Below are positions 1 through 24,140 of a DNA stretch of 24,140 nucleotides, piece after piece. Location: IMG/VR virus record IMGVR_UViG_2713896901_000009, positions 1 to 24,140 of that record. One strand, given 5' to 3'. The notes below the pieces were generated by a model that was given only the letters and a program-made list of their open reading frames with translations, searched no databases and was not told the DNA's origin. This stretch comes from a virus. Lineage: Duplodnaviria > Heunggongvirae > Uroviricota > Caudoviricetes. Positions within the stretch are counted from its first letter, which is position 1. The number at the start of each line of letters is the position of its first letter. The translations under genes and the position numbers were made by a program.

Positions 1-147
1 AATTCAGGGGCCACAAATCTGTGTGAGATGTGGCCGGGAACCTATCGATATACTCGCCTTGCACCTAATCACCTTACCGAACACGCACGGGCAGGCAGAC
101 TTGATTCTGAGCTCATCGGTCTCAAATTTGTCCCAGTCAAAAAATAA
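1..147 (+). CDS. int: 3' end of a tyrosine integrase gene (partial, runs off window start)
   Basis: Frame 1 is open from the window edge to TAA at 145-147. The C-terminal peptide ...TYRYTRLAPNHLTEHARAG... resembles the R-Y-x-H-L-x-P-x-H-L tail carrying the catalytic Tyr in phage integrases. It lies immediately upstream of a tRNA-derived att core. Fragment only. Confidence 0.4.
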   Translation, partial: NSGATNLCEMWPGTYRYTRLAPNHLTEHARAGRLDSELIGLKFVPVKK

Positions 148-183
148 GGAAGGTACTAATGATGTGTAACTTATTGATTTAGA

Positions 184-229
184 TGGTGCCGATAAGAGGA
201 GTCGAACCTCCGACCTTCGCATTACGAAT
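184..229 (-). other. att core: 3' 46 nt of a tRNA-Thr(CGU)-type gene, no 5' half present
   Basis: Minus strand reads ATTCGTAATGCGAAGGTCGGAGGTTCGACTCCTCTTATCGGCACCA: anticodon loop with CGT, T-arm GGAGG/TTCGACT/CCTCT, acceptor 3' strand, discriminator A, CCA. The sequence 5' of it has no D-arm or acceptor 5' strand, so it is a fragment as expected for a phage att site. Confidence 0.6.
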
Positions 230-629
230 CTGTAGTACCAATCATAACTATCTGTTTTAGCAAGCATTAACCGCATTCACTAAGCTATAGTTGATGGCAC
301 AAACAGAAAGTTGATGCATGATGTTGTCATGTGTATGTCACAAATACGGCACAACGATCTTCAAACATGTAGCCACACATCCACAGAAGAGCACAAAGCC
401 TTGAAATCCAGTGCAAAGCTTTTGGTACCTTGGTTTGGTCTAACGTCAAAGGGCAATCATCAAACTCACCAGAATGAACATCGTTGATGATGTAGGTGAT
501 CGCCACAAACACTGGCGAAGTAACATTGTAGTACCCGGTTGAGACTGGTATCTCTTCACGCTTACCGTTCTCCTGATTCACCAAGTGATGTTTTTGGTGT
601 ATTTGTTGCAAAACAAATTAAAATATTTA

Positions 630-660
630 AATGCGGCGTGCTTTGTATTCATGCCGCATT
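630..660. terminator. Stem-loop just downstream of tailspike stop, between the convergent int and tailspike genes
   Basis: AATGCGGCGTG / CATGCCGCATT pair as an 11-bp stem (one G.U) with a 9-nt loop. Both flanks are A/T-rich (minus strand continues UAAAUAUUUUAAUUUG). Confidence 0.4.
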
Positions 661-665
661 TTCAT

Positions 666-2690
666 TTATATTATACAGATTTCAATCTCTGCCATTGCTG
701 TATGTATCGGGCTAATTGCAGCCATATCAATTGAAACTCGCATGCCTCCTGCTCCTGCAGCAGATCTTGATATTGTGAATGCTCCACTCCGCCCAGCAGA
801 ATTTTGATGAACAACAGCGGGTGTAGATGTTGTTACATCCATAAACTTGATATCGCAAGTTGTCTGGTTTCTCCCATTAGACGCCAGTGTTGGTATGCTG
901 AGCATGTTATATTTCACATGGCATTGATGCCCTGCAGGGACAATAAAGAATCCGGCATTAGTTACATCCGTGCCATTAACTCGCGCGCTAATAGTAATCT
1001 TTCCATCTTCATGGAATCCATTATAACCAGCCCAGGCTGTTGATATTTTAGAGTCAGGAACTGGTCCGCTCGTTTCTCCAATAGCAGAGTAAGAGTTGCT
1101 TGAACTGAAAATAAATTGCCTAGAATCAAATTCACCAGCACCAGAAGGTGCGACAACTTTTAAAACCTCATTCACGGTCTGACTAAAACTATTTCCTTCA
1201 ATAAGCAAAGGAAATGCAAAGCCTCCGCTTAACACTGCTGTAGATTTAGTTACAAGAATATCAACCTGATTAGCCAGAAACCAGTTACCTGATATTGCCT
1301 TAGCACATTCAGATGCAGGATTTGTTACTGTCGATGGAATTGTTATTGATAATCCCACTGGATTGTTTTCAACAGTGTTACCAACAAAACTTAAAGCAAC
1401 ATTATACCCAAACACTGCACCCTGTACCGTGTTTTCAGAAATTGTACATCCATGTATTGTCTGACTTCCTGCGTGACCAGCTGCACTTAGTATAATTCCA
1501 GTTTGGTTTAAAACAAACTCGCAGCCAAAAAATCTATTTTGGTCTGAATATCCTTTCCCAGCAGTATTACGATCAATGCGAATACCAGTGCCACACCATA
1601 ATGTACGTATCCCGAAGAAGTTATTAAGATATACAGTTCCCATAAACCTAATGCCGTGGTCGAAATATCTAATATGCACATTCTCGAAAGAACACTCTCG
1701 CACATGATACAAGCCTCCATTTACTGTTTCGTCAACTGTTATCGCGTACTGACTCCATCCAGTTGACATGGCAGATACCCCTTCCAGCATAATGTCGCGG
1801 ATAACTACGCCAGTTATACCCCATTCAAAACGGTAACCATCTTCAACTGGAGTGAGGACAAATCCGTTAACCCCGACAGGAAATTTTAGACATGGCATTT
1901 GGCGAGCAGACACTGCAGATCCGCCATTGCCAGTGATTTTTATTGGTTTGCTGATTATCAGTGGTGCTGTAAGATTGTAATATAAAGGTGGCGTTTGTAC
2001 CGTTAGCGAACCGCCCCATGGGGTTGCATCGATAGCAGACTGAAAACCAGTTGTGTCATCATCTGTACCATTACCACTGGTGAACCAAACGGTTTTTATC
2101 TCATCGCCAATCTGTCGTTTCCATCTTTTTCCAGAAGCATCTACCAGTACAGTCCCACCGTTATCAGGTGTTGATGTGTCTGAAGCGTCAAGAAAAAACC
2201 AACCCTCACCCCCATCATTGTCATGTTCTCTTCCTACGCATTTTATTTGCGTTCCAGAAACGTTAGATGCCCTTATTTGTTCATAAGTCGCCCCAACAAT
2301 ATAAGACTCACCATCAACTGCTGCTAATTTGTCTATGAATGCTGGCAATGCCTGATCAGGGTCATACTTCAGCACATTAGGAAAATAGAACTGCTGCGCA
2401 CCATACGCATCATATACAGCCATAGAATGGCCTTGCACAGTTACAAACTTGGCTATTTGCCCGTTATATACCGGATATCCAGCAGCGTTAATGATGATGG
2501 GTTGCGAAACAGGAACGTGAGAACCGTCTTCGTTCTCCACATAAACCTGAATCTGGTTTTCAGGGTTTACCGGGTCAGTGTCAATTTTACCGATATAAAT
2601 TTTGCCATTGGCTACCGCTTTAAAAGAACGCGCCATAGTGAAGAGTTGCGAAGGCATACTCACTACAACATTAGCTGTAATGTCTGTCAT
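666..2690 (-). CDS. Tailspike protein: P22-type head-binding N-terminal domain fused to a distinct beta-helix receptor-binding/depolymerase domain
   Basis: 674 aa, ATG at 2690 with GGAG 8 nt upstream. The first ~110 aa ([13 protein letters not shown]...VLKYDPDQ) match the conserved head-binding domain of P22-family tailspikes as I recall it. The remainder is Gly/Asn/Thr/Val-rich, typical of parallel beta-helix tailspikes. Last gene of the late operon, as in P22. Confidence 0.9.
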
Positions 2691-2754
2691 TTAATTTGCT
2701 CCAGATACAAGGAATCGCCGCAGCATGGCTACGGTGAGTATTTGTTTGCTTTTT

Positions 2755-2777
2755 GCACTACACTTTTTGTGTAGTGC
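2755..2777. repeat. Perfect 9-bp inverted repeat with T5 spacer, flanked by 10-bp direct repeats GCTACGGTGA
   Basis: GCACTACAC-TTTTT-GTGTAGTGC at 2755-2777; direct repeats at 2728-2737 and 2806-2815. No U-tract follows on either strand, so it is not a canonical terminator. Confidence 0.5.
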
Positions 2778-2826
2778 TATCTCTCAAGGCCATAGCCGCT
2801 GAGTAGCTACGGTGAATTTTGGGCAT

Positions 2827-2850
2827 AAAAAAACCCAGCCGAAGCTGGGT
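2827..2850 (-). terminator. Rho-independent terminator downstream of ant
   Basis: Minus-strand RNA ACCCAGC-UUCG-GCUGGG followed by UUUUUUU (6-bp GC-rich stem, tetraloop, U7), 19 nt after the ant stop. Confidence 0.6.
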
Positions 2851-2868
2851 CGTTGCGTTGGTTATCTG

Positions 2869-3792
2869 TCAGTAGTTATGTACTGAAGGAGGCAATTCTT
2901 TATTCTTAAGTCTCATCCATGCGGAAAGATTCGTTGGTCCGTCTGGCTCATTGATATCAACATCTCGTGTGTGGTTGATTAAAACGTCTCTCGCCATTCC
3001 GATAACATACGAGAACTCATGACCGTAGTCGTAGCATCTGCCGGAATAGTTCGATTGAATTTGTTTTAATGCCGGATACAGTTCGCGGAATAATGCCTGT
3101 GAACGGTTGGCATAATCCCATAACCATACAAGGCTGTTTGCTTCTTTTGCAGAAAGCTCGTTGGTTTTCTTCTCTTGTTTTCCAATGAACTCACCTTCAA
3201 GTGGAACTCGAGCTGCAAGTGATAGTGCTTCGGTAAACTGCTCCTCACTGATTTCTTTGTACGAACATCCAAAATGGGATTTTAGTGACGACCACATGGT
3301 GATCATCGCCTTAGCCTGTTTTTCTTTTGGCAGAGACTGACCGCGACTCATGACGAGTTGTTTAATGGCTTCCTGCTGTTCAGTGGTGATTTTCCCCGGC
3401 AATGCCTTTTTAGCTTTGCGCGGGTTAATCACATGGCCTTTAGTCCAGTACTCGTAGAGCACATCGTCACACTCTTCCTGATACTGGATTACCTTGTCGC
3501 GGATTTCAGGGCGGACTTTGTTAGGACTGATGGTTTGCAGCCAGCCATTCAGTTTACGCAAAGCAAGGCAAATCATGGTCTGCACACCACCAACTGAAGG
3601 TATTGCGATTTCCACAATACCTTTAGCAAATCTTTGTTTTAACTTTGTAAACTGTGAAGCCCAATCCATACCCATGCCTTCAACGATAGGTTTCATTGGG
3701 GTATACGGTTCGCCGTTGTGATTGACGACATAAAGCTCTGCGCCGTGGAATGGCACGTTGATAGTAGATACTGCTGTTGCTATACTTTTCAT
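2869..3792 (-). CDS. ant: Antirepressor (Ant-like)
   Basis: 307 aa, ATG at 3792, directly downstream of the arc-like gene and upstream of tailspike, the P22 immI position of ant. The N-terminal region ([11 protein letters not shown]...[13 protein letters not shown]) resembles antirepressor N-terminal domains. Domain assignment is from memory. Confidence 0.65.
3758..3786 (+). promoter_or_regulatory. Candidate sigma70 promoter antisense to the ant 5' end (Psar-like)
   Basis: TTGATA (3758-3763), 17-bp spacer, TATACT (3781-3786). The predicted start near 3793 is directly opposite the ant start codon. Confidence 0.4.
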
Positions 3793-3860
3793 GTCAGTTT
3801 TTCCTCAAAATTTACTGGCGATTTAAGCCCGAGCTACTCGCAATAGCTTGGGCTTTACTC
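3793..3860 (+). ncRNA. Candidate sar-like antisense RNA covering the ant ribosome-binding site and start
   Basis: From the promoter above to a 12-bp stem-loop (AAGCCCGAGCTA / TAGCTTGGGCTT, 3825-3855) followed by TTTACTCATT. About 65-70 nt, the same size, position and orientation as P22 sar RNA. On the minus strand the hairpin has no U-tract, so arc-ant read-through is allowed. Confidence 0.4.
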
Positions 3861-4005
3861 ATTCTGGACAAACAATTCCATCCTTAGCTACTGACTCCTT
3901 TAGTCTCCTCAATACCTCATTACTGAACGACCGATCATCCTTTTTCGCGGACTGCTCCAAAGCCTTTTCCAGCCATTCTGGCATCCTTAATGTCTTAACT
4001 TTCAT
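3859..4005 (-). CDS. arc: Arc-like ribbon-helix-helix repressor (48 aa; below the ORF-track size cutoff)
   Basis: ATG at 4005 with AAGGAG 5 nt upstream, TGA at 3859-3861. Translation MKVKTLRMPEWLEKALEQSAKKDDRSFSNEVLRRLKESVAKDGIVCPE carries the Arc/Mnt RHH signature (LRMP ... RSxSNEV..RL.ES). Confidence 0.8.
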   Translation of the reverse strand: MKVKTLRMPEWLEKALEQSAKKDDRSFSNEVLRRLKESVAKDGIVCPE

Positions 4006-4023
4006 TTTTGCTCCTTTGTATGT

Positions 4024-4073
4024 GGTACGCATACATAGTATTTAGGTACGCATTGATAGTCAATAGATACCTA
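4024..4073. promoter_or_regulatory. Operator-like repeats in the arc/mnt divergent control region
   Basis: Direct repeats GGTACGCAT at 4024-4032 and 4045-4053 (21 bp apart, flanking the -10 of the arc promoter). A 31-bp imperfect dyad TAGGTA...ATTGA-TAG-TCAAT...TACCTA at 4043-4073 overlaps the -35. Confidence 0.45.
4035..4063 (-). promoter_or_regulatory. Candidate promoter for arc-ant (Pant-like)
   Basis: Minus strand TTGACT (4063-4058), 17-bp spacer, TACTAT (4040-4035), about 30 nt upstream of the arc ATG. Confidence 0.45.
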
Positions 4074-4109
4074 CATATCCTGTGGTAAAAAATTATTCAG
4101 GATGCGCCG

Positions 4110-4361
4110 ATGTCTGATCGTAAGTACAAAAACCCTCAAGTGAATCTGAGGCTTCCTGTAGAGATAAAGGAGCGTCTTATTGAACTAGCTGAGGCTAATT
4201 CTCGTTCATTAAATGCTGAGATGGTCGCAGCACTTGAAGCATGGACCGAAAAAAACAAACACATTCAAGCACTAGATCTTGCAACTATAGCATCGCGACT
4301 GATAGAGCTTGAGCATGATGTTGAGAAGTTAAAATGTATGCATGGCAATGGTGAAAAATGA
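4110..4361 (+). CDS. mnt: Mnt-like ribbon-helix-helix repressor
   Basis: 83 aa. The N-terminus PQVNLRLPVEIKERLIELAEANSRSLNAEMVAAL matches the Arc/Mnt RHH fold pattern. Divergent from arc as in P22 immI. Confidence 0.8.
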   Translation: MSDRKYKNPQVNLRLPVEIKERLIELAEANSRSLNAEMVAALEAWTEKNKHIQALDLATIASRLIELEHDVEKLKCMHGNGEK

Positions 4362-4675
4362 AACGTATCGCTATCCTATTGCTCCTGTGTCTCTCGAGCA
4401 TAGCTAACGCAGAAACAAAATCAGACGATAGCAGTTTTGATGAAATACAAGGCCTCATGATAGCTTCGAAAATGGCTGGTATGTGTGGTGCAATCAAACA
4501 AATGGCAATATTCCAAGAATCTACAAACATGCCGGGTGGGAATGAATTCTTACAGAGATTCCTTACTACAGAGCAAGCAAGGCTTGGGATGACTCCGCAG
4601 CAATTTCTTGAAGCATGTCAGAAATCAATCTCTATTTATACCACCTATTACAATATGAGCTCTGAGAAAAAATAG
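4358..4675 (+). CDS. Small secreted protein of unknown function, translationally coupled to mnt
   Basis: 105 aa. ATG overlaps the mnt stop (ATGA). Sec-type signal peptide MKRIAILLLLCLSSIANA with AxA site; mature part has two Cys. No family recognised. Confidence 0.6.
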   Translation: MKRIAILLLLCLSSIANAETKSDDSSFDEIQGLMIASKMAGMCGAIKQMAIFQESTNMPGGNEFLQRFLTTEQARLGMTPQQFLEACQKSISIYTTYYNMSSEKK

Positions 4676-4684
4676 ACTAGGATC

Positions 4685-4870
4685 TCAACAGCTTCCGCGT
4701 CCCTGAGTAATTCTGTTGCGGATTTGCTTCTTGCGGTGGTTTAGGCTGGAGAGCTTGGCTTCTGCTTCTGATATTTGCGCATCCAAATCTTTTAGTTCAA
4801 GATCTGAAAGGCGCTGGTCAAGCAGGGTTTGGTTTAACTCAATGTTGTTCAGACGTTCTTCTATAGTCAT
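4685..4870 (-). CDS. Hypothetical small coiled-coil protein
   Basis: 61 aa, ATG at 4870 with AAGGT 7 nt upstream; heptad-like Leu/Glu-rich sequence. Lies on the late-transcript strand. Weak. Confidence 0.3.
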   Translation of the reverse strand: MTIEERLNNIELNQTLLDQRLSDLELKDLDAQISEAEAKLSSLNHRKKQIRNRITQGRGSC

Positions 4871-4895
4871 ATTGTTACCTTAGTGGGAGATTAGT

Positions 4896-5120
4896 ATGAT
4901 TTCTGCTATTTTATCGGTGCTGCTAGCGTCATTATTCATCGGAGTGGTGTTGATCTCCCCGATGCCAATAATATCAATATTATTCATCTTGATGATCGGC
5001 TGGTTGTGGCTTAAAAAGGCAAGAAACGATTATTTTTTATCCATAAGAGATAAGCAATTGGAGCTTTTCCGCTTGGGGTACACTGGCGACTTGCCATTCT
5101 TAACATACCAAAAAAAGTAA
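4896..5120 (+). CDS. Small two-transmembrane-helix membrane protein
   Basis: 74 aa. GGGAGA 5 nt upstream of ATG. Two hydrophobic segments (ISAILSVLLASLFIGVVLI and IISILFILMIGWLWL), basic C-terminal tail. Followed by an intrinsic terminator. Confidence 0.55.
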   Translation: MISAILSVLLASLFIGVVLISPMPIISILFILMIGWLWLKKARNDYFLSIRDKQLELFRLGYTGDLPFLTYQKK

Positions 5121-5126
5121 TAATCA

Positions 5127-5149
5127 AGCCGGGTCACTCCGGCTTTTTG
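5127..5149 (+). terminator. Rho-independent terminator after the 74-aa membrane-protein gene
   Basis: AGCCGG-GTCACT-CCGGCT followed by TTTT, 7 nt after the stop. It overlaps the last codons of the convergent minus-strand gene. Confidence 0.6.
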
Positions 5150-5499
5150 ATATGTCGCTCGCAGAACTCAACAAGCCTGCTCATTAAGTAGCAGTAAGTC
5201 TCATTGGCTCTTCCTGGTTCAACATCAACGCCGACCCTTGAGCAGATATCGAATGCCATGTGAGCGCACTCATGGGCAATAGTAGATAGTTTGCCATTGA
5301 ACACGCCTATCACATGCAAAACACCATTCTCGCTACTCATTGTATGAGACGCTCCGTTGGCGTCCGAGTCATGCACGTCCACGCCAAGTTTTTGATGCAG
5401 GCGTTGCCATTCTGGAAAGTCTCTGCAAAACACAATTGTACCGCTCTCAAAGAGCGGAACAAGCATTTTTGGTACGTTTCCAATGTTAACTTTTTTCAT
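5134..5499 (-). CDS. HExxH-motif protein, possible small zinc metallopeptidase (ImmA/IrrE- or SprT-like)
   Basis: 121 aa. Motif KLSTIAHECAHMAFD (H-E-x-x-H), with a further Glu/Tyr cluster (ETYCY) downstream. Start is ATG at 5499 with AGGA 4 nt upstream. Family assignment is tentative. Confidence 0.45.
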   Translation of the reverse strand: MKKVNIGNVPKMLVPLFESGTIVFCRDFPEWQRLHQKLGVDVHDSDANGASHTMSSENGVLHVIGVFNGKLSTIAHECAHMAFDICSRVGVDVEPGRANETYCYLMSRLVEFCERHIKKPE

Positions 5500-5529
5500 G
5501 GTATCCTGCTCAAAACTAAGGAGGTTGGT

Positions 5530-5736
5530 GTGAAGCGATTGATTGTAGGGCTTGCTGTAGTTGCTTTTTTTATCTTCTCGGCTTCGACTGGTTACGGAGT
5601 TAGATTCTCATCATCAACAATCAACGATAAGATTGAATGCAGATACATAAGCGTTTCCGGCAAATTCTCCAGAAATTACTGGTATTCAGATAATGGAATC
5701 ATGGGTATTAGCAATTGCCCTTTATTTGACAGATAG
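5530..5736 (+). CDS. Small protein with N-terminal signal/anchor sequence
   Basis: GTG at 5530 preceded by AAGGAGG at 5-nt spacing. 68 aa with hydrophobic N-terminus KRLIVGLAVVAFFIFSASTG. The ORF-track upstream extension is antisense to the HExxH gene and looks non-coding. Confidence 0.45.
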   Translation: MKRLIVGLAVVAFFIFSASTGYGVRFSSSTINDKIECRYISVSGKFSRNYWYSDNGIMGISNCPLFDR

Positions 5737-5793
5737 CCATCCGTGGCTTTATGGAGATTAACATGGTAACAGTTGGTTGGATTATCGCGTTCC

Positions 5794-7950
5794 TTATTGC
5801 ATTTTGGGTTGGTCGTCACTGGCTGTAGTCTCTTGCTGAGATAACCATGTGATAAACCCCGTGCGAGCAATAGTTTTTGCTTCATCTGTTGATAGGGTTT
5901 TCTCCCATCTCTTAAATGCATTAGATCGCATCAGCTTCCTTTCTATTACGCGTCTCACTTCTGCTCTGTCTACTGGTGCGTTTTGCAGGCGAAATAGCAT
6001 TGATTTAAACTCAGGAGAGGACAGTAGAGCATCAGCAGCCTTTATCCTGCTTGTTTTCCCTGACATCAATGCAGCCGATATTACCCCTGAAGCACCTGCT
6101 CCCAAAAGGCCAAATGAGCTTGTAATTCCTTCCGCCGCAATAGCTTTTGAGGCTATTCCATAAATTTTTGCGAGACTACCCTTTTCTTTCAGAAAGTTAT
6201 TAACTTGCTGATCCACAAGGCTACTAGCATACTGCTTACCAGTATTGAGTCTATTCATAGCCTTAGCTGCTTGATAAATCGTATCAAGGCGCTTTGATGC
6301 ATCTGTGCCAATAGCATCACGGAGAGCCTTCATATTGGCCCCATTGCGTGACATTCCGTTATACCATTTTACAAATCCATCAACTCCTAATTGCTGACCA
6401 GGTGATTTGGCATAGCTGGTAAATGCTTTATTCATTGAGGTGAGCGCAACTTCCTGCCGCATATCCTTTGGAATCGACTTCATTAATTGCCTAAAGTCGC
6501 CACCGTTTCCTTTTGCCATATTAACAACAGCACTTTCAACTTTTGGAATTGCTGATTGCTGAAGTTTTCTACCCAAGACGGTTACAGCATCATCTTCAAT
6601 TGATTTTCGTTTTTTTACCAACTCCTTACCAAGCGTCCATAATTCCCCTGCGCCATATTTTTCTGCGACAGCCTGTTGGTCATCTGTTATGGCTGCATAT
6701 AACTTTTTAAGAACACCTGTTTCTTCATCCTTGAATGGACCAGAGCCTTTGCCAATAGCTTGTCCAACCTGCTTTCTAGCGAGATCTAAACGCCCATACG
6801 TTGGCAAGGTGTTTGGATCAAGTCGGTTCAATGTCCGCTTCATTATTGGAGATAATTCATCAATTCCACCTATGTCATCAGCAAAATCCTCTAAAAAATT
6901 CAATGTATTAGTTGCCTCAATCCGGTCTCTTACAGGAACCTTTTCGGCAATTTTGTTGTAGATGTTATCTGACTGATTTTGTAATGATGAAATGGTTTTA
7001 TCAAAATTATCTGCAAGCCTGTCAGAAACCAGTTGCTTATCAAGGTTTCCCCCAAATGAAGTTATCATTTCATCAGCTTTTCTTCCTAATTCAGTAATAA
7101 AACGCTTATGCGCCTCACTAATCTCTGTTCCAGGGAGACTTGCCACTGCATTATCAAGAGCTCTGACAGCAGGATTATTAGAGATCATGCCTGGAGTGGC
7201 ATAATTTTCCAGTTCTAGCTCACGAATAGCATTTATCGCGTTAAAATCAGGATTAACTTCATCGGCGAAATCTTGAATAGCTCGTTGCCCACCAATAAAT
7301 TTATTATCCATTGCACCAGCAGCTTTCTTTAACGTTGCTTTAGATGATTTACTGCCCATCCCTACGGATGAGCGATAAATATCTCCGGCACTATTTTTAA
7401 TTTTTCCTGCAATCTTCCCAAGCGCTGGACCAACAATCTCGGCTACAGGGCCAGCCACAGCGCCAATAGCAGCGCCGGAAGCAACATCGCTATTTGTTCC
7501 ATTGGCTACAATAGCCCCTTCTCCAGCACCAAGCCCTGCGGCGGCAGCCAGCCTTGCCGCCCCTTTCGGAACCTGAGAAATAATCCCACCACCACTAACA
7601 AATGGCGCTGCTTGTCCAACGAACTCACCAACATCTTGTGCGGTTGATGGTTTTGCCGCTAACTTCTGCTGTAGAGACTGAATTGCGGCTTGCTCTTCTG
7701 GTGTCATATCCTGAAACAGGCCAACACCTTTACCAACATCCATCAATCCACTGAGAACGCCATACATAAAACGGTCGAAACCGTTAGCATTATTAACAAC
7801 ATTTTCCTGTCTGGAATTTTCCCCTGGTGAAACCAAAGGTGATTGCTGCTGTTCTGGTTGGGCATCAAGCACAAAACCATCAGGAAGCTGTGAGTTATCA
7901 GGCTGTTCATCCAGAACAAACCCCTCTGGTAAACCTACATTGGTTGCCAT
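5794..7950 (-). CDS. Ejection (internal virion) protein, P22 gp16 position
   Basis: 718 aa, Ala/Gly-rich. Last of the three ejection-protein genes in P22 order; overlaps the gp20 stop. Confidence 0.8.
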
Positions 7951-9284
7951 TGTCCGTTCCTGTAAATAATTTTCTGACCAGTTTTAGGATTTTTCGCGGT
8001 CATACCTTCTCGAAATGTTTGACCGCCAGATGTTGCTTGTTGTGTCTGTTGTTGCGCAGGCTGCTGAATATCTTCATAAAGCTTGGCTTTTCTGGATTGC
8101 AATTGCTTAGTTAGTCCGCTGGGGAGAGAATCTCCATAAGTTGAAAGATAATCATCCATTTGCTGATTAAACTTTTCACCTTCAGTATTTGCCATCAGTT
8201 TTGCGGTGTTGATTAAGTCTTGGACTTGCTCATTATTCAACATCTTGCCGTTAGATAATTGGCTAACATAGTTACCAAGTGTGCCGAATATTCCATCAGT
8301 GCGTTTTACCTGTACTTGCTCACCTTCGCGCACCACAGATTGCGGATCCAGTGATTTCATATAGTTGAAAATCATTCCCAACTGCGCGGCTGGAGTGTTA
8401 CGCTTCCCGAGGGCTTGTAGGTTGTCAGCAGCACTGCGCATTGCAGAATAATTCTTTGAGAACCCATTAATATCACTATTCAGATCTCGAACAAGTTTTG
8501 GGTCAATCTTTCCGCTTTCCTGTTGTTTCATCCCTAATTCCTGCAACTTCAGGGCTACGTTATCATTATGCATTTGTGCCCGCTGAGCCCTGTCTAGTTG
8601 AGCGTTCTGGATATTTGCCCATCCTCTCGCATTCTCCATATCAGCCTGACGGATGCTTTCATCCAATCGCCCTTTCTCAAGTTGGCGACCAACCATCTTA
8701 TCCTGATAATCCAGCATTTTATCCGGGCCAACAGCCCCTAGCGTCATAGTAGTCAGCATGTGTGATAGCTGCTCTGGATTCTGAATACCTGTCTGAATCA
8801 TCCAGTCAGCATTAGCGCCAACGCGATTTAACCTGTCCTTGTTGTCAGTAATGAATTTACTGTAGGCTTCCGGTCCCTGAGAAAGAGCGACGTTAGCCCT
8901 CATGGCTAAATCGCCCATATCGTTGCGTTGCTGATCATTAAGACCGGAAAACGCCTGTTGTGCCTGTGCAACAAACGCTGGATTTTCCTGGGCAAACTTA
9001 AATAATCCCGATGGATCACCAGAAGCCCATGCATCAGCGTGAACCTTATTGAACGCACTAATCGCTTTCTGTTGCTGTTCCTGATTGTAAATATCAGCAA
9101 CTCCAGCCAGACCACGTAACGCGGTCAGACCAACGTTATTTGCACCTGAGCGAGCCAGTTCATTGTTTTCGCGGATCAGACCAAGCGTTGCGTTAATGTC
9201 GCTTGCCTTTGGCGCATTCTCATTTTGCGCACCAATTCCAGCCAGAAAACCACCAGAATTAATACCCTGTTGCCACGTAGCCAT
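7935..9284 (-). CDS. Ejection protein, P22 gp20-like
   Basis: 449 aa, Gln/Asn/Ala-rich. Synteny gp7-gp20-gp16. Confidence 0.8.
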
Positions 9285-9294
9285 TGATTACCCC

Positions 9295-9984
9295 TTAAAA
9301 CAACGAGCCAAGCAGACCAAGACCAGCACCGATACCAGCACCCCACGGAGTTGATAGCTCGAGAGCACTGGCTATGCCACCACCCAAAAGCGCACCGGAT
9401 GCAGCACCACTAACACCCTGCTGCAATGCTGACGGTCGGTTGGCGTTTGCCGCCGCCAGCGCCGCGCTTTGCTGTGAAATCTGACTCATGTTGTTGGCAT
9501 ATGTTTGCCCGGCGTTTGCCTGCCCCTGAAGAGCGCCAAGACCAATATTTGCCAGATTCTGGTAGTTGTTCATCTGACCAGATAGCCATTGCTGACCAAG
9601 CGTTGGTGCGATTGTTGCTAACTGATTACTGGTTGCGGTGGAACCCAATCCACCTGTTGCTTCCGCTGCCGCCAGACTCTGATAACGAGCCTGACCAGCA
9701 AGATCTTTGTACTGCTGAGAGTTGTAATACTGGTTAAGTGCCTGACCTTGCCCTTCCAGAGACGATAAGTTCTCGAGGCTGCCGACATACTTCTCAGCCA
9801 GAGGAGTAAACGGCTTCAGGTTGTTCATGATGGTGTTGAACTGCTGATTTTGCAGGTCTGCGGCATACTTCTGAGCTTCTGCTGCATACTTTGCGCTTTT
9901 ATCGGCTCCACCTTTCCCGCCTTTTTCAGGGCAATAAGGTTCCTCGCTGCGCAGTTTTCTGCCCAGCTTAAATGCATATAACAT
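9295..9984 (-). CDS. Ejection protein, P22 gp7-like
   Basis: 229 aa; Gly/Ala-rich hydrophobic C-terminus (GGIASALELSTPWGAGIGAGLGLLGSLF). Same size as P22 gp7. Confidence 0.8.
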   Translation of the reverse strand: MLYAFKLGRKLRSEEPYCPEKGGKGGADKSAKYAAEAQKYAADLQNQQFNTIMNNLKPFTPLAEKYVGSLENLSSLEGQGQALNQYYNSQQYKDLAGQARYQSLAAAEATGGLGSTATSNQLATIAPTLGQQWLSGQMNNYQNLANIGLGALQGQANAGQTYANNMSQISQQSAALAAANANRPSALQQGVSGAASGALLGGGIASALELSTPWGAGIGAGLGLLGSLF

Positions 9985-9986
9985 GG

Positions 9987-10445
9987 CTATCTCCCGTGAT
10001 TCAGGAAGTCGATTAGTTCTTCGCGTGTAGCGCTGTAAAACGTCACGTCATCCACGCCTTTGAAGTATTTCTTGATAGTTCCCACACGCTTAAGGCCAAT
10101 CATTGCGCAGTACATCTGCCCGTGGCGGAATTTGCGTGCAGCGAACGATGTGACGCACTGAACGGTGGTGTTAGTCAGAATGTATCGCCAGAACGCCAGC
10201 CCGATTTCCTTGCTGAATCCACGAACCTCTGGCAGGTACATGGCGTGGCAATCGAATGTCAGCGGCTGAATCTCCTGATAGTAAACAATGCCGCCGAACT
10301 GCCCGTGCACGTTCACCTCAAAGTAACGGCAATCAGGTTTGTAGTCGTATCCATCACCGTTGTTGCTCCCGGCAATAATGTCAGGGTGATTTCCGACTGC
10401 TTCGATCAGGTCGATGTTTCGCGTTGGTTTGAACTGAATCATCAC
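9987..10445 (-). CDS. Virion assembly/ejection-associated protein, P22 gene 14 position
   Basis: 152 aa between tail needle and gp7. Start overlaps the needle stop (ATGA). Assigned by synteny only. Confidence 0.6.
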
Positions 10446-11290
10446 TGCTCCGCGATTATCTTGATGGTTGTGGCAGTAAACGCCGCACCATTTGACTGGA
10501 TGGTTAACGTACTGCCATTTGTGGCAAGAAAGCCGTCTTTATCCACGCTGAAAAACGTAGCTAACAGGATGTTATCGGTCGTTGTCGCCGCATTACGACT
10601 GCTGACCAGTGTGTCAGGAACAGAGCCGGAAAAGGTTAGCTGCATTGACCTGTTTGCGGTTCCGCTGGGCCACGTCCCAACAATCGACAGCTTGAAGAAC
10701 ATGGTTTTGTTCTCGTTGAACACAACCATCTTGTTGTTAACGGTGTCGAAGAATGGTGCCAACGTGCCGGATGACGGCGTTAGCGTTTTCAGCAGGCTAA
10801 CAAGATTGGTCGGCGCTGTCGGGATGGTTACAGATACGCCAGAGTAAACAACCTCTGACTTCTTGCGAGTAGTGGCATACTCCAGAGCATCGATGCGCGT
10901 TTCATGGTCTGAAACCTGCGACTCCAGCAACTGAACTCTTGTGTCAAGCGACGAAATATCGCTTTCATTCTGAGCTATTCGTGTTTCATGGTCCTGAAGA
11001 GTTGATTCTGCCTGGCTGATTCGCTCCTCATGATTAACAAGCGTTGCTTCCGCAGCAGAAATTCGCTGCTCATGGTCAGCGAGAATCACATCCTGCTCAT
11101 CGTTCCTGACTTGTGCGTCATAAGCGCCCTGTCCGGCCTCGTTGGCCTTGTTCGCCACGTTACCAACATCAGTACCCTGTGCGATAACGTACAGCAGATA
11201 TGACTGCGAGAAGATATTGCGTGGAAGGACTGATGTGTCGAGCCGTGTAGCCTGAATGATTACCGGCACATTGAGATTCGAATCCGCCAT
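10442..11290 (-). CDS. Tail needle (gp26-like) with C-terminal knob domain
   Basis: 282 aa. N-terminus [43 protein letters not shown] matches the P22 gp26 plug domain. Central heptad repeats ([36 protein letters not shown]). About 120 extra C-terminal residues as in knob-bearing needles (Sf6 type). Confidence 0.85.
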
Positions 11291-12708
11291 TACTCAATCC
11301 TTATCTGAGCGCCAGACAGAGTGACAGGTGACTTCGTGATAACGCGTAATTTGAAGCCGACATTTTTCCTGATGCGCCCGACTCGCTTCCACAAAACGCG
11401 TTTGTCGTAAACGAACGGTTCATTCTGCTCAATCATCTGCTCACGCCCGTAATTGATGCCGTCAGTGGTTGCAGAGAGAAAAAGGCGGTCAGCATACTGC
11501 GCAACGCCAGTTGAAGATTCAACTTCAAGGTCGAAAACCCTGGCGTTATCCGCTTTGAACAACGGAGTAAACAACAGGTGTTCCTGTTGCTTGTCGTACT
11601 GGCTGCTGATATCGAACTGCAATTTGCCGATAACCGATTCCAGCTTATCTCCGCACGTTATCTGATTGCCTTCGTAAATGAAGTCGATAGCGCGGTACAC
11701 ATCGTCATACAGGCCTGTTTTCAGCACACACCATTGCGGACCATTGGCGCTTGAAGATGCGTCGTACACGAGAACATGGCGCGGAAGGTGGATAATCAGC
11801 AACTCATGCGCATCAAAGCGCAACGATTCCATCACGCCATCAGCCAGTTCATCAGCAGTGTAGGAGCGGAGAATTTTCTCAATGCTCGCGCTGGCGATTG
11901 GTGATACCTGACCGGAGCCGATGATGTATACAGACGGAGCACCTGTTGCCGGATTGCTGATGAACGCATAGGAATCAGCAAACGGCGTTTTGCAGTAAGT
12001 CCCGGCAATACCTTTCTGCACCATCAGTGATGGCTGTGCGACATACAAAGCGGCACCAACGGTGGTTGCACCTGTCAGGGAGAAATATTCAATCGTCGAT
12101 GAACCAAAGCAGACGATGAAGTCTCGCCATGTTCCGATGCCGATGATGCCGTCAGGCTGCGATTCTGCGCGATATTGTGCGCTGTATCGGTCAGGGTGCG
12201 ATTCGTCTTCAAGGTCAGTGATAAACCATGAATCCGTGCCGTCTTTTGACCACGCATAACGCCCACGTAAGCGTGTAATGTCGCGGACTGAACCTAACTC
12301 ATACTGAGTGAATCCGCTGTCTGTAGGCCAGTTTGAGACGGTTTTAACCGTGCCATCATAACGATACTCGACCAGTTGACCATTAACGCCTACCGCCTGT
12401 GATGTCCGACCATGCGCCATTGATACGCGACCACTTCCAGCGACGTCACCGACTTCGCTCTCGCCTTTGTAGAGCTTCCCACCACACACGCGATAAACAG
12501 CACTCTGCGCCATGTTGTACTCGACACCGCGCGATACACCATTCACATCAGAACGTTTGGCAATGCCAGGGAATGAACGAAGATATCCGCTGCTGTTAAG
12601 GATTTCTTTGGGTGTAGCCAACATATTCACTGGCAGATAGTCGATATAGTCGGCGTTTCGAAAGTCTTTGCCGACACCTTTCATAAGCGGAAGTTGCTGA
12701 ATCGGCAT
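11290..12708 (-). CDS. Tail hub / head completion protein, P22 gp10-like
   Basis: 472 aa, same length and position as P22 gp10. Stop overlaps the needle start by 1 nt. Confidence 0.8.
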
Positions 12709-13209
12709 TTATTCGCTCCCGTTATCGCAAGGTTCCTTCCGGTGGAAGTAATTCCAACCGTTCCACTTCGCCAACTGATTACCGCTACCAACAGGCATAC
12801 GGTTTGGATAACCGGACTTACATTTGGCGGCTTTTGCTCTGTCCATTGCAGACAGTTTGACGAGTCGCTCTTTCCCGTATCTGGCAGTAGTTATAAGTTT
12901 TGCAGGTGCTTCCAGCGCATAATCCGGAGCAATGCGGCAGGCAAGGTTGAAAATGACAGCATTGATAGCGTTATTTGATAAACCGTGCTCATCGCCCGGA
13001 TCTGGAGCGACATCTGCTTCAGCGAAAATGTAGCCAACGTTGATACCAGGTGACGCATCACCGCCAAGCCATTCAGCCATCATCATTTCAAGGTCGTTGA
13101 CGCCGTCTTCCATAGACTGCGGTTCGACATCGGTTAACGTGGCATTTGATGCAACACCGAGCTTACGTAATGCTGCAAGGACTAAATCACCCTTCGTTGT
13201 CAGGTTCAT
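12709..13209 (-). CDS. Tail accessory protein, P22 gp4-like
   Basis: Preferred start is ATG at 13209 (AAGG 9 nt upstream), giving 166 aa beginning [21 protein letters not shown]. The ORF-track start at 13278 has an SD directly abutting the ATG. Confidence 0.75.
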
Positions 13210-13417
13210 CTGCTGCCGCCTTAGGTTTTCGACCAGGCTTTTTACGCTGTTTTTCTTCTGGCTCTGGCTCTGCAACATCCTTCAAAAGCTCATCAGGATG
13301 TGAAAACCAACCAGCATCCAGATATTCCTGAAGCTCTTCGGCTTTCACGATTTCAAAGTCGTATCCAACGCCTTTCCACTTCTTCATGTCGCCATGACGA
13401 AAGATCATGTGTGTCAT
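13187..13417 (-). CDS. Small acidic/basic-tailed protein between coat and gp4
   Basis: Preferred start is ATG at 13417 with GGAG 6 nt upstream (76 aa). C-terminus [26 protein letters not shown] is highly charged. Overlaps the gp4 start. Confidence 0.5.
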
Positions 13418-13461
13418 GCTTGTCTCCAGATAAAAAAGGGAGCCGAAGCTCCCTCTGGTTA

Positions 13462-14757
13462 TCACGCAGTCTGGTTAGGCAGACCAACACCAATTGCCTC
13501 TGGTCGTACAGCACATGCTGAATACCACACAGCAATACGGCACTTACCAGACAGAGTGTTGATATCACCCTGCGTTGCGAAGATGCCGTTAACACCAATG
13601 CCTGGAATGCTGAAGGAAGACGTTTTCATGCCAGCAAACAGTTCATGGGTTACCGGGATCGGCTGAGACAGCAGACGGATTGAGTCATCAGCCCAGAACA
13701 CGTTAGCGGTGGTTGTTGCCACGTTCAGAACGTTTACCGGAGTGGAATCAGCAAGAGAGGTGTTTACGTTAGCGTAAGCCTTCTCTTCTTTTGTCAGTGA
13801 AGAGTCATCAAGCGCAATCGGCTTCGGCGTGATTTCGATGTGAGTACCATCGATCACACGGGTGATTGAGAAAGTCGCGTCATCAGTCAGCACGTTCTTC
13901 GCCATCTGAGACAGGAATTTCACGCCAGTGAAGCTGATTTTGTCGCCGCGCTTAAATCCGGTGGTGGAGGATACGGTCACCGTTGCAACACGGTTGTCGA
14001 CGTTCTCTTTGTTACCATCGGTATCAAGAGTGTATGCCTGCGGCTTAAACTTCTGCGCACCAGAAACAGTTACACCAGTAGCGGTTGACTTGGTAACTGC
14101 CGGAAGTTTCGGTGAGCGAAGAATTTCATCAAAGCCAGCAATCTGACGCTGAATAGTACCGTTGCGATACGCTTCTTCAGGAACGCGCCCGAAGATGTCA
14201 CCATCTACCAGGTTGCGGCCTGCTTTGCGGTAATCGTCAGGGTTCAGGAAGTAACTGATGCCCATATCGCGGTTTAGCTCACGGGAGAACATCAGGCGCT
14301 CTGCATCAGACACAAAATCCCAGCCAGACAGGCCAGTAGATGGACCAATTGCTCGGGTATCGTGAACAACAAGTGAGCCCATTTCAGTTGCCTGTTTGGC
14401 AATTGCTGACTCAATGTTATTCGCCAGTTTTTTAGCGGATGCCTGGATGCGGCGACGGTAAGAACGCTCATCACGCAGGTCATCTGCACGAAGCTCGAAG
14501 AAATCGTTATCCGGATCGCCCATGTTGCATTTCACGGACAGTTCCAGAATACCGGTAGCGTTGCCAGTTAAATCCCAGCCAGTCTGAGTTGGCGCTTCCT
14601 GCTCAACAGGCATCCACACGGTGTTGCTTGAACGTTGCATGGATTCTGCCGGAGGGGTGTATTTTGTCACTTTAGACGCCATTGGCGTCAGGTTCTGGAC
14701 GGTTTCGATGATTTCATCCAGAGCATACGTGACCAGTTGACCTTCATTTAATGCCAT
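13462..14757 (-). CDS. Major coat protein, P22 gp5-like
   Basis: 431 aa; N-terminus [19 protein letters not shown] and overall sequence closely match P22 coat as recalled. Stop/start overlap with scaffold gene. Confidence 0.9.
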
Positions 14758-15668
14758 TATCGAATTCCTTTATTCAGTTGCGCCTTGAGCTTGCGGTATG
14801 TCTCTACATCCCCTTTGTTTGCTGCCGCTTCCATCTGCTTTTCAATCGCAGAGATATTTGCAGCAACAGCGTGTCCCTGAATGGGTTCATCAGGTAACGG
14901 GGCTTCTGAAACAGGCTTGGCTCGAGGCTTGAGAGTTAAACGTTCTGACAGTCGAGTGAGTTCAATCAGCGCGGATTGCCCGTCCATCGCCAGCAACTGG
15001 CGTGTTTTCTCAGGATTAGCACCAAGGTGATACATGAGAGCAGCGGATTTCTCCGGGAAGAGGCGCATGATGTCGGCACCGACTGCTGGCGACACCAGTT
15101 GCATGAATGCATCCTCTTTCTCCTGATAGTCAGGGATATTGAGCTTTTCCGCTGCGTCGTAGTGCTTACGGGCTGCCTCGACGTATTGCGCTGATTGCTG
15201 GGTGAACTCCTGAGTTTTGCGACCCTGCTCGGCGACAGCCTGGCTTCGTGCGTCCATGGCCTTGATCTGCCATTCACTGTTTGCCTGCTGGAAGGCAGCC
15301 AGTGCGCGGCTCTGGTCATAGTCGTACTTAGCCAGTGCATCTTCGGAAAGATAATCGTTAGGGTCTGGTTGTTTTGGTAACTCAGGGTTCACCCGCAGGT
15401 GCTCCGGCAACTCTCCACGCTTAACCGCTTCCATCTGCTGCTCAAGCTCACGCTGGCGTTTGCGTTCGATGCGGCGACGGGCAAATTCAGCATTAGTTGC
15501 CGGGTCTTGTTTTGGTTTCTCATCGTCTTTCAGGACAATCTCGAAGCCTTCTTCCTGACCTGTGTTGTCGTTGGCATTATCGACAACTAAGCCATCAGCA
15601 GATGCCGCTGCATGATTGCCGGGCAGGGTTAATTCTTCAGAAGCCTGAATGTCGGTGGTTTGGTCCAT
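14757..15668 (-). CDS. Scaffolding protein, P22 gp8-like
   Basis: 303 aa, acidic and helical, with helix-turn-helix-like C-terminus. Same length as P22 gp8. Confidence 0.9.
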
Positions 15669-15681
15669 GATTAACTCTCTC

Positions 15682-17850
15682 TTATTGAGGTGTCTCGGCT
15701 ACTCCGCCGGAGGGGATTTGAACTTGACGCATAAGATTCGCGAAATCCATGCGTTGTGAATGAGTCTGGTCTGCATCTTTAAGAAGCAGCTCAGCGTTAG
15801 CACGAGCATCTTTGCTGCGCTGTTGCTGGAATTGACCTACGAGCTTGAGGTACTCACGCAGTTCTGCCTGCTTGTCGAGGTCCATATTGTTGAAGATTTC
15901 TGCAATCTTCGCGGCGTTGAGTTGGTTTTGGGCTTCAACCTTGGCGGCTTCAACCTGAATCTGCGCCTGTTGGTTCTCTGCCTTGAGCAATTCAGCCTGA
16001 CCTTGCAGAAGGATACCCTGCGCCTGAATTTGCTCTGCTGATGGCTGCTGCGGCTGTTGTTGTGCCTGCTGCACCATCTCCATCTCTTCAGGTGTTTCTG
16101 GTTTCTTCAGCCCCATCATCACCAGTTGCTTGTTCGCGTACTCTCGCATCATCTCGACGCCTTTACCGTCAAGCAGCGTGAAGTATTGCAGCATCAGCAT
16201 CTGGAACTCTGGAGTACCTTGCGGAACCTTGGTGAGCAACTCCTGAATCTCTGCGCGGTTCTGTTCCTTCATACTCTGGAAGGATGGTCCGACGTCTGTA
16301 TAGCACTCATAGCGACCGCGAATGTCGTTGAGTGTGACCACATTGCCGGACTGGTAATCGACAACTTGCGCATAGAGTTGAACGTCTTTCTCGCTTCCAT
16401 CTTCAAGTGTCAGCGTTACATGACGAGGAACGTCATAAATATCGTTGACCATTGAGGCATAAATCTCGCCATCACGTCGCATTGCGGTAGCCAGGTTATC
16501 CTGAAACACGTATGTCTCAAGGTCTGCCCGCATGTTCAGTTGATTGACGGTATCGAAAGCGACCTGAGAGTTTGCTGCCTGCGCATCCACACCAAGACTA
16601 GCCACCTCTTTCACTGCGTTGGTGGCAGCCTCAAGCATGTAAGCGTTGGCTTGCGGCACTTCAGGGTTTTCCATGTAGGAGATTGGACCAATCGGCAGGT
16701 CGTTACCGTTTTCATCGGTCTTGTTCTGCAGATAGTACGGATAGTCATCATTTCCACCGTACATGTATTCGTAGCCTTCGATTTGCTCAGGGAAGAAGGT
16801 CGGTTTCTTCTTCGGTGAACGAGCAACAATATCGGCGTTGAATGACATGATCATGTTACGAAGGCGCTGACCGTCTTTCGTCAGCCTTACCACTCCTTCG
16901 TAGCACTCCTTGTCACCAGCGAATGACCATTCGCCATACACTGGAACGATTGGAATATGCTCTCCGGCTATCTTCTCGCGGTCTTTCAGTATCTGCGTGC
17001 AGGTGATGATCGACTTATACACACGCCGACGCTTCACCTTGCGCTCTGCTACCTTAATGAATCCACGATTAGCCAGGTCGTCGATAACGTCTTTAATATC
17101 CTGCTGGTAATAGCTGACCGGCTCACCTGTCAGCGGGTCGCGGTAGATGAAAACTTTCTCTTTCTTCTCTTCTACCTCGTAATACTCAGCGACGTAGACG
17201 ACATCATTCGATACCCACGGAAACAGCCATGTATCGTTTGGATTCTGGAAAGATGGCAGCGTGTCAGGATCAATACCGTAATCCTCTGCGAACTCTTTCC
17301 AGCCATTGCGTGACAAGGCGTTAATCACCGTGCAGTGCTTAGCGTCGCTCTTATCCATCTGCTTGCTGTTGGCGTCCCATATGACGTGTGAGCAGGCCTC
17401 ATGGATTGGCAGGCGTCTGATTACCTGATTGTTGCTTGTTGGGTCGTTGTCTTCGTACTGTGTGACCAGACGCCATGCACCAACGCCGGACTCTATCTGC
17501 TCACGAACGCCAACGTTAACGGCAATCTTTGCCGTGTTATGGCGCATATCAGTACGATACATCCCCATCAACACATCGGCTGCATCAGGATTAGCGCCGT
17601 CTTTTGGTCGGAAGAGAACGTCGATAGGGTTCCGGCGCATCTCTGCGACCAGTTTCCTGACCACCGGGCGAACAACATCGAATTGTCCGCGATATTGCAG
17701 GGTAGTGTAGTTTGATAGCCAGTCATCCCATTGGCTTATGCGACTGAAGTATAAATCGTTAGAAGCTTCTGTTCTCGCCTCGTCGGAAGACATCCAATCA
17801 ACATCGAATGCTTGCAGTATCTTATTTAATCGCTCTGCGTTGTCAGTCAT
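15682..17850 (-). CDS. Portal protein, P22 gp1-like
   Basis: 722 aa. Segments such as [29 protein letters not shown] and the Gln-rich C-terminal barrel region match P22 portal as recalled. Confidence 0.9.
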
Positions 17851-17900
17851 AACTTTACCGTGATAAAATCAATGGGACAACTTCAACAGGAGATTCTATT

Positions 17901-18401
17901 GTGAGCCATCCATCTATAGAAGATATAAGGAAAAATTTCACATACGATGCTGAAACCGGAATTTTGTACGCGGCTAATCGCACAAGGAGGACAGACCTTA
18001 ACGGCAAGCCCGTTGGGTGCCAGCATGGAAACGGATACCTTGATGTAAGGCTTGGTAAAAAACTGTACTACGTGCACAGAATTTGTTTTGCGCACTACTA
18101 TGGTTACTGGCCCGAAGCAGTAGATCACATAAACGGAAACCGTGCTGATAACCGCATCTGTAATCTTAGAGATGCCAATAAGCAGTTGAACGGACTAAAC
18201 CGTGGCATGGATTGCGACAATTCAACTGGATACAAAGGAGTTTCCTATCGCAAGGACACAAATAACTACATGTGGCAATTTGTGGTAGAAGGCAAGAAAT
18301 ACACAAAAAGCGGATTCGCTACAGCATTAGATGCATACAAGCATAAGGTAGCATTTATTAACGCTCTGAATTCCGCTGCCTCTGAATTTCTCAAGCCGTA
18401 A
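17901..18401 (+). CDS. HNH homing-type endonuclease with AP2-like DNA-binding region
   Basis: 166 aa. GTG start with AGGAGA 7 nt upstream. Motif YYVHRICFAHYYGYWPEAVDHINGNRADNRICNLRDA is an HNH signature. On the opposite strand to all flanking structural genes, filling the terminase-portal junction with 9 nt and 50 nt gaps. Confidence 0.8.
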   Translation: MSHPSIEDIRKNFTYDAETGILYAANRTRRTDLNGKPVGCQHGNGYLDVRLGKKLYYVHRICFAHYYGYWPEAVDHINGNRADNRICNLRDANKQLNGLNRGMDCDNSTGYKGVSYRKDTNNYMWQFVVEGKKYTKSGFATALDAYKHKVAFINALNSAASEFLKP

Positions 18402-18410
18402 CAACAGTAT

Positions 18411-19913
18411 CTATCTTGTTGACCGTGCGATGGGCCTGATTGGGGCTGGTATCTTTTTCTCTTTTGGTTTTTTGATGTCGCGCATCATTTTTGCGAAGCG
18501 GCGCATCATGTATGCATAGCGAACGGCGGATAGCACGTCATCGTTAAGCTTGACGATTTTCCCGTTTTCATCACGGTGATAGAGGCGGAACTCCTCAAAG
18601 AATGGCTCACAGGTGTTGAATACTTTGAAGCGACCATCGAGCATCATGTCGCGCAATTCAGTGATGCCAGGCTCCACAGCGTTACCGCCATCAGGCCATG
18701 TCGCATGCTCCTGCAACATCATAAAACCAGCGTCGGCATACTGCCCTTTGAGCTGCTCACCGCCGCCCTTCTCATGCTGGTTTCCGTCATGAGGCCATGC
18801 GGTTGGCACTTTATGCGCCCATGATTTAACGGCTCCCCAAGCCTGAACGGCTGTTTTTTCTTTCGCCTTCCACACGCGTGAAACGTAGATTGTGTCTGCA
18901 TCTTTATCCCACCAAAGCTGAACATGCGCCTGCGGGTGATCCCATCCGAAATCCATCCCGCCAATTACGTAGAAGTGATCAGGACACTCGAACGGCTGAC
19001 ACTTAATCGTCTCTTCCGGTATCTGGAAGATTCGCCCGCTACCCATCGTAGGAATACCGCGAGCACGCGCCTCTCTCTCATGCTCAGGATAGGATGCGAT
19101 GATTTGCTCTTTCTGCTCGTCGGTGTAGTGCTCAGCGTCATAGATGGTCATGTTGACCACTTTCTGAGACTTGCTGGGATCCTTCAGGAACTTGGTAACA
19201 ACGTCAGACATCCCCATCAGCGGGGTAAACGTCAGAATTGAGAATTGCCCGTATTTGTTGGTACGGGTAAGCCCTTCGCCATAAATGCTGTATGGTGGTT
19301 CTTCGTCAAACCACACGCCGTGGATTGTGTCACCCTGCCAGCGAGCGCGGCCTTGCGAGTATGGTTTGAAGTAGCAGATTGAAATGCCATCTTCAACGCC
19401 ATCAGCCGTGTGATGCTTAACCAGAAGATGATCAACAAGGTTCGGAAAGAAAGGAGACTTCTTCCAGCTAATGATGTCTTCTTTCGGTATGGAACCGTAG
19501 CCAGGCTCATCATTCTCTTCGATACGACCGCACAGGATGCGTTGAGTCGTTTTGGTTACAGTCTCGTTTGTCTCTCCACCAATCCAGAAGACAACAGGCT
19601 CATAGAAACGCTTACCTTTCCACTCCCCACCATATTTACCATCAGCCGGATATCCTTTTGTTCCTGGATAACGTCCGGTAAGGTGAAACGCGACTTCAGC
19701 AGCACCAGTAAATGACTTACCAAGCTGGTTACCAGCCATAAAACAGCGCTCTGGATAGTCATGCCCGGCGTCGATGAACTCACGCTGTTTGCTGTATGGC
19801 GTAAATTCATATAGCAGGTGTGTGTTCCGGTAGTTCTCTTCTTCTTCGAGTTGCTCGAGCAATTCTATTTGCTCTTCGTCGCTCAAGTTATCAAGAATCG
19901 CGTCCAGTTCCAC
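18411..19913 (-). CDS. Terminase large subunit, P22 gp2-like
   Basis: 500 aa, with ATPase and nuclease regions. Overlaps the terS 3' end by 23 nt. Confidence 0.9.
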
Positions 19914-20379
19914 GGTTGAGTAGCTCCTTGATACGAGAGCGCCGCTTATCGCGATCTCCCTTATCAGGTGTCACGTCTTCAACTTGCGACTGCTCTTTGA
20001 GGCCCAAATCACGGGCGATGATGTTAGCGTTGAGAAGGTCAGCGGCTGCGCCAGAGAATTTCTGGTCGTAGATGACCTGCTCTGCTCGCGTAACGACTTC
20101 AGATAAATCTTCTCGCAGGCGATATGTGCGCCATGTTTCAAGCGTCACATCAATGAACAGAGTGAGGCCGGTAATGGTCATCGCTCGCATCTTGGCGATA
20201 GGCTCTTGTATCACTTCACCCTGATACGAGAACGCCTTCATCTCCCATAGCGGGTTAGCTTCTACCCACTCGAAGTATTCACAACAAGCAGCCCACAGCG
20301 CCTCAGGCGATTCGAATTTAGGATTTCGCCCATGACTACTGCGGGCCTCCCAAAATCGATTGCCCTTTGGTGCTGCCAT
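19891..20379 (-). CDS. Terminase small subunit, P22 gp3-like
   Basis: Preferred start is ATG at 20379 (GTGAG 6 nt upstream), giving 162 aa [20 protein letters not shown]... The ORF-track start at 20385 has no usable spacing. Confidence 0.85.
20091..20112 (-). other. pac site (headful packaging initiation) inside terS
   Basis: Minus strand reads GAAGATTTATCTGAAGTCGTTA, matching the 22-bp P22 pac sequence as I recall it. It encodes ...EDLSEVV... within the small terminase. Confidence 0.55.
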
Positions 20380-20402
20380 ATTCATCTCACTTAGTTGTTA
20401 TT

Positions 20403-20582
20403 TCAGGTTGAGGACTCTTTCGCGCCTTCAATCAGTGACTGCTTCAGCAATTCGAGTGTGCCAATCGCCTCGCATAAACTGATTTCACCATCGTAATCAT
20501 GGATGGCGCTTTCCAGCCGCTCGTATAGCCCTTGAGTAATTGGGAATTTCTTCTCCTTACCCAAATTGATTACGCGACTCAC
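20403..20582 (-). CDS. Small hypothetical protein (59 aa; not in the ORF track)
   Basis: GTG at 20582 with GGAG 6 nt upstream, TGA at 20403-20405. Translation VSRVINLGKEKKFPITQGLYERLESAIHDYDGEISLCEAIGTLELLKQSLIEGAKESST. Fills the gap between orf80 and terS. Confidence 0.4.
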   Translation of the reverse strand: MSRVINLGKEKKFPITQGLYERLESAIHDYDGEISLCEAIGTLELLKQSLIEGAKESST

Positions 20583-20583
20583 A

Positions 20584-20826
20584 TCATGCTCCGGTAGTGA
20601 ACAGGTCTAACGCTTCCTTCGATTTACGCACCGCTTCGATAGTGCGGGTCGTGATATCTGAATTAGCGCCGCCTGACTGGAAGTGAATTTTGAATAGCTC
20701 AAGCTTCAGCTCGTCAGTGCCAATGAACTGAAATGCTTCCTCTGCGGCTGCGTTCTGGTTCATGACCAGTTTGTAAATCTCTAGCTGGAATTTCTGTTCT
20801 TCAGTCATGGGAATAATCTCTGCCAT
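20584..20826 (-). CDS. Small hypothetical protein (80 aa)
   Basis: ATG at 20826 with GGAG 7 nt upstream; acidic, helical; no family recognised. Confidence 0.5.
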   Translation of the reverse strand: MAEIIPMTEEQKFQLEIYKLVMNQNAAAEEAFQFIGTDELKLELFKIHFQSGGANSDITTRTIEAVRKSKEALDLFTTGA

Positions 20827-21125
20827 TGTTGGCTCCGTTTATCCGTTAAAAGGGATATCAGTTAAGTTATCCCGTGTAGGGTATAAGCCATTGTCGAGAC
20901 CACTCATTGAATGGTCTCTGCAATAACCGATGTCTTTCCATCAGTCCGCCACCACAAAGAATCTTTTTTGCCATAAGGCAGGAGGTTCATCTTTCAGTGG
21001 CTGCCAGTGTTATTTCCCCCACTTACTGGCTTGGGTTGTTTCGCTGTACTGCCGTAACTGGTTTCCCAGAATAAATTCCGGTTTCATTATCAAGCCCCCC
21101 GTAGATAGGCTTTGTAATGACATCT

Positions 21126-21650
21126 TCAATTAATCAGCAGTTCAGGCTGTGTCACCTGCAAGATGTATTCATGCTCGACAGCCAGGACACGCTTCTCTTT
21201 CTTCCGTTCGTTCATTAACCGACTGCCGATCGTACCTTTCAGCTTTGAGCGTGTTTCTTTGATGGCGTAGCGGTGCTGCATTTCTTCGCCAATTGCCATG
21301 CGGCGGCTCAGTTGCTCTGCCATCCAGTTGAATGCTGCGATATAGCTCTCCTTGATTGCCGCAGCAGCTTTCCCGGTGAACCCCATCACAACCATGATCC
21401 AGCCATCTTTCGTCAGGCTGTACATCGGGCGAACCTTGCCCTGCTCATCGATATAATCAGCCGACGCAAAATTGCGTTGGCTAAACTCACGCGAGCAATC
21501 AGCCTTAACCTGCTCGATTTTCCTGAGAACATCACCGTGTCGCTTGCCGAAGTACTTGGCAATTTTTCTGGATGTGGTAACGACCTCTCCGTTTTTGGCT
21601 TGCACCATTTCTCGGAAGTCGAAGGCTGGAATAACTGAATGATTATTCAT
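21126..21650 (-). CDS. rha: Rha family phage regulatory protein
   Basis: Start taken at ATG 21650 (MNNHSVIPAFDFREMVQAKNGEVVTTSRKIAKYFGKRHGDVLRKIEQ...), the Rha signature region. The upstream extension in the ORF track looks non-coding. Confidence 0.8.
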   Translation of the reverse strand: MNNHSVIPAFDFREMVQAKNGEVVTTSRKIAKYFGKRHGDVLRKIEQVKADCSREFSQRNFASADYIDEQGKVRPMYSLTKDGWIMVVMGFTGKAAAAIKESYIAAFNWMAEQLSRRMAIGEEMQHRYAIKETRSKLKGTIGSRLMNERKKEKRVLAVEHEYILQVTQPELLIN

Positions 21651-21794
21651 AGCGTCTTTACCTTTTAGAAAGTGAGCCTGTCTCACAGAAAAGCCGCCCG
21701 AGAGAGGTCGCCACCTATAACGGCATTTCTCAGGCTCGCTTACTGAAAGGCTCTCGTTAATATGCGCGTGAGATGCGCTGTGAAATTCAGATAT

Positions 21795-21817
21795 AAAAAG
21801 CCCCGCGAATGCGAGGC
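21795..21817 (-). terminator. Candidate intrinsic terminator between the lysis cassette and rha
   Basis: Minus-strand RNA GCCUCGC-AUUC-GCGGGGC (7-bp stem, one mismatch) followed by UUUUUAU. Confidence 0.4.
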
Positions 21818-21992
21818 TAAATCCTGGTATTTGTAATGAACTGGCTCTTATCTCAACGCAGCCCCTTACTGCGCGCCAGATGCTCAATATCAAGCATCAG
21901 CAATGAGATGTTTAATCTGGATTTACTCCAGAAGTGATCACCACCCTGTCTACAGAGCCAGATGTGAAGGATGATGAGTAAAATTATCGCTA

Positions 21993-22454
21993 TCATCGAA
22001 GGCATTGCGTCCTGATGTATTCCTGCAAATATCCAACCTGTTTCGTCACTGTGACGATTCGCTCTCTGAGGATGAAATAATCCCGTTCAGCGGAGTCAGT
22101 AAGTCGGGGGCCGGTAGCATCGCCCAGGCCGCCGGTGATGGTCGCTCCGTTCGCGGGACATCTGGCGTTGAGGTGCAGCCCACACTTGCCAGTGCGAACA
22201 CAACGCTGCAAATCATCAAGCTGCTTTTTAGCATCAGCTAAGTCCTTCGTGTATTTGGCATCCAGAGCCGCTACATCACGCTGGCGGATCTGCATGTCTT
22301 TGATGGTGGCGTTCGCCAGCTTCAACTCTCTGGCGTTTTTGTCGCGCTGCTCTTTGTAGGAGATGGCGTTATCACGGTAATGATTAACAGCCCATGACAG
22401 GCAGACGATGATGCAGATAACCAAAGCGGAGATAATCGCGGTTACTCTGCTCAT
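21993..22454 (-). CDS. Rz: Rz i-spanin
   Basis: ATG at 22454 overlaps the endolysin stop (ATGA), giving 153 aa with N-terminal TM anchor [23 protein letters not shown] and a coiled-coil periplasmic domain. The ORF-track start at 22466 is GTG. Confidence 0.85.
22046..22234 (-). CDS. Rz1: Rz1 o-spanin lipoprotein, embedded in Rz in the +1 frame
   Basis: 62 aa: [20 protein letters not shown] (signal plus lipobox Cys), then a Pro-rich mature part. Entirely inside Rz. Confidence 0.8.
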
Positions 22455-22948
22455 TGTTGCCCCCACAAACAGACTTCACGCTCAATCTCGCGGCGAGTCA
22501 TCAGCCCTTTCCATTGCTTACCGCCAGCGTATGTCCAGCGCCGTAGCTGATCACATGCGCCTTTGATATCGCCCTGGTTTATTTTGCGAAGAAGCGTCGA
22601 TGTTCTGAAATTGCCAGCACCCACGTTGTAGACGAACGAGTAAAGAGCGCCGCGCGTTGTTTCCGGTATATCGACTTTGATGTACGGGTTAATTTGTCTG
22701 GCGACCGTGGCAAGGTCTTTATTCAGGAGGGCTTTGCATTCTGCTTCGGTATACGTTTTACCGAGCATGATGTCTTTTCCGGTGTGTCCGTGACATACAG
22801 TCCATACACCAACGATATCTTTATATGGTATGTAGCTGACGCCTTCCAGACCATCGTTACCACTTGGGCCAGTGATTAACACAGATGCTATAGCAATAGC
22901 CCCGCCACCAATAGCAGCAGCAACGGCTTTTCGTAATGATGGAGGCAT
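22451..22948 (-). CDS. R: SAR endolysin (phage-21 R-type lysozyme)
   Basis: 165 aa. N-terminal signal-anchor-release segment [20 protein letters not shown], followed by the T4-lysozyme-type E-x8-D-x5-T catalytic motif ([16 protein letters not shown]). Confidence 0.85.
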
Positions 22949-23163
22949 TATTCACCTCTCGCAGCCTTTCTTCTGTCTTCTCTGATTTTGAAGTACAGAT
23001 TTGTCAGATAGGTGAGAAAGCCCAACACAAGGCTTCCAAGCACTCCAATCGCAGCCCACTGTGATGGACTGACCTGATCCAACCACTGCAAAAACCAGTA
23101 TCCCGCACTACCCGCGGATGTTCCGTAGGCAATGCCAGTAGAGATTTTGTCCATTGATTTCAT
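22948..23163 (-). CDS. S: Pinholin (phage-21 S-type), dual start
   Basis: 71 aa MKSMDKIS... with in-frame starts at M1 and M4 (antiholin/holin pair), two TMDs, basic C-terminus. GGAGG 8 nt upstream. Confidence 0.85.
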
Positions 23164-23281
23164 AGCAACGCCTCCGCCAGTAACGGATTGCGTAGTTCTT
23201 ATATTGGGAAGGGGAAAAAAGAAGGCCGCAGCGTAACTATCACTGATGAATTCAGGATAGCCAGTGGCTACGGCTCAGTTA

Positions 23282-23357
23282 TGGTGCTGGTTAACGGACT
23301 TGAACCGCTACCCATTCGCTTACAAGGCGACTGCTCTACCATTAGAGCTAAACCAGC
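23282..23357 (-). tRNA. tRNA-Thr (anticodon UGU)
   Basis: 76 nt. 7-bp acceptor stem GCTGGTT/AACCAGC, D-arm GCTC-TAATGGTA-GAGC, anticodon loop CTTGTAA, T-arm AGCGG-TTCAAGT-CCGTT (one G.U), discriminator A, encoded CCA. Confidence 0.85.
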
Positions 23358-23362
23358 ATGTT

Positions 23363-23437
23363 TGGCGGGACAGCGTGGACTCGAACCACGATAAGAAGGT
23401 TAACAGCCTTCCGTAATGACCTTTATACGACTGACCC
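23363..23437 (-). tRNA. tRNA-Asn (anticodon GUU), with noncanonical features
   Basis: 75 nt. Perfect anticodon stem GAAGG/CCTTC with loop CTGTTAA, T-arm CGTGG-TTCGAGT-CCACG, encoded CCA. But there is a T-T mismatch at acceptor pair 4-69 and only a 3-bp D-stem. Confidence 0.6.
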
Positions 23438-23482
23438 AAATAAAAAAGCCACCGTTGCAACTTAAGAGTCACTAACGGCAGC
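23438..23482 (-). terminator. Candidate tR'-like terminator between Q and the tRNAs
   Basis: Minus-strand RNA GCUGCCGUU / AACGGUGGC can form a 9-bp stem (7 Watson-Crick plus 2 G.U) with a 17-nt loop, followed immediately by UUUUUUAUUU. Confidence 0.35.
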
Positions 23483-23527
23483 TTATGCGAATAGTGTTGC
23501 TCATTTGCTCAATGATGTCAACACGTT

Positions 23528-24016
23528 CTATGCTACATGTTTAATTTTCTCTACACGTTTCCGGTTTTTAAACGCACTATCCAGAACCGGGTAAATCATA
23601 AACAACGAGGCATTGAGGATTTCGTCAACTTCCCGGCGACAGGTTGCGAGCGATGGTTTTTGAATGCGCCCGCCACCCCGGCATAACATCTTGCGAGGTC
23701 TTGCGACGCGATGATAGTAAGATGCAATGGCGTGCTTAGATGAACCATGAGCGTAGTAGCTGAGGAGGATGCCAAAGGCTTTCTTGTCAATATACATGAC
23801 GGAATCGACGACCTGAGAAATCAACATTCCATCATCATCATTACACATTGGCCTTGTCATAACTCTTCCCGGCTCTACGCTCTCCATGAACTTCGCTATT
23901 ACGCTGCTCATGCGCTTTTCCAGACGACCTGAATAAACCCATGCGCCCCACAGTTCAAGCCAGCCATTCAGCCACTCGTGCTGTTCTTTGGTGAGGTTTA
24001 GTTCTCTTATGCCCAT
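23528..24016 (-). CDS. Q: Late-gene antiterminator Q (phage 82/21-type Q family)
   Basis: 162 aa. Contains ELWGAWV and RPMCNDDDGMLI motifs that align with the WGAW / RPxCxDDD signature of Q-like antiterminators. GGGAG 7 nt upstream of the ATG. Sits directly upstream of the lysis cassette. Confidence 0.75.
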   Translation of the reverse strand: MGIRELNLTKEQHEWLNGWLELWGAWVYSGRLEKRMSSVIAKFMESVEPGRVMTRPMCNDDDGMLISQVVDSVMYIDKKAFGILLSYYAHGSSKHAIASYYHRVARPRKMLCRGGGRIQKPSLATCRREVDEILNASLFMIYPVLDSAFKNRKRVEKIKHVA

Positions 24017-24062
24017 GCAATTTCTCCCTTGTTATCTGGAATGTTTTTTACTGAGAACGTCA

Positions 24063-24140
24063 TGCGGCCTCACTTCTGCTATTTCGCAGGTCTTTGAGTT
24101 TCTGCTGATACTCCGCCTTGATCGCCTTGCACTCTTCGAC
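24063..24140 (-). CDS. 3' end of an upstream gene (partial, 26 codons), function unknown
   Basis: Minus-strand frame is open from the window edge to TGA at 24060-24062 (...VEECKAIKAEYQQKLKDLRNSRSEAA). Confidence 0.35.

Follow-up and report, generated by a model that had tools for sequence, protein, structure and literature searches.

The sar RNA is the textbook antisense RNA of phage P22. The element lying antisense to the arc–ant junction in the 24,140-nt window (the whole stretch of viral DNA analysed here) is, as judged by its sequence and position, a diverged copy of the P22 sar gene and an ordinary member of that known family. Very probably, it encodes a cis-antisense RNA of 67–69 nt that pairs with the ribosome-binding site of ant and limits antirepressor synthesis. 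Sequence features, homology and position relative to P22, conservation, covariation and strand bias were computed for this analysis, and transcription, the RNA ends and repression are carried over from P22. The initial annotation had proposed a match to the architecture of the P22 sar RNA, and this proposal was supported by the alignment with P22, by a full-length match to the Rfam family RF00262 and by the immI gene set found around the element. For this locus, the result is confirmatory.

The window corresponds to the late half of an E. coli prophage that is P22-like (Lederbergvirus-type). The sequence around the element is shared at 100% identity with prophages of E. coli UMNF18 and about 30 further complete genomes, where it lies next to bioA/ybhB, and the remainder of the window matches the virion genes of P22-like phages. 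The genes surrounding the element are, by their domains, the P22 immI set (mnt–arc–ant), and ant, arc and mnt are all intact (Table 1). The Arc protein of the window shares 46 of its 48 residues with that of Salmonella phage SEN22, and the same 147-nt arc gene is named Arc family DNA-binding protein in RefSeq. The Pant-like site overlaps the Pmnt-like site, back to back, and an 18-nt imperfect palindrome (4039–4077), and Pant and Pmnt overlap likewise in the immI region of the P22 record. It had been anticipated that gene callers would miss the antisense element, and this was borne out by RefSeq, which gives no annotation between ant and arc in an E. coli genome that is sequence-identical here; the sar element is also unannotated in the records of phages CUS-3, SEN22 and ES2.

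Table 1. Features of the mnt–arc–ant region and of the predicted antisense RNA (positions in the window).
Feature	Position	Strand	Description and basis
Tailspike	666–2690	−	P22 head-binding domain
ant, antirepressor, 307 aa	2869–3792	−	Pfam P22_AR_N (E = 5e-45), P22_AR_C (E = 6e-30); ATG 3792–3790, SD 3806–3801
Psar −35 hexamer TTGATA	3758–3763	+	Inside ant codons 10–12; 5/6 consensus; promoter scan
Psar extended −10 TGcTATACT	3778–3786	+	Inside ant codons 2–5; promoter scan
Predicted sar-type antisense RNA, about 67–69 nt	3793–3861	+	Rfam RF00262, covariance model, P22 equivalence
Stem-loop 1, GUCAGU pairing with ACUGGC, 6 bp, 15-nt loop	3793–3819	+	Fold, consensus structure
Anti-Shine–Dalgarno UUCCUC, in the loop of stem-loop 1	3801–3806	+	Sequence; complements the ant SD GAGGAA
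Stem-loop 2, predicted intrinsic-terminator hairpin, 12 bp, 7-nt loop, dG −18.2 kcal/mol	3825–3855	+	Fold
Terminator tail UACUCAUU, 4 U of 8	3856–3863	+	Runs over the final codon and the stop codon of arc
arc, 48 aa, upstream gene of the arc–ant operon	3859–4005	−	Pfam Arc 25.1 bits (cut-off 20.4)
Pant-like promoter, TTGACT/17 nt/TACTAT, for arc–ant, convergent with Psar	4035–4063	−	Promoter scan
Pmnt-like promoter, divergent, overlapping the Pant-like site	4053–4081		Promoter scan
mnt-like repressor gene, 83 aa	4110–4361	+	Pfam Arc domain E = 3e-10; annotated mnt in the CUS-3 homologue

The predicted RNA would be transcribed from a sigma-70 promoter with an extended −10 element (Psar), placed in ant codons 2–12 and firing against ant. 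The near-consensus antisense promoter that the initial annotation had reported in the 5' end of ant was found as described, with TTGATA, a 17-nt spacer and TATACT at 3781–3786, matching the consensus at 10 of 12 positions and carrying a TG extension at 3778–3779. When both strands of the whole 24-kb window were scanned with a strict criterion (at least 10/12 matches plus a TG-extended −10), two sites were obtained, Psar among them, compared with an average of 0.28 sites in dinucleotide shuffles. With a loose criterion, the 1.1-kb region contained 3 promoter-like sites for 2.0 expected, which is no excess, and the Psar match is therefore convincing solely in combination with its position and conservation. 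The TATACT hexamer is the same in P22, where the record annotates the sar promoter and the −35 is the weaker GTGTTA. Most relatives with the same type of Ant N-terminus present TTGAT(A/T/G) as the −35, and TGnTAnnnT was found 4–7 nt ahead of the RNA start in 23 of the 25 other species. Since Psar lies within coding sequence, its conservation partly reflects that of the Ant N-terminus; the TG extension and the fixed distance between the −10 and the RNA start persist in different genera, also in those whose Ant codons are not the same.

By analogy with P22, the 5' end of the RNA is placed at about G3793, the base adjoining the ant start codon, and its 3' end is placed from the terminator, by the end of arc, so that the RNA would be about 67–69 nt long. 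The 15-nt loop of the first stem-loop would present UUCCUC, the complement of the ant Shine–Dalgarno sequence GAGGAA located 9–14 nt upstream of the ATG. This complementarity is perfect by construction, as the RNA is cis-antisense, and in alignments of homologues the UUCC/CUCC motif is nearly invariant. Complementarity to both the Shine–Dalgarno sequence and the start codon of ant had been claimed for the RNA; the former part holds, with 3801–3806 as the complement, and the latter does not, given the 5' end that is placed beside the AUG. The 5' stem-loop (3793–3819) with its anti-Shine–Dalgarno motif was absent from the initial annotation.

The second stem-loop is formed by AAGCCCGAGCUA (3825–3836) and UAGCUUGGGCUU (3844–3855), with 12 bp including one G·U, and begins 32 nt past the predicted RNA start. 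It is G+C-rich and occupies the 66-nt arc–ant gap, bounded by the ant ATG (3792–3790, minus strand) and the arc stop codon (3861–3859), with its end at the arc stop codon. Both the 12-bp hairpin within this gap and the short T-run after it (4 T in 8 nt), as described earlier, were confirmed. The 76-nt plus-strand RNA has a folding energy of −25.7 kcal/mol (z = −5.2), which is not reached by any of 200 shuffles. The shared tail, ...CAUUCUGG, corresponds on the opposite strand to the C-terminal codons of Arc, Cys-Pro-Glu-stop, so the U-tract is constrained by coding. Stem-loop 2 with its short T-run (4/8 T) was not called by a generic terminator scan. With a U-tract this poor and the terminator scan silent, polymerase could partly read through, which would lengthen the RNA beyond the predicted size. 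The terminator of P22 sar, which is experimentally known, has 3/8 T after the stem, and its hairpin stability and tail are comparable to those of the window. A YUNR U-turn was considered by eye as a common loop feature and dropped, as it is present in the loops of the window (CUCA and CUCG) and not in those of P22.

The P22 record (NC_002371) describes sar as a 70-nt misc_RNA that begins at the base adjoining the ant ATG and reaches the arc stop codon; its promoter lies within ant and its terminator within the arc–ant gap. The window element aligns position for position with the annotated P22 RNA, promoter and terminator. Identical in both are TTGCTATACT..CATG, the AAGCCC/GGGCUU base of the terminator and UUUUUC of loop 1, and the differences in the stems are compensated, with A-U to G-C and G-C to A-U changes in the upper terminator stem as examples. 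A permissive local search of 451 nt with the Rfam sar model gave a match at 3793–3859 (+) covering model positions 1–68 of 68, with 29.3 bits and E = 6e-4, and RF00262 was the sole credible RNA-family match in this search. The score is below the RF00262 gathering threshold of 43 bits, which is a curation cut-off and not a biological feature. A default Rfam search of the whole window at gathering level returned two tRNAs only and no sar match, and it is because of its sub-threshold score that the element is unannotated by databases. Across 19 related loci, the Rfam sar scores fall continuously from 97.8 bits in P22 to 28.5 bits, with the match in the same place throughout; 8 of the 19 variant types are below the threshold, and two more are undetected. 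A covariance model built here matched 3793–3867 with 70.2 bits as its sole match in the window, the window being one of the 20 seed sequences of the model. A literature search for RF00262 found nothing.

Homologues were gathered by means of the Ant N-terminal domain, and IMG/VR contigs with an Ant at least 80% identical were retained (n = 80). All 80 viral contigs, which represent about 30 distinct sequences, were found with the covariance model to carry exactly one copy, antisense and abutting the ant start. In 20 distinct variants, RNAalifold returned two hairpins with 17 pairs, 9 of which showed compensatory changes. In the same variants, 94.7% of cells were paired, compared with 32–50% when the partners were slid by 1–3 columns, and none of 500 shuffles reached the observed pairing or covariation score. 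Compensatory changes were observed in 3 of the 5 scored pairs of stem-loop 1 in the 20-sequence alignment. For stem-loop 2, they were observed in 8 of the 12 pairs in a MAFFT alignment of 40 homologues, in which 94.4% of cells were paired compared with 30–63% with slid partners. On this 40-sequence alignment, RNAalifold recovered stem-loop 2 and did not recover stem-loop 1, as the variable loop length of the latter scrambled the alignment; single-sequence folds gave the same two hairpins in about 38 of the 40 homologues. The initial annotation had staked its reading on the promoter and hairpin being conserved in relatives that keep arc–ant, and both are, with covariation. Two open reading frames on the plus strand (3718–3846 and 3777–3887) were rejected as a small protein, since the indels of homologues are not multiples of three and the covariation is of the RNA type.

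When the covariance model was applied to 80 GTDB loci from different species, an element ending at the ant start was obtained in about 25. The genera with the element included Lonsdalea, Mangrovibacter, Erwinia, Citrobacter, Mixta, Raoultella and Klebsiella, as well as Yersinia, Xenorhabdus, Photorhabdus, Proteus, Providencia and Pectobacterium. The about 25 species bearing it are mostly Enterobacterales and belong to many genera. The model gave weaker matches in Acidovorax and Comamonas and in a metagenome-assembled Armatimonadia genome, and the Stx2-converting phage 1717 carries the element too. Where the element is present, an Arc-like ORF tends to lie directly upstream of ant (18/8 vs. 7/46; Fisher p = 1e-6). 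By blastn, the 121-nt element retrieved 7 phage records only, most of them matching just the ant-coding part.

The hairpin might belong to the arc–ant mRNA, as an intercistronic stabiliser, an RNase site or a Pant attenuator; the promoter match would then simply arise from the N-terminal codons of Ant, and a functional antisense RNA would not be produced. This reading could draw on the fact that the complementary strand forms a hairpin too and that the promoter sits in coding sequence, and it was nevertheless judged highly unlikely. The helices contain 58 G·U cells vs. 3 A·C cells; with the sar sequence, 94.7% of cells are paired, and with the mRNA sequence, 78.3%. As the wobble pairs are kept as G·U on the plus strand and would be A·C on the mRNA strand, these values mark the sar strand as the folded strand. 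The mRNA strand just marginally beats its shuffles (z = −2.2, compared with −5.2 for the sar strand), and on it the stem is followed by AAAUCGCC, with no U-run, so that transcription towards ant does not meet an intrinsic terminator here. Additionally, the retention of the TG extension and of the −10 spacing across genera with differing Ant codons speaks against a coding by-product, and the P22 homologue of the element has been proven to encode an antisense RNA (PMC12197685). A terminator of the arc–ant transcript was also considered and rejected, as the mRNA strand is without a U-run and the wobble pairs become mismatches on it.

It is likewise improbable, if somewhat less so, that the RNA is made and that control is exerted mainly by transcriptional interference between Psar and Pant, through polymerase collision or promoter occlusion, and not by pairing with the ribosome-binding site. 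Psar (3758–3786, +) and the Pant-like promoter (4063–4035, −) stand face to face about 235 nt apart, and the −35 of the window is nearer to the consensus than that of P22, so Psar may be stronger here. Interference alone, however, would not select two covarying hairpins or an anti-Shine–Dalgarno motif held in a loop, and the reviews on P22 state that sar pairs with the ribosome-binding site and acts in trans (PMC10732415, PMC12197685). The two mechanisms are compatible and not mutually exclusive, and convergent interference may contribute. A decaying sar relic, whose function was lost in this prophage lineage (for example through poor termination or lost pairing kinetics), has very little probability. 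Its low Rfam score and weak U-tract would be consistent with decay, prophage modules often decay, and degraded ant or arc genes occur in some P22-like phages (PMC2629481). Against this stand the intact ant, arc and mnt genes of the window and the stem differences from P22, which are compensated and not disruptive. A variant 89–99% identical to that of the window, with compensated changes, is present in Salmonella phage SEN22 and several viral contigs, and the hairpin stability and tail resemble those of the functional P22 terminator.

The preferred explanation remains an antisense RNA directed at the ant ribosome-binding site. The RNA would be fully complementary to the arc–ant intercistronic leader and would pair with the arc–ant mRNA derived from Pant. 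On the mRNA strand, the ant Shine–Dalgarno sequence lies in the loop of a weak complementary hairpin, and the anti-Shine–Dalgarno motif of loop 1 facing it is compatible, on the modelled folds, with initiation by loop–loop pairing. Pairing would probably begin in this manner and hide the ant ribosome-binding site. Translation of Ant would be limited and arc spared, which would favour the establishment of lysogeny and prevent runaway Ant synthesis. In P22, sar pairs with the ant ribosome-binding site, blocks translation initiation and can act in trans (PMC12197685, PMC10732415). Post-transcriptional repression of Ant synthesis, known from P22 only, is credited in these two sources to Wu et al. 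1987 and Liao et al. 1987, and the primary work on P22 is given in the reference list of PMC2629481 as Liao et al. 1987, Wu et al. 1987 and Schaefer & McClure 1997. P22 sar was also detected by small-RNA sequencing during infection (PMC13397905). The antirepressor of the window prophage is almost certainly under P22-like three-layer control, comprising Mnt, Arc and the sar RNA.

The variant of the window is invisible to standard annotation, being sub-threshold in Rfam and missing from the RefSeq and GenBank records examined. From the comparative set of about 40 distinct variants, which show covariation in both helices, the family model could be built anew so that roughly twice as many sar genes would be recognised. 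The rebuilt model would cover Shiga-toxin phages, where antirepressor control affects prophage induction. A wider reading, advanced tentatively and considered rather doubtful, is that the sar family is much larger and more modular than its curated model implies, with many sequence types, two stem-loops that reassort independently, a recombination joint at the conserved TTGCTATACT/ant start, spread by means of arc–ant modules, and types that represent specificity classes of a trans-acting RNA. Its spread would reach past the P22-like podoviruses to Stx-converting siphoviruses and many Enterobacterales genera, and possibly Betaproteobacteria. Since sar can act in trans, distinct types, that of the window included, could work as such classes; an antirepressor brought in by an infecting phage would then be silenced by a resident prophage solely if both were of the same type, in analogy with the c4 heteroimmunity of P1/P7.

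Other small phage RNAs share some of these characteristics. The c4 RNA of P1/P7 and the CA RNA of N15 also block ant synthesis around the ribosome-binding site, with recognition in loops (PMC12197685, PMC10732415). However, c4 is processed from the transcript of its own target and pairs via short complementary boxes, whereas the RNA of the window would be a convergent, fully complementary cis-antisense RNA; its promoter is convergent and not co-directional with ant, and no match to an Rfam c4-type family was found in the window. The OOP RNA of lambdoid phages is likewise short and cis-antisense, with a constitutive promoter of its own, a terminator hairpin and an influence on the choice between lysis and lysogeny (PMC12197685). 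In contrast to sar, which masks a ribosome-binding site, OOP lies across the 3' end of cII and favours decay of the mRNA; the sequences are unrelated. Closer to the window are the Sar genes predicted by homology only in other P22-like phages, such as epsilon34, where the term 'ant moron' is used (PMC2629481). These belong to the same module and sit at the same genome position, flanked by the ejection-protein genes and the tailspike gene; the reported ones are near P22 sar, whereas the variant of the window (SEN22, E. coli prophages) belongs to the roughly half of variant types that lie below the Rfam threshold.

The closest known system is P22 sar itself, from which the element of the window differs in several respects. 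The RNA of the window is about 58% identical to that of P22 in the alignment, with several stem positions changed on both sides, loop 2 has 7 nt compared with 4–5 nt in P22, the −35 TTGATA is closer to the consensus, and the Rfam score is 29.3 bits compared with 97.8 bits. The Arc proteins are about 27% identical (15 of 55 aligned positions) and the Ant N-termini 47%, and the host of the window prophage is E. coli, that of P22 being Salmonella. Among the characters of the sar family, the position, an own promoter (by sequence), the two stem-loops and the complementarity to the Shine–Dalgarno sequence are all present, and the 43-bit score is the one that is lacking. As in P22, the locus is antisense to the arc–ant intercistronic region of an immI module, with a promoter in the first ant codons that includes the identical TTGCTATACT and a predicted 5' end that adjoins the ant start codon. 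The predicted RNA belongs to the same length class (67–69 nt) and would carry two hairpins, with the anti-Shine–Dalgarno motif in loop 1 and the terminator at the arc stop codon.

In the antisense sar RNAs of the related ant loci (L001-L085), stem-loop 1 and stem-loop 2 come in several sequence types that reassort, the P22-type stem-loop 2, for instance, being joined to three different stem-loop 1 types. The window-type sar accompanies the window-type Arc at these loci, but in phage SEN22 it occurs with a P22-type Ant N-terminus. These combinations suggest that the conserved TTGCTATACT/ant start serves as a joint for recombination. Approximately half of the variant types among L001-L085 score below the gathering threshold of the Rfam sar model (RF00262, 43 bits). 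Weaker sar-model matches, of 29-35 bits, were obtained beyond the Enterobacterales, in Acidovorax (L141), Comamonas (L138) and an Armatimonadia metagenome-assembled genome (L157). As each lies directly upstream of an ant homologue and has an adjoining Arc-like ORF, the arc-sar-ant arrangement may extend beyond Gammaproteobacteria.

A full mnt-like/arc-like/sar-like/ant module was also observed in the Stx2-converting phage 1717 (NC_011357), a lambdoid siphovirus (Pankowvirus), where it is inserted among the tail genes. Phage CUS-3 (CP000711) was reported in the epsilon34 paper to be apparently without arc (PMC2629481). An Arc-like ORF lies in a CUS-3 region whose only annotation is "bsq2 boundary sequence", separated from the sar terminator by a small Cys-rich ORF.

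Coordinates of the features in the window and in related loci
Feature	Location	Strand	Remarks
Tandem 21-bp direct repeats (GGTACGCAT...), two	Window, 4024-4044 and 4045-4065		76% identical
Imperfect palindrome, 18 nt	Window, 4039-4056 with 4060-4077
ORF, 105 aa	Window, 4358-4675	+	Overlaps mnt stop codon
Portal-sized ORF	Window, 15682-17850	-	By size
Promoter-like site (TTGTCA, 18 nt, TAAAAT with TG)	Window, from 17840	+	Directly upstream of HNH_3 ORF
HNH_3 ORF, 166 aa, GTG start	Window, 17901-18401	+	HNH_3 endonuclease domain, E = 2e-13
Terminase-large-subunit-sized ORF	Window, 18411-19913	-	By size
Adjacent tRNA genes Thr-TGT and Asn-GTT	Window, 23282-23437	-
Q-type antiterminator ORF	Window, 23528-24016	-	Pfam Phage_antitermQ, E = 9e-25
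Weaker sar-model matches	L141, L138, L157, about 594-676	-
Module	Phage 1717 (L086), 2150-2840
sar-like element	Phage 1717 (L086), 2165-2238		58.5 bits, own covariance model; absent from record's annotation
arc-like ORF	Phage 1717 (L086), 2235-2408		Absent from record's annotation
Region with Arc-like ORF (MKVKTLRMPEKLEK...) and small Cys-rich ORF	CUS-3 (L001), 2560-2895		Arc-like ORF without annotation

In the window, the HNH_3 ORF occupies the ~560-bp gap between the portal-sized and terminase-large-subunit-sized ORFs, runs opposite to the late operon and looks like an inserted moron of the homing-endonuclease type. The promoter-like site preceding it is the only strong one in the window other than Psar. 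The tRNA pair lies directly downstream of the Q-type antiterminator ORF, where the late operon begins.

The 105-aa ORF has a signal-peptide-like N-terminus (MKRIAILLLLCLSSIANA) and no Pfam match, and is entered in RefSeq as a hypothetical protein of an identical E. coli prophage. Both the direct repeats and the palindrome overlap the Pant-like and Pmnt-like promoters, which lie back to back. They probably serve as operators for Arc and Mnt, and their sequence differs from that of the P22 operators.

Follow-up and report, generated by a model that had tools for sequence, protein, structure and literature searches.

Within the 24,140-nucleotide stretch of DNA analyzed here (the window), the 104-bp gap between an arc-like gene and the gene at the mnt position is probably a control region that serves an immI-type antirepressor module in both directions, working along the lines that we propose below from its sequence. 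The gap runs from the arc-like start at 4005 on the minus strand to the mnt-position start at 4110 and so covers 4006-4109, as had been described before, with a core at 4015-4081. It holds three phased copies of one short element, placed in two back-to-back promoters, and this arrangement is very probably an RHH operator array combined with divergent promoters. The window is a P22-like (Lederbergvirus-type) E. coli prophage.

The immI-type locus and its genes

The 521 bp around the control region are 99.6% identical to chromosomal prophages, for example in E. coli UMNF18. Besides UMNF18, the O104:H4 strain 2011C-3493 carries the module. Of 5426 complete E. coli genomes, 147 have it in some form, as do many other Enterobacterales. 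Two phages, Salmonella phage SEN22 and coliphage CUS-3, are partially related.

On the minus strand, the tailspike gene (666-2690) lies next to ant (2869-3792), which encodes the antirepressor and is the regulated output of the module. The Ant protein matches the Pfam domains P22_AR_N (152.9 bits) and P22_AR_C (103.6 bits) and shares 57% identity with P22 Ant. The 66-bp gap between arc and ant contains a putative sar-like antisense RNA (3793-3859, plus strand). It matches Rfam RF00262 over the full model length with 29.3 bits, under the gathering score of 43 (E = 0.0017), and both its strand and its position are those of sar in P22. A candidate sar promoter, TTGATA/17/TATACT with an upstream TG (3758-3786, plus strand), ends 7 nt before the sar-like RNA and lies within the first codons of ant, like in P22.

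The first gene of the ant operon is arc-like (3859-4005, minus strand) and encodes a 48-aa RHH protein with the N-terminus MKVKTLRMPEW. This protein scores 25.1 bits with Pfam Arc (cutoff 20.4) and, over 39 aa, shares 31% identity with P22 Arc. Its gene starts with an ATG at 4005 and has a Shine-Dalgarno sequence, AAGGAG, at 4016..4011. A longer arc reading frame of 57 aa starting at 4032 was rejected: it lacks a Shine-Dalgarno sequence, the inferred transcription start lies downstream of its first codon, and the MKVKT start is the one conserved in relatives.

On the other side of the gap, the mnt-position gene (4110-4361, plus strand; Shine-Dalgarno AGGA at 4099-4102) encodes an 83-aa RHH protein with the beta-strand NPQVNLRLP. 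It scores 40.2 bits with Pfam Arc, and its top PDB match is 1mnt. Its RHH domain shares 42% identity with P22 Mnt over a stretch of 36 aa (residues 8-43) and 47% with P22 Arc over 32 aa, and in the C-terminal half no sequence similarity to P22 Mnt was found beyond about residue 45-48. Chain G of PDB 9pio, a 79-aa "Arc family DNA-binding protein", is a weak match to the 83-aa protein (E = 0.004). The stop of the 83-aa gene is overlapped (ATGA) by a 105-aa reading frame at 4358-4675 on the plus strand. The product of this frame has a signal-peptide-like N-terminus (MKRIAILLLLCLSSIANA) and matches phrog_19844, a group of unknown function, and no Pfam match was obtained for it. The frame is probably co-transcribed from a promoter active in the prophage.

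Taken with the homologies of the parts, the gene order tailspike, ant, sar-like RNA, arc-like gene, gap and mnt-position gene makes the locus syntenic and homologous with immI of P22, for which we used the annotation in BK000583 and X01916 as reference. Both have mnt, control region, arc, sar (in the window a sar-like candidate) and ant in this order beside the tailspike gene. Furthermore, they share an Ant homologue, Arc-family RHH repressors on both sides of the control region, and a strong leftward promoter whose spacer and start site both carry repeats of the repressor type. The earlier proposal of a divergent control region, here for a P22-immI-like module, is supported, with an Arc-family RHH gene and a mnt-position RHH gene as its flanks, followed by the sar-like RNA, Ant and the tailspike.

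The preliminary description had also remarked that the putative operators differ from those of P22. Indeed, neither Oarc (ATGATAGAAGCACTCTACTAT) nor Omnt (GGTCCACGGTGGACC) of P22 was found anywhere in the window with up to 3 mismatches, and alignment of the gap to the P22 control region revealed no homology. Other differences concern layout and proteins. The gap measures 104 bp in the window and 90 bp in P22. Whereas Pant and Pmnt of P22 overlap almost fully, with the -35 of one beside the -10 of the other, the promoters in the window stand back-to-back with starts about 60 bp apart. P22 uses two different, adjacent palindromes, and the window has three phased copies of one element. Finally, past about residue 45 the mnt-position protein and P22 Mnt have C-terminal domains of unrelated sequence. 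Regions of the immI type are highly variable, and only the P22 version has been studied (Villafane et al., PMC2629481). Our search of the literature on the variant described here found no functional study.

Promoters and repeats in the control region

Relatives of the control region were gathered as 80 IMG/VR loci with the 83-aa protein and 80 with the Arc-like protein, plus 23 loci from contigs of one genome per species. After removal of redundancy, 27 control regions remained, with flanking proteins down to about 50% identity. In these non-redundant relatives, 4015-4081 forms a conserved block, of which 4045-4081 is free of indels in all 27 lineages. No conservation was detected among the 27 relatives in the arc leader (4006-4014) or the mnt leader (4082-4109). 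Non-promoter positions that are invariant or nearly so in the 27 lineages include GTA 4018-4020, G4024-G4025, GCA 4029-4031 and TACG 4047-4050. To obtain chance levels, the 104-bp gap was shuffled 2000 times with dinucleotides preserved; 42 shuffles had a direct repeat of at least 9 nt, 9 had a dyad matching at 14 of 18 positions, and none had a tandem unit matching at 16 of 21. The features of the control region exceed chance, and conservation is stronger evidence for this than the shuffles.

The leftward, Pant-like promoter (4035-4063, minus strand) consists of TTGACT (4063..4058), a 17-bp spacer and TACTAT (4040..4035), matching the consensus at 9 of 12 positions, with an inferred start near 4028. 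Its position relative to arc is that of Pant in P22. By itself such a match is unremarkable, with 3 promoter-like sites in the 800 bp scanned where 1.9 are expected. Among the 27 relatives, little or no variation occurs at any of the six -35 positions or in the TA..AT of the -10. The minus-strand promoter TTGACT/17/TACTAT noted in the preliminary description thus lies where it had been placed and is conserved.

That description had, however, overlooked a rightward promoter. The Pmnt-like promoter at 4053-4081 on the plus strand, TTGATA (4053-4058)/17/TATCCT (4076-4081), also matches the consensus at 9 of 12 positions, with a putative start near 4088. In the 27 relatives, TTG.T. of its -35 (4053-4058) and T4076, A4077 and T4081 of its -10 (TAnnnT) are invariant, and other lineages have TACTAT, TATATT or TAATAT in place of its -10. 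The -35 hexamers of the two promoters overlap by 1 bp, at 4058. Since promoter-diagnostic positions are invariant on both strands, the gap holds two promoters rather than one. We also searched for a Pmnt that overlaps the leftward promoter in the manner of P22; no acceptable hexamers were found at the matching positions, and TTGATA/17/TATCCT is conserved instead. A terminator-like call on the plus strand was discarded for its weak stem and poor T run.

Two exact copies of the repeat GGTACGCAT, 21 bp apart, had been reported around the leftward -10, and both are present: copy 1 (4024-4032) at the start site of the leftward promoter, and copy 2 (4045-4053) within its spacer, abutting the -35 of the rightward one. 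Across the window of 24 kb these two are the only exact copies, and the search for further copies of the motif elsewhere in the window yielded none beyond chance. The repeats extend to tandem 21-nt units (4024-4044 and 4045-4065) that are 76% identical. A third, variant copy, GATACCTAC (4066-4074, plus strand), lies 21 bp from copy 2 within the spacer of the rightward promoter. Promoter hexamers apart, conservation in the region is highest in these three copies. The three copies share the consensus GGTAYGYAY, a 9-10-bp element, and their invariant TA cores are centered at 4026.5, 4047.5 and 4068.5 in the 27 lineages. A spacing of 21 bp corresponds to two helical turns, which puts all three copies on the same side of the DNA; this spacing is partly forced, because each copy takes the same place in a 17-bp spacer.

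The copies differ in their surroundings and in how they are conserved. Copy 1 is embedded in the near-palindrome GTACGCATAC (4025-4034) and in a 17-bp dyad, GTATG-N7-CATAC (4018-4034). Its family consensus is G-G-T-A-Y-G-C-A-T-A-C, and in several lineages it forms the perfect palindrome GTATGCATAC. A second, wider dyad, the inverted repeat CTTTGTATG / CATACATAG (4014-4038, center 4026), covers the start site of the leftward promoter; its GTA 4018-4020 and AC 4033-4034 are invariant, and promoter hexamers do not explain them. In copy 2, TACG 4047-4050 and ATTG 4052-4055 are invariant, and in copy 3, TA 4068-4069 and A4073. About half of the lineages have a direct repeat, GGTAYGYAC (GGTACGCAC or GGTATGTAC), as their copy 3. 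On the minus strand, copy 3 of the window reads TAGGTAtct, and as such it forms the outer right arm of a 31-bp dyad.

This imperfect 31-bp dyad, with an ATTGA-TAG-TCAAT core over the -35, had been noted earlier. It is found at 4043-4073 (center 4058) as TAGGTAcgcATTGA-tag-TCAATagaTACCTA, with 11 of 14 positions matching between the arms, and is the dyad that only 9 of the 2000 shuffles reach. A search for inverted repeats gave arms of 18 nt, 4039-4056 and 4060-4077, with 78% complementarity. The core consists of the abutting -35 hexamers TTGATA (plus strand) and TTGACT (minus strand), and the outer arms TAGGTA/TACCTA are copies 2 and 3. The 31-bp dyad therefore amounts to copy 2, the pair of -35 hexamers and copy 3, so that repeats and dyad are not independent sites. 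The view that they represent two separate repressor sites on one promoter is not supported in that form, given that they share copy 2 and that the core is made of two -35 hexamers. The region also contains ATAG boxes that overlap promoter hexamers, namely CATAGTA 4034-4040, GATAGTC 4055-4061 and AATAGAT 4062-4068.

Some further structures were considered and set aside. Neither dyad was accepted as an RNA element. Shuffled sequences fold as well as the start-site dyad (z = -0.97), the first arm of which precedes the inferred start. The 31-bp dyad is predicted to fold as RNA (z = -3.1), yet it sits between both inferred start sites. A long inverted repeat, 3970-3991 / 4095-4116, was treated as chance; its left arm is coding and is replaced in loci of the CUS-3 type.

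RHH dimers read short repeated subsites, direct or inverted, and bind cooperatively via helical phasing. Operators with multiple repeats are known for the RHH proteins omega of pSM19035 (heptad arrays), MetJ (met-boxes) and NikR (half-sites two turns apart). A repressor-type array of this kind, with at least two short subsites in whole-turn phasing beside an RHH gene, is present in the gap and conserved in 27 lineages. In subsite sequence and in the 21-bp period it differs from the omega, MetJ and NikR operators, and the likeness lies in the RHH fold.

Assignment of the array and proposed mechanism

The beta-strand of the 83-aa family, Y(K/R)(N/H)PQVNLR(L/M)P, is invariant in the 80 IMG/VR and 23 genome loci. 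Elsewhere the proteins diverge down to about 50% identity, and different C-terminal domains are swapped in, so that total length ranges over 80-132 aa. The GGTAYGYAY array accompanies the PQVNLRLP strand through all of these C-terminal domain swaps, a co-occurrence that is partly built in because the loci were selected by similarity to both proteins. At the arc position, at least two types of N-terminus occur, one with MKVKTLRMPEW and the other with SPSSVRFPDE or EPVSVRMP, and essentially the same array is found with both.

Orphan genes of the 83-aa type, without arc or ant, occur in Moellerella and Providencia (L172-L175, about 1100-1200). In otherwise unrelated upstream DNA, these loci keep an exact GGTACGCATTGATA, with GATACC copies 10-11 bp away. 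The upstream order is a LexA-box-like palindrome (CTGTATACATACACAG, or ...ACAA) followed by GATACCTAC-TT-GGTACGCAT-TGATACC, so that GATACCTAC recurs 11 bp upstream of GGTACGCAT. A TTGATA/17/TAGAAT promoter is present, and an 8-bp inverted repeat, CACCTATC...GATAGGTG, brackets its -10 and the Shine-Dalgarno sequence; GATAGG inverted repeats are found as well. Copy 2 is the sole array element retained in the orphan loci, which lack the leftward promoter. Its retention before the orphan genes could be residual homology.

From P22 it is known that Mnt represses Pant at the start site and that Arc binds in the spacer. Copy 1 of the window is at the Omnt position of P22 and copy 2, in the leftward spacer, at the Oarc position, and copy 3 has the corresponding place in the rightward spacer. 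Reportedly, Knight and Sauer found in 1989 that Arc and Mnt owe their operator specificity to N-terminal residues. The two proteins of the window share no BLAST similarity with each other, and their beta-strands are dissimilar (V/T/R in the 48-aa protein vs Q/N/R in the 83-aa protein), which makes two specificities plausible. Co-inheritance of the array with the strand, together with the retention in orphan loci, indirectly favors the mnt-position protein as reader of GGTAY, an assignment to which we give nearly even chances.

Assigning sites by covariation with protein type was attempted and abandoned. The DNA-contacting residues of both proteins are nearly invariant, so that a natural specificity swap cannot serve for the assignment, and the single column that tracks the Arc-like type, 4038, is phylogenetically confounded. 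At this position, the third base of the leftward -10, T (TAATAT) occurs in 5 of 6 type-2 lineages vs 3 of 41 of type 1, a distribution confounded in the same way. It weakly hints that the Arc-like protein contacts position 4038.

From the anatomy of the region, its conservation and its co-inheritance with the DNA-reading strand of the 83-aa protein, we infer binding and regulatory effects as follows. In the lysogen, the 83-aa repressor would be made from the rightward promoter and bind copies 1 and 2 cooperatively through its putative C-terminal oligomerization domain, on one face of the helix. With both copies filled, the ant promoter would be bracketed at its -10 and start site, and RNA polymerase blocked; in the proposed scheme, this bracketing keeps arc-sar-ant silent and leaves the repressor's own promoter open. 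Copy 3, a variant and the weaker site, lies in the rightward spacer and may provide negative autoregulation at higher repressor concentration. After infection or derepression, the ant promoter would yield the 48-aa Arc-like protein, which would feed back on that promoter. Its site is expected within 4015-4081, candidates being the start-site dyad GTATG-N7-CATAC or bases near 4038. The sar-like RNA would add antisense control of ant.

Instead of one element used three times, the repeat pair could be the operator of one repressor and the 31-bp dyad that of the other, in the manner of Omnt and Oarc of P22. Such a division would suit the dissimilar beta-strands and the lack of similarity between the proteins, from which two specificities are expected. 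Copies 1 and 2 touch the ant promoter alone, as fits Mnt, and the dyad, which lies beyond chance in the shuffles, spans both promoters, as fits Arc, which represses both in P22. However, copy 2 is common to both sites and the same 9-bp element builds both, while the conservation of the dyad core is explained by promoter function. Moreover, the outer arms are not kept as an inverted repeat, copy 3 being direct in about half of the lineages, and the dyad is unchanged when the Arc-like type changes. We consider separate operators unlikely. An exchange of roles, with the 83-aa protein reading the ATAG boxes and the 48-aa Arc-like protein the GGTAYGYAY copies, seems less likely still. It draws on the resemblance of PQVNLRLP in the 83-aa protein to PQFNLRWP in P22 Arc: the 83-aa protein carries the Q-N-R strand with which P22 Arc reads TAGA boxes and might therefore read ATAG at 4035, 4056 and 4063. 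TGATAGT at 4054-4060 matches the left half-site of P22 Oarc, TGATAGA, at 6 of 7 positions. The ATAG boxes stand 10-11 bp from the GTAC cores, which gives the whole region a 10.5-bp phasing, and 4038, the one column tracking the Arc-like type, is G in ATAG and T in type-2 lineages. Yet the boxes are less conserved than GGTAY (A4056 is replaced by C in 9 and G4038 by T in 6 of the 27 lineages), and most of their conservation is explained by promoter hexamers. Orphan genes that have no Arc-like partner keep GGTACGCAT, and the association at 4038 suffers from the confounding mentioned above.

The most skeptical reading assigns no operator function to the gap and derives its repeats and dyad from a 21-bp tandem duplication and the mirror symmetry of divergent promoters. 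The dyad core does consist of two -35 hexamers, the units are 21-nt tandem repeats, and their spacing is constrained by promoter spacers. This origin would leave unexplained that non-promoter positions are near-invariant in 27 lineages in which the leaders and most protein positions have diverged, and that copy 2 survives at orphan loci without the leftward promoter. We regard it as highly improbable.

Related modules and the place of this switch

Loci of a different immI type, with unrelated specificity, show the same design, which speaks in favor of the proposed model. In the siphovirus-like prophage of E. coli MS 196-1 (L005, 2163-2270), and also in L028 and L036, CTACACCGTG occurs twice as direct repeats 21 bp apart that flank the -10 of a TTGACT/16/TAGTAT promoter. 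L005 furthermore contains the palindrome CTACACtGTGTAG, abutting -35 hexamers and a third repeat copy over the mnt-side promoter. It thus shares with the window the abutting -35 hexamers and two direct repeats, spaced by 21 bp, around the ant-side -10. On the other hand, its repeat CTACACCGTG resembles the Omnt core and that of the window differs. The arc- and mnt-position proteins of L005 have a common beta-strand, RDI(A/S)PLGIRIP, and are 57% identical over 35 aa, in contrast to the dissimilar pair in the window.

Several relatives carry extra mnt-type genes in tandem: L005 (2528-2779), L028, L036, L179, L180, and L002 (3384-3632). Among them, a gene of the window's 83-aa type is the second gene behind a P22-type mnt, and the GGTACGCAT pair was not found nearby. 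CUS-3 presents the converse case, a second mnt that is of the P22 type, and the Omnt sequence of P22 was not found within 5.8 kb of it. The tandem extra genes may provide immunity in trans against the antirepressor promoters of other phages.

The comparison also touches the annotation of two known phages. CUS-3 (L002, CP000711.1) has an unannotated 46-aa Arc-like reading frame, MKVKTLRMPEKLEKILEEKAKEECRSFSAEVIKRVLDSLKREGVMV, at about 2856-2996 on the minus strand, and the same control region adjoins it directly on the right. In the record, this stretch bears no label but "bsq2 boundary sequence", and a small Cys-rich reading frame lies between the Arc-like frame and ant. CUS-3 has been described as apparently lacking arc (PMC2629481). 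In SEN22, ant is split by a transposon, and the RHH repressor of the 83-aa type, SEN22_18 (L001, 2833-3090), is named "partition protein ATPase" in RefSeq and in PHROG 795/2685. For a small RHH protein, this label is apparently an error that has spread between annotations.

As a purely functional analogy, OR of phage lambda has three related but unequal sites between the divergent promoters PR and PRM. By this analogy, the promoter on the lytic side would be closed by two sites in the window, and autoregulation would fall to the third, which lies in the promoter of the repressor itself. The window differs from OR in the use of RHH rather than HTH proteins, in the 21-bp spacing, in giving no sign of activation, in the antirepressor as output, and in promoter layout.

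The locus keeps the parts list of P22 immI, the "ant moron", with rewired operators and promoter layout, and is not a new kind of system. A specialist will not find the region surprising; it is a worthwhile and easily testable one. The immI switch of P22 is a textbook example and the classic model of RHH-DNA recognition. It is possible, if rather doubtful, that P22 is the exception and that the common enterobacterial immI switch is a tripartite operator of one element in back-to-back promoters. In that wider picture, a modular RHH reading head would be fused to interchangeable oligomerization domains, and some types would have one reading strand common to the proteins at the arc and mnt positions. 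Mnt-position genes present as extra or orphan copies would then confer immunity by silencing, in trans, the antirepressors of newly infecting phages of this type, with the Providencia orphan standing alone behind its LexA-box-like palindrome.

Antirepressor modules decide whether their own and co-resident prophages stay silent. If the proposed model holds, the region would represent a natural second solution to the same regulatory problem that P22 solves, and a clean system in which one RHH reading head is combined with different oligomerization domains. Cross-immunity between prophages would then be predictable from their operator and beta-strand types.

What the first reader, a model, noticed from the sequence alone, without database searches (positions are those of the whole stretch)
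4358..5736. Island of small cargo genes in the slot where P22 carries sieA
Between the last ejection-protein gene and the mnt/arc/ant module sit five short genes with envelope-type features. These are a signal-peptide periplasmic protein, a 2-TM membrane protein, a coiled-coil 61-mer, an HExxH protein and a signal/anchor 68-mer. Three are on the plus strand, opposite to the late operon, each with a strong SD and in one case its own terminator, which is the pattern of lysogen-expressed morons. The region looks AT-richer than the structural genes by eye (not computed). Small envelope proteins here are plausible blockers of DNA entry by a second phage, but none resembles a family I can name.
Basis: partly seen in the sequence, partly recalled or inferred. 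Interest (0 to 1): 0.65.

Follow-up and report, generated by a model that had tools for sequence, protein, structure and literature searches.

The report
Swappable small-gene cassettes replacing phage P22 sieA
In this P22-like prophage of Escherichia albertii, the known variable region next to the immunity genes carries five real small genes; one, a YobH-family mini-protein, sits exactly where P22 has its superinfection-exclusion gene sieA, but none has been tested for function.

Summary
The five ORFs exist as described. The region is the "ant moron" of P22-like phages, whose variability was published in 2008. It is five separately exchangeable one-gene modules, not one island.

- **Match to P22.** Window 5112-5532 is 97.6% identical to P22.
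- **orf68 (5530-5736).** It starts at the same GTG as P22 sieA and is a YobH-family protein (Pfam PF13996, above threshold).
- **The sieA slot.** In about 200 related loci, at least 14 unrelated ORFs begin at or within 4 nt of that start codon. Thirteen have a signal peptide, lipobox or membrane helix.
- **orf105 and orf74.** orf105 is a secreted three-helix protein whose start overlaps the mnt stop. orf74 is a 2-TM ORFan. Both lie in the mnt transcription unit.
- **orf61 and hkcC.** They lie on the late-operon strand, have no hydrophobic segment and are under strong purifying selection.

Lysogen expression is inferred from identity to P22 signals. Blocking of DNA entry rests on position and envelope targeting only. 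Verdict: a real, moderately interesting new combination in a known kind of locus.

The parts
4035..4081 (.). Divergent promoter-like sites between arc and mnt (minus strand 4063-4035, plus strand 4053-4081), overlapping an 18-nt-arm inverted repeat at 4039-4077. This is the P22 Pant/Pmnt/operator layout and the presumed start of the mnt-orf105-orf74 transcript.
   Evidence: layout compared with the P22 annotation. Consensus matches only, not shown to be active.
4110..4361 (+). mnt-type Arc/ribbon-helix-helix repressor, 83 aa. It is the first gene of the lysogen-phase unit.
   Evidence: Pfam Arc E 3.1e-10. Same position and length as P22 mnt.
4358..4675 (+). orf105: signal peptide (MKRIAILLLLCLSSIANA|E) followed by a three-helix domain with conserved Cys43 and Cys87. 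Its ATG overlaps the mnt stop (ATGA).
   Evidence: Family alignment. AF2 model, core pLDDT 80-90. phrog_19844. A 47%-identical homologue sits at the sieA start codon in other loci and in phage Kapi1 as Kapi1_059.
4685..4870 (-). orf61: 61-aa coiled-coil protein with no membrane segment, on the late-operon strand and antisense inside the mnt unit.
   Evidence: dN/dS 0.02-0.18, for example 12 synonymous against 1 non-synonymous change. phrog_7586. Present or absent independently of its neighbours. Pfam XhlA only E 0.056, below threshold.
4896..5120 (+). orf74: one 42-residue hydrophobic stretch read as a 2-TM hairpin, plus a basic C-terminal tail. It occupies the place of P22 orf59a directly before t_mnt. 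Probable gene, unproven.
   Evidence: ORFan: one cluster among 1.84 billion representatives. Called as a gene in the E. albertii record but not by PGAP in E. coli.
5126..5148 (+). t_mnt intrinsic terminator, 23/23 identical to the annotated P22 t_mnt.
   Evidence: -12.6 kcal/mol, z -3.2.
5134..5499 (-). orf121 = P22 hkcC, a 121-aa cytoplasmic-type protein. His76-Glu77-x-x-His80 and Glu100 are invariant, as are four cysteines. Possibly a minimal zincin-like metallopeptidase. It lies on the late-operon strand.
5469..5499 (+). PsieA promoter, 31/31 identical to the annotated P22 PsieA. It lies inside the 5' end of hkcC on the other strand.
   Evidence: In P22, 85 bp upstream of sieA is enough for exclusion from a single copy (PMC10883804).
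5500..5532 (+). Conserved 'socket': 5' leader, AAGGAGG Shine-Dalgarno and GTG start codon. The 21-mer AAAACTAAGGAGGTTGGTGTG is at 5512-5532. Unrelated ORFs begin at this GTG in other prophages.
5530..5736 (+). orf68: YobH-family protein with an N-terminal signal or anchor segment and a roughly 45-aa domain with two conserved cysteines and a G.GI..CPL motif. It replaces sieA from the shared start codon.
   Evidence: Pfam PF13996 at 34.3 bits against a cut-off of 27. 29% identity to E. coli K-12 YobH, E 5e-10. Alignment. dN/dS 0.26. NCBI name 'YobH family protein'.
5736..5747 (+). Short hairpin motif GCCATCCGTGGC that starts in the stop codon. The same motif follows unrelated cassettes (P22 sieA, a 109-aa type, both YobH variants). 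At best a weak terminator.
   Evidence: 21 of 84 loci. (-7.3 kcal/mol, z -1.7).
5748..5845 (.). Right edge of the exchangeable segment. Compared with prophages that carry a 75-aa 2-TM cassette, homology resumes at about 5845, inside the last 17 or so codons of gp16.

Best explanation
Window 4358-5736 is the variable part of the 'ant moron' (immI/sieA region) of a P22-like prophage. The window is 100% identical over 6.3 kb to an Escherichia albertii contig. The region is a mosaic of five single-gene modules arranged by transcription phase.

Plus strand, lysogen phase:
(1) Pmnt drives mnt, then orf105 (translationally coupled; a secreted three-helix protein), then reads antisense across orf61 into orf74 (2-TM protein) and stops at t_mnt.
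(2) PsieA drives orf68, a small secreted or membrane-anchored YobH-family protein. It replaces sieA from the same Shine-Dalgarno sequence and GTG.

Minus strand, late phase: hkcC (orf121, a conserved HExxH...E protein) and orf61 (coiled coil). Both are probably read as part of the late transcript that continues to the tailspike gene.

The sieA position is a fixed expression socket made of promoter, leader, ribosome-binding site and start codon. Many unrelated, almost always envelope-targeted ORFs are exchanged behind it. [quoted passage not shown] The same may hold for orf105 and orf74.

Shown: gene anatomy, homology to P22 signals, cassette exchange, purifying selection, YobH-family membership. 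Inferred: lysogen-phase transcription, envelope location. Speculative: the exclusion function itself.
For: - Anchoring to P22: window 5112-5532 is 97.6% identical to P22 13765-14185, which holds t_mnt, hkcC and PsieA. PsieA is 31/31 and t_mnt 23/23 identical.
- Shared start codon: orf68 and sieA both follow AAGGAGGTTGGT and start at the same GTG.
- Slot diversity, sample 1: 83 sequences anchored on hkcC gave 11 unrelated ORF types, ten starting at that GTG and one (a 161-aa lipoprotein) at an ATG 4 nt downstream. All have a signal peptide, lipobox or TM helix (the 99-aa type fell below my hydrophobicity threshold and is counted on Kapi1_059's DeepTMHMM signal annotation).
- Slot diversity, sample 2: 119 loci found with the 21-nt socket gave 13 types, 12 with a hydrophobic N-terminus read by eye from the sequences; the three types seen only here were not run through the scan.
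- Independent shuffling: one gp16 type occurs with 4-5 cassettes and one cassette with 4 gp16 types. On the mnt side, orf105, orf61 and orf74/orf59a occur in five combinations. Module edges in E. coli prophages fall at gene borders.
- Real genes: dN/dS well below 1, family alignments.
- YobH membership.
- Control: only 2 of 17 late genes in the window, the lysis genes, have N-terminal hydrophobic segments.
[quoted passage not shown] The region is a moron in rapid flux and the late transcript passes through it (PMC2629481). A lysogen-expressed exclusion factor of another type (STnc6030 RNA) maps to the same gene 16/gene 9 junction in BTP1 (PMC7067206).
Against: - No expression data exist for this prophage. 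In the related Kapi1 lysogen, mnt was not detected by RNA-seq (PMC12922286), so the mnt unit may be weakly transcribed.
- orf68 has no sequence or topology similarity to SieA: one hydrophobic segment against four, and no FxRYPxEAxxFNK motif.
- The only experimental datum for the YobH family is a roughly 3-fold host-cell invasion defect of a Salmonella yobH mutant (PMC6726612). That points to host interaction rather than phage exclusion.
- None of the five proteins matches a PADLOC defence model.
- One slot type (140 aa) is hydrophilic.
- The coding status of orf74 is unproven.
- The hairpin after orf68 is weak, so the transcript may run antisense into gene 16. An RNA-level effect cannot be excluded.
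Confidence: 0.6

Rival explanations
1. The plus-strand genes are lysogenic-conversion factors that serve the host, for example in host-cell interaction or envelope stress, and are not anti-phage. orf68 would add a second, prophage-borne YobH-type function to the bacterium.
For: orf68 is a true YobH-family member. Salmonella YobH is a HilD/SprB-controlled invasion factor whose mutant invades about 3-fold less (PMC6726612). The host, E. albertii, is an attaching-effacing pathogen (own knowledge). No defence-model hit.
Against: The same socket carries SieA, a proven exclusion protein, and the same junction in BTP1 carries another exclusion factor. The molecular activity of YobH is unknown and the invasion effect is small. 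orf68 is only 29% identical to chromosomal YobH. YobH-like cassettes always abut ejection gene 16 in P22-like prophages.
Confidence: 0.22
2. The active product of the sieA socket here is an RNA. The PsieA transcript runs past the weak hairpin and is antisense to the 3' end of gene 16, as proposed for STnc6030 in BTP1. The orf68 ORF would be incidental.
For: The hairpin after orf68 is weak: -7.3 kcal/mol, z -1.7, 12 of 200 shuffles as stable. Gene 16 converges 58 nt downstream. STnc6030 gives BTP1-specific exclusion and its escape mutants map to the 3' end of the gene 16 homologue (PMC7067206).
Against: orf68 shows protein-level constraint: dN/dS 0.26 across 63%-identical copies, 14 invariant columns including both cysteines, shared even with chromosomal YobH. 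It has a strong Shine-Dalgarno sequence and a conserved start codon. No Rfam family lies in the island.
Confidence: 0.08
3. Part of the 'island' is not functional cargo. orf74, and perhaps other small ORFs, are chance or decaying ORFs in mosaic linker DNA left by recombination in a high-flux region.
For: orf74 has no relatives beyond near-identical copies and no Pfam or PHROG family. PGAP omits it. It lies in 38.7% GC DNA, where long ORFs are less rare. The 2008 paper notes degraded genes in some ant morons.
Against: orf61, orf121, orf68 and orf105 all show purifying selection or a conserved family. orf74 has a GGGAG ribosome-binding site, a clean hydrophobic-hairpin-plus-basic-tail design, and ends 5 nt before t_mnt exactly as P22 orf59a does. 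It is 99-100% conserved in 12 IMG/VR loci that differ in their flanking mnt-side genes, slot cassette and gp16 type.
Confidence: 0.1

Closest known systems
Phage P22 'ant moron' (immI region plus orf59a, hkcC and sieA, between genes 16 and 9; Villafane et al. 2008, PMC2629481)
   Same: Same position between the gp16-type ejection gene and the tailspike gene. Same mnt/arc/ant module. hkcC is 99% identical in protein. t_mnt and PsieA are identical. Same strand logic.
   Different: sieA is replaced by a YobH-family gene. orf59a is replaced by orf74. orf105 and orf61 are added between mnt and the terminator. mnt and arc are of another sequence type, with no reportable tblastn match to P22 mnt.
P22 SieA superinfection-exclusion protein (Leavitt et al. 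2024, PMC10883804)
   Same: Same promoter, leader, ribosome-binding site and start codon. Same neighbour, gene 16. Both have an N-terminal hydrophobic segment and are predicted envelope proteins.
   Different: No sequence similarity. 68 aa with one hydrophobic segment against 164 aa with four. No FxRYPxEAxxFNK motif. No exclusion phenotype has been tested.
Chromosomal YobH (E. coli b4536; Salmonella invasion factor, PMC6726612)
   Same: Pfam PF13996 above threshold. Shared GYGV, two cysteines and the G.GI..CPL motif. Similar size and an N-terminal hydrophobic segment.
   Different: Only 29% identical. Encoded in a prophage under PsieA rather than next to mgrB and kdgR. Lacks the last 8 residues of the chromosomal protein's C-terminus. 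Its regulation by HilD/SprB is unknown.
BTP1 STnc6030, a lysogen-expressed exclusion factor at the gene 16/tailspike junction (Owen et al. 2020, PMC7067206)
   Same: Same genomic junction in a P22-like prophage. Transcribed opposite to the late operon in the lysogen. Linked to the 3' end of the gene 16 homologue.
   Different: It is described as a non-coding antisense RNA. The window's unit encodes a conserved protein. BTP1, as the paper describes the locus, has no intervening immI genes.
Small prophage or phage envelope proteins that block entry (HK97 gp15, T4 Imm/Sp, T5 Llp, phi80/N15 Cor, TP-J34 Ltp); own knowledge plus review PMC11436027
   Same: Small signal-peptide, lipoprotein or TM proteins made by a resident phage and acting at the envelope.
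   Different: No sequence relationship was tested or expected. These are functional analogies only.

Membership tests
YobH family (Pfam PF13996), for orf68 | Score at or above the Pfam gathering threshold over most of the model | tested here: met
   34.3 bits against a cut-off of 27, E 2.5e-8, model positions 6-68 of 70. Precomputed PF13996 on all five homologue clusters, which NCBI names 'YobH family protein'.
YobH family (Pfam PF13996), for orf68 | N-terminal hydrophobic segment followed by a small domain with two conserved Cys and a C-terminal CPL motif, shared with E. coli K-12 YobH | tested here: met
   BLASTP against b4536: 29% identity, E 5e-10. Invariant G21 Y22 V24 C37 Y39 G44 G56 G59 I60 C63 P64 L65. 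Hydrophobic segment at residues 1-24.
YobH family (Pfam PF13996), for orf68 | Chromosomal context (mgrB-yobH-kdgR) and HilD/SprB control as in Salmonella | tested here: not met
   Context is a P22-like prophage under PsieA. Regulation cannot be tested with these tools. Context is not part of the Pfam definition.
SieA superinfection-exclusion proteins (types A, B, C), for orf68 | Sequence homology, including the FxRYPxEAxxFNK motif | tested here: not met
   tblastn of P22 SieA against the window: best E 2.1. No motif in any of the six frames. Types B and C were covered only by the motif search; their sequences were not queried.
SieA superinfection-exclusion proteins (types A, B, C), for orf68 | Multi-pass inner-membrane topology (4-5 TM helices) | tested here: not met
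   One hydrophobic segment in orf68, against at least three hydrophobic regions in P22 SieA, by the same scan.
SieA superinfection-exclusion proteins (types A, B, C), for orf68 | Location between gene 16 and gene 9 homologues of a P22-like prophage, expressed from PsieA | tested here: met
   Same GTG, Shine-Dalgarno sequence and 31/31 identical promoter.
SieA superinfection-exclusion proteins (types A, B, C), for orf68 | Blocks DNA injection by P22-like phages | not testable with these tools
   Needs plating, lysogenisation or K+ efflux assays.
P22-type 'ant moron' (PMC2629481), for the whole region | Non-morphogenetic genes inserted between the gene 16 and gene 9 homologues, with their own promoters and terminators, varying between related phages | tested here: met
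   gp16-type gene at 5794-7950, tailspike at 666-2690 (Head_binding domain), ant/arc/mnt in between. P22-identical PsieA and t_mnt. Variation across loci.
Zincin (HExxH) metallopeptidases, for orf121/hkcC | Invariant HExxH plus a third zinc ligand downstream | tested here: met
   H76, E77, H80 and E100 are invariant in 18 sequences down to 43% identity. Glu lies 20 residues after the second His.
Zincin (HExxH) metallopeptidases, for orf121/hkcC | Zincin fold, or a profile match to a peptidase family | tested here: inconclusive
XhlA family (PF10779), for orf61 | Pfam score above threshold and a C-terminal membrane helix | tested here: not met
   14.1 bits against a cut-off of 34.7. No hydrophobic segment. 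The 'XhlA' labels on longer annotations of the same ORF in Kapi1 and E. coli come from an upstream start.
Known anti-phage defence systems (PADLOC-DB 2.0), for all five proteins | Match to a defence-protein model | tested here: not met
   No meaningful hit; there were only coiled-coil noise matches for orf61. The test lacks power here, because SieA itself has no PADLOC model.

The most novel reading that the evidence does not exclude
The PsieA socket is a dedicated, ORF-exact exchange site: a conserved stretch of about 40 nt holding the -10 element, leader, ribosome-binding site and GTG, often followed by a conserved hairpin after the stop codon. It would hold a natural library of at least 14 unrelated small envelope proteins, each blocking the gp7/gp20/gp16 DNA-delivery conduit, or a host factor that the conduit needs, in a different way. 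On this reading YobH-family proteins, including the chromosomal yobH of enterobacteria, are at root phage-entry blockers.
Probability: 0.18. Interest if true: 0.7.

Novelty: new member of a known kind. Interest (0 to 1): 0.45.

Why it matters
About two thirds of sequenced P22-like phages lack sieA (PMC10883804). What sits in its place was not addressed in the sections of that paper that I read, and a literature search found no study of the alternatives. This analysis shows that the place is rarely empty. A conserved promoter, ribosome-binding site and start codon drive one of many unrelated small envelope proteins, here a YobH-family member.

If even some of these proteins block DNA delivery, they are ready-made natural probes of how the P22 ejection proteins cross the periplasm and inner membrane. 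They would also give a first biochemical handle on the uncharacterised YobH family. If instead they serve the host, this is a prophage-borne copy of a Salmonella invasion-factor family in the emerging pathogen E. albertii. Either result is testable with simple plating and invasion assays.

Tried and rejected
- **Family scans of the five proteins.** NCBIfam and PADLOC gave nothing usable.
- **Family scans of nine other slot proteins, including SieA.** Pfam and PADLOC gave nothing. The PADLOC negative is therefore uninformative.
- **orf105 structure.** The three-helix model has no significant PDB neighbour; the best Foldseek E-value is 1.6.
- **orf74.** An exhaustive HMMER search found only its own cluster, and dN/dS has no power.
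- **orf61 as an XhlA haemolysin-family protein.** Rejected: below the Pfam threshold and no TM segment.
- **Non-coding RNAs.** Rfam finds none in the island, only two tRNAs at 23285-23437. The 5' leader of orf68 has no structure beyond shuffled controls.
- **'AT-rich island' as a sign of foreign origin.** Rejected as a distinguishing feature, because the neighbours have the same GC content.
- **Linkage of cassette type to gp16 type as a functional signal.** Not supported, because cassettes shuffle against gp16 types. The right-hand border merely falls in the last 17 or so codons of gp16.
- **Expression data.** Per-gene expression values for Kapi1_059 to 062 could not be obtained, because no supplements are held.
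- **Literature.** A search for 'hkcC' returned only unrelated acronyms among the 10 of 95 papers listed.
Full report
**1. What is in the window**

ORF listing and direct reading confirm five short ORFs between the last ejection-protein gene and mnt:

| Name | Coordinates | Strand | Length |
|---|---|---|---|
| orf105 | 4358-4675 | + | 105 aa |
| orf61 | 4685-4870 | - | 61 aa |
| orf74 | 4896-5120 | + | 74 aa |
| orf121 | 5134-5499 | - | 121 aa |
| orf68 | 5530-5736 | + | 68 aa (GTG start) |

The neighbours are a 718-aa gp16-type gene (5794-7950, -), mnt (4110-4361, +), arc (3859-4032, -), ant (2869-3792, -) and a tailspike with the P22 head-binding domain (666-2690, -). The window is a P22-like (Lederbergvirus-type) late region on the minus strand. 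It is 100% identical over 6,342 bp to Escherichia albertii assembly GCA_001514705.1, contig BBVL01000005.1.

**2. Anchoring to the P22 map**

Window 5112-5532 is 97.6% identical to P22 13765-14185. In the annotated P22-pbi record that stretch holds three things:
- the mnt terminator t_mnt;
- an unannotated 121-codon minus-strand ORF (125 codons in the ORF listing, which starts at an upstream GTG);
- the sieA promoter PsieA, ending at the sieA start codon.

The ORF is intact in P22, 99% identical in protein to orf121, and annotated as hypothetical in other P22 records. The phage epsilon34 genome paper names the P22 genes of this interval as sieA, hkcC and 59a (PMC2629481), so by position orf121 is hkcC. 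In the window t_mnt is 23/23 identical and PsieA 31/31 identical to P22.

orf68 begins at the same GTG as sieA, after the same AAGGAGGTTGGT, and similarity to P22 stops one base after that codon. So only orf68 occupies the sieA position. orf105, orf61 and orf74 occupy the space where P22 has orf59a, between mnt and t_mnt. hkcC is a resident P22 gene, not cargo.

**3. Are they genes?**

- **orf121/hkcC.** 37 nucleotide variants in related loci give 6-9 synonymous against 1-2 non-synonymous changes, dN/dS 0.03-0.05. Homologues reach 43% identity, in Rosenbergiella and Klebsiella among others. H76, E77, H80 and E100 are invariant, as are four cysteines.
- **orf61.** dN/dS is 0.02-0.18 in its minus-strand frame.
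- **orf68.** dN/dS is 0.26 against copies that are 63% identical.
- **orf105.** Close copies differ only at synonymous sites. A family down to 43-47% identity keeps a core of K38, AGMCG, KQM, FQE, MPGG, RFL, RLGM and a second Cys.
- **orf74.** It cannot be judged. Only near-identical copies exist, one cluster among 1.84 billion representatives. PGAP skips it in an E. coli copy, while the E. albertii record calls it. Its ribosome-binding site, its hydrophobic stretch with a basic tail, and its stop 5 nt before t_mnt make it a probable gene.

**4. What the proteins look like**

- **orf68.** It passes the Pfam YobH threshold at 34.3 bits against a cut-off of 27. It aligns with E. coli K-12 YobH at 29% identity, E 5e-10, sharing GYGV, two cysteines and G.GI..CPL. 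Only five homologue clusters exist in the 5.8-billion-protein set, all named 'YobH family protein' or left unnamed. The 113-aa database version is the same ORF called from an upstream in-frame ATG.
- **orf105.** It has a signal peptide (..SIANA|E) and a three-helix domain, AF2 core pLDDT 80-90. It has no significant PDB neighbour.
- **orf74.** It is one 42-residue hydrophobic stretch, broken by prolines at residues 22 and 24, so read as a 2-TM hairpin, followed by a charged tail.
- **orf61.** It is a coiled coil without a membrane segment. The XhlA label is not justified.

Three of the five proteins are thus envelope-type, not all five.

**5. Cassette behaviour**

*Sample anchored on hkcC.* Eighty IMG/VR loci were found with hkcC, and all are 98-100% identical in that protein. 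With P22, two other phage records and the window, this makes 83 sequences. The ORF at the sieA position falls into 11 unrelated types:

| Type | Count |
|---|---|
| 161-aa lipoprotein (LLAGC lipobox) | 18 |
| SieA type A | 15 |
| 129-aa signal-peptide protein | 12 |
| 75-aa 2-TM | 8 |
| 109-aa TM plus coiled coil (MLEW-type) | 8 |
| 109-aa TM plus coiled coil (MLEI-type) | 6 |
| 106-aa N-terminal TM | 5 |
| 62-aa 2-TM | 4 |
| YobH-like 68 aa | 3 |
| 149-aa TM-anchored | 2 |
| 99-aa homologue of orf105 | 2 |

The junction is exact...AAAACTAAGGAGGTTGGT|GTG|variable. The lipoprotein type is the one exception. Its leader diverges after AAGGAG and it starts at an ATG 4 nt further on.

It gives 13 types at the same GTG, 12 of them with hydrophobic N-termini. 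It adds a 116-aa multi-TM type, a 42-aa TM type and one hydrophilic 140-aa type. These three were classified by eye from the sequences, not by the scan.

*The socket without hkcC.* In more than half of those loci hkcC is absent upstream. About 40 nt (..T(A/T)TCAT-N-TGGTATCCTG-NNN-AAAACTAAGGAGGTTGGTGTG) are still conserved.

*The 3' side.* A hairpin GCCnTCCnTGGC, starting in or just after the stop codon, follows several unrelated cassettes. Compared with loci carrying the 75-aa cassette, the right border lies at window ~5845, within the last 17 or so codons of gp16.

*Shuffling against flanks.* The 615-aa gp16 type occurs with 4-5 cassettes. The lipoprotein occurs with four gp16 types. The window's 718-aa gp16 type occurs with the 75-aa cassette, with YobH68, or with the 129-aa gene plus YobH68.

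*Divergent YobH copies.* The more divergent YobH-like genes (65% identity) also always abut this gp16 type, but as the second gene behind another cassette.

*The mnt side.* orf105, orf61 and orf74/orf59a occur in five combinations. E. coli prophages share mnt through hkcC at 98%, but similarity ends at window 5535-5540. The orf105 family therefore occurs in two different sockets, after mnt here and at the sieA GTG in Kapi1 (Kapi1_059) and other loci.

*Rarity.* Only one GenBank phage record, an unverified S. Kentucky phage contig, has the whole set.

**6. How it most likely works**

*Shown in P22.*
- mnt and sieA are prophage-expressed.
- 85 bp upstream of sieA is enough for full exclusion from a single copy.
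- The late transcript passes through this region into the tailspike gene (PMC2629481).

*Inferred for the window.*
- Plus-strand genes are lysogen-phase. Pmnt-like and Pant-like divergent promoters with an 18-nt-arm inverted repeat lie at 4035-4081.
- The orf105 start overlaps the mnt stop (ATGA).
- No convincing terminator occurs before t_mnt; the one weak plus-strand site at 4916-4930 lies inside orf74.
- orf68 has the P22 promoter and leader.
- Minus-strand genes (hkcC, orf61) are late-phase.

*Speculative.* The three envelope proteins act on incoming phages at the envelope. The argument rests on three points. The socket holds a proven exclusion gene. At least 13 of 14 alternatives are envelope-targeted, against 2 of 17 late genes in this window. 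And the same junction in BTP1 encodes another lysogen-expressed exclusion factor (PMC7067206).

*Against.*
- There is no similarity to SieA.
- mnt was not detected in a Kapi1 lysogen (PMC12922286).
- The only phenotype known for a YobH protein is a roughly 3-fold invasion defect in Salmonella (PMC6726612).

I put the anatomy and cassette account at about 0.9. Lysogen expression of orf68 is about 0.7. An anti-phage entry role for at least one of the three is about 0.4. Together these give about 0.6 for the account as worded.

**7. Known and new**

*Already known:*
- the region as a high-flux 'ant moron', with ten types in sixteen genomes (2008);
- P22 hkcC, orf59a, t_mnt and PsieA;
- that most P22-like phages lack sieA.

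*Not found in the literature searched:*
- ORF-exact replacement at a conserved start codon;
- the count and envelope bias of the alternatives;
- a YobH-family occupant of the slot;
- the orf105 family occurring in two sockets;
- the invariant HExxH...E signature of hkcC.

The finding is therefore a new member or combination in a known kind of locus. It gives a useful, testable lead rather than a new kind of system.

**8. Composition**

The island is 42.3% GC against 50.8% for the head genes. This equals gp16 (43.6%), immI (43.2%) and the tailspike (42.4%), so low GC does not single it out.

Noticed in passing
window 17901-18401 (+): A 166-aa ORF with an HNH_3 endonuclease domain (PF13392, E 2e-13). 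It lies on the strand opposite to the late operon, in the 560-bp gap between the large terminase (18411-19913) and portal (15682-17850) genes, and GC dips to 0.43-0.45 there. It looks like a free-standing homing endonuclease inserted in the morphogenetic cluster, where the 2008 survey reported no insertions. Phage Kapi1 has an HNH gene between ant and the tailspike instead.
   Followed up: partly
window 5500-5532, and loci L093-L211: The stretch of about 40 nt ending in the sieA-slot GTG is conserved even in the 84 of 115 untruncated socket loci where upstream similarity to the window ends within 30 nt, so that hkcC is not upstream in its usual position. It reads ..T(A/T)TCAT-N-TGGTATCCTG-NNN-AAAACTAAGGAGGTTGGTGTG. 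It behaves as a portable promoter-proximal, leader and RBS unit, or as a recombination linker. Its RNA fold is no better than that of shuffled sequence.
   Followed up: partly
window 5736-5747; L001 3916; L028 3394; L087 4207: A 12-nt hairpin motif GCCnTCCnTGGC directly after the stop codon is shared by unrelated slot cassettes (P22 sieA, a 109-aa type, both YobH variants) and is present in 21 of 84 loci. Together with the fixed GTG it brackets the ORF exactly.
   Followed up: partly
proteins P0043 and P0047 (alignment A2): Some orf105-family proteins are chimeras. They have the N-terminus (signal peptide region) of the sieA-slot version joined to the C-terminal two thirds of the mnt-linked version, which indicates recombination inside the gene family.
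   Followed up: no
window 5314-5736 (+): The frame of orf68 stays open for 72 codons upstream, overlapping hkcC on the other strand. Databases carry a 113-aa 'YobH family protein' (P0001) called from an upstream ATG. The conserved Shine-Dalgarno sequence and GTG show that the 68-aa form is the real one.
   Followed up: yes
loci L086-L090 (E. coli prophages): YobH-like genes of 65% identity are always the last plus-strand gene before a 717-722-aa gp16. They come second, behind a 129-, 154- or 122-aa ORF, so the slot can hold two cassettes in tandem.
   Followed up: partly
BTP1 prophage (literature, PMC7067206), not in the window: STnc6030 was classed as non-coding because it has no ORF above 60 aa, and its escape mutations cause amino-acid changes at the 3' end of the gene 16 homologue. 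SieA escape mutations also map to the gp16 C-terminal region, and the slot holds proteins as short as 42-62 aa. A small-protein effector in STnc6030 therefore seems worth re-checking.
   Followed up: no
window 23285-23357 and 23366-23437 (-): Two tRNA genes lie near the high-coordinate end of the window, upstream of the late genes. The BTP1 and Kapi1 papers describe tRNA genes at the start of the late operon in those prophages.
   Followed up: no
window 4110-4361 compared with L002 and L051: The nearest phage-record relatives (the S. Kentucky phage contig and one IMG/VR locus) share orf105 through gp16 at 98-100%. Their mnt and arc are of a different type (29-41% identity). The window's mnt type recurs with other cassettes, for example in L007. 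The immunity genes are thus exchanged independently of the cargo.
   Followed up: partly

Follow-up and report, generated by a model that had tools for sequence, protein, structure and literature searches.

Two features of a P22-like prophage are of interest here: a conserved joint at the end of the mnt-like repressor gene, where cargo genes are attached, and the family of the gene that occupies it, orf105, a previously undescribed and widely mobile set of about 300 clusters of small, predicted periplasmic proteins. The orf105 product is very probably a real exported protein. The gene is proposed to be an accessory gene ('moron') in the mnt operon, expressed by the lysogen, whose product protects the cell; taken as a whole, with the protective role included as its weakest part, this account is held with about as much confidence as doubt. 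The placing of an accessory gene behind a repressor is already known and is the usual prophage layout.

The stretch of DNA that was analysed (the window, 24,140 nucleotides) comes from a P22-like (Lederbergvirus-type) prophage and covers its late region, immI included. The immI region was named 'ant moron' by Casjens and colleagues; it is highly variable in P22-like phages and contains several genes of unknown function (PMC2629481). It is a known hotspot of envelope genes that lysogens express, sieA among them. The late operon of the window runs on the minus strand, which encodes homologues of the ejection proteins gp7 and gp20, a 718-aa protein at the gp16 position and a head-binding tailspike. 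The features that surround orf105 are collected in Table 1. As in P22, the mnt-like gene is divergent from arc and ant, and its position equals that of P22 mnt; its product shares 42% identity with P22 Mnt across the ribbon-helix-helix part, has the same length and finds it as the top match in the PDB. The order ant and arc on the minus strand, mnt and orf105 on the plus strand and, further on, a gp16-type gene on the minus strand holds for the window and for every P22-like locus that was examined. In an annotated relative the arc-like gene starts later and has a 46-aa product. The location of orf105 is that of P22-type mnt-operon cargo, given that it shares the strand of mnt, falls between that gene and the homologue of gene 16, and is downstream of the divergent candidate Pant and Pmnt.

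Table 1. Positions of orf105, the mnt-like gene and neighbouring features in the window.
Feature	Position	Strand	Basis or remark
ant-like antirepressor gene	2869..3792	-	Pfam P22_AR_N E = 4.9e-45, P22_AR_C E = 5.8e-30
arc-like repressor gene	3859..4032	-	Pfam Arc E = 2.3e-05; 'Arc family DNA-binding protein' in close relative
Divergent overlapping promoter-like sites and inverted repeat	4035..4081	both	Candidate Pant (-) and candidate Pmnt (+); consensus matches only
mnt-like repressor gene, 83 aa, ribbon-helix-helix	4110..4361	+	Pfam Arc domain E = 3e-10; PDB best match 1MNT
Shine-Dalgarno-like GGTGA	4350..4354	+	Inside mnt coding sequence, 3 nt 5' of orf105 ATG
ATGA, orf105 start overlapping mnt stop	4358..4361	+	Read from sequence; kept in loci L007, L011, L014, L026 and others
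orf105, 105 aa	4358..4675	+	ORF list; phrog_19844 match
orf105 signal peptide (predicted), residues 1-18, MKRIAILLLLCLSSIANA	4358..4411	+	n, h and c regions and A-x-A site; E19 next
Mature orf105 (predicted), 87 aa, three helices, invariant C43 and C87, plus stop codon	4412..4675	+	AlphaFold2 model, dN/dS, phrog_19844
74-aa ORF, two predicted membrane-spanning segments	4896..5120	+	ORF list; tentative last gene before t_mnt
Hairpin terminator, P22 t_mnt equivalent	5126..5145	+	Terminator scan; probable 3' end of mnt transcript

The preliminary description of this DNA held that the orf105 product is exported, and the features of the sequence bear this out. The N-terminus, MKRIAILLLLCLSSIANA|ETK, has the form of a textbook Sec signal of the signal peptidase I type, with the n-region MKR, a 12-residue hydrophobic core (IAILLLLCLSSI) and the cleavage motif A-N-A|E, and it is the only hydrophobic segment of the protein. 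A similar N-terminus is present in 87 of the 93 GMCG-bearing relatives that were checked, and the GenBank record of the Kapi1 homologue carries the DeepTMHMM call 'signal 1-22'. Across the family the first 20-30 residues vary in sequence and remain hydrophobic and signal-like. It is therefore strongly indicated by the sequence that the precursor would be exported by Sec and cleaved after Ala18. The reading of orf105 as a lipoprotein (for example of the Cor/Llp type) was rejected: the lipobox is absent, position -1 of C11 is a leucine (L-L-L), and relatives have F, S or G in place of C11.

That the start of orf105 overlaps the stop of mnt as ATGA had also been claimed, and both open reading frames are indeed present and joined in this way. 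Positions 4350-4361 read GGTGAAAAATGA, with the orf105 ATG at 4358-4360 and the mnt TGA at 4359-4361, an overlap of 4 nt in which two bases are common to both codons; 4358 is the first start codon in the orf105 frame after a stop. Overlaps of 4 nt are not unusual in the window (for example, 9987..10445 with 10442..11290); the weight of this one lies in its conservation. Where the window has GGTGA, relatives carry AAGGA or GGAAGG. The ATGA joint was seen in combination with four sequence types of Mnt ('w', 'k', 'c' and 's'), in sources that include E. coli, Citrobacter freundii and Serratia marcescens, and the orf105 homologues found at such joints are 41-98% identical (72%, 65%, 68% and 41% to the window protein in four loci compared). 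In Kapi1-type prophages an unrelated 69-aa gene is attached to mnt through the identical ATGA. This recurrence with unrelated cargo implies that the end of mnt is a conserved and reusable attachment point for cargo genes. In P22 and some of its relatives, mnt ends in a hairpin and the next gene begins about 100 nt further on. The annotation of CUS-3 marks a 'boundary sequence' at the mnt stop, and many E. coli matches to the window end at 4348-4361.

Promoter and terminator scans detected no promoter-like or terminator-like site between mnt and orf105 which, together with the overlap, argues that both genes lie on one transcript. A shared operon is thus very likely from the sequence, and co-expression of orf105 with mnt is predicted with good confidence; the conservation of the joint across genera fits co-expression from the mnt promoter. 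The preliminary description went further and considered the two genes translationally coupled. The part of this claim that stands is the overlap of stop and start, conserved in four Mnt types, and coupling is plausible: ribosomes ending mnt at UGA would restart at the overlapping AUG, aided by the weak Shine-Dalgarno motif. The further statement of that description, by which any cell with Mnt would also export the protein, is an inference, and dependence of orf105 on mnt is not implied. At the five junction types folded, RNA structure at the joint did not exceed that of shuffled controls (z-scores -0.5 to +1.5), and since the start is preceded by a Shine-Dalgarno-like motif and is not hidden by structure, translation of orf105 may begin independently of mnt.

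These observations also bear on a different explanation of the overlap, in which it reflects genome compaction and a reusable recombination joint, and not regulation: orf105 would be co-transcribed with mnt because the mnt promoter is the only one in the region active during lysogeny, and it would be translated from a ribosome-binding site of its own. This explanation is possible, if somewhat less probable than an even chance. It agrees with the presence of GGTGA or AAGGA 5' of the ATG in every junction type, with a start codon that is not sequestered, with the mosaic breakpoint at the mnt stop (the CUS-3 'boundary sequence' and the matches that end there), with the unrelated 69-aa gene at the same joint, with the commonness of such overlaps elsewhere in the window, and with the fact that the family uses its own Shine-Dalgarno sequence and a GTG start beside gp16. 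It accounts less well for a joint that has been kept though its partners diverged to 41% identity, which suggests selection on the arrangement, and for the weak Shine-Dalgarno motif of the window, which leaves a spacing of just 3 nt to the ATG.

Co-expression from the mnt promoter, the preferred reading, is in keeping with the layout of the region between arc and mnt, which agrees with the annotated Pant, Pmnt and operators of P22. The promoter scan identified a candidate Pmnt on the plus strand (4053-4081, TTGATA-17-TATCCT) and a candidate Pant on the minus strand (4063-4035, TTGACT-17-TACTAT), and an inverted repeat with 18-nt arms at 4039-4077 is a candidate operator; this promoter/operator region is unchanged in relatives that carry the Mnt type of the window. 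Downstream, the stretch 4675-5126 contains no terminator-like site according to the scans, which report a promoter-like site at 4872-4900, and window positions 5112-5200 are 100% identical to P22 DNA annotated 'terminator; t mnt'. From this arrangement, Pmnt would give rise to a single mRNA with mnt and orf105, which probably continues to the t_mnt hairpin, passing antisense over a 61-aa ORF of the late strand and through the ORF of the 74-aa membrane protein. For this last ORF, no family match was obtained in Pfam, PHROG, NCBIfam or PADLOC searches.

The amount of product made from this transcript may be small. RNA sequencing of a Kapi1 lysogen placed mnt below the detection threshold both in LB and in simulated intestinal fluid (PMC12922286), which suggests that the mnt promoter may yield very little product under laboratory conditions; Kapi1 differs from the window in its Mnt type and in the gene coupled to it. 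In the prophage Gally of E. coli LF82, a P22-type mnt is up 40-fold inside macrophages (PMC9928086). Gally was rejected as a proxy for expression, given that its Mnt is of the P22 type, its promoter region is unrelated and orf105 is absent; with an unrelated promoter and no orf105, the induction of mnt in macrophages is not transferable to the window. In the expression table for the LF82 prophages, the gene of the 161-aa lipoprotein that is among the neighbours of the orf105 family has a signal above the median and just below the cutoff that the authors used for morons.

The orf105 protein matches phrog_19844 over its full length (E = 1.1e-69, residues 1-105 against profile positions 1-105 of 105), and this family, annotated as of unknown function, is the only library family that contains it. 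A word-seeded search retrieved 11 close clusters, a number that grew to 273 with a profile, and an exhaustive profile search of 1.84 billion representatives gave 308 clusters at E <= 0.001, nearly all of about 100 aa and with a single domain. No domain fusions were found among the roughly 300 clusters, the longer members being mis-called starts; three proteins with two matched stretches have 174-208 aa, the size of tandem copies. Eleven residues are invariant in 111 sequences (G41, C43, F52, Q53, M58, G61, F64, R67, E72, R75 and C87), and K38, Q48, T56, D62 and T71 are nearly so. The AlphaFold2 model computed with a deep alignment is confident (pLDDT 87.9, core 95-98) and consists of helices at 24-56, 61-76 and 80-103. 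The invariance of C43 and C87 in a protein predicted to be periplasmic suggests that they would form a disulfide.

The same body of evidence effectively refutes the notion that the 105-aa ORF is not a functional gene. No function or curated family has been assigned to it, which is what speaks for that notion, and its probability is practically nil when set against about 300 clusters with invariant residues, a confident model and clear purifying selection. For the mature part the ratio dN/dS (Nei-Gojobori) is 0.05-0.20, and for the signal region 0.2-1.0. Full-length orf105 occurs in 54 of 5,426 complete E. coli genomes (about 1%) and is intact in all 54 carriers; E. coli WP4-S18-ESBL-08 and ETEC4068 have the orf105 of the window at 100% and 99.7% DNA identity, respectively, and the lineage of the 2011 O104:H4 outbreak has a variant at 77%. 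Frameshifted or truncated forms account for three of the 11 close clusters, each represented by one member sequence.

With regard to its distribution, the 44 P22-like loci that contain an orf105 relative show the region to be a combinatorial set of cassettes. Behind mnt stands either orf105 or the 69-aa gene. Small genes may follow, and next comes a second slot, beside the gp16-type (ejection-protein) gene, which is occupied by a member of the orf105 family or by a 68-aa gene; the last position is taken by envelope-type cargo, either a Rap1a T6SS immunity protein, the 161-aa lipoprotein or a SieA type-B-like protein. Wherever P22-like loci were examined, the family shares the strand of mnt and is antisense to the late operon. 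The members in the second slot have a strong Shine-Dalgarno sequence of their own (TAAGGAGG) and start with GTG, from which it follows that the family does not need mnt. Other members are found far from P22-like prophages, including in marine and environmental bacteria. In Methylophaga the gene is an integron cassette, the second ORF 3' of an integron integrase (TIGR02249, 427 bits, cutoff 265), with an attC-like repeat on its 3' side; in Tenebrionibacter-like genomes it is kept beside a 254-aa fragment of gp16, the rest of the prophage having been lost; and in Sulfurimonas it is chromosomal and adjoins a CMD/AhpD-like gene. Further settings are a Yersinia island remnant, other phage types, and variable regions with HEPN, NERD or antitoxin genes.

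When 176 ORFs that neighbour the family in 25 non-P22 loci were compared all against all, no conserved partner gene emerged, with no family present in more than two loci. The single domain, the lack of a recurrent partner and the integron and prophage-remnant settings indicate that the protein probably works alone. These results also moderate the third claim of the preliminary description, which saw in the joint a link between a regulator of lysogeny and a periplasmic effector. The shared operon remains very likely on sequence grounds; a special functional tie does not follow from it, and the significance of the link was overstated, because the layout is the standard one for accessory genes in prophages and because the family also occurs uncoupled from mnt.

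Searches directed at function gave negative results throughout. No family was found for orf105 in Pfam or NCBIfam, no PADLOC-DB family matched at E up to 0.1, a Pfam scan of 111 family members gave only scattered matches with E of 0.009 or worse, a PDB profile search gave nothing at E up to 10, and structural fold searches with the confident model gave no significant match. A literature search with the protein accession and the PHROG number retrieved no papers. Since all library and fold searches were negative, any function attributed to orf105 rests on its context. That context includes a SieA type-B-like protein that co-occurs with the orf105 homologue in locus L007, and a Rap1a T6SS immunity gene (Pfam PF18602, E = 5.3e-17) directly 3' of the homologue in locus L014. 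In P22-like prophages, sieA genes sit between genes 16 and 9, and SieA blocks the injection of DNA (PMC10883804). Neighbours of this kind (SieA, lipoproteins and Rap1a), together with the strand of expression, point to an envelope protection factor expressed by the lysogen.

Several specific identities were tried and rejected. For SieA (PF26849), there was no Pfam match among 111 members, the motif FxRYPxEAxxFNK is absent, and the signal peptide is the sole hydrophobic segment. For Rap1a/Tai4 (PF18602), there was likewise no Pfam match, and hhalign of orf105 with the Rap1a of L014 aligned only the signal peptides (probability 17%). For CpxP/Spy (LTXXQ), the window protein does have LTTEQ at 69-73, of which the family keeps only T71 and E72 (consensus TExAR), and again Pfam gave no match. 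The idea of a copper site formed by Met and Cys residues is weakened by M42 and M49, which are not invariant in the family.

Rejection of the Rap1a identity leaves room for a broader proposal, namely that orf105 encodes an orphan immunity-type protein against a periplasmic toxin (a T6SS amidase or muramidase, a bacteriocin, or exogenous lysozyme) and guards against competitors, not phages. Orphan immunity genes are often carried singly on mobile or variable regions, and so is orf105, on integrons, prophages and variable regions; its small, helical and presumably periplasmic product with two cysteines, and the Rap1a gene directly after the homologue in L014, would also suit such a role. This proposal is nevertheless unlikely, for no cognate or effector-like gene was found beside the family in about 25 non-P22 loci, there is no profile similarity to Rap1a past the signal peptide, and matches in Pfam and the PDB were not obtained.

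A role in host physiology has also been considered, in which the protein would be a periplasmic stress or chaperone-like factor, a binder of a ligand or metal, or an inhibitor of a host periplasmic enzyme, with an effect on fitness or virulence. The pattern of conservation lends it some appeal: from Sulfurimonas to E. coli, some twelve polar positions are fully or almost fully invariant (Q53, R67, E72 and R75 among the former; K38, Q48, T56, D62 and T71 among the latter), which suggests a conserved target or ligand. The chromosomal copy of Sulfurimonas beside a CMD/AhpD-like gene would fit as well. Its probability is nonetheless low, inasmuch as LTTEQ is not conserved in the family and Pfam gives no match, the variation of Met42 and Met49 weakens a Met/Cys metal site, and the gene neighbourhood is not conserved.

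The account favoured here, in which orf105 protects the lysogen, can be stated as a sequence of events. After export and cleavage, the 87-aa three-helix protein would form the C43-C87 disulfide in the periplasm and, acting alone, would protect the envelope of the lysogen by binding or neutralising its target. Judging from context, this target would most likely be an agent that arrives from outside, for example the apparatus with which a superinfecting phage ejects its contents or degrades the cell wall. Such a protective or exclusion role is advanced tentatively and, taken by itself, is rather doubtful. The presence of the family in marine and environmental bacteria, in integrons and in the Sulfurimonas chromosome makes a target specific to P22-type ejection proteins unlikely. 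The many invariant polar residues speak against such a target too, and conservation of this sort is unusual for fast-evolving exclusion or immunity proteins. A wider generalisation, more doubtful again, is that the family is a new, stand-alone class of periplasmic protective proteins, carried among Gamma-, Beta- and Epsilonproteobacteria by temperate phages, integrons and other mobile elements, which neutralise a conserved agent that attacks the envelope (the ejection or cell-wall-hydrolase apparatus of phages, or an interbacterial toxin) and which became wired to Mnt in one P22-like lineage through the ATGA joint.

If orf105 does protect the lysogen, it would add a soluble periplasmic component to the envelope defences of P22-like prophages, beside SieA, O-antigen modification and lipoproteins, and it would provide a function for an undescribed family in prophages, integrons and environmental bacteria. 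With carriers making up about 1% of complete E. coli genomes, the O104:H4 2011 lineage included, a phenotype would be relevant to medically important strains. The joint between mnt and its cargo, which accepts unrelated genes, is an example of how mosaic phages swap accessory genes at a fixed point. As a feature, orf105 is of an ordinary kind and leaves current concepts unchanged.

Among known systems, the closest in layout is the immI region of P22 itself (mnt-orf59a-t_mnt, with sieA adjoining; AF527608, PMC2629481). It occupies the same slot between gene 16 and the tailspike gene, it has arc-ant divergent from mnt and a small gene of unknown function 3' of mnt before the same t_mnt, and its content is mosaic. 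In contrast to orf105, orf59a does not overlap mnt and begins 99 nt beyond it, on the far side of a hairpin, and its product is unrelated and has no signal peptide. SieA of P22 (PMC10883804) resembles orf105 in its region, in its connection with the envelope and in being expressed from the prophage, which for orf105 is a prediction. The two differ in that SieA is a polytopic superinfection exclusion protein of the inner membrane, of about 160-200 aa and with the motif FxRYPxEAxxFNK, whereas orf105 lacks the motif and would be soluble once cleaved.

Rap1a/Tai4 proteins are, like the orf105 product, small, with a signal peptide and cysteines, and periplasmic (by prediction in the case of orf105), and one of them is encoded directly 3' of an orf105 homologue; they are unlike it in that the two share no sequence or profile similarity past the signal peptide and in that the orf105 family has no adjacent effector gene. 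A more general parallel is offered by the cI-rexA-rexB operon of lambda, in which accessory genes are co-transcribed with the repressor of lysogeny and are therefore expressed in every lysogen. The predicted layout of orf105 is similar in that accessory cargo lies in the repressor operon, although RexAB is an abortive-infection pair of a cytoplasmic and a membrane protein and orf105 encodes a single, predicted exported protein. Genes 44/45 of epsilon34, which lie behind its repressor, have likewise been compared with rexAB (PMC2629481).

With respect to the role proposed for orf105, the best functional analogy is found in another phage, T4. Spackle (Sp) of T4, which is small and periplasmic, inhibits the tail lysozyme and in this way prevents superinfection. 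It was not among the fold matches listed for the orf105 model; the PDB sequence search, which takes in Spackle if it is deposited there, gave no match; and Spackle is made during lytic infection, not from the repressor operon of a prophage. What the two have in common is that both are encoded by phages, have about 100 aa and a signal peptide, and act, by prediction for orf105, in the periplasm.

The family of the 105-aa predicted Sec-exported protein, whose gene (orf105) overlaps the stop codon of the mnt-like repressor gene, shows a trace of exchange. One member of its alignment (A2), P0006, joins the signal peptide and N-terminus of the type found in the related phage Kapi1 to a mature region of the window type, and this mosaic indicates that recombination has taken place within the gene, between the window and Kapi1 prophage lineages.

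The 68-aa ORF next to the gp16-type gene occupies a slot that is filled in other prophages by the Kapi1-type orf105 homologue. It has a GTG start preceded by a strong Shine-Dalgarno sequence (TAAGGAGG), a signal-like or membrane-anchor type N-terminus (VKRLIVGLAVVAFFIFSAS...) and two cysteines, and no family match was found for it. The Shine-Dalgarno sequence, the start and the first residues are encoded by DNA nearly identical to that of the Kapi1-type homologue; the gene body alone has been swapped between the two, the 5' end being kept. At the gene-16 position the window encodes a 718-aa protein that does not match the Pfam family Phage_P22_gp16, whereas the versions in relatives (614–702 aa) do match it, so that at least two very different proteins occupy the ejection-protein slot of P22-like prophages.

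Coordinates of the features discussed (L-numbered loci carry orf105 relatives and have their own numbering)
Feature	Sequence	Positions	Strand	Remarks
61-aa coiled-coil ORF	window	4685-4870	-	late strand; phrog_7586
74-aa ORF	window	4896-5120	+	just upstream of P22-type t_mnt hairpin
Promoter-like site of 74-aa ORF	window	4872-4900		
68-aa ORF	window	5530-5736	+	adjoins gp16-type gene
718-aa protein	window	5794-7950	-	gene-16 position
Rap1a-type T6SS immunity gene	L014	4329-4676	+	Pfam PF18602, E = 5.3e-17
161-aa lipoprotein	L011	4341-4826	+	lipobox LAGC
161-aa lipoprotein	L099	2355-2840	-	lipobox LAGC
Integron region with orf105 relative as cassette	L005	2022-4361		Methylophaga sp. 41_12_T18
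attC-like repeat (30 nt), two copies	L005	4332-4361; 5176-5205		first copy 3' of orf105 relative
Prophage remnant	L006	3986-5196		
Prophage remnants	L023-L025	5001-6211		
Region of orf105 relative, Sulfurimonas	L022	4609-5312		GTG start

Between orf105 and the terminator, the 61-aa ORF, which has weak XhlA-like matches, is convergent with orf105 and ends 9 nt from its stop; if the mnt transcript runs past orf105, it is antisense to this ORF. The 74-aa ORF, whose product is predicted to span the membrane twice, has a promoter-like site of its own; among P22-like loci it is present in the window and one further locus, and searches of Pfam, PHROGs, NCBIfam and PADLOC gave no match for it.

Relatives of orf105 also occur outside intact P22-like prophages. 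The one in Methylophaga is an integron gene cassette, with a confirmed integron integrase upstream, and in Sulfurimonas there is likewise a 4-nt overlap between the start of the relative and the stop codon of the gene before it, which encodes 131 aa; a CMD/AhpD-like gene lies downstream of the relative. Four loci hold prophage remnants reduced to an orf105 relative and a 254-aa gp16 fragment, flanked on both sides by host housekeeping genes, which suggests that the small gene is kept after the phage has decayed.

In one P22-like prophage (L014), the mnt-coupled homologue is followed directly by the Rap1a-type gene, whose product has a signal peptide and which looks like an orphan interbacterial-immunity gene carried as prophage cargo. 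In these prophages the orf105 homologue is often trailed by the gene of the 161-aa lipoprotein, which has a Gln-rich centre and is also found, as GALLYPH_13, in prophage Gally of E. coli LF82; the published LF82 prophage table gives it an expression value of about 70, the median there being about 16 and the cutoff for morons 78.

Follow-up and report, generated by a model that had tools for sequence, protein, structure and literature searches.

orf74, an orphan gene for a predicted small membrane protein in the immI region of P22-like prophages

The window analysed here is a stretch of viral DNA of 24,140 nucleotides (IMGVR_UViG_2713896901_000009:1-24140) and comes from a P22-like (Lederbergvirus) phage or prophage. 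Within its immI region lies orf74, a reading frame of 74 codons. The map was fixed by comparison with the annotated genomes P22-pbi and HK620, and the immI order in the window is ant, arc, mnt, orf74, terminator, hkcC, sieA slot and gene 16, which is the P22 type (Table 1). The minus strand carries every structural, injection and lysis gene, and orf74 is on the plus strand, in agreement with the initial annotation, which had placed it on the non-late strand. Two adjoining tRNA genes, tRNA-Thr(TGT) and tRNA-Asn(GTT), are present at 23282-23437 on the late (minus) strand just upstream of the lysis cassette. Rfam searches of the whole window at gathering thresholds, and of positions 4600-5300 at E <= 1, returned only these two distant tRNAs.

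Table 1. Genes and other features of the window; positions are counted from its first nucleotide.
Feature	Position	Strand	Remarks
Tailspike gene	666-2690	-	
ant	2869-3792	-	
arc-like gene	3859-4032	-	
Pmnt-like promoter, TTGATA-17-TATCCT	4053-4081	+	Faces divergent Pant-like site at 4063-4035
mnt-like Arc/RHH repressor gene	4110-4361	+	Pfam Arc, E = 3e-10; position and orientation as P22 mnt
orf105 (phrog_19844), signal-peptide protein	4358-4675	+	Start overlaps mnt stop (ATGA)
orf61 (phrog_7586), 61-aa coiled-coil-like protein	4685-4870	- (late strand)	
orf74-specific mosaic module	4872-5111		Found in orf74-carrying prophages only
Shine-Dalgarno sequence of orf74, GGGAGA	4885-4890	+	Read directly in the sequence
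orf74 coding sequence, 74 aa	4896-5120	+	TAA stop at 5118-5120
Intrinsic terminator, hairpin and T-run	5126-5148	both	Equals P22 t_mnt / HK620 tORF59A
hkcC homologue, 121 aa, HExxH motif, phrog_1365	5134-5499	-	Convergent with orf74, same terminator
YobH-like gene in place of sieA	5530-5736	+	
Gene-16-position protein gene	5794-7950	-	
Ejection-protein genes	5794-9984	-	
Head, portal and terminase genes		-	
S21-type holin of the lysis cassette, with lysozyme and Rz	22948-23163 (holin)	- (late strand)	

Several of the neighbouring genes have features of their own. The hkcC homologue, in which the HExxH motif reads HECAHM, encodes a protein that is 98-100% identical across P22, HK620 and 33 orf74 loci, and it may be a metallopeptidase-like small late-strand gene. 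It is unannotated in the P22-pbi record, which puts the PsieA promoter inside hkcC. Literature searches on hkcC and orf59a yielded nothing relevant apart from a paper on SieA (PMC10883804). The YobH-like gene is positioned exactly where P22 carries sieA, with P22 PsieA-homologous DNA upstream (window positions of about 5469-5499). It encodes a 68-amino-acid protein (Pfam PF13996, E 1.2e-7; phrog_21022) that has an N-terminal hydrophobic segment and is a candidate for an alternative prophage-expressed envelope protein. The place of orf105 is taken in other orf74 loci by a 69-amino-acid gene or, in E. coli WCHEC025943, by a gene for a ClpP-like protease, and an orf105 homologue with 47% identity is found in the sieA slot of phage Kapi1 and of locus L027. 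The protein encoded at the gene-16 position (718 amino acids) matches no Pfam family, P22_gp16 included, and is an alternative ejection-protein type. Most orf74 loci carry the PF26808 gp16 there, and Kapi1 has a protein of 723 amino acids at this position.

Homology to phages Kapi1 and Emek ends at about position 4871, at the start of orf61, and homology to P22 and HK620 begins at 5112, which together define the limits of the orf74 module. The window matches P22 and HK620 at every base from 5112 through the terminator to 5150, and identity over 5112-5532 is about 97.6%. All 33 of the orf74 loci examined are P22-like prophages that share the neighbouring genes. About 1080 blocks of a public collection of assemblies, which stem from Salmonella enterica and E. 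coli, list the exact orf74 protein. Among 5426 complete E. coli genomes in RefSeq, the orf74 segment occurs in 15 and the hkcC block in 283, and orf74 is a minority cassette.

In P22, orf59a occupies the equivalent slot, which follows mnt and directly precedes the identical terminator, and HK620 retains the 'HkcD' remnant of orf59a. The DNA of this slot that P22 and HK620 share with orf74 comprises the last two codons (KK), the stop codon and the hairpin. However, orf59a encodes a soluble, basic, Gly/Lys-rich protein of 59 amino acids, whereas orf74 encodes a hydrophobic hairpin protein, and tblastn revealed no similarity between the two. Among 35 loci the two genes are mutually exclusive: 33 carry orf74, and orf59a is found only in P22 and HK620. 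As an insert between conserved flanks that is present in some related phages and absent from others, orf74 resembles a moron, and like morons it is an extra gene at a gene boundary that is followed by an intrinsic terminator. Morons typically bring their own promoter and terminator, whereas no promoter of its own was found for orf74, which is followed by a terminator that is flank DNA. A compositional signature was also sought and is absent, with a GC content of 0.40-0.41 for the module and 0.38-0.45 for the flanking immI DNA. Thus, orf74 corresponds only partly to the definition of a moron.

The gene on the other side of the module, orf61, adjoins orf74 in all 33 loci examined and also in L015, a metagenome contig described below. 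It is found without orf74 in Kapi1 and Emek. The orf61 sequences of the window and Kapi1 differ at 10 nucleotides and at no amino acid, and polymorphism among loci is mostly synonymous; by these comparisons, orf61 is a real gene under strong purifying selection. Its product has a sub-threshold match to XhlA (E 0.056). The head-to-head spacing of 25 nucleotides between orf61 and orf74 is kept even in L015, which is 84% identical to the window region over the alignment.

The translation start of orf74 had been proposed in the initial annotation from a GGGAGA sequence five nucleotides ahead of an ATG, and every element of this arrangement is present, with the spacer at 4891-4895 and the ATG at 4896. 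An in-frame stop codon at 4881-4883 makes this ATG the sole possible start. The most informative comparison is with L015, which is short, has about 1.2x coverage and holds the only divergent copy of orf74. In this copy, 33 of the 222 coding bases differ (85% identity) and the protein is 92% identical. The differences fall at third codon positions in 22 of the 33 cases and at a second position in one. Only seven amino acid changes result, compared to 21.4 expected if the same substitutions were randomly placed (p < 5e-5), and dN/dS is 0.07. The five other frames of the segment contain stops or many changes in the same comparison. The L015 gene uses a GTG start preceded by a stronger Shine-Dalgarno sequence, GGAGG, at the identical spacing of five nucleotides. 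The initial annotation had made its proposal depend on conservation of the frame in related phages, and the start position, Shine-Dalgarno sequence, length and frame are all kept in this divergent copy, with no frameshifts or stops seen in divergent homologues. Because of the shortfall in amino acid changes and the low dN/dS against L015, orf74 is almost certainly a real protein-coding gene.

Copies across the 33 loci are nearly identical and therefore carry little information on selection. Natural variation amounts to 15 variants, in which the exchanges within the hydrophobic part of the protein are conservative (I2V, A4V, L10I, V18A, M23I, L32F, M33T and L39I). The non-conservative exceptions in this part, V18E and P22T, are each found in one variant from one or two contigs. 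The C-terminal tail hardly varies, I50L and D65Y being its only exchanges. The sole frameshift variants (P0010 and P0018) are 96-amino-acid read-through forms that extend through the terminator; they arise by slippage in the terminal A7 run at 5110-5116. In L015, a small ORF with two hydrophobic stretches (VNTQAVIMIFLGLIVAKLYPDWWKAALATVGIYLFLIAV...) follows orf74 at contig positions 410-550 (plus strand), where it replaces the terminator and hkcC. A homologue search for this ORF detected none.

Database searches place orf74 in a single tight cluster. A HMMER search of 1.84 billion cluster representatives recovered only its own cluster, and a search for homologous proteins yielded four clusters that are all at least 92% identical. 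The database names of these proteins are all 'hypothetical' or 'uncharacterized'. No match was obtained in Pfam, PHROGs, PADLOC or NCBIfam, and the sole hit among PDB sequences, ATP synthase subunit c (E 0.31), is attributable to chance. A Foldseek search of the AlphaFold2 model against BFVD gave nothing. Likewise, orf74 peptide patterns and a degenerate DNA pattern for WLKKARNDYF identified no copy among GTDB species representatives or JGI metagenomes. PGAP annotates nothing across orf74 in RefSeq E. coli genomes (NZ_CP027205.2 and 14 others). In NZ_CP027205.2 (locus L037), the locus tags go straight from RS10830 to RS10820 between orf61 and hkcC, which suggests a dropped gene call.

Residues 1-39 of the predicted protein are hydrophobic throughout, with a dip in hydropathy at S21-P22-M23-P24. 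Membrane insertion energies on the Hessa scale are −2.9 kcal/mol for residues 2-20 and −3.4 kcal/mol for residues 25-39. The AlphaFold2 model (mean pLDDT 77) consists of a helix at residues 2-20, a break at residue 21 and a second helix at residues 22-59. Two transmembrane segments, which had been described as clear, are thus plausible in this topology analysis, but the adjective is slightly generous because only a tight SPMP turn lies between them and the second is short (15-17 residues). The basic tail that had also been noted is evident, since residues 40-74 hold eight K/R and four D/E residues for a net charge of +4. Hydropathy, insertion energies, the helix-break-helix model and the conservative exchanges among variants make it very likely that the orf74 product is a membrane protein, and it is probably a small two-helix protein with a basic tail. 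In the predicted arrangement, helix 2-20, the SPMP turn and a helix at about residues 23-39 would form a hydrophobic hairpin, followed by a conserved cytoplasmic tail of about 35 residues with a net positive charge. Hydropathy, the AlphaFold2 model and the positive-inside rule point to an N-in/C-in topology in the inner membrane. An amphipathic tail helix was considered and dropped, as the hydrophobic moment of the tail modelled as a helix is modest (at most 0.34).

The initial annotation also presented orf74 as a self-contained and complete expression unit. This view is not sustained, since no conserved promoter was found for it and the terminator is part of flanking DNA that is also present in P22 and HK620. 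The gene is indeed followed by a strong hairpin and T-run, as described, although the hairpin starts 5-6 nucleotides past the stop codon rather than seven. The hairpin (AAGCCGGG-TCAC-CTCCGGCTT, positions 5126-5145, with the T-run extending to 5148) folds at −12.6 kcal/mol (z = −3.3), and none of 200 shuffled sequences was as stable. The shared structure is annotated as t_mnt in P22 and as 'bidirectional terminator tORF59A' in HK620. The stop codon of hkcC on the minus strand is located inside the hairpin loop, and the A7 run, which codes for Q72-K74 of orf74, is the T-run for termination in the reverse direction. Judged by the identity of the DNA from 5112 onward to the P22 and HK620 terminators, this terminator is not orf74's own.

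The ATG codons of orf74 and the divergent orf61 are only 25 bp apart, and the gap holds two back-to-back Shine-Dalgarno sequences. The sole nearby promoter-like site, TTGTTA-17-TATGAT at 4872-4900 (9-of-12 match), straddles the orf74 start codon. It was rejected as the promoter of orf74 because transcription would initiate inside the ORF and because both hexamers are degraded in L015. Promoter-like matches in the region number five, compared to 5.1 in shuffled sequences, and weaker sites at 4848-4875 (plus) and 5057-5029 (minus) were set aside as unconserved or no better than chance. In other words, promoter scans and the comparison with L015 revealed no conserved dedicated promoter upstream of orf74. 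A hairpin at 4865-4901 that includes the Shine-Dalgarno sequence and AUG was likewise dismissed, as it is not significant (z = −0.73) and unconserved. The best-scoring plus-strand promoter upstream of orf74 is the Pmnt-like site, whose layout mirrors that of the annotated P22 Pmnt/Pant pair. Between mnt and position 5126, neither the window nor a locus that carries another middle gene contains a convincing plus-strand terminator. The only pattern match in this interval is weak (4916-4930, inside orf74), with a six-pair stem and a T-poor tail, ATTATTCATC.

We consider it reasonably probable that orf74 is co-transcribed with mnt and expressed in the prophage. This assignment follows from the lack of a conserved upstream promoter and of a convincing intervening terminator, from the P22-identical t_mnt and the P22-type immI order, from the 25 bp between the divergent starts of orf61 and orf74, from the rank of the Pmnt-like site as best plus-strand promoter, and from the slot that orf74 shares with orf59a. 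The rightward immI transcript would begin at Pmnt, pass through mnt and orf105, run antisense through orf61 and then through orf74, and end at the t_mnt terminator. The operon would have mnt as its first cistron, orf105 in the middle and orf74 as its last cistron, in the slot of P22 orf59a, and the orf74 protein would be made in the lysogen alongside the Mnt maintenance repressor. However, RNA polymerase must read about 190 nucleotides antisense through orf61 in this model, and a weak, unconserved or activator-dependent promoter inside orf61 could still exist.

The late operon of P22 reads through immI to gene 9. During lytic growth, antiterminated late transcription of the opposite strand would run over orf74 and silence it by antisense. 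In this model, orf61 is itself embedded in antisense orientation in the rightward unit that starts with mnt. The conserved head-to-head pair of orf61 and orf74 might even constitute a mutually antisense switch that turns the membrane protein off once late transcription begins.

The best overall explanation, which we hold with slightly better than even confidence, is that orf74 is a prophage-expressed membrane accessory gene with a role in protection at the level of the envelope. The initial annotation had named holin-like, injection-blocking and toxin-like functions as typical of small two-transmembrane phage proteins, and for orf74 these are analogies. P22-like prophages carry sieA between genes 16 and 9, and its product, SieA, is made in the prophage state, resides in the inner membrane and blocks DNA injection (PMC10883804). 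Similarly, orf74 is located in the interval from the gene 16 homologue to the gene 9 homologue in a P22-like prophage and is encoded on the prophage-expressed strand. Tblastn comparisons with P22-type SieA detected this type in none of the 33 orf74 loci. In addition, the other plus-strand cargo near orf74 is envelope-directed, including the signal-peptide protein encoded by orf105 and the YobH-like protein. It is the location in the sieA region, the absence of P22-type SieA from these loci and the envelope-directed neighbours that argue weakly for a protective role. The pattern of constraint suggests that the hydrophobic hairpin is an anchor and that the conserved tail is a specific interaction surface.

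Superinfection exclusion specifically is a more tentative assignment, and one that we regard as possible on grounds of analogy. The orf74 protein would then act at the cytoplasmic membrane, where it would hinder superinfecting phages in delivering their genomes. Its resemblance to SieA extends to a gene on the prophage strand between genes 16 and 9 and to an inner-membrane protein without a signal peptide (PMC10883804). However, SieA has 162-164 amino acids and three to four predicted transmembrane helices, compared to 74 amino acids and about two helices for orf74, and it is expressed from its own promoter, PsieA, on the other side of hkcC. Moreover, the cytoplasmic FxRYPxEAxxFNK motif of SieA (PMC10883804) is absent from orf74, and the two proteins exhibit no sequence similarity.

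Other phages encode proteins with which orf74 can be compared in general terms. T4 Imm and HK97 gp15 are small membrane proteins of phages and shield the cell when DNA is injected. The two are named among exclusion proteins in PMC11436027. Neither has a sequence relationship to orf74, which matches no PHROG in a library that covers these phage families. Our searches detected no homology of orf74 to SieA, T4 Imm, HK97 gp15 or any defence family, and by analogy it would work, at most, like one of these three proteins.

Several observations weigh against exclusion as the function of orf74. Homology to known exclusion or defence families is absent, and the proposal draws on position and analogy. 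The absence of P22-type SieA may reflect linkage, given that the 33 loci are nearly identical in this region and not independent. Furthermore, the orf59a protein in the same slot is soluble and basic, such that the slot dictates neither a membrane location nor an exclusion function. The lack of a PGAP annotation for the ORF in E. coli genomes of RefSeq counts against the wider explanation as well. A more particular version, in which orf74 is a minimal injection blocker of 74 amino acids that replaces SieA where it is absent and whose invariant cytoplasmic tail recognises the incoming ejection-protein channel or a host factor needed by that channel, is doubtful.

A different reading, to which we assign a similarly low probability, is that the hairpin anchors the protein while the tail engages a transporter, a sensor kinase or a division/envelope factor of the host, so that orf74 would act in lysogenic conversion and not in defence. 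Small proteins such as MgrB, SafA and AcrZ act as modulators of host membrane proteins. The strongest constraint in orf74 is in the cytoplasmic tail, and the hydrophobic part tolerates conservative exchanges, which favours such a modulator. The gene also resides on the prophage-expressed strand among small envelope-directed cargo genes. In addition, orf74 prophages vary in their tailspikes and ejection-protein types, which implies that orf74 is not tied to one injection machinery. However, the HMMER search found no orf74 homologue of known function, and the partner in this proposal is conjecture.

Somewhat less probable still is a holin-like or toxin-like protein that damages or depolarises the inner membrane, either as an abortive-infection effector or as an addiction toxin resembling type I toxins. 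Under this proposal, weak expression signals together with convergent or antisense transcription would normally hold orf74 at a low level or keep it off. The size of the protein, its two hydrophobic helices, the tight turn and the basic C-terminus are indeed generic class II holin anatomy. Holins and pinholins of this class (S21, PF04971) have about 70 amino acids, two helices, a short turn and a charged, basic C-terminus. Since the divergent starts are just 25 bp apart, orf61 and late-operon antisense transcripts overlap the 5′ end of orf74, and the neighbouring orf61 product has the sub-threshold XhlA match noted above. In contrast to class II holins, however, orf74 lacks a family match and a dual-start motif, is off the late strand and is located outside the lysis cassette. 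A function as the lysis holin itself was rejected, as the late strand carries a complete S21-holin/lysozyme/Rz cassette about 17 kb from orf74, and orf74 has no significant similarity to the holin of that cassette (BLASTP, E = 1.3).

The toxin variant of this proposal encounters similar difficulties. No holin, toxin or defence family matches orf74, and the XhlA match of orf61 is of the chance type for coiled-coil sequences. Type I toxins usually have fewer than 60 amino acids and one helix, and a protein of 74 amino acids with two helices is atypical of them. No sRNA family was detected by Rfam in positions 4600-5300, and the only predicted antisense transcripts over orf74 are the orf61 and late-operon mRNAs. 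Finally, expression from the operon in lysogens is probably constitutive, and a lethal protein would not be tolerated there.

It is very improbable that orf74 is an incidental ORF in a segment (4872-5111) that is non-coding on the late strand, as the leader or promoter of orf61 or as a spacer between orf61 and the terminator: the missing PGAP call, the lower polymorphism of the segment than of orf61 in close relatives (6 versus about 36 variable sites) and the weak minus-strand promoter-like site at 5057-5029 might favour this reading, but the substitution pattern in L015 is unmistakably that of a translated frame with a conserved start, Shine-Dalgarno sequence and length, the low polymorphism is like that of the hkcC block (97.6% identical to P22) because a single mosaic block spread recently, and Kapi1 and Emek express orf61 without the segment.

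The preferred reading of orf74 as a prophage-expressed membrane accessory gene otherwise fits the known mosaic immI/sieA region of P22-like phages and opens no new question. The gene is an unexceptional accessory orphan, and the region that carries it is well known for its mosaic cargo. As a protein-coding orphan it is clean, with purifying selection on its sequence, no relatives among 1.84 billion representatives and no call from the NCBI pipeline. If expressed in lysogens, orf74 would add one more small prophage membrane protein that alters the host envelope. Lysogens of Salmonella and E. coli might gain protection from other phages through it, which would be of relevance to phage therapy and to the spread of prophages.

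What the first reader, a model, noticed from the sequence alone, without database searches (positions are those of the whole stretch)
5134..5499. Short HExxH protein, a possible minimal metallopeptidase next to the immunity module
The 121-aa protein carries a single HExxH motif (TIAHECAHMAF) with a Glu/Tyr cluster about 20 residues downstream, the spacing used by small zinc peptidases such as ImmA/IrrE (M78) or SprT. Proteases of that type cleave repressors in other mobile elements, and this one lies about 600 bp from the Mnt/Arc-type repressors. It is shorter than typical family members, so this is pattern-level only.
Basis: inference. Interest (0 to 1): 0.55.

Follow-up and report, generated by a model that had tools for sequence, protein, structure and literature searches.

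The report
Phage P22 hkcC: small zinc-protease-like gene
The flagged ORF is hkcC, a real gene of unknown function in P22-type phages, which most likely encodes a very small zinc-dependent protease of a phage-wide family that no domain database lists; nothing shows that it cuts the neighbouring Mnt/Arc repressors.

Summary
Window 5134-5499 (minus strand) encodes a 121-aa protein with H76-E77-C-A-H80 and N99-E100, the Glu exactly 20 residues after the second His.

The gene is hkcC of phage HK620 (99% identical). It is intact in P22 but missing from the P22 reference annotation, and the literature lists its function as unknown. It is under strong purifying selection: 27 of 30 variable sites fall at codon position 3.

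It belongs to a large phage family: 546 cluster representatives, median length about 122 aa. H76, E77, H80 and E100 are invariant in 83 diverse members.

The proposed link to Mnt/Arc is only contextual. hkcC-type genes are nearly always paired with a convergent 59-aa gene (orf59a) and often sit beside repressor/antirepressor modules. However, 12 of 76 related loci have no mnt, arc or ant, and more distant relatives lie in unrelated places. The substrate is unknown.

Verdict: a probable new family of minimal metallopeptidases, of moderate interest.

The parts
5134..5499 (-). hkcC coding sequence: 121 aa, 13.6 kDa, pI 6.4, stop codon included, no signal-peptide-like N-terminus on reading the sequence
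   Evidence: ORF list. 99.2% identical to HK620 HkcC and to the unannotated P22 ORF. PHROG 1365, E 1.7e-39. Purifying selection. Mass and pI.
5260..5274 (-). Codons for H76-E77-C78-A79-H80. Inferred roles: two zinc ligands and the catalytic base, on predicted helix 71-88.
   Evidence: Sequence read directly. H76, E77 and H80 invariant in 83 diverse relatives. Helix from the AF2 models.
5200..5205 (-). Codons for N99-E100. E100 is the inferred third zinc ligand, at the first turn of predicted helix 100-117 and 20 residues after H80.
   Evidence: E100 invariant. Spacing of 19-20 residues in 101 of 145 representatives. phmmer aligns it with the NE of the third-ligand Glu in thermolysin and neutral protease, at non-significant E 0.09-0.66.
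5188..5190 (-). Codon for Y104, one helical turn after E100. Inferred helper residue for catalysis.
   Evidence: Nearly invariant (at least 90%) in 83 diverse relatives. The role is inference only.
5126..5145 (.). GC-rich hairpin that overlaps the hkcC stop codon. It corresponds to P22 t-mnt and to HK620 'bidirectional terminator tORF59A'.
   Evidence: Terminator scan finds it on both strands. Annotated in P22-pbi and HK620 at the homologous position.
5504..5507 (-). AGGA Shine-Dalgarno-like element, 4 nt upstream of the hkcC ATG
   Evidence: Read from the sequence. A weak signal; inference.
5469..5499 (+). Homologue of the P22 sieA promoter. It lies inside the first codons of hkcC on the opposite strand and points at the gene in the sieA slot (here 5530-5736).
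   Evidence: Ungapped homology at 97.6% places window 5112-5532 on P22-pbi 13828-14248, where the PsieA promoter is annotated at 13861-13891.
5112..5532 (.). The mosaic module that carries hkcC: terminator, coding sequence and about 30 bp upstream. Its flanks are swapped between phages.
   Evidence: In 70 of 80 related loci, homology to the window ends at about 5110; in 79 of 80 it ends at 5520-5550. The same block matches P22 and 283 of 5426 complete E. coli genomes.

Best explanation
The ORF is hkcC, an accessory gene of the 'ant moron', the variable region between ejection-protein gene 16 and the tailspike gene in P22-like phages.

It encodes a cytoplasmic, single-domain, zinc-dependent hydrolase of the minimal gluzincin type, most likely an endopeptidase. 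In this model H76 and H80 on the active-site helix and E100 at the start of the next helix hold one zinc ion. E77 activates the water. Y104 may stabilise the transition state. A peptide substrate would lie against the edge of the four-stranded sheet (strands 49-56 and 59-66), as in other zincins.

The gene points the same way as the late operon and has no conserved promoter of its own. It is therefore most likely transcribed by antiterminated read-through from gene 16, ending or pausing at the hairpin at 5126-5145.

It is dispensable for making virions and acts on one or a few specific proteins. The target is unknown. The best contextual candidates are the product of its usual convergent partner gene orf59a (a YjzC-like protein, absent from this window), a component of the neighbouring repressor/antirepressor module, or a host protein.

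Shown: the gene is real, the four residues are invariant, the fold prediction is confident, and the genomic associations hold. Inferred: metal binding, catalysis, expression timing and target.
For: Real, selected gene.

Identity with HK620 hkcC and with the unannotated P22 ORF. Function listed as unknown: PMC2629481 and PMC4837284.

Large family of stand-alone proteins of about 120 aa: 546 representatives at E<=1e-3, 151 at E<=1e-10. Median length is 122 aa, and 130 of 145 are 140 aa or shorter.

Invariant residues: H76, E77, H80 and E100 are the only invariant columns in 83 diverse members, with P15, G49 and Y104 nearly invariant. An invariant E77 argues for catalysis rather than metal binding alone.

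Structure prediction: AF2 gives pLDDT 89.1 with 18 sequences and 93.7 (pTM 0.87) with 83 sequences, with the same topology both times: strands 11-13 and 21-25, helix 28-37, strands 49-56 and 59-66, helix 71-88, helix 100-117.

Sequence neighbours: the best PDB sequence hits are thermolysin/neutral protease (E 0.09-0.66), which align HExxH, the NE of the third ligand and a shared LVEF. A family profile gives myroilysin at E 0.026.

Expression: no promoter-like site was found on the minus strand between gene 16 and hkcC. Homology between phages ends about 30 bp upstream of the ATG. [quoted passage not shown]

Accessory nature: the flanks vary and the moron is entirely absent from some P22-like phages.

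Against: I could not read the model coordinates, so I did not check whether H76, H80 and E100 converge on one point. All PDB sequence hits are above significance.

No experiment on hkcC was found in the searchable literature. Expression by late read-through is inferred, not measured. Four of 145 representatives lack HExxH; two of those are fragments.
Confidence: 0.6

Rival explanations
1. One reading: HkcC is an ImmA/IrrE-type (M78) anti-repressor protease that cleaves the neighbouring ribbon-helix-helix repressors Mnt and/or Arc, or Ant, and so acts on immunity region I.

For: hkcC-type genes recur beside RHH repressor and antirepressor genes:
- 64 of 76 P22-like loci have mnt, with or without arc and ant.
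- Proteus penneri has an Arc-domain gene (E 8e-15) followed by two Bro-N genes.
- Xenorhabdus has a KilA-N/P63C gene.
- 23 of 40 divergent viral loci have an RHH and/or antirepressor-like gene within 4 kb.
Against: There is no Peptidase_M78 hit for the window protein, and only 1 of 83 relatives has one, at E 0.099.

hkcC is convergent to mnt, separated from it by three ORFs and a terminator, and not in an operon with any repressor.

12 of 76 loci lack mnt, arc and ant. HK620 keeps hkcC with only remnants of them.

The orf129-type relatives (38-40% identity) and those in lytic phages have no such neighbours.

From my own knowledge of the P22 literature, control of immunity region I is explained by Mnt, Arc and the sar RNA without any protease. 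The association can also be explained by genes travelling together in one mobile moron.
Confidence: 0.07
2. HkcC and the 59-aa YjzC-like protein Orf59a form a functional pair, either protease and substrate or protease and inhibitor. One is made from the prophage (the mnt-orf59a operon) and the other late in lytic growth, so that HkcC removes or is restrained by Orf59a at the switch between the two states.
For: The convergent pair, sharing one terminator hairpin, is found in:
- 66 of 76 P22-like loci;
- 39 of 40 divergent viral loci at 52-66% HkcC identity;
- Klebsiella oxytoca, Rosenbergiella, Xenorhabdus, Proteus and a Pasteurellaceae genome, in at least three different genome contexts.

Close orf59a homologues in the phage collection lie in the same P22-like records as hkcC.
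Against: In this window orf59a is replaced by an unrelated 74-aa membrane ORF, as in 10 of 76 loci, so HkcC is kept without it.

All other subfamilies lack orf59a. YjzC-like genes in Gram-positive phages have no HExxH neighbour.

The linkage could simply reflect a two-gene moron bounded by one terminator. No interaction was tested.
Confidence: 0.15
3. HkcC is a counter-defence or host-takeover protease that cleaves a host protein, for example a defence or stress factor.
For: Relatives sit in accessory-gene slots between the lysis and terminase genes, directly next to Tad2-like or Acb2/Tad1-hairpin genes in Klebsiella prophages.

One relative heads a block of small unnamed ORFs in an N4-like phage, and another lies among DNA-metabolism genes in an Autographiviridae phage.

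The family is almost entirely phage-borne: 8 plasmid records and no PADLOC defence hit.
Against: Anti-defence neighbours are a small minority. The common neighbours are DUF2560, Dec, the small terminase subunit and spanins.

Late expression in P22-like phages is not the usual timing for counter-defence. No target is known.
Confidence: 0.2
4. HkcC is a SprT/Wss1/Spartan-like DNA-dependent protease that removes proteins bound or cross-linked to DNA.
For: 21 of 83 family members give weak Pfam SprT-like hits, the best at E 1e-4. Some viral structural neighbours and one database name read 'SprT-like'. Wss1 and Spartan have been described as belonging to the minigluzincins (PMC4559962 abstract).
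Against: All hits fall below the gathering score; the two hits inspected cover only the HExxH helix.

The third ligand here is a Glu at +20. There is no C-terminal zinc ribbon or basic tail, and the protein is mildly acidic (pI 6.4).
Confidence: 0.07
5. The protein is not an enzyme. It is a zinc-stabilised binding protein, or the ORF is conserved only because it overlaps a promoter and a terminator.
For: The ORF overlaps the PsieA promoter and the t-mnt hairpin. There is no biochemical evidence either way.
Against: Variation is concentrated at codon position 3, and the family extends to about 25% identity across unrelated phages that lack these regulatory elements. The invariance of the catalytic E77 is hard to explain for a purely structural metal site.
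Confidence: 0.08

Closest known systems
HkcC of coliphage HK620 (AAK28904), the unannotated P22 ORF, and PHROG 1365
   Same: 99.2% amino-acid identity over all 121 residues. Same position after gene 16 and before the bidirectional terminator. PHROG 1365 at E 1.7e-39.
   Different: Nothing material; this is the same gene. Its function is recorded as unknown. Here the flanking genes differ: a YobH-like ORF replaces hkcB/sieA, and a 74-aa membrane ORF replaces orf59a/hkcD.
Orf129 of phages ST64T and L; gene 70 of epsilon34; gene 66 of g341c
   Same: 38-40% identity over the full length, with the same HECAH and NETYCY motifs.
   Different: They lie between the lysis genes and dec or the terminase gene, not in the ant moron, and are never paired with orf59a. 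Some phage records have two matching places.
Minigluzincins (proabylysin, projannalysin) and other minimal zincins such as the 114-aa Zincin_1 protein in PDB 3e11
Thermolysin and Bacillus neutral protease (M4 gluzincins)
   Same: HExxH, with Glu 20 residues after the second His in an NE context, then LVEF. phmmer aligns residues 48-115 with 117-182 of neutral protease.
   Different: E-values are 0.09-0.66, which is not significant. M4 enzymes are secreted proteins of about 316 aa with a large C-terminal domain, which supplies further catalytic residues (from my own knowledge). HkcC is 121 aa and appears cytoplasmic.
ImmA/IrrE/CapP (Peptidase M78) repressor-cleaving proteases
   Different: No PF06114 match. 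Not in an operon with a helix-turn-helix repressor. No sensor domain.
SprT-like, Wss1 and Spartan
   Same: Weak recurrent similarity over the HExxH helix in 21 of 83 relatives. Some viral structural neighbours carry this name.
   Different: Below the family threshold; the two hits inspected are confined to about 30 residues. The third ligand is Glu rather than His, and there is no zinc ribbon or DNA-binding part. The features of SprT are from my own knowledge.

Membership tests
HkcC / PHROG 1365 | Full-length sequence match to the family profile and to named members | tested here: met
   PHROG 1365, E 1.7e-39, residues 1-121 on profile positions 3-120 of 127. 99.2% identity to HK620 hkcC.
Gluzincins (zincins with a Glu third ligand), minimal form | HExxH on a helix | tested here: met
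   H76-E77-x-x-H80 lies within predicted helix 71-88 and is invariant in 83 relatives.
Gluzincins (zincins with a Glu third ligand), minimal form | A conserved Glu on the next helix, about 18-30 residues downstream, as third zinc ligand | tested here: met
   E100 is invariant, lies at the first turn of helix 100-117 and is 20 residues after H80. Spacing is 19-20 residues in 101 of 145 representatives. Its role as a ligand is inferred.
Gluzincins (zincins with a Glu third ligand), minimal form | Zincin fold, shown by structural similarity to solved members | tested here: inconclusive
Gluzincins (zincins with a Glu third ligand), minimal form | The three ligands converge on one metal site; zinc-dependent peptide hydrolysis | not testable with these tools
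Peptidase M78 (ImmA/IrrE) | Match to PF06114 at or above the gathering score | tested here: not met
   No hit for the window protein at E<=10. 1 of 83 relatives matches, at E 0.099.
Peptidase M78 (ImmA/IrrE) | Gene adjacent to, and co-transcribed with, its cognate repressor gene | tested here: not met
   hkcC is convergent to mnt and 773 bp away, across three ORFs and a terminator. 12 of 76 loci have no mnt, arc or ant.
SprT-like (PF10263) / Wss1 / Spartan | Match to PF10263 at or above 25.6 bits | tested here: not met
   No hit for the window protein. 21 of 83 relatives match below threshold (best E 1e-4); the two hits inspected cover profile positions 63-96 of 108 only.
SprT-like (PF10263) / Wss1 / Spartan | A zinc-ribbon or DNA-binding part and a His third ligand | tested here: not met
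   The protein ends 21 residues after E100, with no CxxC pairs after the catalytic helices. pI is 6.4. The definition of the feature is from my own knowledge.
Known anti-phage defence components (PADLOC) | Match to any PADLOC model | tested here: not met
   No hit at E<=0.1 for HkcC or for two relatives.

The most novel reading that the evidence does not exclude
HkcC and Orf59a form a previously unrecognised protease-and-partner cassette that belongs functionally to antirepressor (immunity I-type) morons. On this reading the late-expressed minimal metalloprotease cleaves a prophage-expressed component (Orf59a, an RHH repressor or the antirepressor) or its host partner. That would add a proteolytic layer to the lysogeny/lysis circuitry of P22-like and other temperate phages.
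Probability: 0.15. Interest if true: 0.7.

Novelty: new variant of a known kind. Interest (0 to 1): 0.45.

Why it matters
P22 is one of the most thoroughly studied phages, yet this gene is missing from its reference annotation and has no assigned function.

The evidence here makes it the type member of a large phage-borne family of roughly 120-aa proteins with an invariant gluzincin signature that Pfam and NCBIfam do not cover. That gives a concrete and cheap hypothesis to test in a tractable system: zinc binding, an E77A mutant, and cleavage of Orf59a, Mnt, Arc, Ant or host proteins.

It would also give an annotation to hundreds of 'hypothetical proteins' in prophages; the module is present in 283 of 5426 complete E. 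coli genomes. If the substrate turns out to be a component of the immunity module or a host defence protein, it would reveal a new regulatory or counter-defence mechanism.

Tried and rejected
Searches that found nothing useful:
- Pfam, NCBIfam and PADLOC scans of the protein gave no meaningful hit. The only Pfam and NCBIfam hits are chance lantibiotic matches at E 0.14 and 0.026.
- A profile of close relatives against PDB sequences found nothing. The broader profile gave only sub-significant zincin hits.
- Foldseek against the PDB found nothing at E<=0.001.
- The afdb50 fold library was unavailable.
- An Rfam scan of 3500-6000 found nothing.
- The broad alignment was too diverse to seed a locus search, so subfamily alignments and single proteins were used instead.
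- Longer family members of 173-285 aa were scanned for informative fused domains. None was found.
- Literature searches for hkcC, orf129, YjzC and phage metalloprotease counter-defence found no functional study.
- The plasmid collection gave only 8 records, so the family is not a plasmid leading-region gene.

Ideas rejected:
- The neighbouring PF18894 'phage metallopeptidase' as a paralogue: hhalign probability is 3%, with similarity confined to HExxH.
- 'GNAT acetyltransferase', the label in record KR296688: nothing supports it.
- The overlapping plus-strand ORF 5314-5736 as the real gene over 5314-5529: the substitution pattern and stop codons in some alleles rule it out.
- A link between YjzC-like genes and HExxH neighbours in Gram-positive phages: none was found.

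Full report
**What is there.** Window 5134-5499 holds a 121-aa ORF on the minus strand. It reads MKKVNIGNVPKML...TIAHECAHMAF...GRANETYCYL...KKPE. HExxH is H76-E77-C78-A79-H80 (codons 5260-5274). N99-E100 (5200-5205) follows, with E100 exactly 20 residues after H80. The strand was not given. The distance to the repressors is about 770 bp to mnt (4110-4361, plus strand) and about 1.1 kb to arc (3859-4032, minus strand), not 600 bp.

The window is a P22-like phage or prophage with its late operon on the minus strand:
- gene 20-like, 7935-9284
- gene 16-like, 5794-7950
- the variable 'ant moron'
- ant, 2869-3792
- a tailspike-like gene, 666-2690

**Is it a gene, and more than chance?** A lone HExxH is weak evidence. 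It turns up in 2.5% of shuffles of this protein, and HExxH-x19-E in 0.14%. Conservation settles the matter.

Eighty near-identical loci from viral contigs carry 38 distinct alleles but only 5 protein variants. Of 30 variable sites, 27 are at codon position 3. Twenty-five variable codons are synonymous-only and 4 change the amino acid. Over the same bases, the overlapping plus-strand frame shows 1 synonymous-only against 15 aa-changing codons, and it contains stop codons in 3 alleles. Against homologues at about 60% and 38% identity, the non-synonymous difference (pN 0.25-0.44) is far below the synonymous one (pS 0.79-0.89).

**Identity.** The protein is 99.2% identical to HkcC of coliphage HK620, annotated 'unknown'. 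P22 itself has the ORF intact, with one substitution (H43Q), between orf59a and sieA. The P22 reference records (BK000583, NC_002371, AF527608) annotate only the sieA promoter and the mnt terminator there. One record calls the ORF a GNAT acetyltransferase, with no support.

Villafane et al. 2008 list hkcC and 59a as P22 genes of unknown function in the ant moron (PMC2629481). Another paper tabulates hkcC as 'Unknown' (PMC4837284). The protein falls in PHROG 1365, function unknown. The 421-bp module 5112-5532 occurs in 283 of 5426 complete E. coli genomes, where it is always labelled hypothetical.

**Family.** A profile search of 1.84 billion cluster representatives found 546 proteins at E<=1e-3 and 151 at E<=1e-10. 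Nearly all are stand-alone proteins with a median length of 122 aa.

In an alignment of 83 diverse members (14% mean column identity), the only invariant columns are H76, E77, H80 and E100. P15, G49 and Y104 are nearly invariant. Of 145 representatives, 141 have HExxH, and the Glu lies 19-20 residues after the second His in 101 of them. The invariance of E77, the catalytic base in zincins, argues for an enzyme rather than a structural metal site.

None of the relatives carries a precomputed Pfam domain. Structural relatives occur in phages of Pseudomonas, Ralstonia, Erwinia, Achromobacter, Serratia, Acinetobacter and Eggerthella, and in crAss-like viruses.

**Fold.** AlphaFold2 gives a confident model: pLDDT 89.1 with 18 sequences, and 93.7 (pTM 0.87) with 83 sequences. 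The topology is identical in both runs:
- strands 11-13 and 21-25
- helix 28-37
- strands 49-56 and 59-66
- helix 71-88, which carries HExxH
- helix 100-117, which starts with E100

This is the order of elements of a minimal gluzincin: sheet, backing helix, active-site helix, glutamate helix.

By sequence, the best PDB hits are neutral protease and thermolysin at E 0.09-0.66. They align HExxH, the NE of the third ligand and a shared LVEF. A family profile gives myroilysin at E 0.026. I could not read the model coordinates, so the geometry of the presumed metal site remains untested.

**Membership of known families.** Pfam and NCBIfam give nothing for the protein. Among the 83 relatives, the only recurrent Pfam signal is SprT-like, in 21 members (best E 1e-4). 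All of these hits are below the gathering score; the two hits inspected cover only about 30 residues around HExxH. Peptidase_M78 is touched once, at E 0.099. PADLOC gives nothing.

The protein therefore resembles a minimal gluzincin, but it is not a member of M78/ImmA-IrrE, SprT/WLM or M4 by the tests available here.

**Expression, by inference.** hkcC points the same way as genes 20 and 16. The scan found no promoter-like site on the minus strand between gene 16 and hkcC. Homology among phages stops about 30 bp upstream of the ATG, so there is no conserved dedicated promoter. [quoted passage not shown] The hairpin at 5126-5145 overlaps the stop codon and corresponds to the 'bidirectional terminator' of HK620 and to t-mnt of P22.

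The first codons of hkcC also carry, on the other strand, the homologue of the P22 sieA promoter (5469-5499). Here that promoter faces a 68-aa YobH-like ORF (5530-5736) instead of sieA.

**Context and the Mnt/Arc idea.** hkcC is a sharply bounded mosaic unit. Of 76 near-identical loci with at least 3 kb of downstream sequence:
- 27 have mnt, arc and ant
- 36 have mnt and arc only
- 1 has mnt and ant
- 12 have none of the three

HK620 retains hkcC with only remnants of mnt and ant.

The 38-40% relatives (Orf129 of ST64T and L, and homologues in Klebsiella and other prophages) sit between the lysis genes and dec or the terminase gene. Their neighbours include DUF2560, Dec, small terminase subunits, PF18894 and occasionally Tad2-like or Acb2/Tad1 genes. 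Lytic N4-like and Autographiviridae phages carry more distant members. The enzyme family as a whole is therefore not tied to repressors.

Within the hkcC-type subfamily, however, two associations are strong.

1. A convergent 59-aa gene, orf59a (YjzC-like, Pfam E 0.006), lies immediately downstream. This holds in 66 of 76 P22-like loci, in 39 of 40 divergent viral loci (52-66% HkcC identity), and in K. oxytoca, Rosenbergiella, Xenorhabdus, Proteus and a Pasteurellaceae genome. These cover at least three different genome contexts.
2. RHH repressor and/or antirepressor-like genes (Arc domain, KilA-N, Bro-N, Ant) lie within 4 kb in 23 of those 40 loci, and also in Proteus and Xenorhabdus.

In this window orf59a is replaced by a 74-aa membrane ORF, as in 10 of 76 loci. 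These associations may reflect shared function, or only shared carriage in one moron.

**Conclusion.** The most likely reading (about 0.6) is a late-transcribed, accessory, cytoplasmic zinc metallohydrolase of a new minimal gluzincin-like family whose substrate is unknown.

Candidate targets, in my order of preference:
- a host protein (about 0.2)
- Orf59a (about 0.15)
- DNA-bound proteins, in the manner of SprT (about 0.07)
- Mnt, Arc or Ant (about 0.07)

The gene itself is already known by name, so the novelty lies in the family-level assignment and the conserved cassette. Interest is moderate: not surprising in kind, but directly testable in a classic model phage.

Noticed in passing
window 5530-5736 (+): The slot that holds the superinfection-exclusion gene sieA in P22 (hkcB in HK620) is occupied here by a GTG-start 68-aa ORF with a strong Shine-Dalgarno sequence (AAGGAGG). 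It matches the YobH-like family (PF13996, E 2.5e-8). It is presumably driven by the conserved PsieA-type promoter at 5469-5499.
   Followed up: partly
window 4358-4675 (+): A 105-aa ORF with a signal-peptide-like N-terminus overlaps the mnt stop codon (ATGA), which suggests translational coupling with the prophage-expressed repressor. It has no Pfam or PADLOC family.
   Followed up: partly
window 4685-4870 (-) and 4896-5120 (+): Two ORFs fill the place of orf59a: a 61-aa ORF with a coiled-coil-like sequence and a 74-aa ORF with hydrophobic, membrane-like stretches. The 74-aa ORF replaces orf59a in 10 of 76 related loci. A promoter-like site (4872-4900) precedes it.
   Followed up: partly
L001 (P22-pbi) 3023-3388; records BK000583, NC_002371, KR296688: The P22 reference annotations omit hkcC entirely. 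One P22-like record labels it 'GNAT family acetyltransferase'. Some records annotate sieA as a 236-aa ORF that runs antisense through hkcC; the substitution pattern argues against that extension.
   Followed up: yes
L003, L005, L177-L179, L190-L232: The convergent hkcC-orf59a pair, sharing one terminator hairpin, moves as a unit. It appears in P22-like ant morons, near tape-measure genes in K. oxytoca, Rosenbergiella and Xenorhabdus prophages, and next to a lambda P-like replication gene in a Pasteurellaceae prophage. Orf59a is more conserved (about 80%) than HkcC (about 60%) across these loci.
   Followed up: yes
L100, L104, L180 and 8 further loci (gene directly downstream of the orf129-type homologue): A 212-aa PF18894 'putative phage metallopeptidase' with its own HELYH motif directly follows the HkcC relative in 11 of 80 loci. 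Profile comparison shows no relationship beyond HExxH.
   Followed up: partly
L008 4665-4940 and L010 4619-4900: In Klebsiella lambdoid prophages the gene immediately upstream of the HkcC relative is a Tad2-like (PF11195) or Acb2/Tad1-hairpin (PF24729) gene, both known anti-defence sponge families. This marks the lysis-terminase gap as an accessory or counter-defence slot.
   Followed up: partly
PDB chains 11fw_A, 11go_A, 11gp_A, 9pnr_A (virion RNA polymerases), residues about 1182-1228 (11fw_A) and 2188-2235 (the others): The family profile weakly matches (E about 1) a strand-plus-HELVH segment inside giant virion-packaged RNA polymerases. This hints at a zincin-like module there.
   Followed up: no

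Follow-up and report, generated by a model that had tools for sequence, protein, structure and literature searches.

A probable free-standing HNH homing endonuclease gene with co-converted flanks at the terminase-portal junction of a P22-like phage

The MobE and SegA-G endonucleases of phage T4 bring about intron-less homing between related phages, with co-conversion of flanking markers and with sequence polymorphism near the insertion site shielding the carrier genome. The Seg enzymes are of the GIY-YIG type and MobE is an HNH enzyme devoid of an AP2 domain; these endonucleases were shown experimentally to act in lytic co-infection. The HNH homing endonuclease I-HmuI of Bacillus phage SPO1 is a nicking enzyme that is encoded by an intron within the DNA polymerase gene and possesses a C-terminal helix-turn-helix domain. 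Barth et al. 2023 (PMC10448857) describe HNH-AP2 homing endonuclease genes that adjoin terminase genes or lie at boundaries of genetic exchange; the phage examples comprise the 'IPA-HNH' genes of ICP1 as well as HNH_3 plus AP2 genes of various phages, T5-like and Felix O1-like ones among them. In Salmonella phage SEN22, a gene homologous to the one studied here was described by the authors of that genome as an insertion of a homing endonuclease that separates the terminase gene from the portal gene (PMC5261728). Judged by its sequence, our gene is a 69%-identical allele of this element, which had already been noted once, in SEN22.

The window, i.e., the whole stretch of 24,140 nucleotides that was analyzed, derives from a phage or prophage of P22-like (Lederbergvirus-type) affiliation, of which it represents the late region, and its minus strand also encodes the scaffold, coat, gp4, gp10, needle, and injection proteins and the tailspike. 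An antirepressor gene (P22_AR_N plus P22_AR_C) is located at 2869-3792 on the minus strand, and plus-strand open reading frames are present in 4358-5736, between the tailspike and injection genes, including one for a YobH-like protein (5314-5736); this region is possibly immI-like or a moron region. The original prediction placed a plus-strand HNH endonuclease gene between the terminase and portal genes, and this was borne out by matches of its product to Pfam HNH_3 (E = 2e-13; 50.1 bits versus a cut-off of 24.8) and to PHROG 99, 'HNH endonuclease' (E = 4.7e-50), scores that lie far beyond those of a chance open reading frame and thus identify 17901-18401 as a real gene. The layout described in that prediction was equally accurate: the gaps to the portal ATG (50 nt, 17851-17900) and to the TerL stop (9 nt, 18402-18410) agree to the nucleotide, the gene has its own Shine-Dalgarno sequence (AGGAG, 17888-17892) and a GTG start, the register of which matches the ATG starts of homologs, and all its neighbors are on the minus strand, as is every sizeable open reading frame from 5794 to 20826. 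In agreement with that prediction, P22 lacks a gene at this position, its TerL gene ending and its portal gene starting at 1702 of NC_002371. The features of the locus are as follows.

15682 to 17850, minus strand: P22-type portal gene (PF16510, P22_portal, E = 1e-162)
17733 to 17850, minus strand: divergent portal patch, codons 1-39, about 57-59% identical to empty alleles, 43% GC, similar to the endonuclease gene
17851 to 17900, not stranded: intergenic part of the cassette, 50 nt, 34% GC, with the predicted -10 element and the 5'UTR of the endonuclease gene
17888 to 17892, plus strand: Shine-Dalgarno sequence AGGAG, 8 nt upstream of the GTG
17901 to 18401, plus strand: HNH_3 gene, 166 amino acids plus stop, GTG start, with an I-HmuI-like N terminus and an AP2-like C terminus
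Residues D75-H76, N88, N97, and N100 of its product: HNH motif of the I-HmuI-like N-terminal part
18402 to 18421, not stranded: right junction, made up of the 9-nt gap and the altered last TerL codons
18411 to 19913, minus strand: TerL (large terminase subunit) gene, Terminase_6N plus Terminase_6C
19891 to 20385, minus strand: TerS gene, GP3_package

A short inverted repeat, CAACAG-N7-CTTGTTG, lies at 18404-18423 and spans the gap, the stop codon, and the allele-specific TerL tail; no T-run accompanies it.

The best match of the protein in the PDB, both by sequence (E = 0.015) and by fold (probability 1.0), was I-HmuI (1U3E). The fold match is modest (TM 0.43, Foldseek E = 3e-3, identity about 26%) and covers the N-terminal beta-sheet and the HNH motif, with the D-H...N...N residues in alignment. 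Among 94 homologs, D75, H76, N78, D83, N84, N88, and N100 are invariant and N97 is nearly so. The AlphaFold (AF2) model of the 166-residue protein (pLDDT 93.2) has at its C terminus three strands (114-117, 122-129, and 132-139) and a helix (142-155), which together form an AP2-like unit at about residues 110-155. A Foldseek comparison of this unit with the AP2 domains 3igm, 7et5, and 7et4 gave probabilities of 0.8-0.9 with E values of at least 0.07. Pfam AP2 gave no match in the protein itself, and both AP2 and HNH_3 are precomputed in Pfam for many of its relatives at about 35-45% identity. No NCBIfam family was matched by the protein, and its sole match in PADLOC was the 'homing endonuclease' model of that library (E = 1e-4).

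A search of 5.8 billion proteins placed the endonuclease in a tight clade of nine clusters that share 66-99% amino acid identity and are less than 45% identical to anything outside. Where the source names a host, it is E. coli (prophages), Salmonella houtenae or diarizonae, or Obesumbacterium proteus, and RefSeq labels the E. coli copies as HNH endonucleases. Every member of the clade with a readable context has TerL on one side and a P22-type portal gene on the other and lies on the strand opposite to both, usually with 3 nt between the endonuclease gene and the TerL stop. The protein is under purifying selection: dN is 0.08-0.25 with saturated dS, and dN/dS is 0.06 in the one pair for which it was measurable, the saturation of synonymous sites making this ratio incomputable for most pairs. 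Together, the conserved catalytic residues, the purifying selection, and the predicted fold suggest that the protein is functional, as it appears to be.

One of the filled loci, L005 (a prophage of E. coli 19451123, NZ_CP191548), harbors two further HNH genes in its virion module, listed here with the adjoining gene fragment.

8842 to 9357 of L005, plus strand: HNH gene between the scaffold and coat genes, 41% identical to the window endonuclease over 85 residues of the HNH core
5615 to 6199 of L005, minus strand: second extra HNH gene, in the gp10 region
6248 to 6340 of L005: annotated gp10 fragment adjoining the second extra gene, which suggests a split or duplicated gene end

Both are absent from the window, the scaffold and coat genes of which overlap at 14757.

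To what extent the junction is occupied in related phages was apparent from a megablast comparison of 17400-18900 with phage records. It retrieved eight Escherichia/Enterobacteria records at 97-98% identity (APC_JM3.2, three IME10 records, HZ41, Louie, Dewey, and CurroJimenez), all of which are empty. The junction measures 934 bp in the empty alleles and 1501 bp in the filled one, the former being 567 bp shorter. In APC_JM3.2, IME10, Louie, and other empty phages, the TerL stop directly abuts the portal ATG (TAA-ATG), and in P22 the stop and start codons overlap. Two of the 215 complete E. coli genomes with a match carry the gene, and among the matches listed the other 38 (38/38) have the 934-bp empty allele; similarly, for the 128 phage records with a P22-type portal, filled alleles occur among the matches listed only in the two SEN22 records. 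The gene is hence polymorphic for presence and absence at a fixed site and, in keeping with the original prediction, is not found at this position in all relatives, the large majority of alleles being empty. Species-representative genomes searched with the protein and with the clade alignment yielded no relatives, plasmids searched for the cassette gave no match, and no degenerate copies of the endonuclease gene were seen. The rarity of the gene (2/215) is as compatible with an element that spreads poorly or passes on mainly by vertical descent as it is with an active one.

Alignment of the junction with those of related phages, which the original prediction had proposed, located the empty site and defined the insertion boundaries at the nucleotide level. 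Outside the cassette, filled alleles share 97-98% identity with empty ones. In comparison with APC_JM3.2, the portal gene of the window is 98-100% identical up to about 17733, where identity drops abruptly to about 57-59% over the first approximately 117-120 nt of the gene. The sequence again matches the empty alleles from about 18422 onward, three codons short of the TerL stop, and the TerL tail reads PIAR-STR-stop in the window versus PIAR-RT-stop in the empty alleles. In the window, a 689-bp block (17733-18421) stands where the empty allele has about 120 bp, and the GC content of the cassette and patch is 34-43.5%, versus 50-52% in the flanking genes. A comparable pattern was found between SEN22 and P22, the portal genes of which are 63% identical in nt 1-120, 98% in nt 121-240, and 94% in nt 301-1600, and the portal patch of SEN22 is 93% identical to that of L019, a filled allele on a different backbone. 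Two other filled loci, L006 and L007, encode an identical endonuclease protein (P0003) and are 100% identical over about 800 bp comprising portal nt 1-191, the intergenic region, the endonuclease gene, and the last approximately 19 TerL codons; outside this shared tract, their portal genes are about 91% and their TerL genes 55-69% identical, and their TerS genes belong to different Pfam families (Sf6_terminase and GP3_package). In L019 and L023, it is the portal backbones that are 96-100% identical, while the endonuclease alleles differ, each being accompanied by its own portal 5' patch. In four independent comparisons, the first 117-191 nt or so of the portal gene and the TerL tail track the endonuclease allele and not the backbone, i.e., the flanks are transferred together with the gene. 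These comparisons indicate that the moving unit is more than the open reading frame, namely, a block of about 690-800 bp that comprises the open reading frame, the 5' end of the portal gene, and the last TerL codons.

On the TerL side, we observed that the last approximately 15-19 codons (e.g., those ending in EKKAPAPIRTMVGTGARR and the stop) move with the endonuclease allele in the L006/L007 pair (about 4498-4557) and in the L019/L023 pair, and that the TerL contexts around the transferred tail differ, reading RYGDIG in one case and MMRDIKKPK in another. Since the tail follows the endonuclease allele across different TerL types, the C-terminal tail of TerL lies within the co-converted block. 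On the portal side, the left boundary coincides with the start of a conserved block coding for QWDDW, CA(A/G)TGGGATGA, in both the window/APC_JM3.2 and the SEN22/P22 comparison, and the identical tract of L006 and L007 runs past this boundary to portal nt 191 or so. As this block provides the first good homology in which recombination could be resolved, its position should be read with caution as a mark of the cleavage site. The portal patch itself (17733-17850) is likely to be the immunity or target region.

Two short sequence elements near the patch are mentioned here for completeness. The 8-nt inverted repeat CAATGGGA is present at 17870-17877 (plus strand), downstream of the -10 element, and at 17726-17733 (minus strand, portal codons 40-42), and it brackets the patch. 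Operator mimicry by this repeat was considered and rejected, as merely TGGGA is common to the alleles and the variable positions do not covary; the repeat is probably due to chance and coding constraint. Furthermore, the portal gene starts with ATGGCCGAC in five of five E. coli/Salmonella empty alleles (L001, L003, L010, L034, and L036) and in none of nine filled ones, the counterpart in the window being 17839-17850, though this correlation comes from a small set of related sequences. This start is possibly part of a candidate recognition site, and GCCGAC resembles sequences that are bound by some AP2 domains.

Taken together, the empty sites, the co-converted flanks, the identical cassettes in divergent backgrounds, the low GC content, the purifying selection, and the I-HmuI-like fold support the original prediction of a free-standing homing endonuclease. 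We consider it very probable that the gene is an intron-less, free-standing homing endonuclease gene of the HNH_3/I-HmuI-like type with an AP2-like domain, residing at the TerL-portal junction of a P22-like (Lederbergvirus) phage or prophage of the E. coli type. In the mechanism that we infer, an extended -10 sigma-70 promoter of its own would drive transcription of the gene, antisense to that of the late operon, and the enzyme would recognize the endonuclease-free allele either at the junction of the TerL stop and portal start or within the first approximately 120 nt of the portal gene. It would then nick or cut this allele at or near the recognized site, and the lesion, be it a nick or a double-strand break, would be repaired by recombination with the endonuclease-carrying genome as the template, during co-infection or upon superinfection of a lysogen. 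Such a repair would copy the gene together with its flanks, that is, portal codons 1 to about 39-64 and the last 3-19 TerL codons. The carrier genome would be protected, as the insertion splits the junction and the 5' end of its portal gene is about 40% different.

The promoter assumed in this mechanism is a predicted element composed of the following parts.

17840 to 17869, plus strand: predicted sigma-70 promoter, 10 of 12 consensus matches plus TG
17840 to 17845, plus strand: putative -35 element TTGTCA, antisense to portal codons 2-4
17861 to 17869, plus strand: putative extended -10 element TGaTAAAAT, after an 18-nt spacer
near 17875, plus strand: predicted transcription start site

The motif CCGTGATAAAAT followed by rTGGGA is nearly invariant in all filled alleles, and the upstream element as a whole (tTTGTnn-N18-TGaTAAAAT and then rTGGGA) is nearly invariant despite the saturation of synonymous sites, which argues for a functional promoter borne by the cassette. 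The endonuclease gene is intergenic and antisense to both neighbors, has its own Shine-Dalgarno sequence in addition to this predicted promoter-like element, and is associated with no intron or intein. As to the portal gene, its leader in the filled allele (window 17851-17865) reads CACGGTAAAGTT-ATG, with GGTA; it is poor in Shine-Dalgarno character and uncoupled from the TerL stop. In the empty alleles (L001, 3449-3465), a GGAG Shine-Dalgarno sequence is located inside the last TerL codons and the portal gene abuts the TerL stop. With the loss of both this sequence and the abutment, translation of the portal gene may be altered in carriers.

The antisense orientation and the extended -10 promoter conserved in every allele, along with the strong purifying selection on the protein and a PADLOC library in which the only match is a 'homing endonuclease' model, would also be compatible with a domesticated nuclease that acts as a competitive weapon. 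Such a nuclease would be expressed from the prophage while the late operon is silent and would cut the portal-terminase region of superinfecting, gene-free P22-like phages, with exclusion benefiting the lysogen and homing being secondary; its biochemistry would be that of homing, and it is the selective rationale that would differ. We regard this explanation as unlikely, because the promoter is a consensus match only, the gene is rare in E. coli prophages, so that any benefit is not strong, and movement of the gene itself, evident from the co-conversion tracts, is not needed for exclusion alone. It is conceivable, and we put it forward tentatively, that both roles are combined: expressed in an otherwise silent prophage, the nuclease might hit the TerL-portal junction or the 5' end of the portal gene of gene-free P22-like invaders, thereby serving as an exclusion weapon and at the same time converting the invader, with the patch of about 120 nt as the immunity determinant and the gene as a hotspot at which recombination reshuffles the terminase and portal modules. 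The idea of such a hotspot is suggested by the L006/L007 pair.

An inactive relic or moron, which a single event of illegitimate recombination would have brought in and which would since have been passed on only vertically or through ordinary mosaic recombination at the TerL/portal boundary, is in our view improbable. In its favor, the 6-bp direct repeat ACCGTG (17857-62 and 18422-27) flanks a 565-bp insert in the window allele. A target-site duplication was considered and rejected as a general feature: the right-hand copy derives from Ala-Arg codons of TerL, and the repeat is absent in SEN22-type alleles, indicating that it is probably a by-product of the coding sequence. The 5' end of the portal gene is, moreover, variable in general, since even two empty phages, APC_JM3.2 and P22, are 68% identical in its first 120 nt versus 79% and 73% further in, and this variability ends at the conserved QWDDW block, where recombination would be resolved anyway; part of the patch signal could thus be ordinary mosaicism. 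However, a relic would hardly retain invariant catalytic residues and low dN with saturated dS, nor would it account for the 100% identical tract of about 800 bp centered on the gene in two phages that are otherwise 55-91% identical, or for two different alleles on a 96-100% identical portal backbone.

A role as a packaging cofactor, in which the HNH protein would assist the terminase as HK97 gp74 does in cos phages and would belong functionally to the packaging module instead of being selfish, was rejected as highly improbable, given that P22-like phages use pac/headful packaging and not cos cleavage, that the gene is absent from nearly all close relatives that package normally (P22, IME10, and the BASEL phages Louie and Dewey), that it lies on the opposite strand with its own predicted promoter, that an identical gene is found beside two different terminase types, and that HNH_3 plus an AP2-like domain is a homing endonuclease architecture. 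In its favor, the gene directly adjoins TerL, and terminase-adjacent HNH genes can be read either way (Barth et al., PMC10448857).

Beyond the single earlier report of this element, the present analysis provides the definition of the mobile unit at the nucleotide level and four independent cases of co-conversion. A homing endonuclease of this kind leaves the current understanding of homing endonucleases unchanged, and its value is rather that of a clean natural example, one such gene in a well-understood family of temperate phages for which cultured gene-free partners exist (IME10, APC_JM3.2, the BASEL phages Louie and Dewey, and P22). Homing, co-conversion, and the competition between prophage and invader are, therefore, directly testable in P22-like phages. 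The endonuclease cassette would also explain locally a sharp mosaic boundary in the portal gene, and it illustrates the way in which a gene of this type can link the terminase and portal modules or separate them.

Comparison with the known systems sets the locus apart from HK97 gp74. Proteins of this type are likewise HNH-motif proteins encoded beside a terminase gene, but they are conserved across related cos phages and work with the terminase, whereas the window gene is sporadic, antisense, and carried by a pac-type phage. The T4 homing endonucleases were demonstrated by experiment in lytic co-infection, whereas the carrier described here is temperate. With I-HmuI, the window protein shares the nature of an HNH homing endonuclease, as far as can be predicted, and the N-terminal beta-sheet with the HNH motif; unlike I-HmuI, it is free-standing and intergenic, and its C-terminal domain is AP2-like. 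The closest counterpart is SEN22_3 (YP_009191456.1), a protein of 166 amino acids with 68.7% amino acid identity to ours, the gene of which occupies the same junction on the opposite strand and is, like that of the window, associated with the conserved promoter element and with a divergent portal 5' patch, in SEN22 relative to P22. It is nevertheless a different allele with saturated synonymous sites and is set in a different background, the genome of a phage of Salmonella diarizonae whose portal and TerL are P22-like; the gene and the TerL stop are 3 nt apart in SEN22 and 9 nt apart in the window, and the TerL tail is unchanged in SEN22 and altered in the window. Finally, the phage HNH-AP2 enzymes resemble the window protein in having an N-terminal HNH and a C-terminal AP2-type domain (AP2-like by the model in the window). 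These enzymes are mostly found in large lytic phages with many such genes, whereas the window gene is present as a single copy in a temperate P22-like genome, and its clade differs from other HNH-AP2 genes in being tight and dedicated to one junction.
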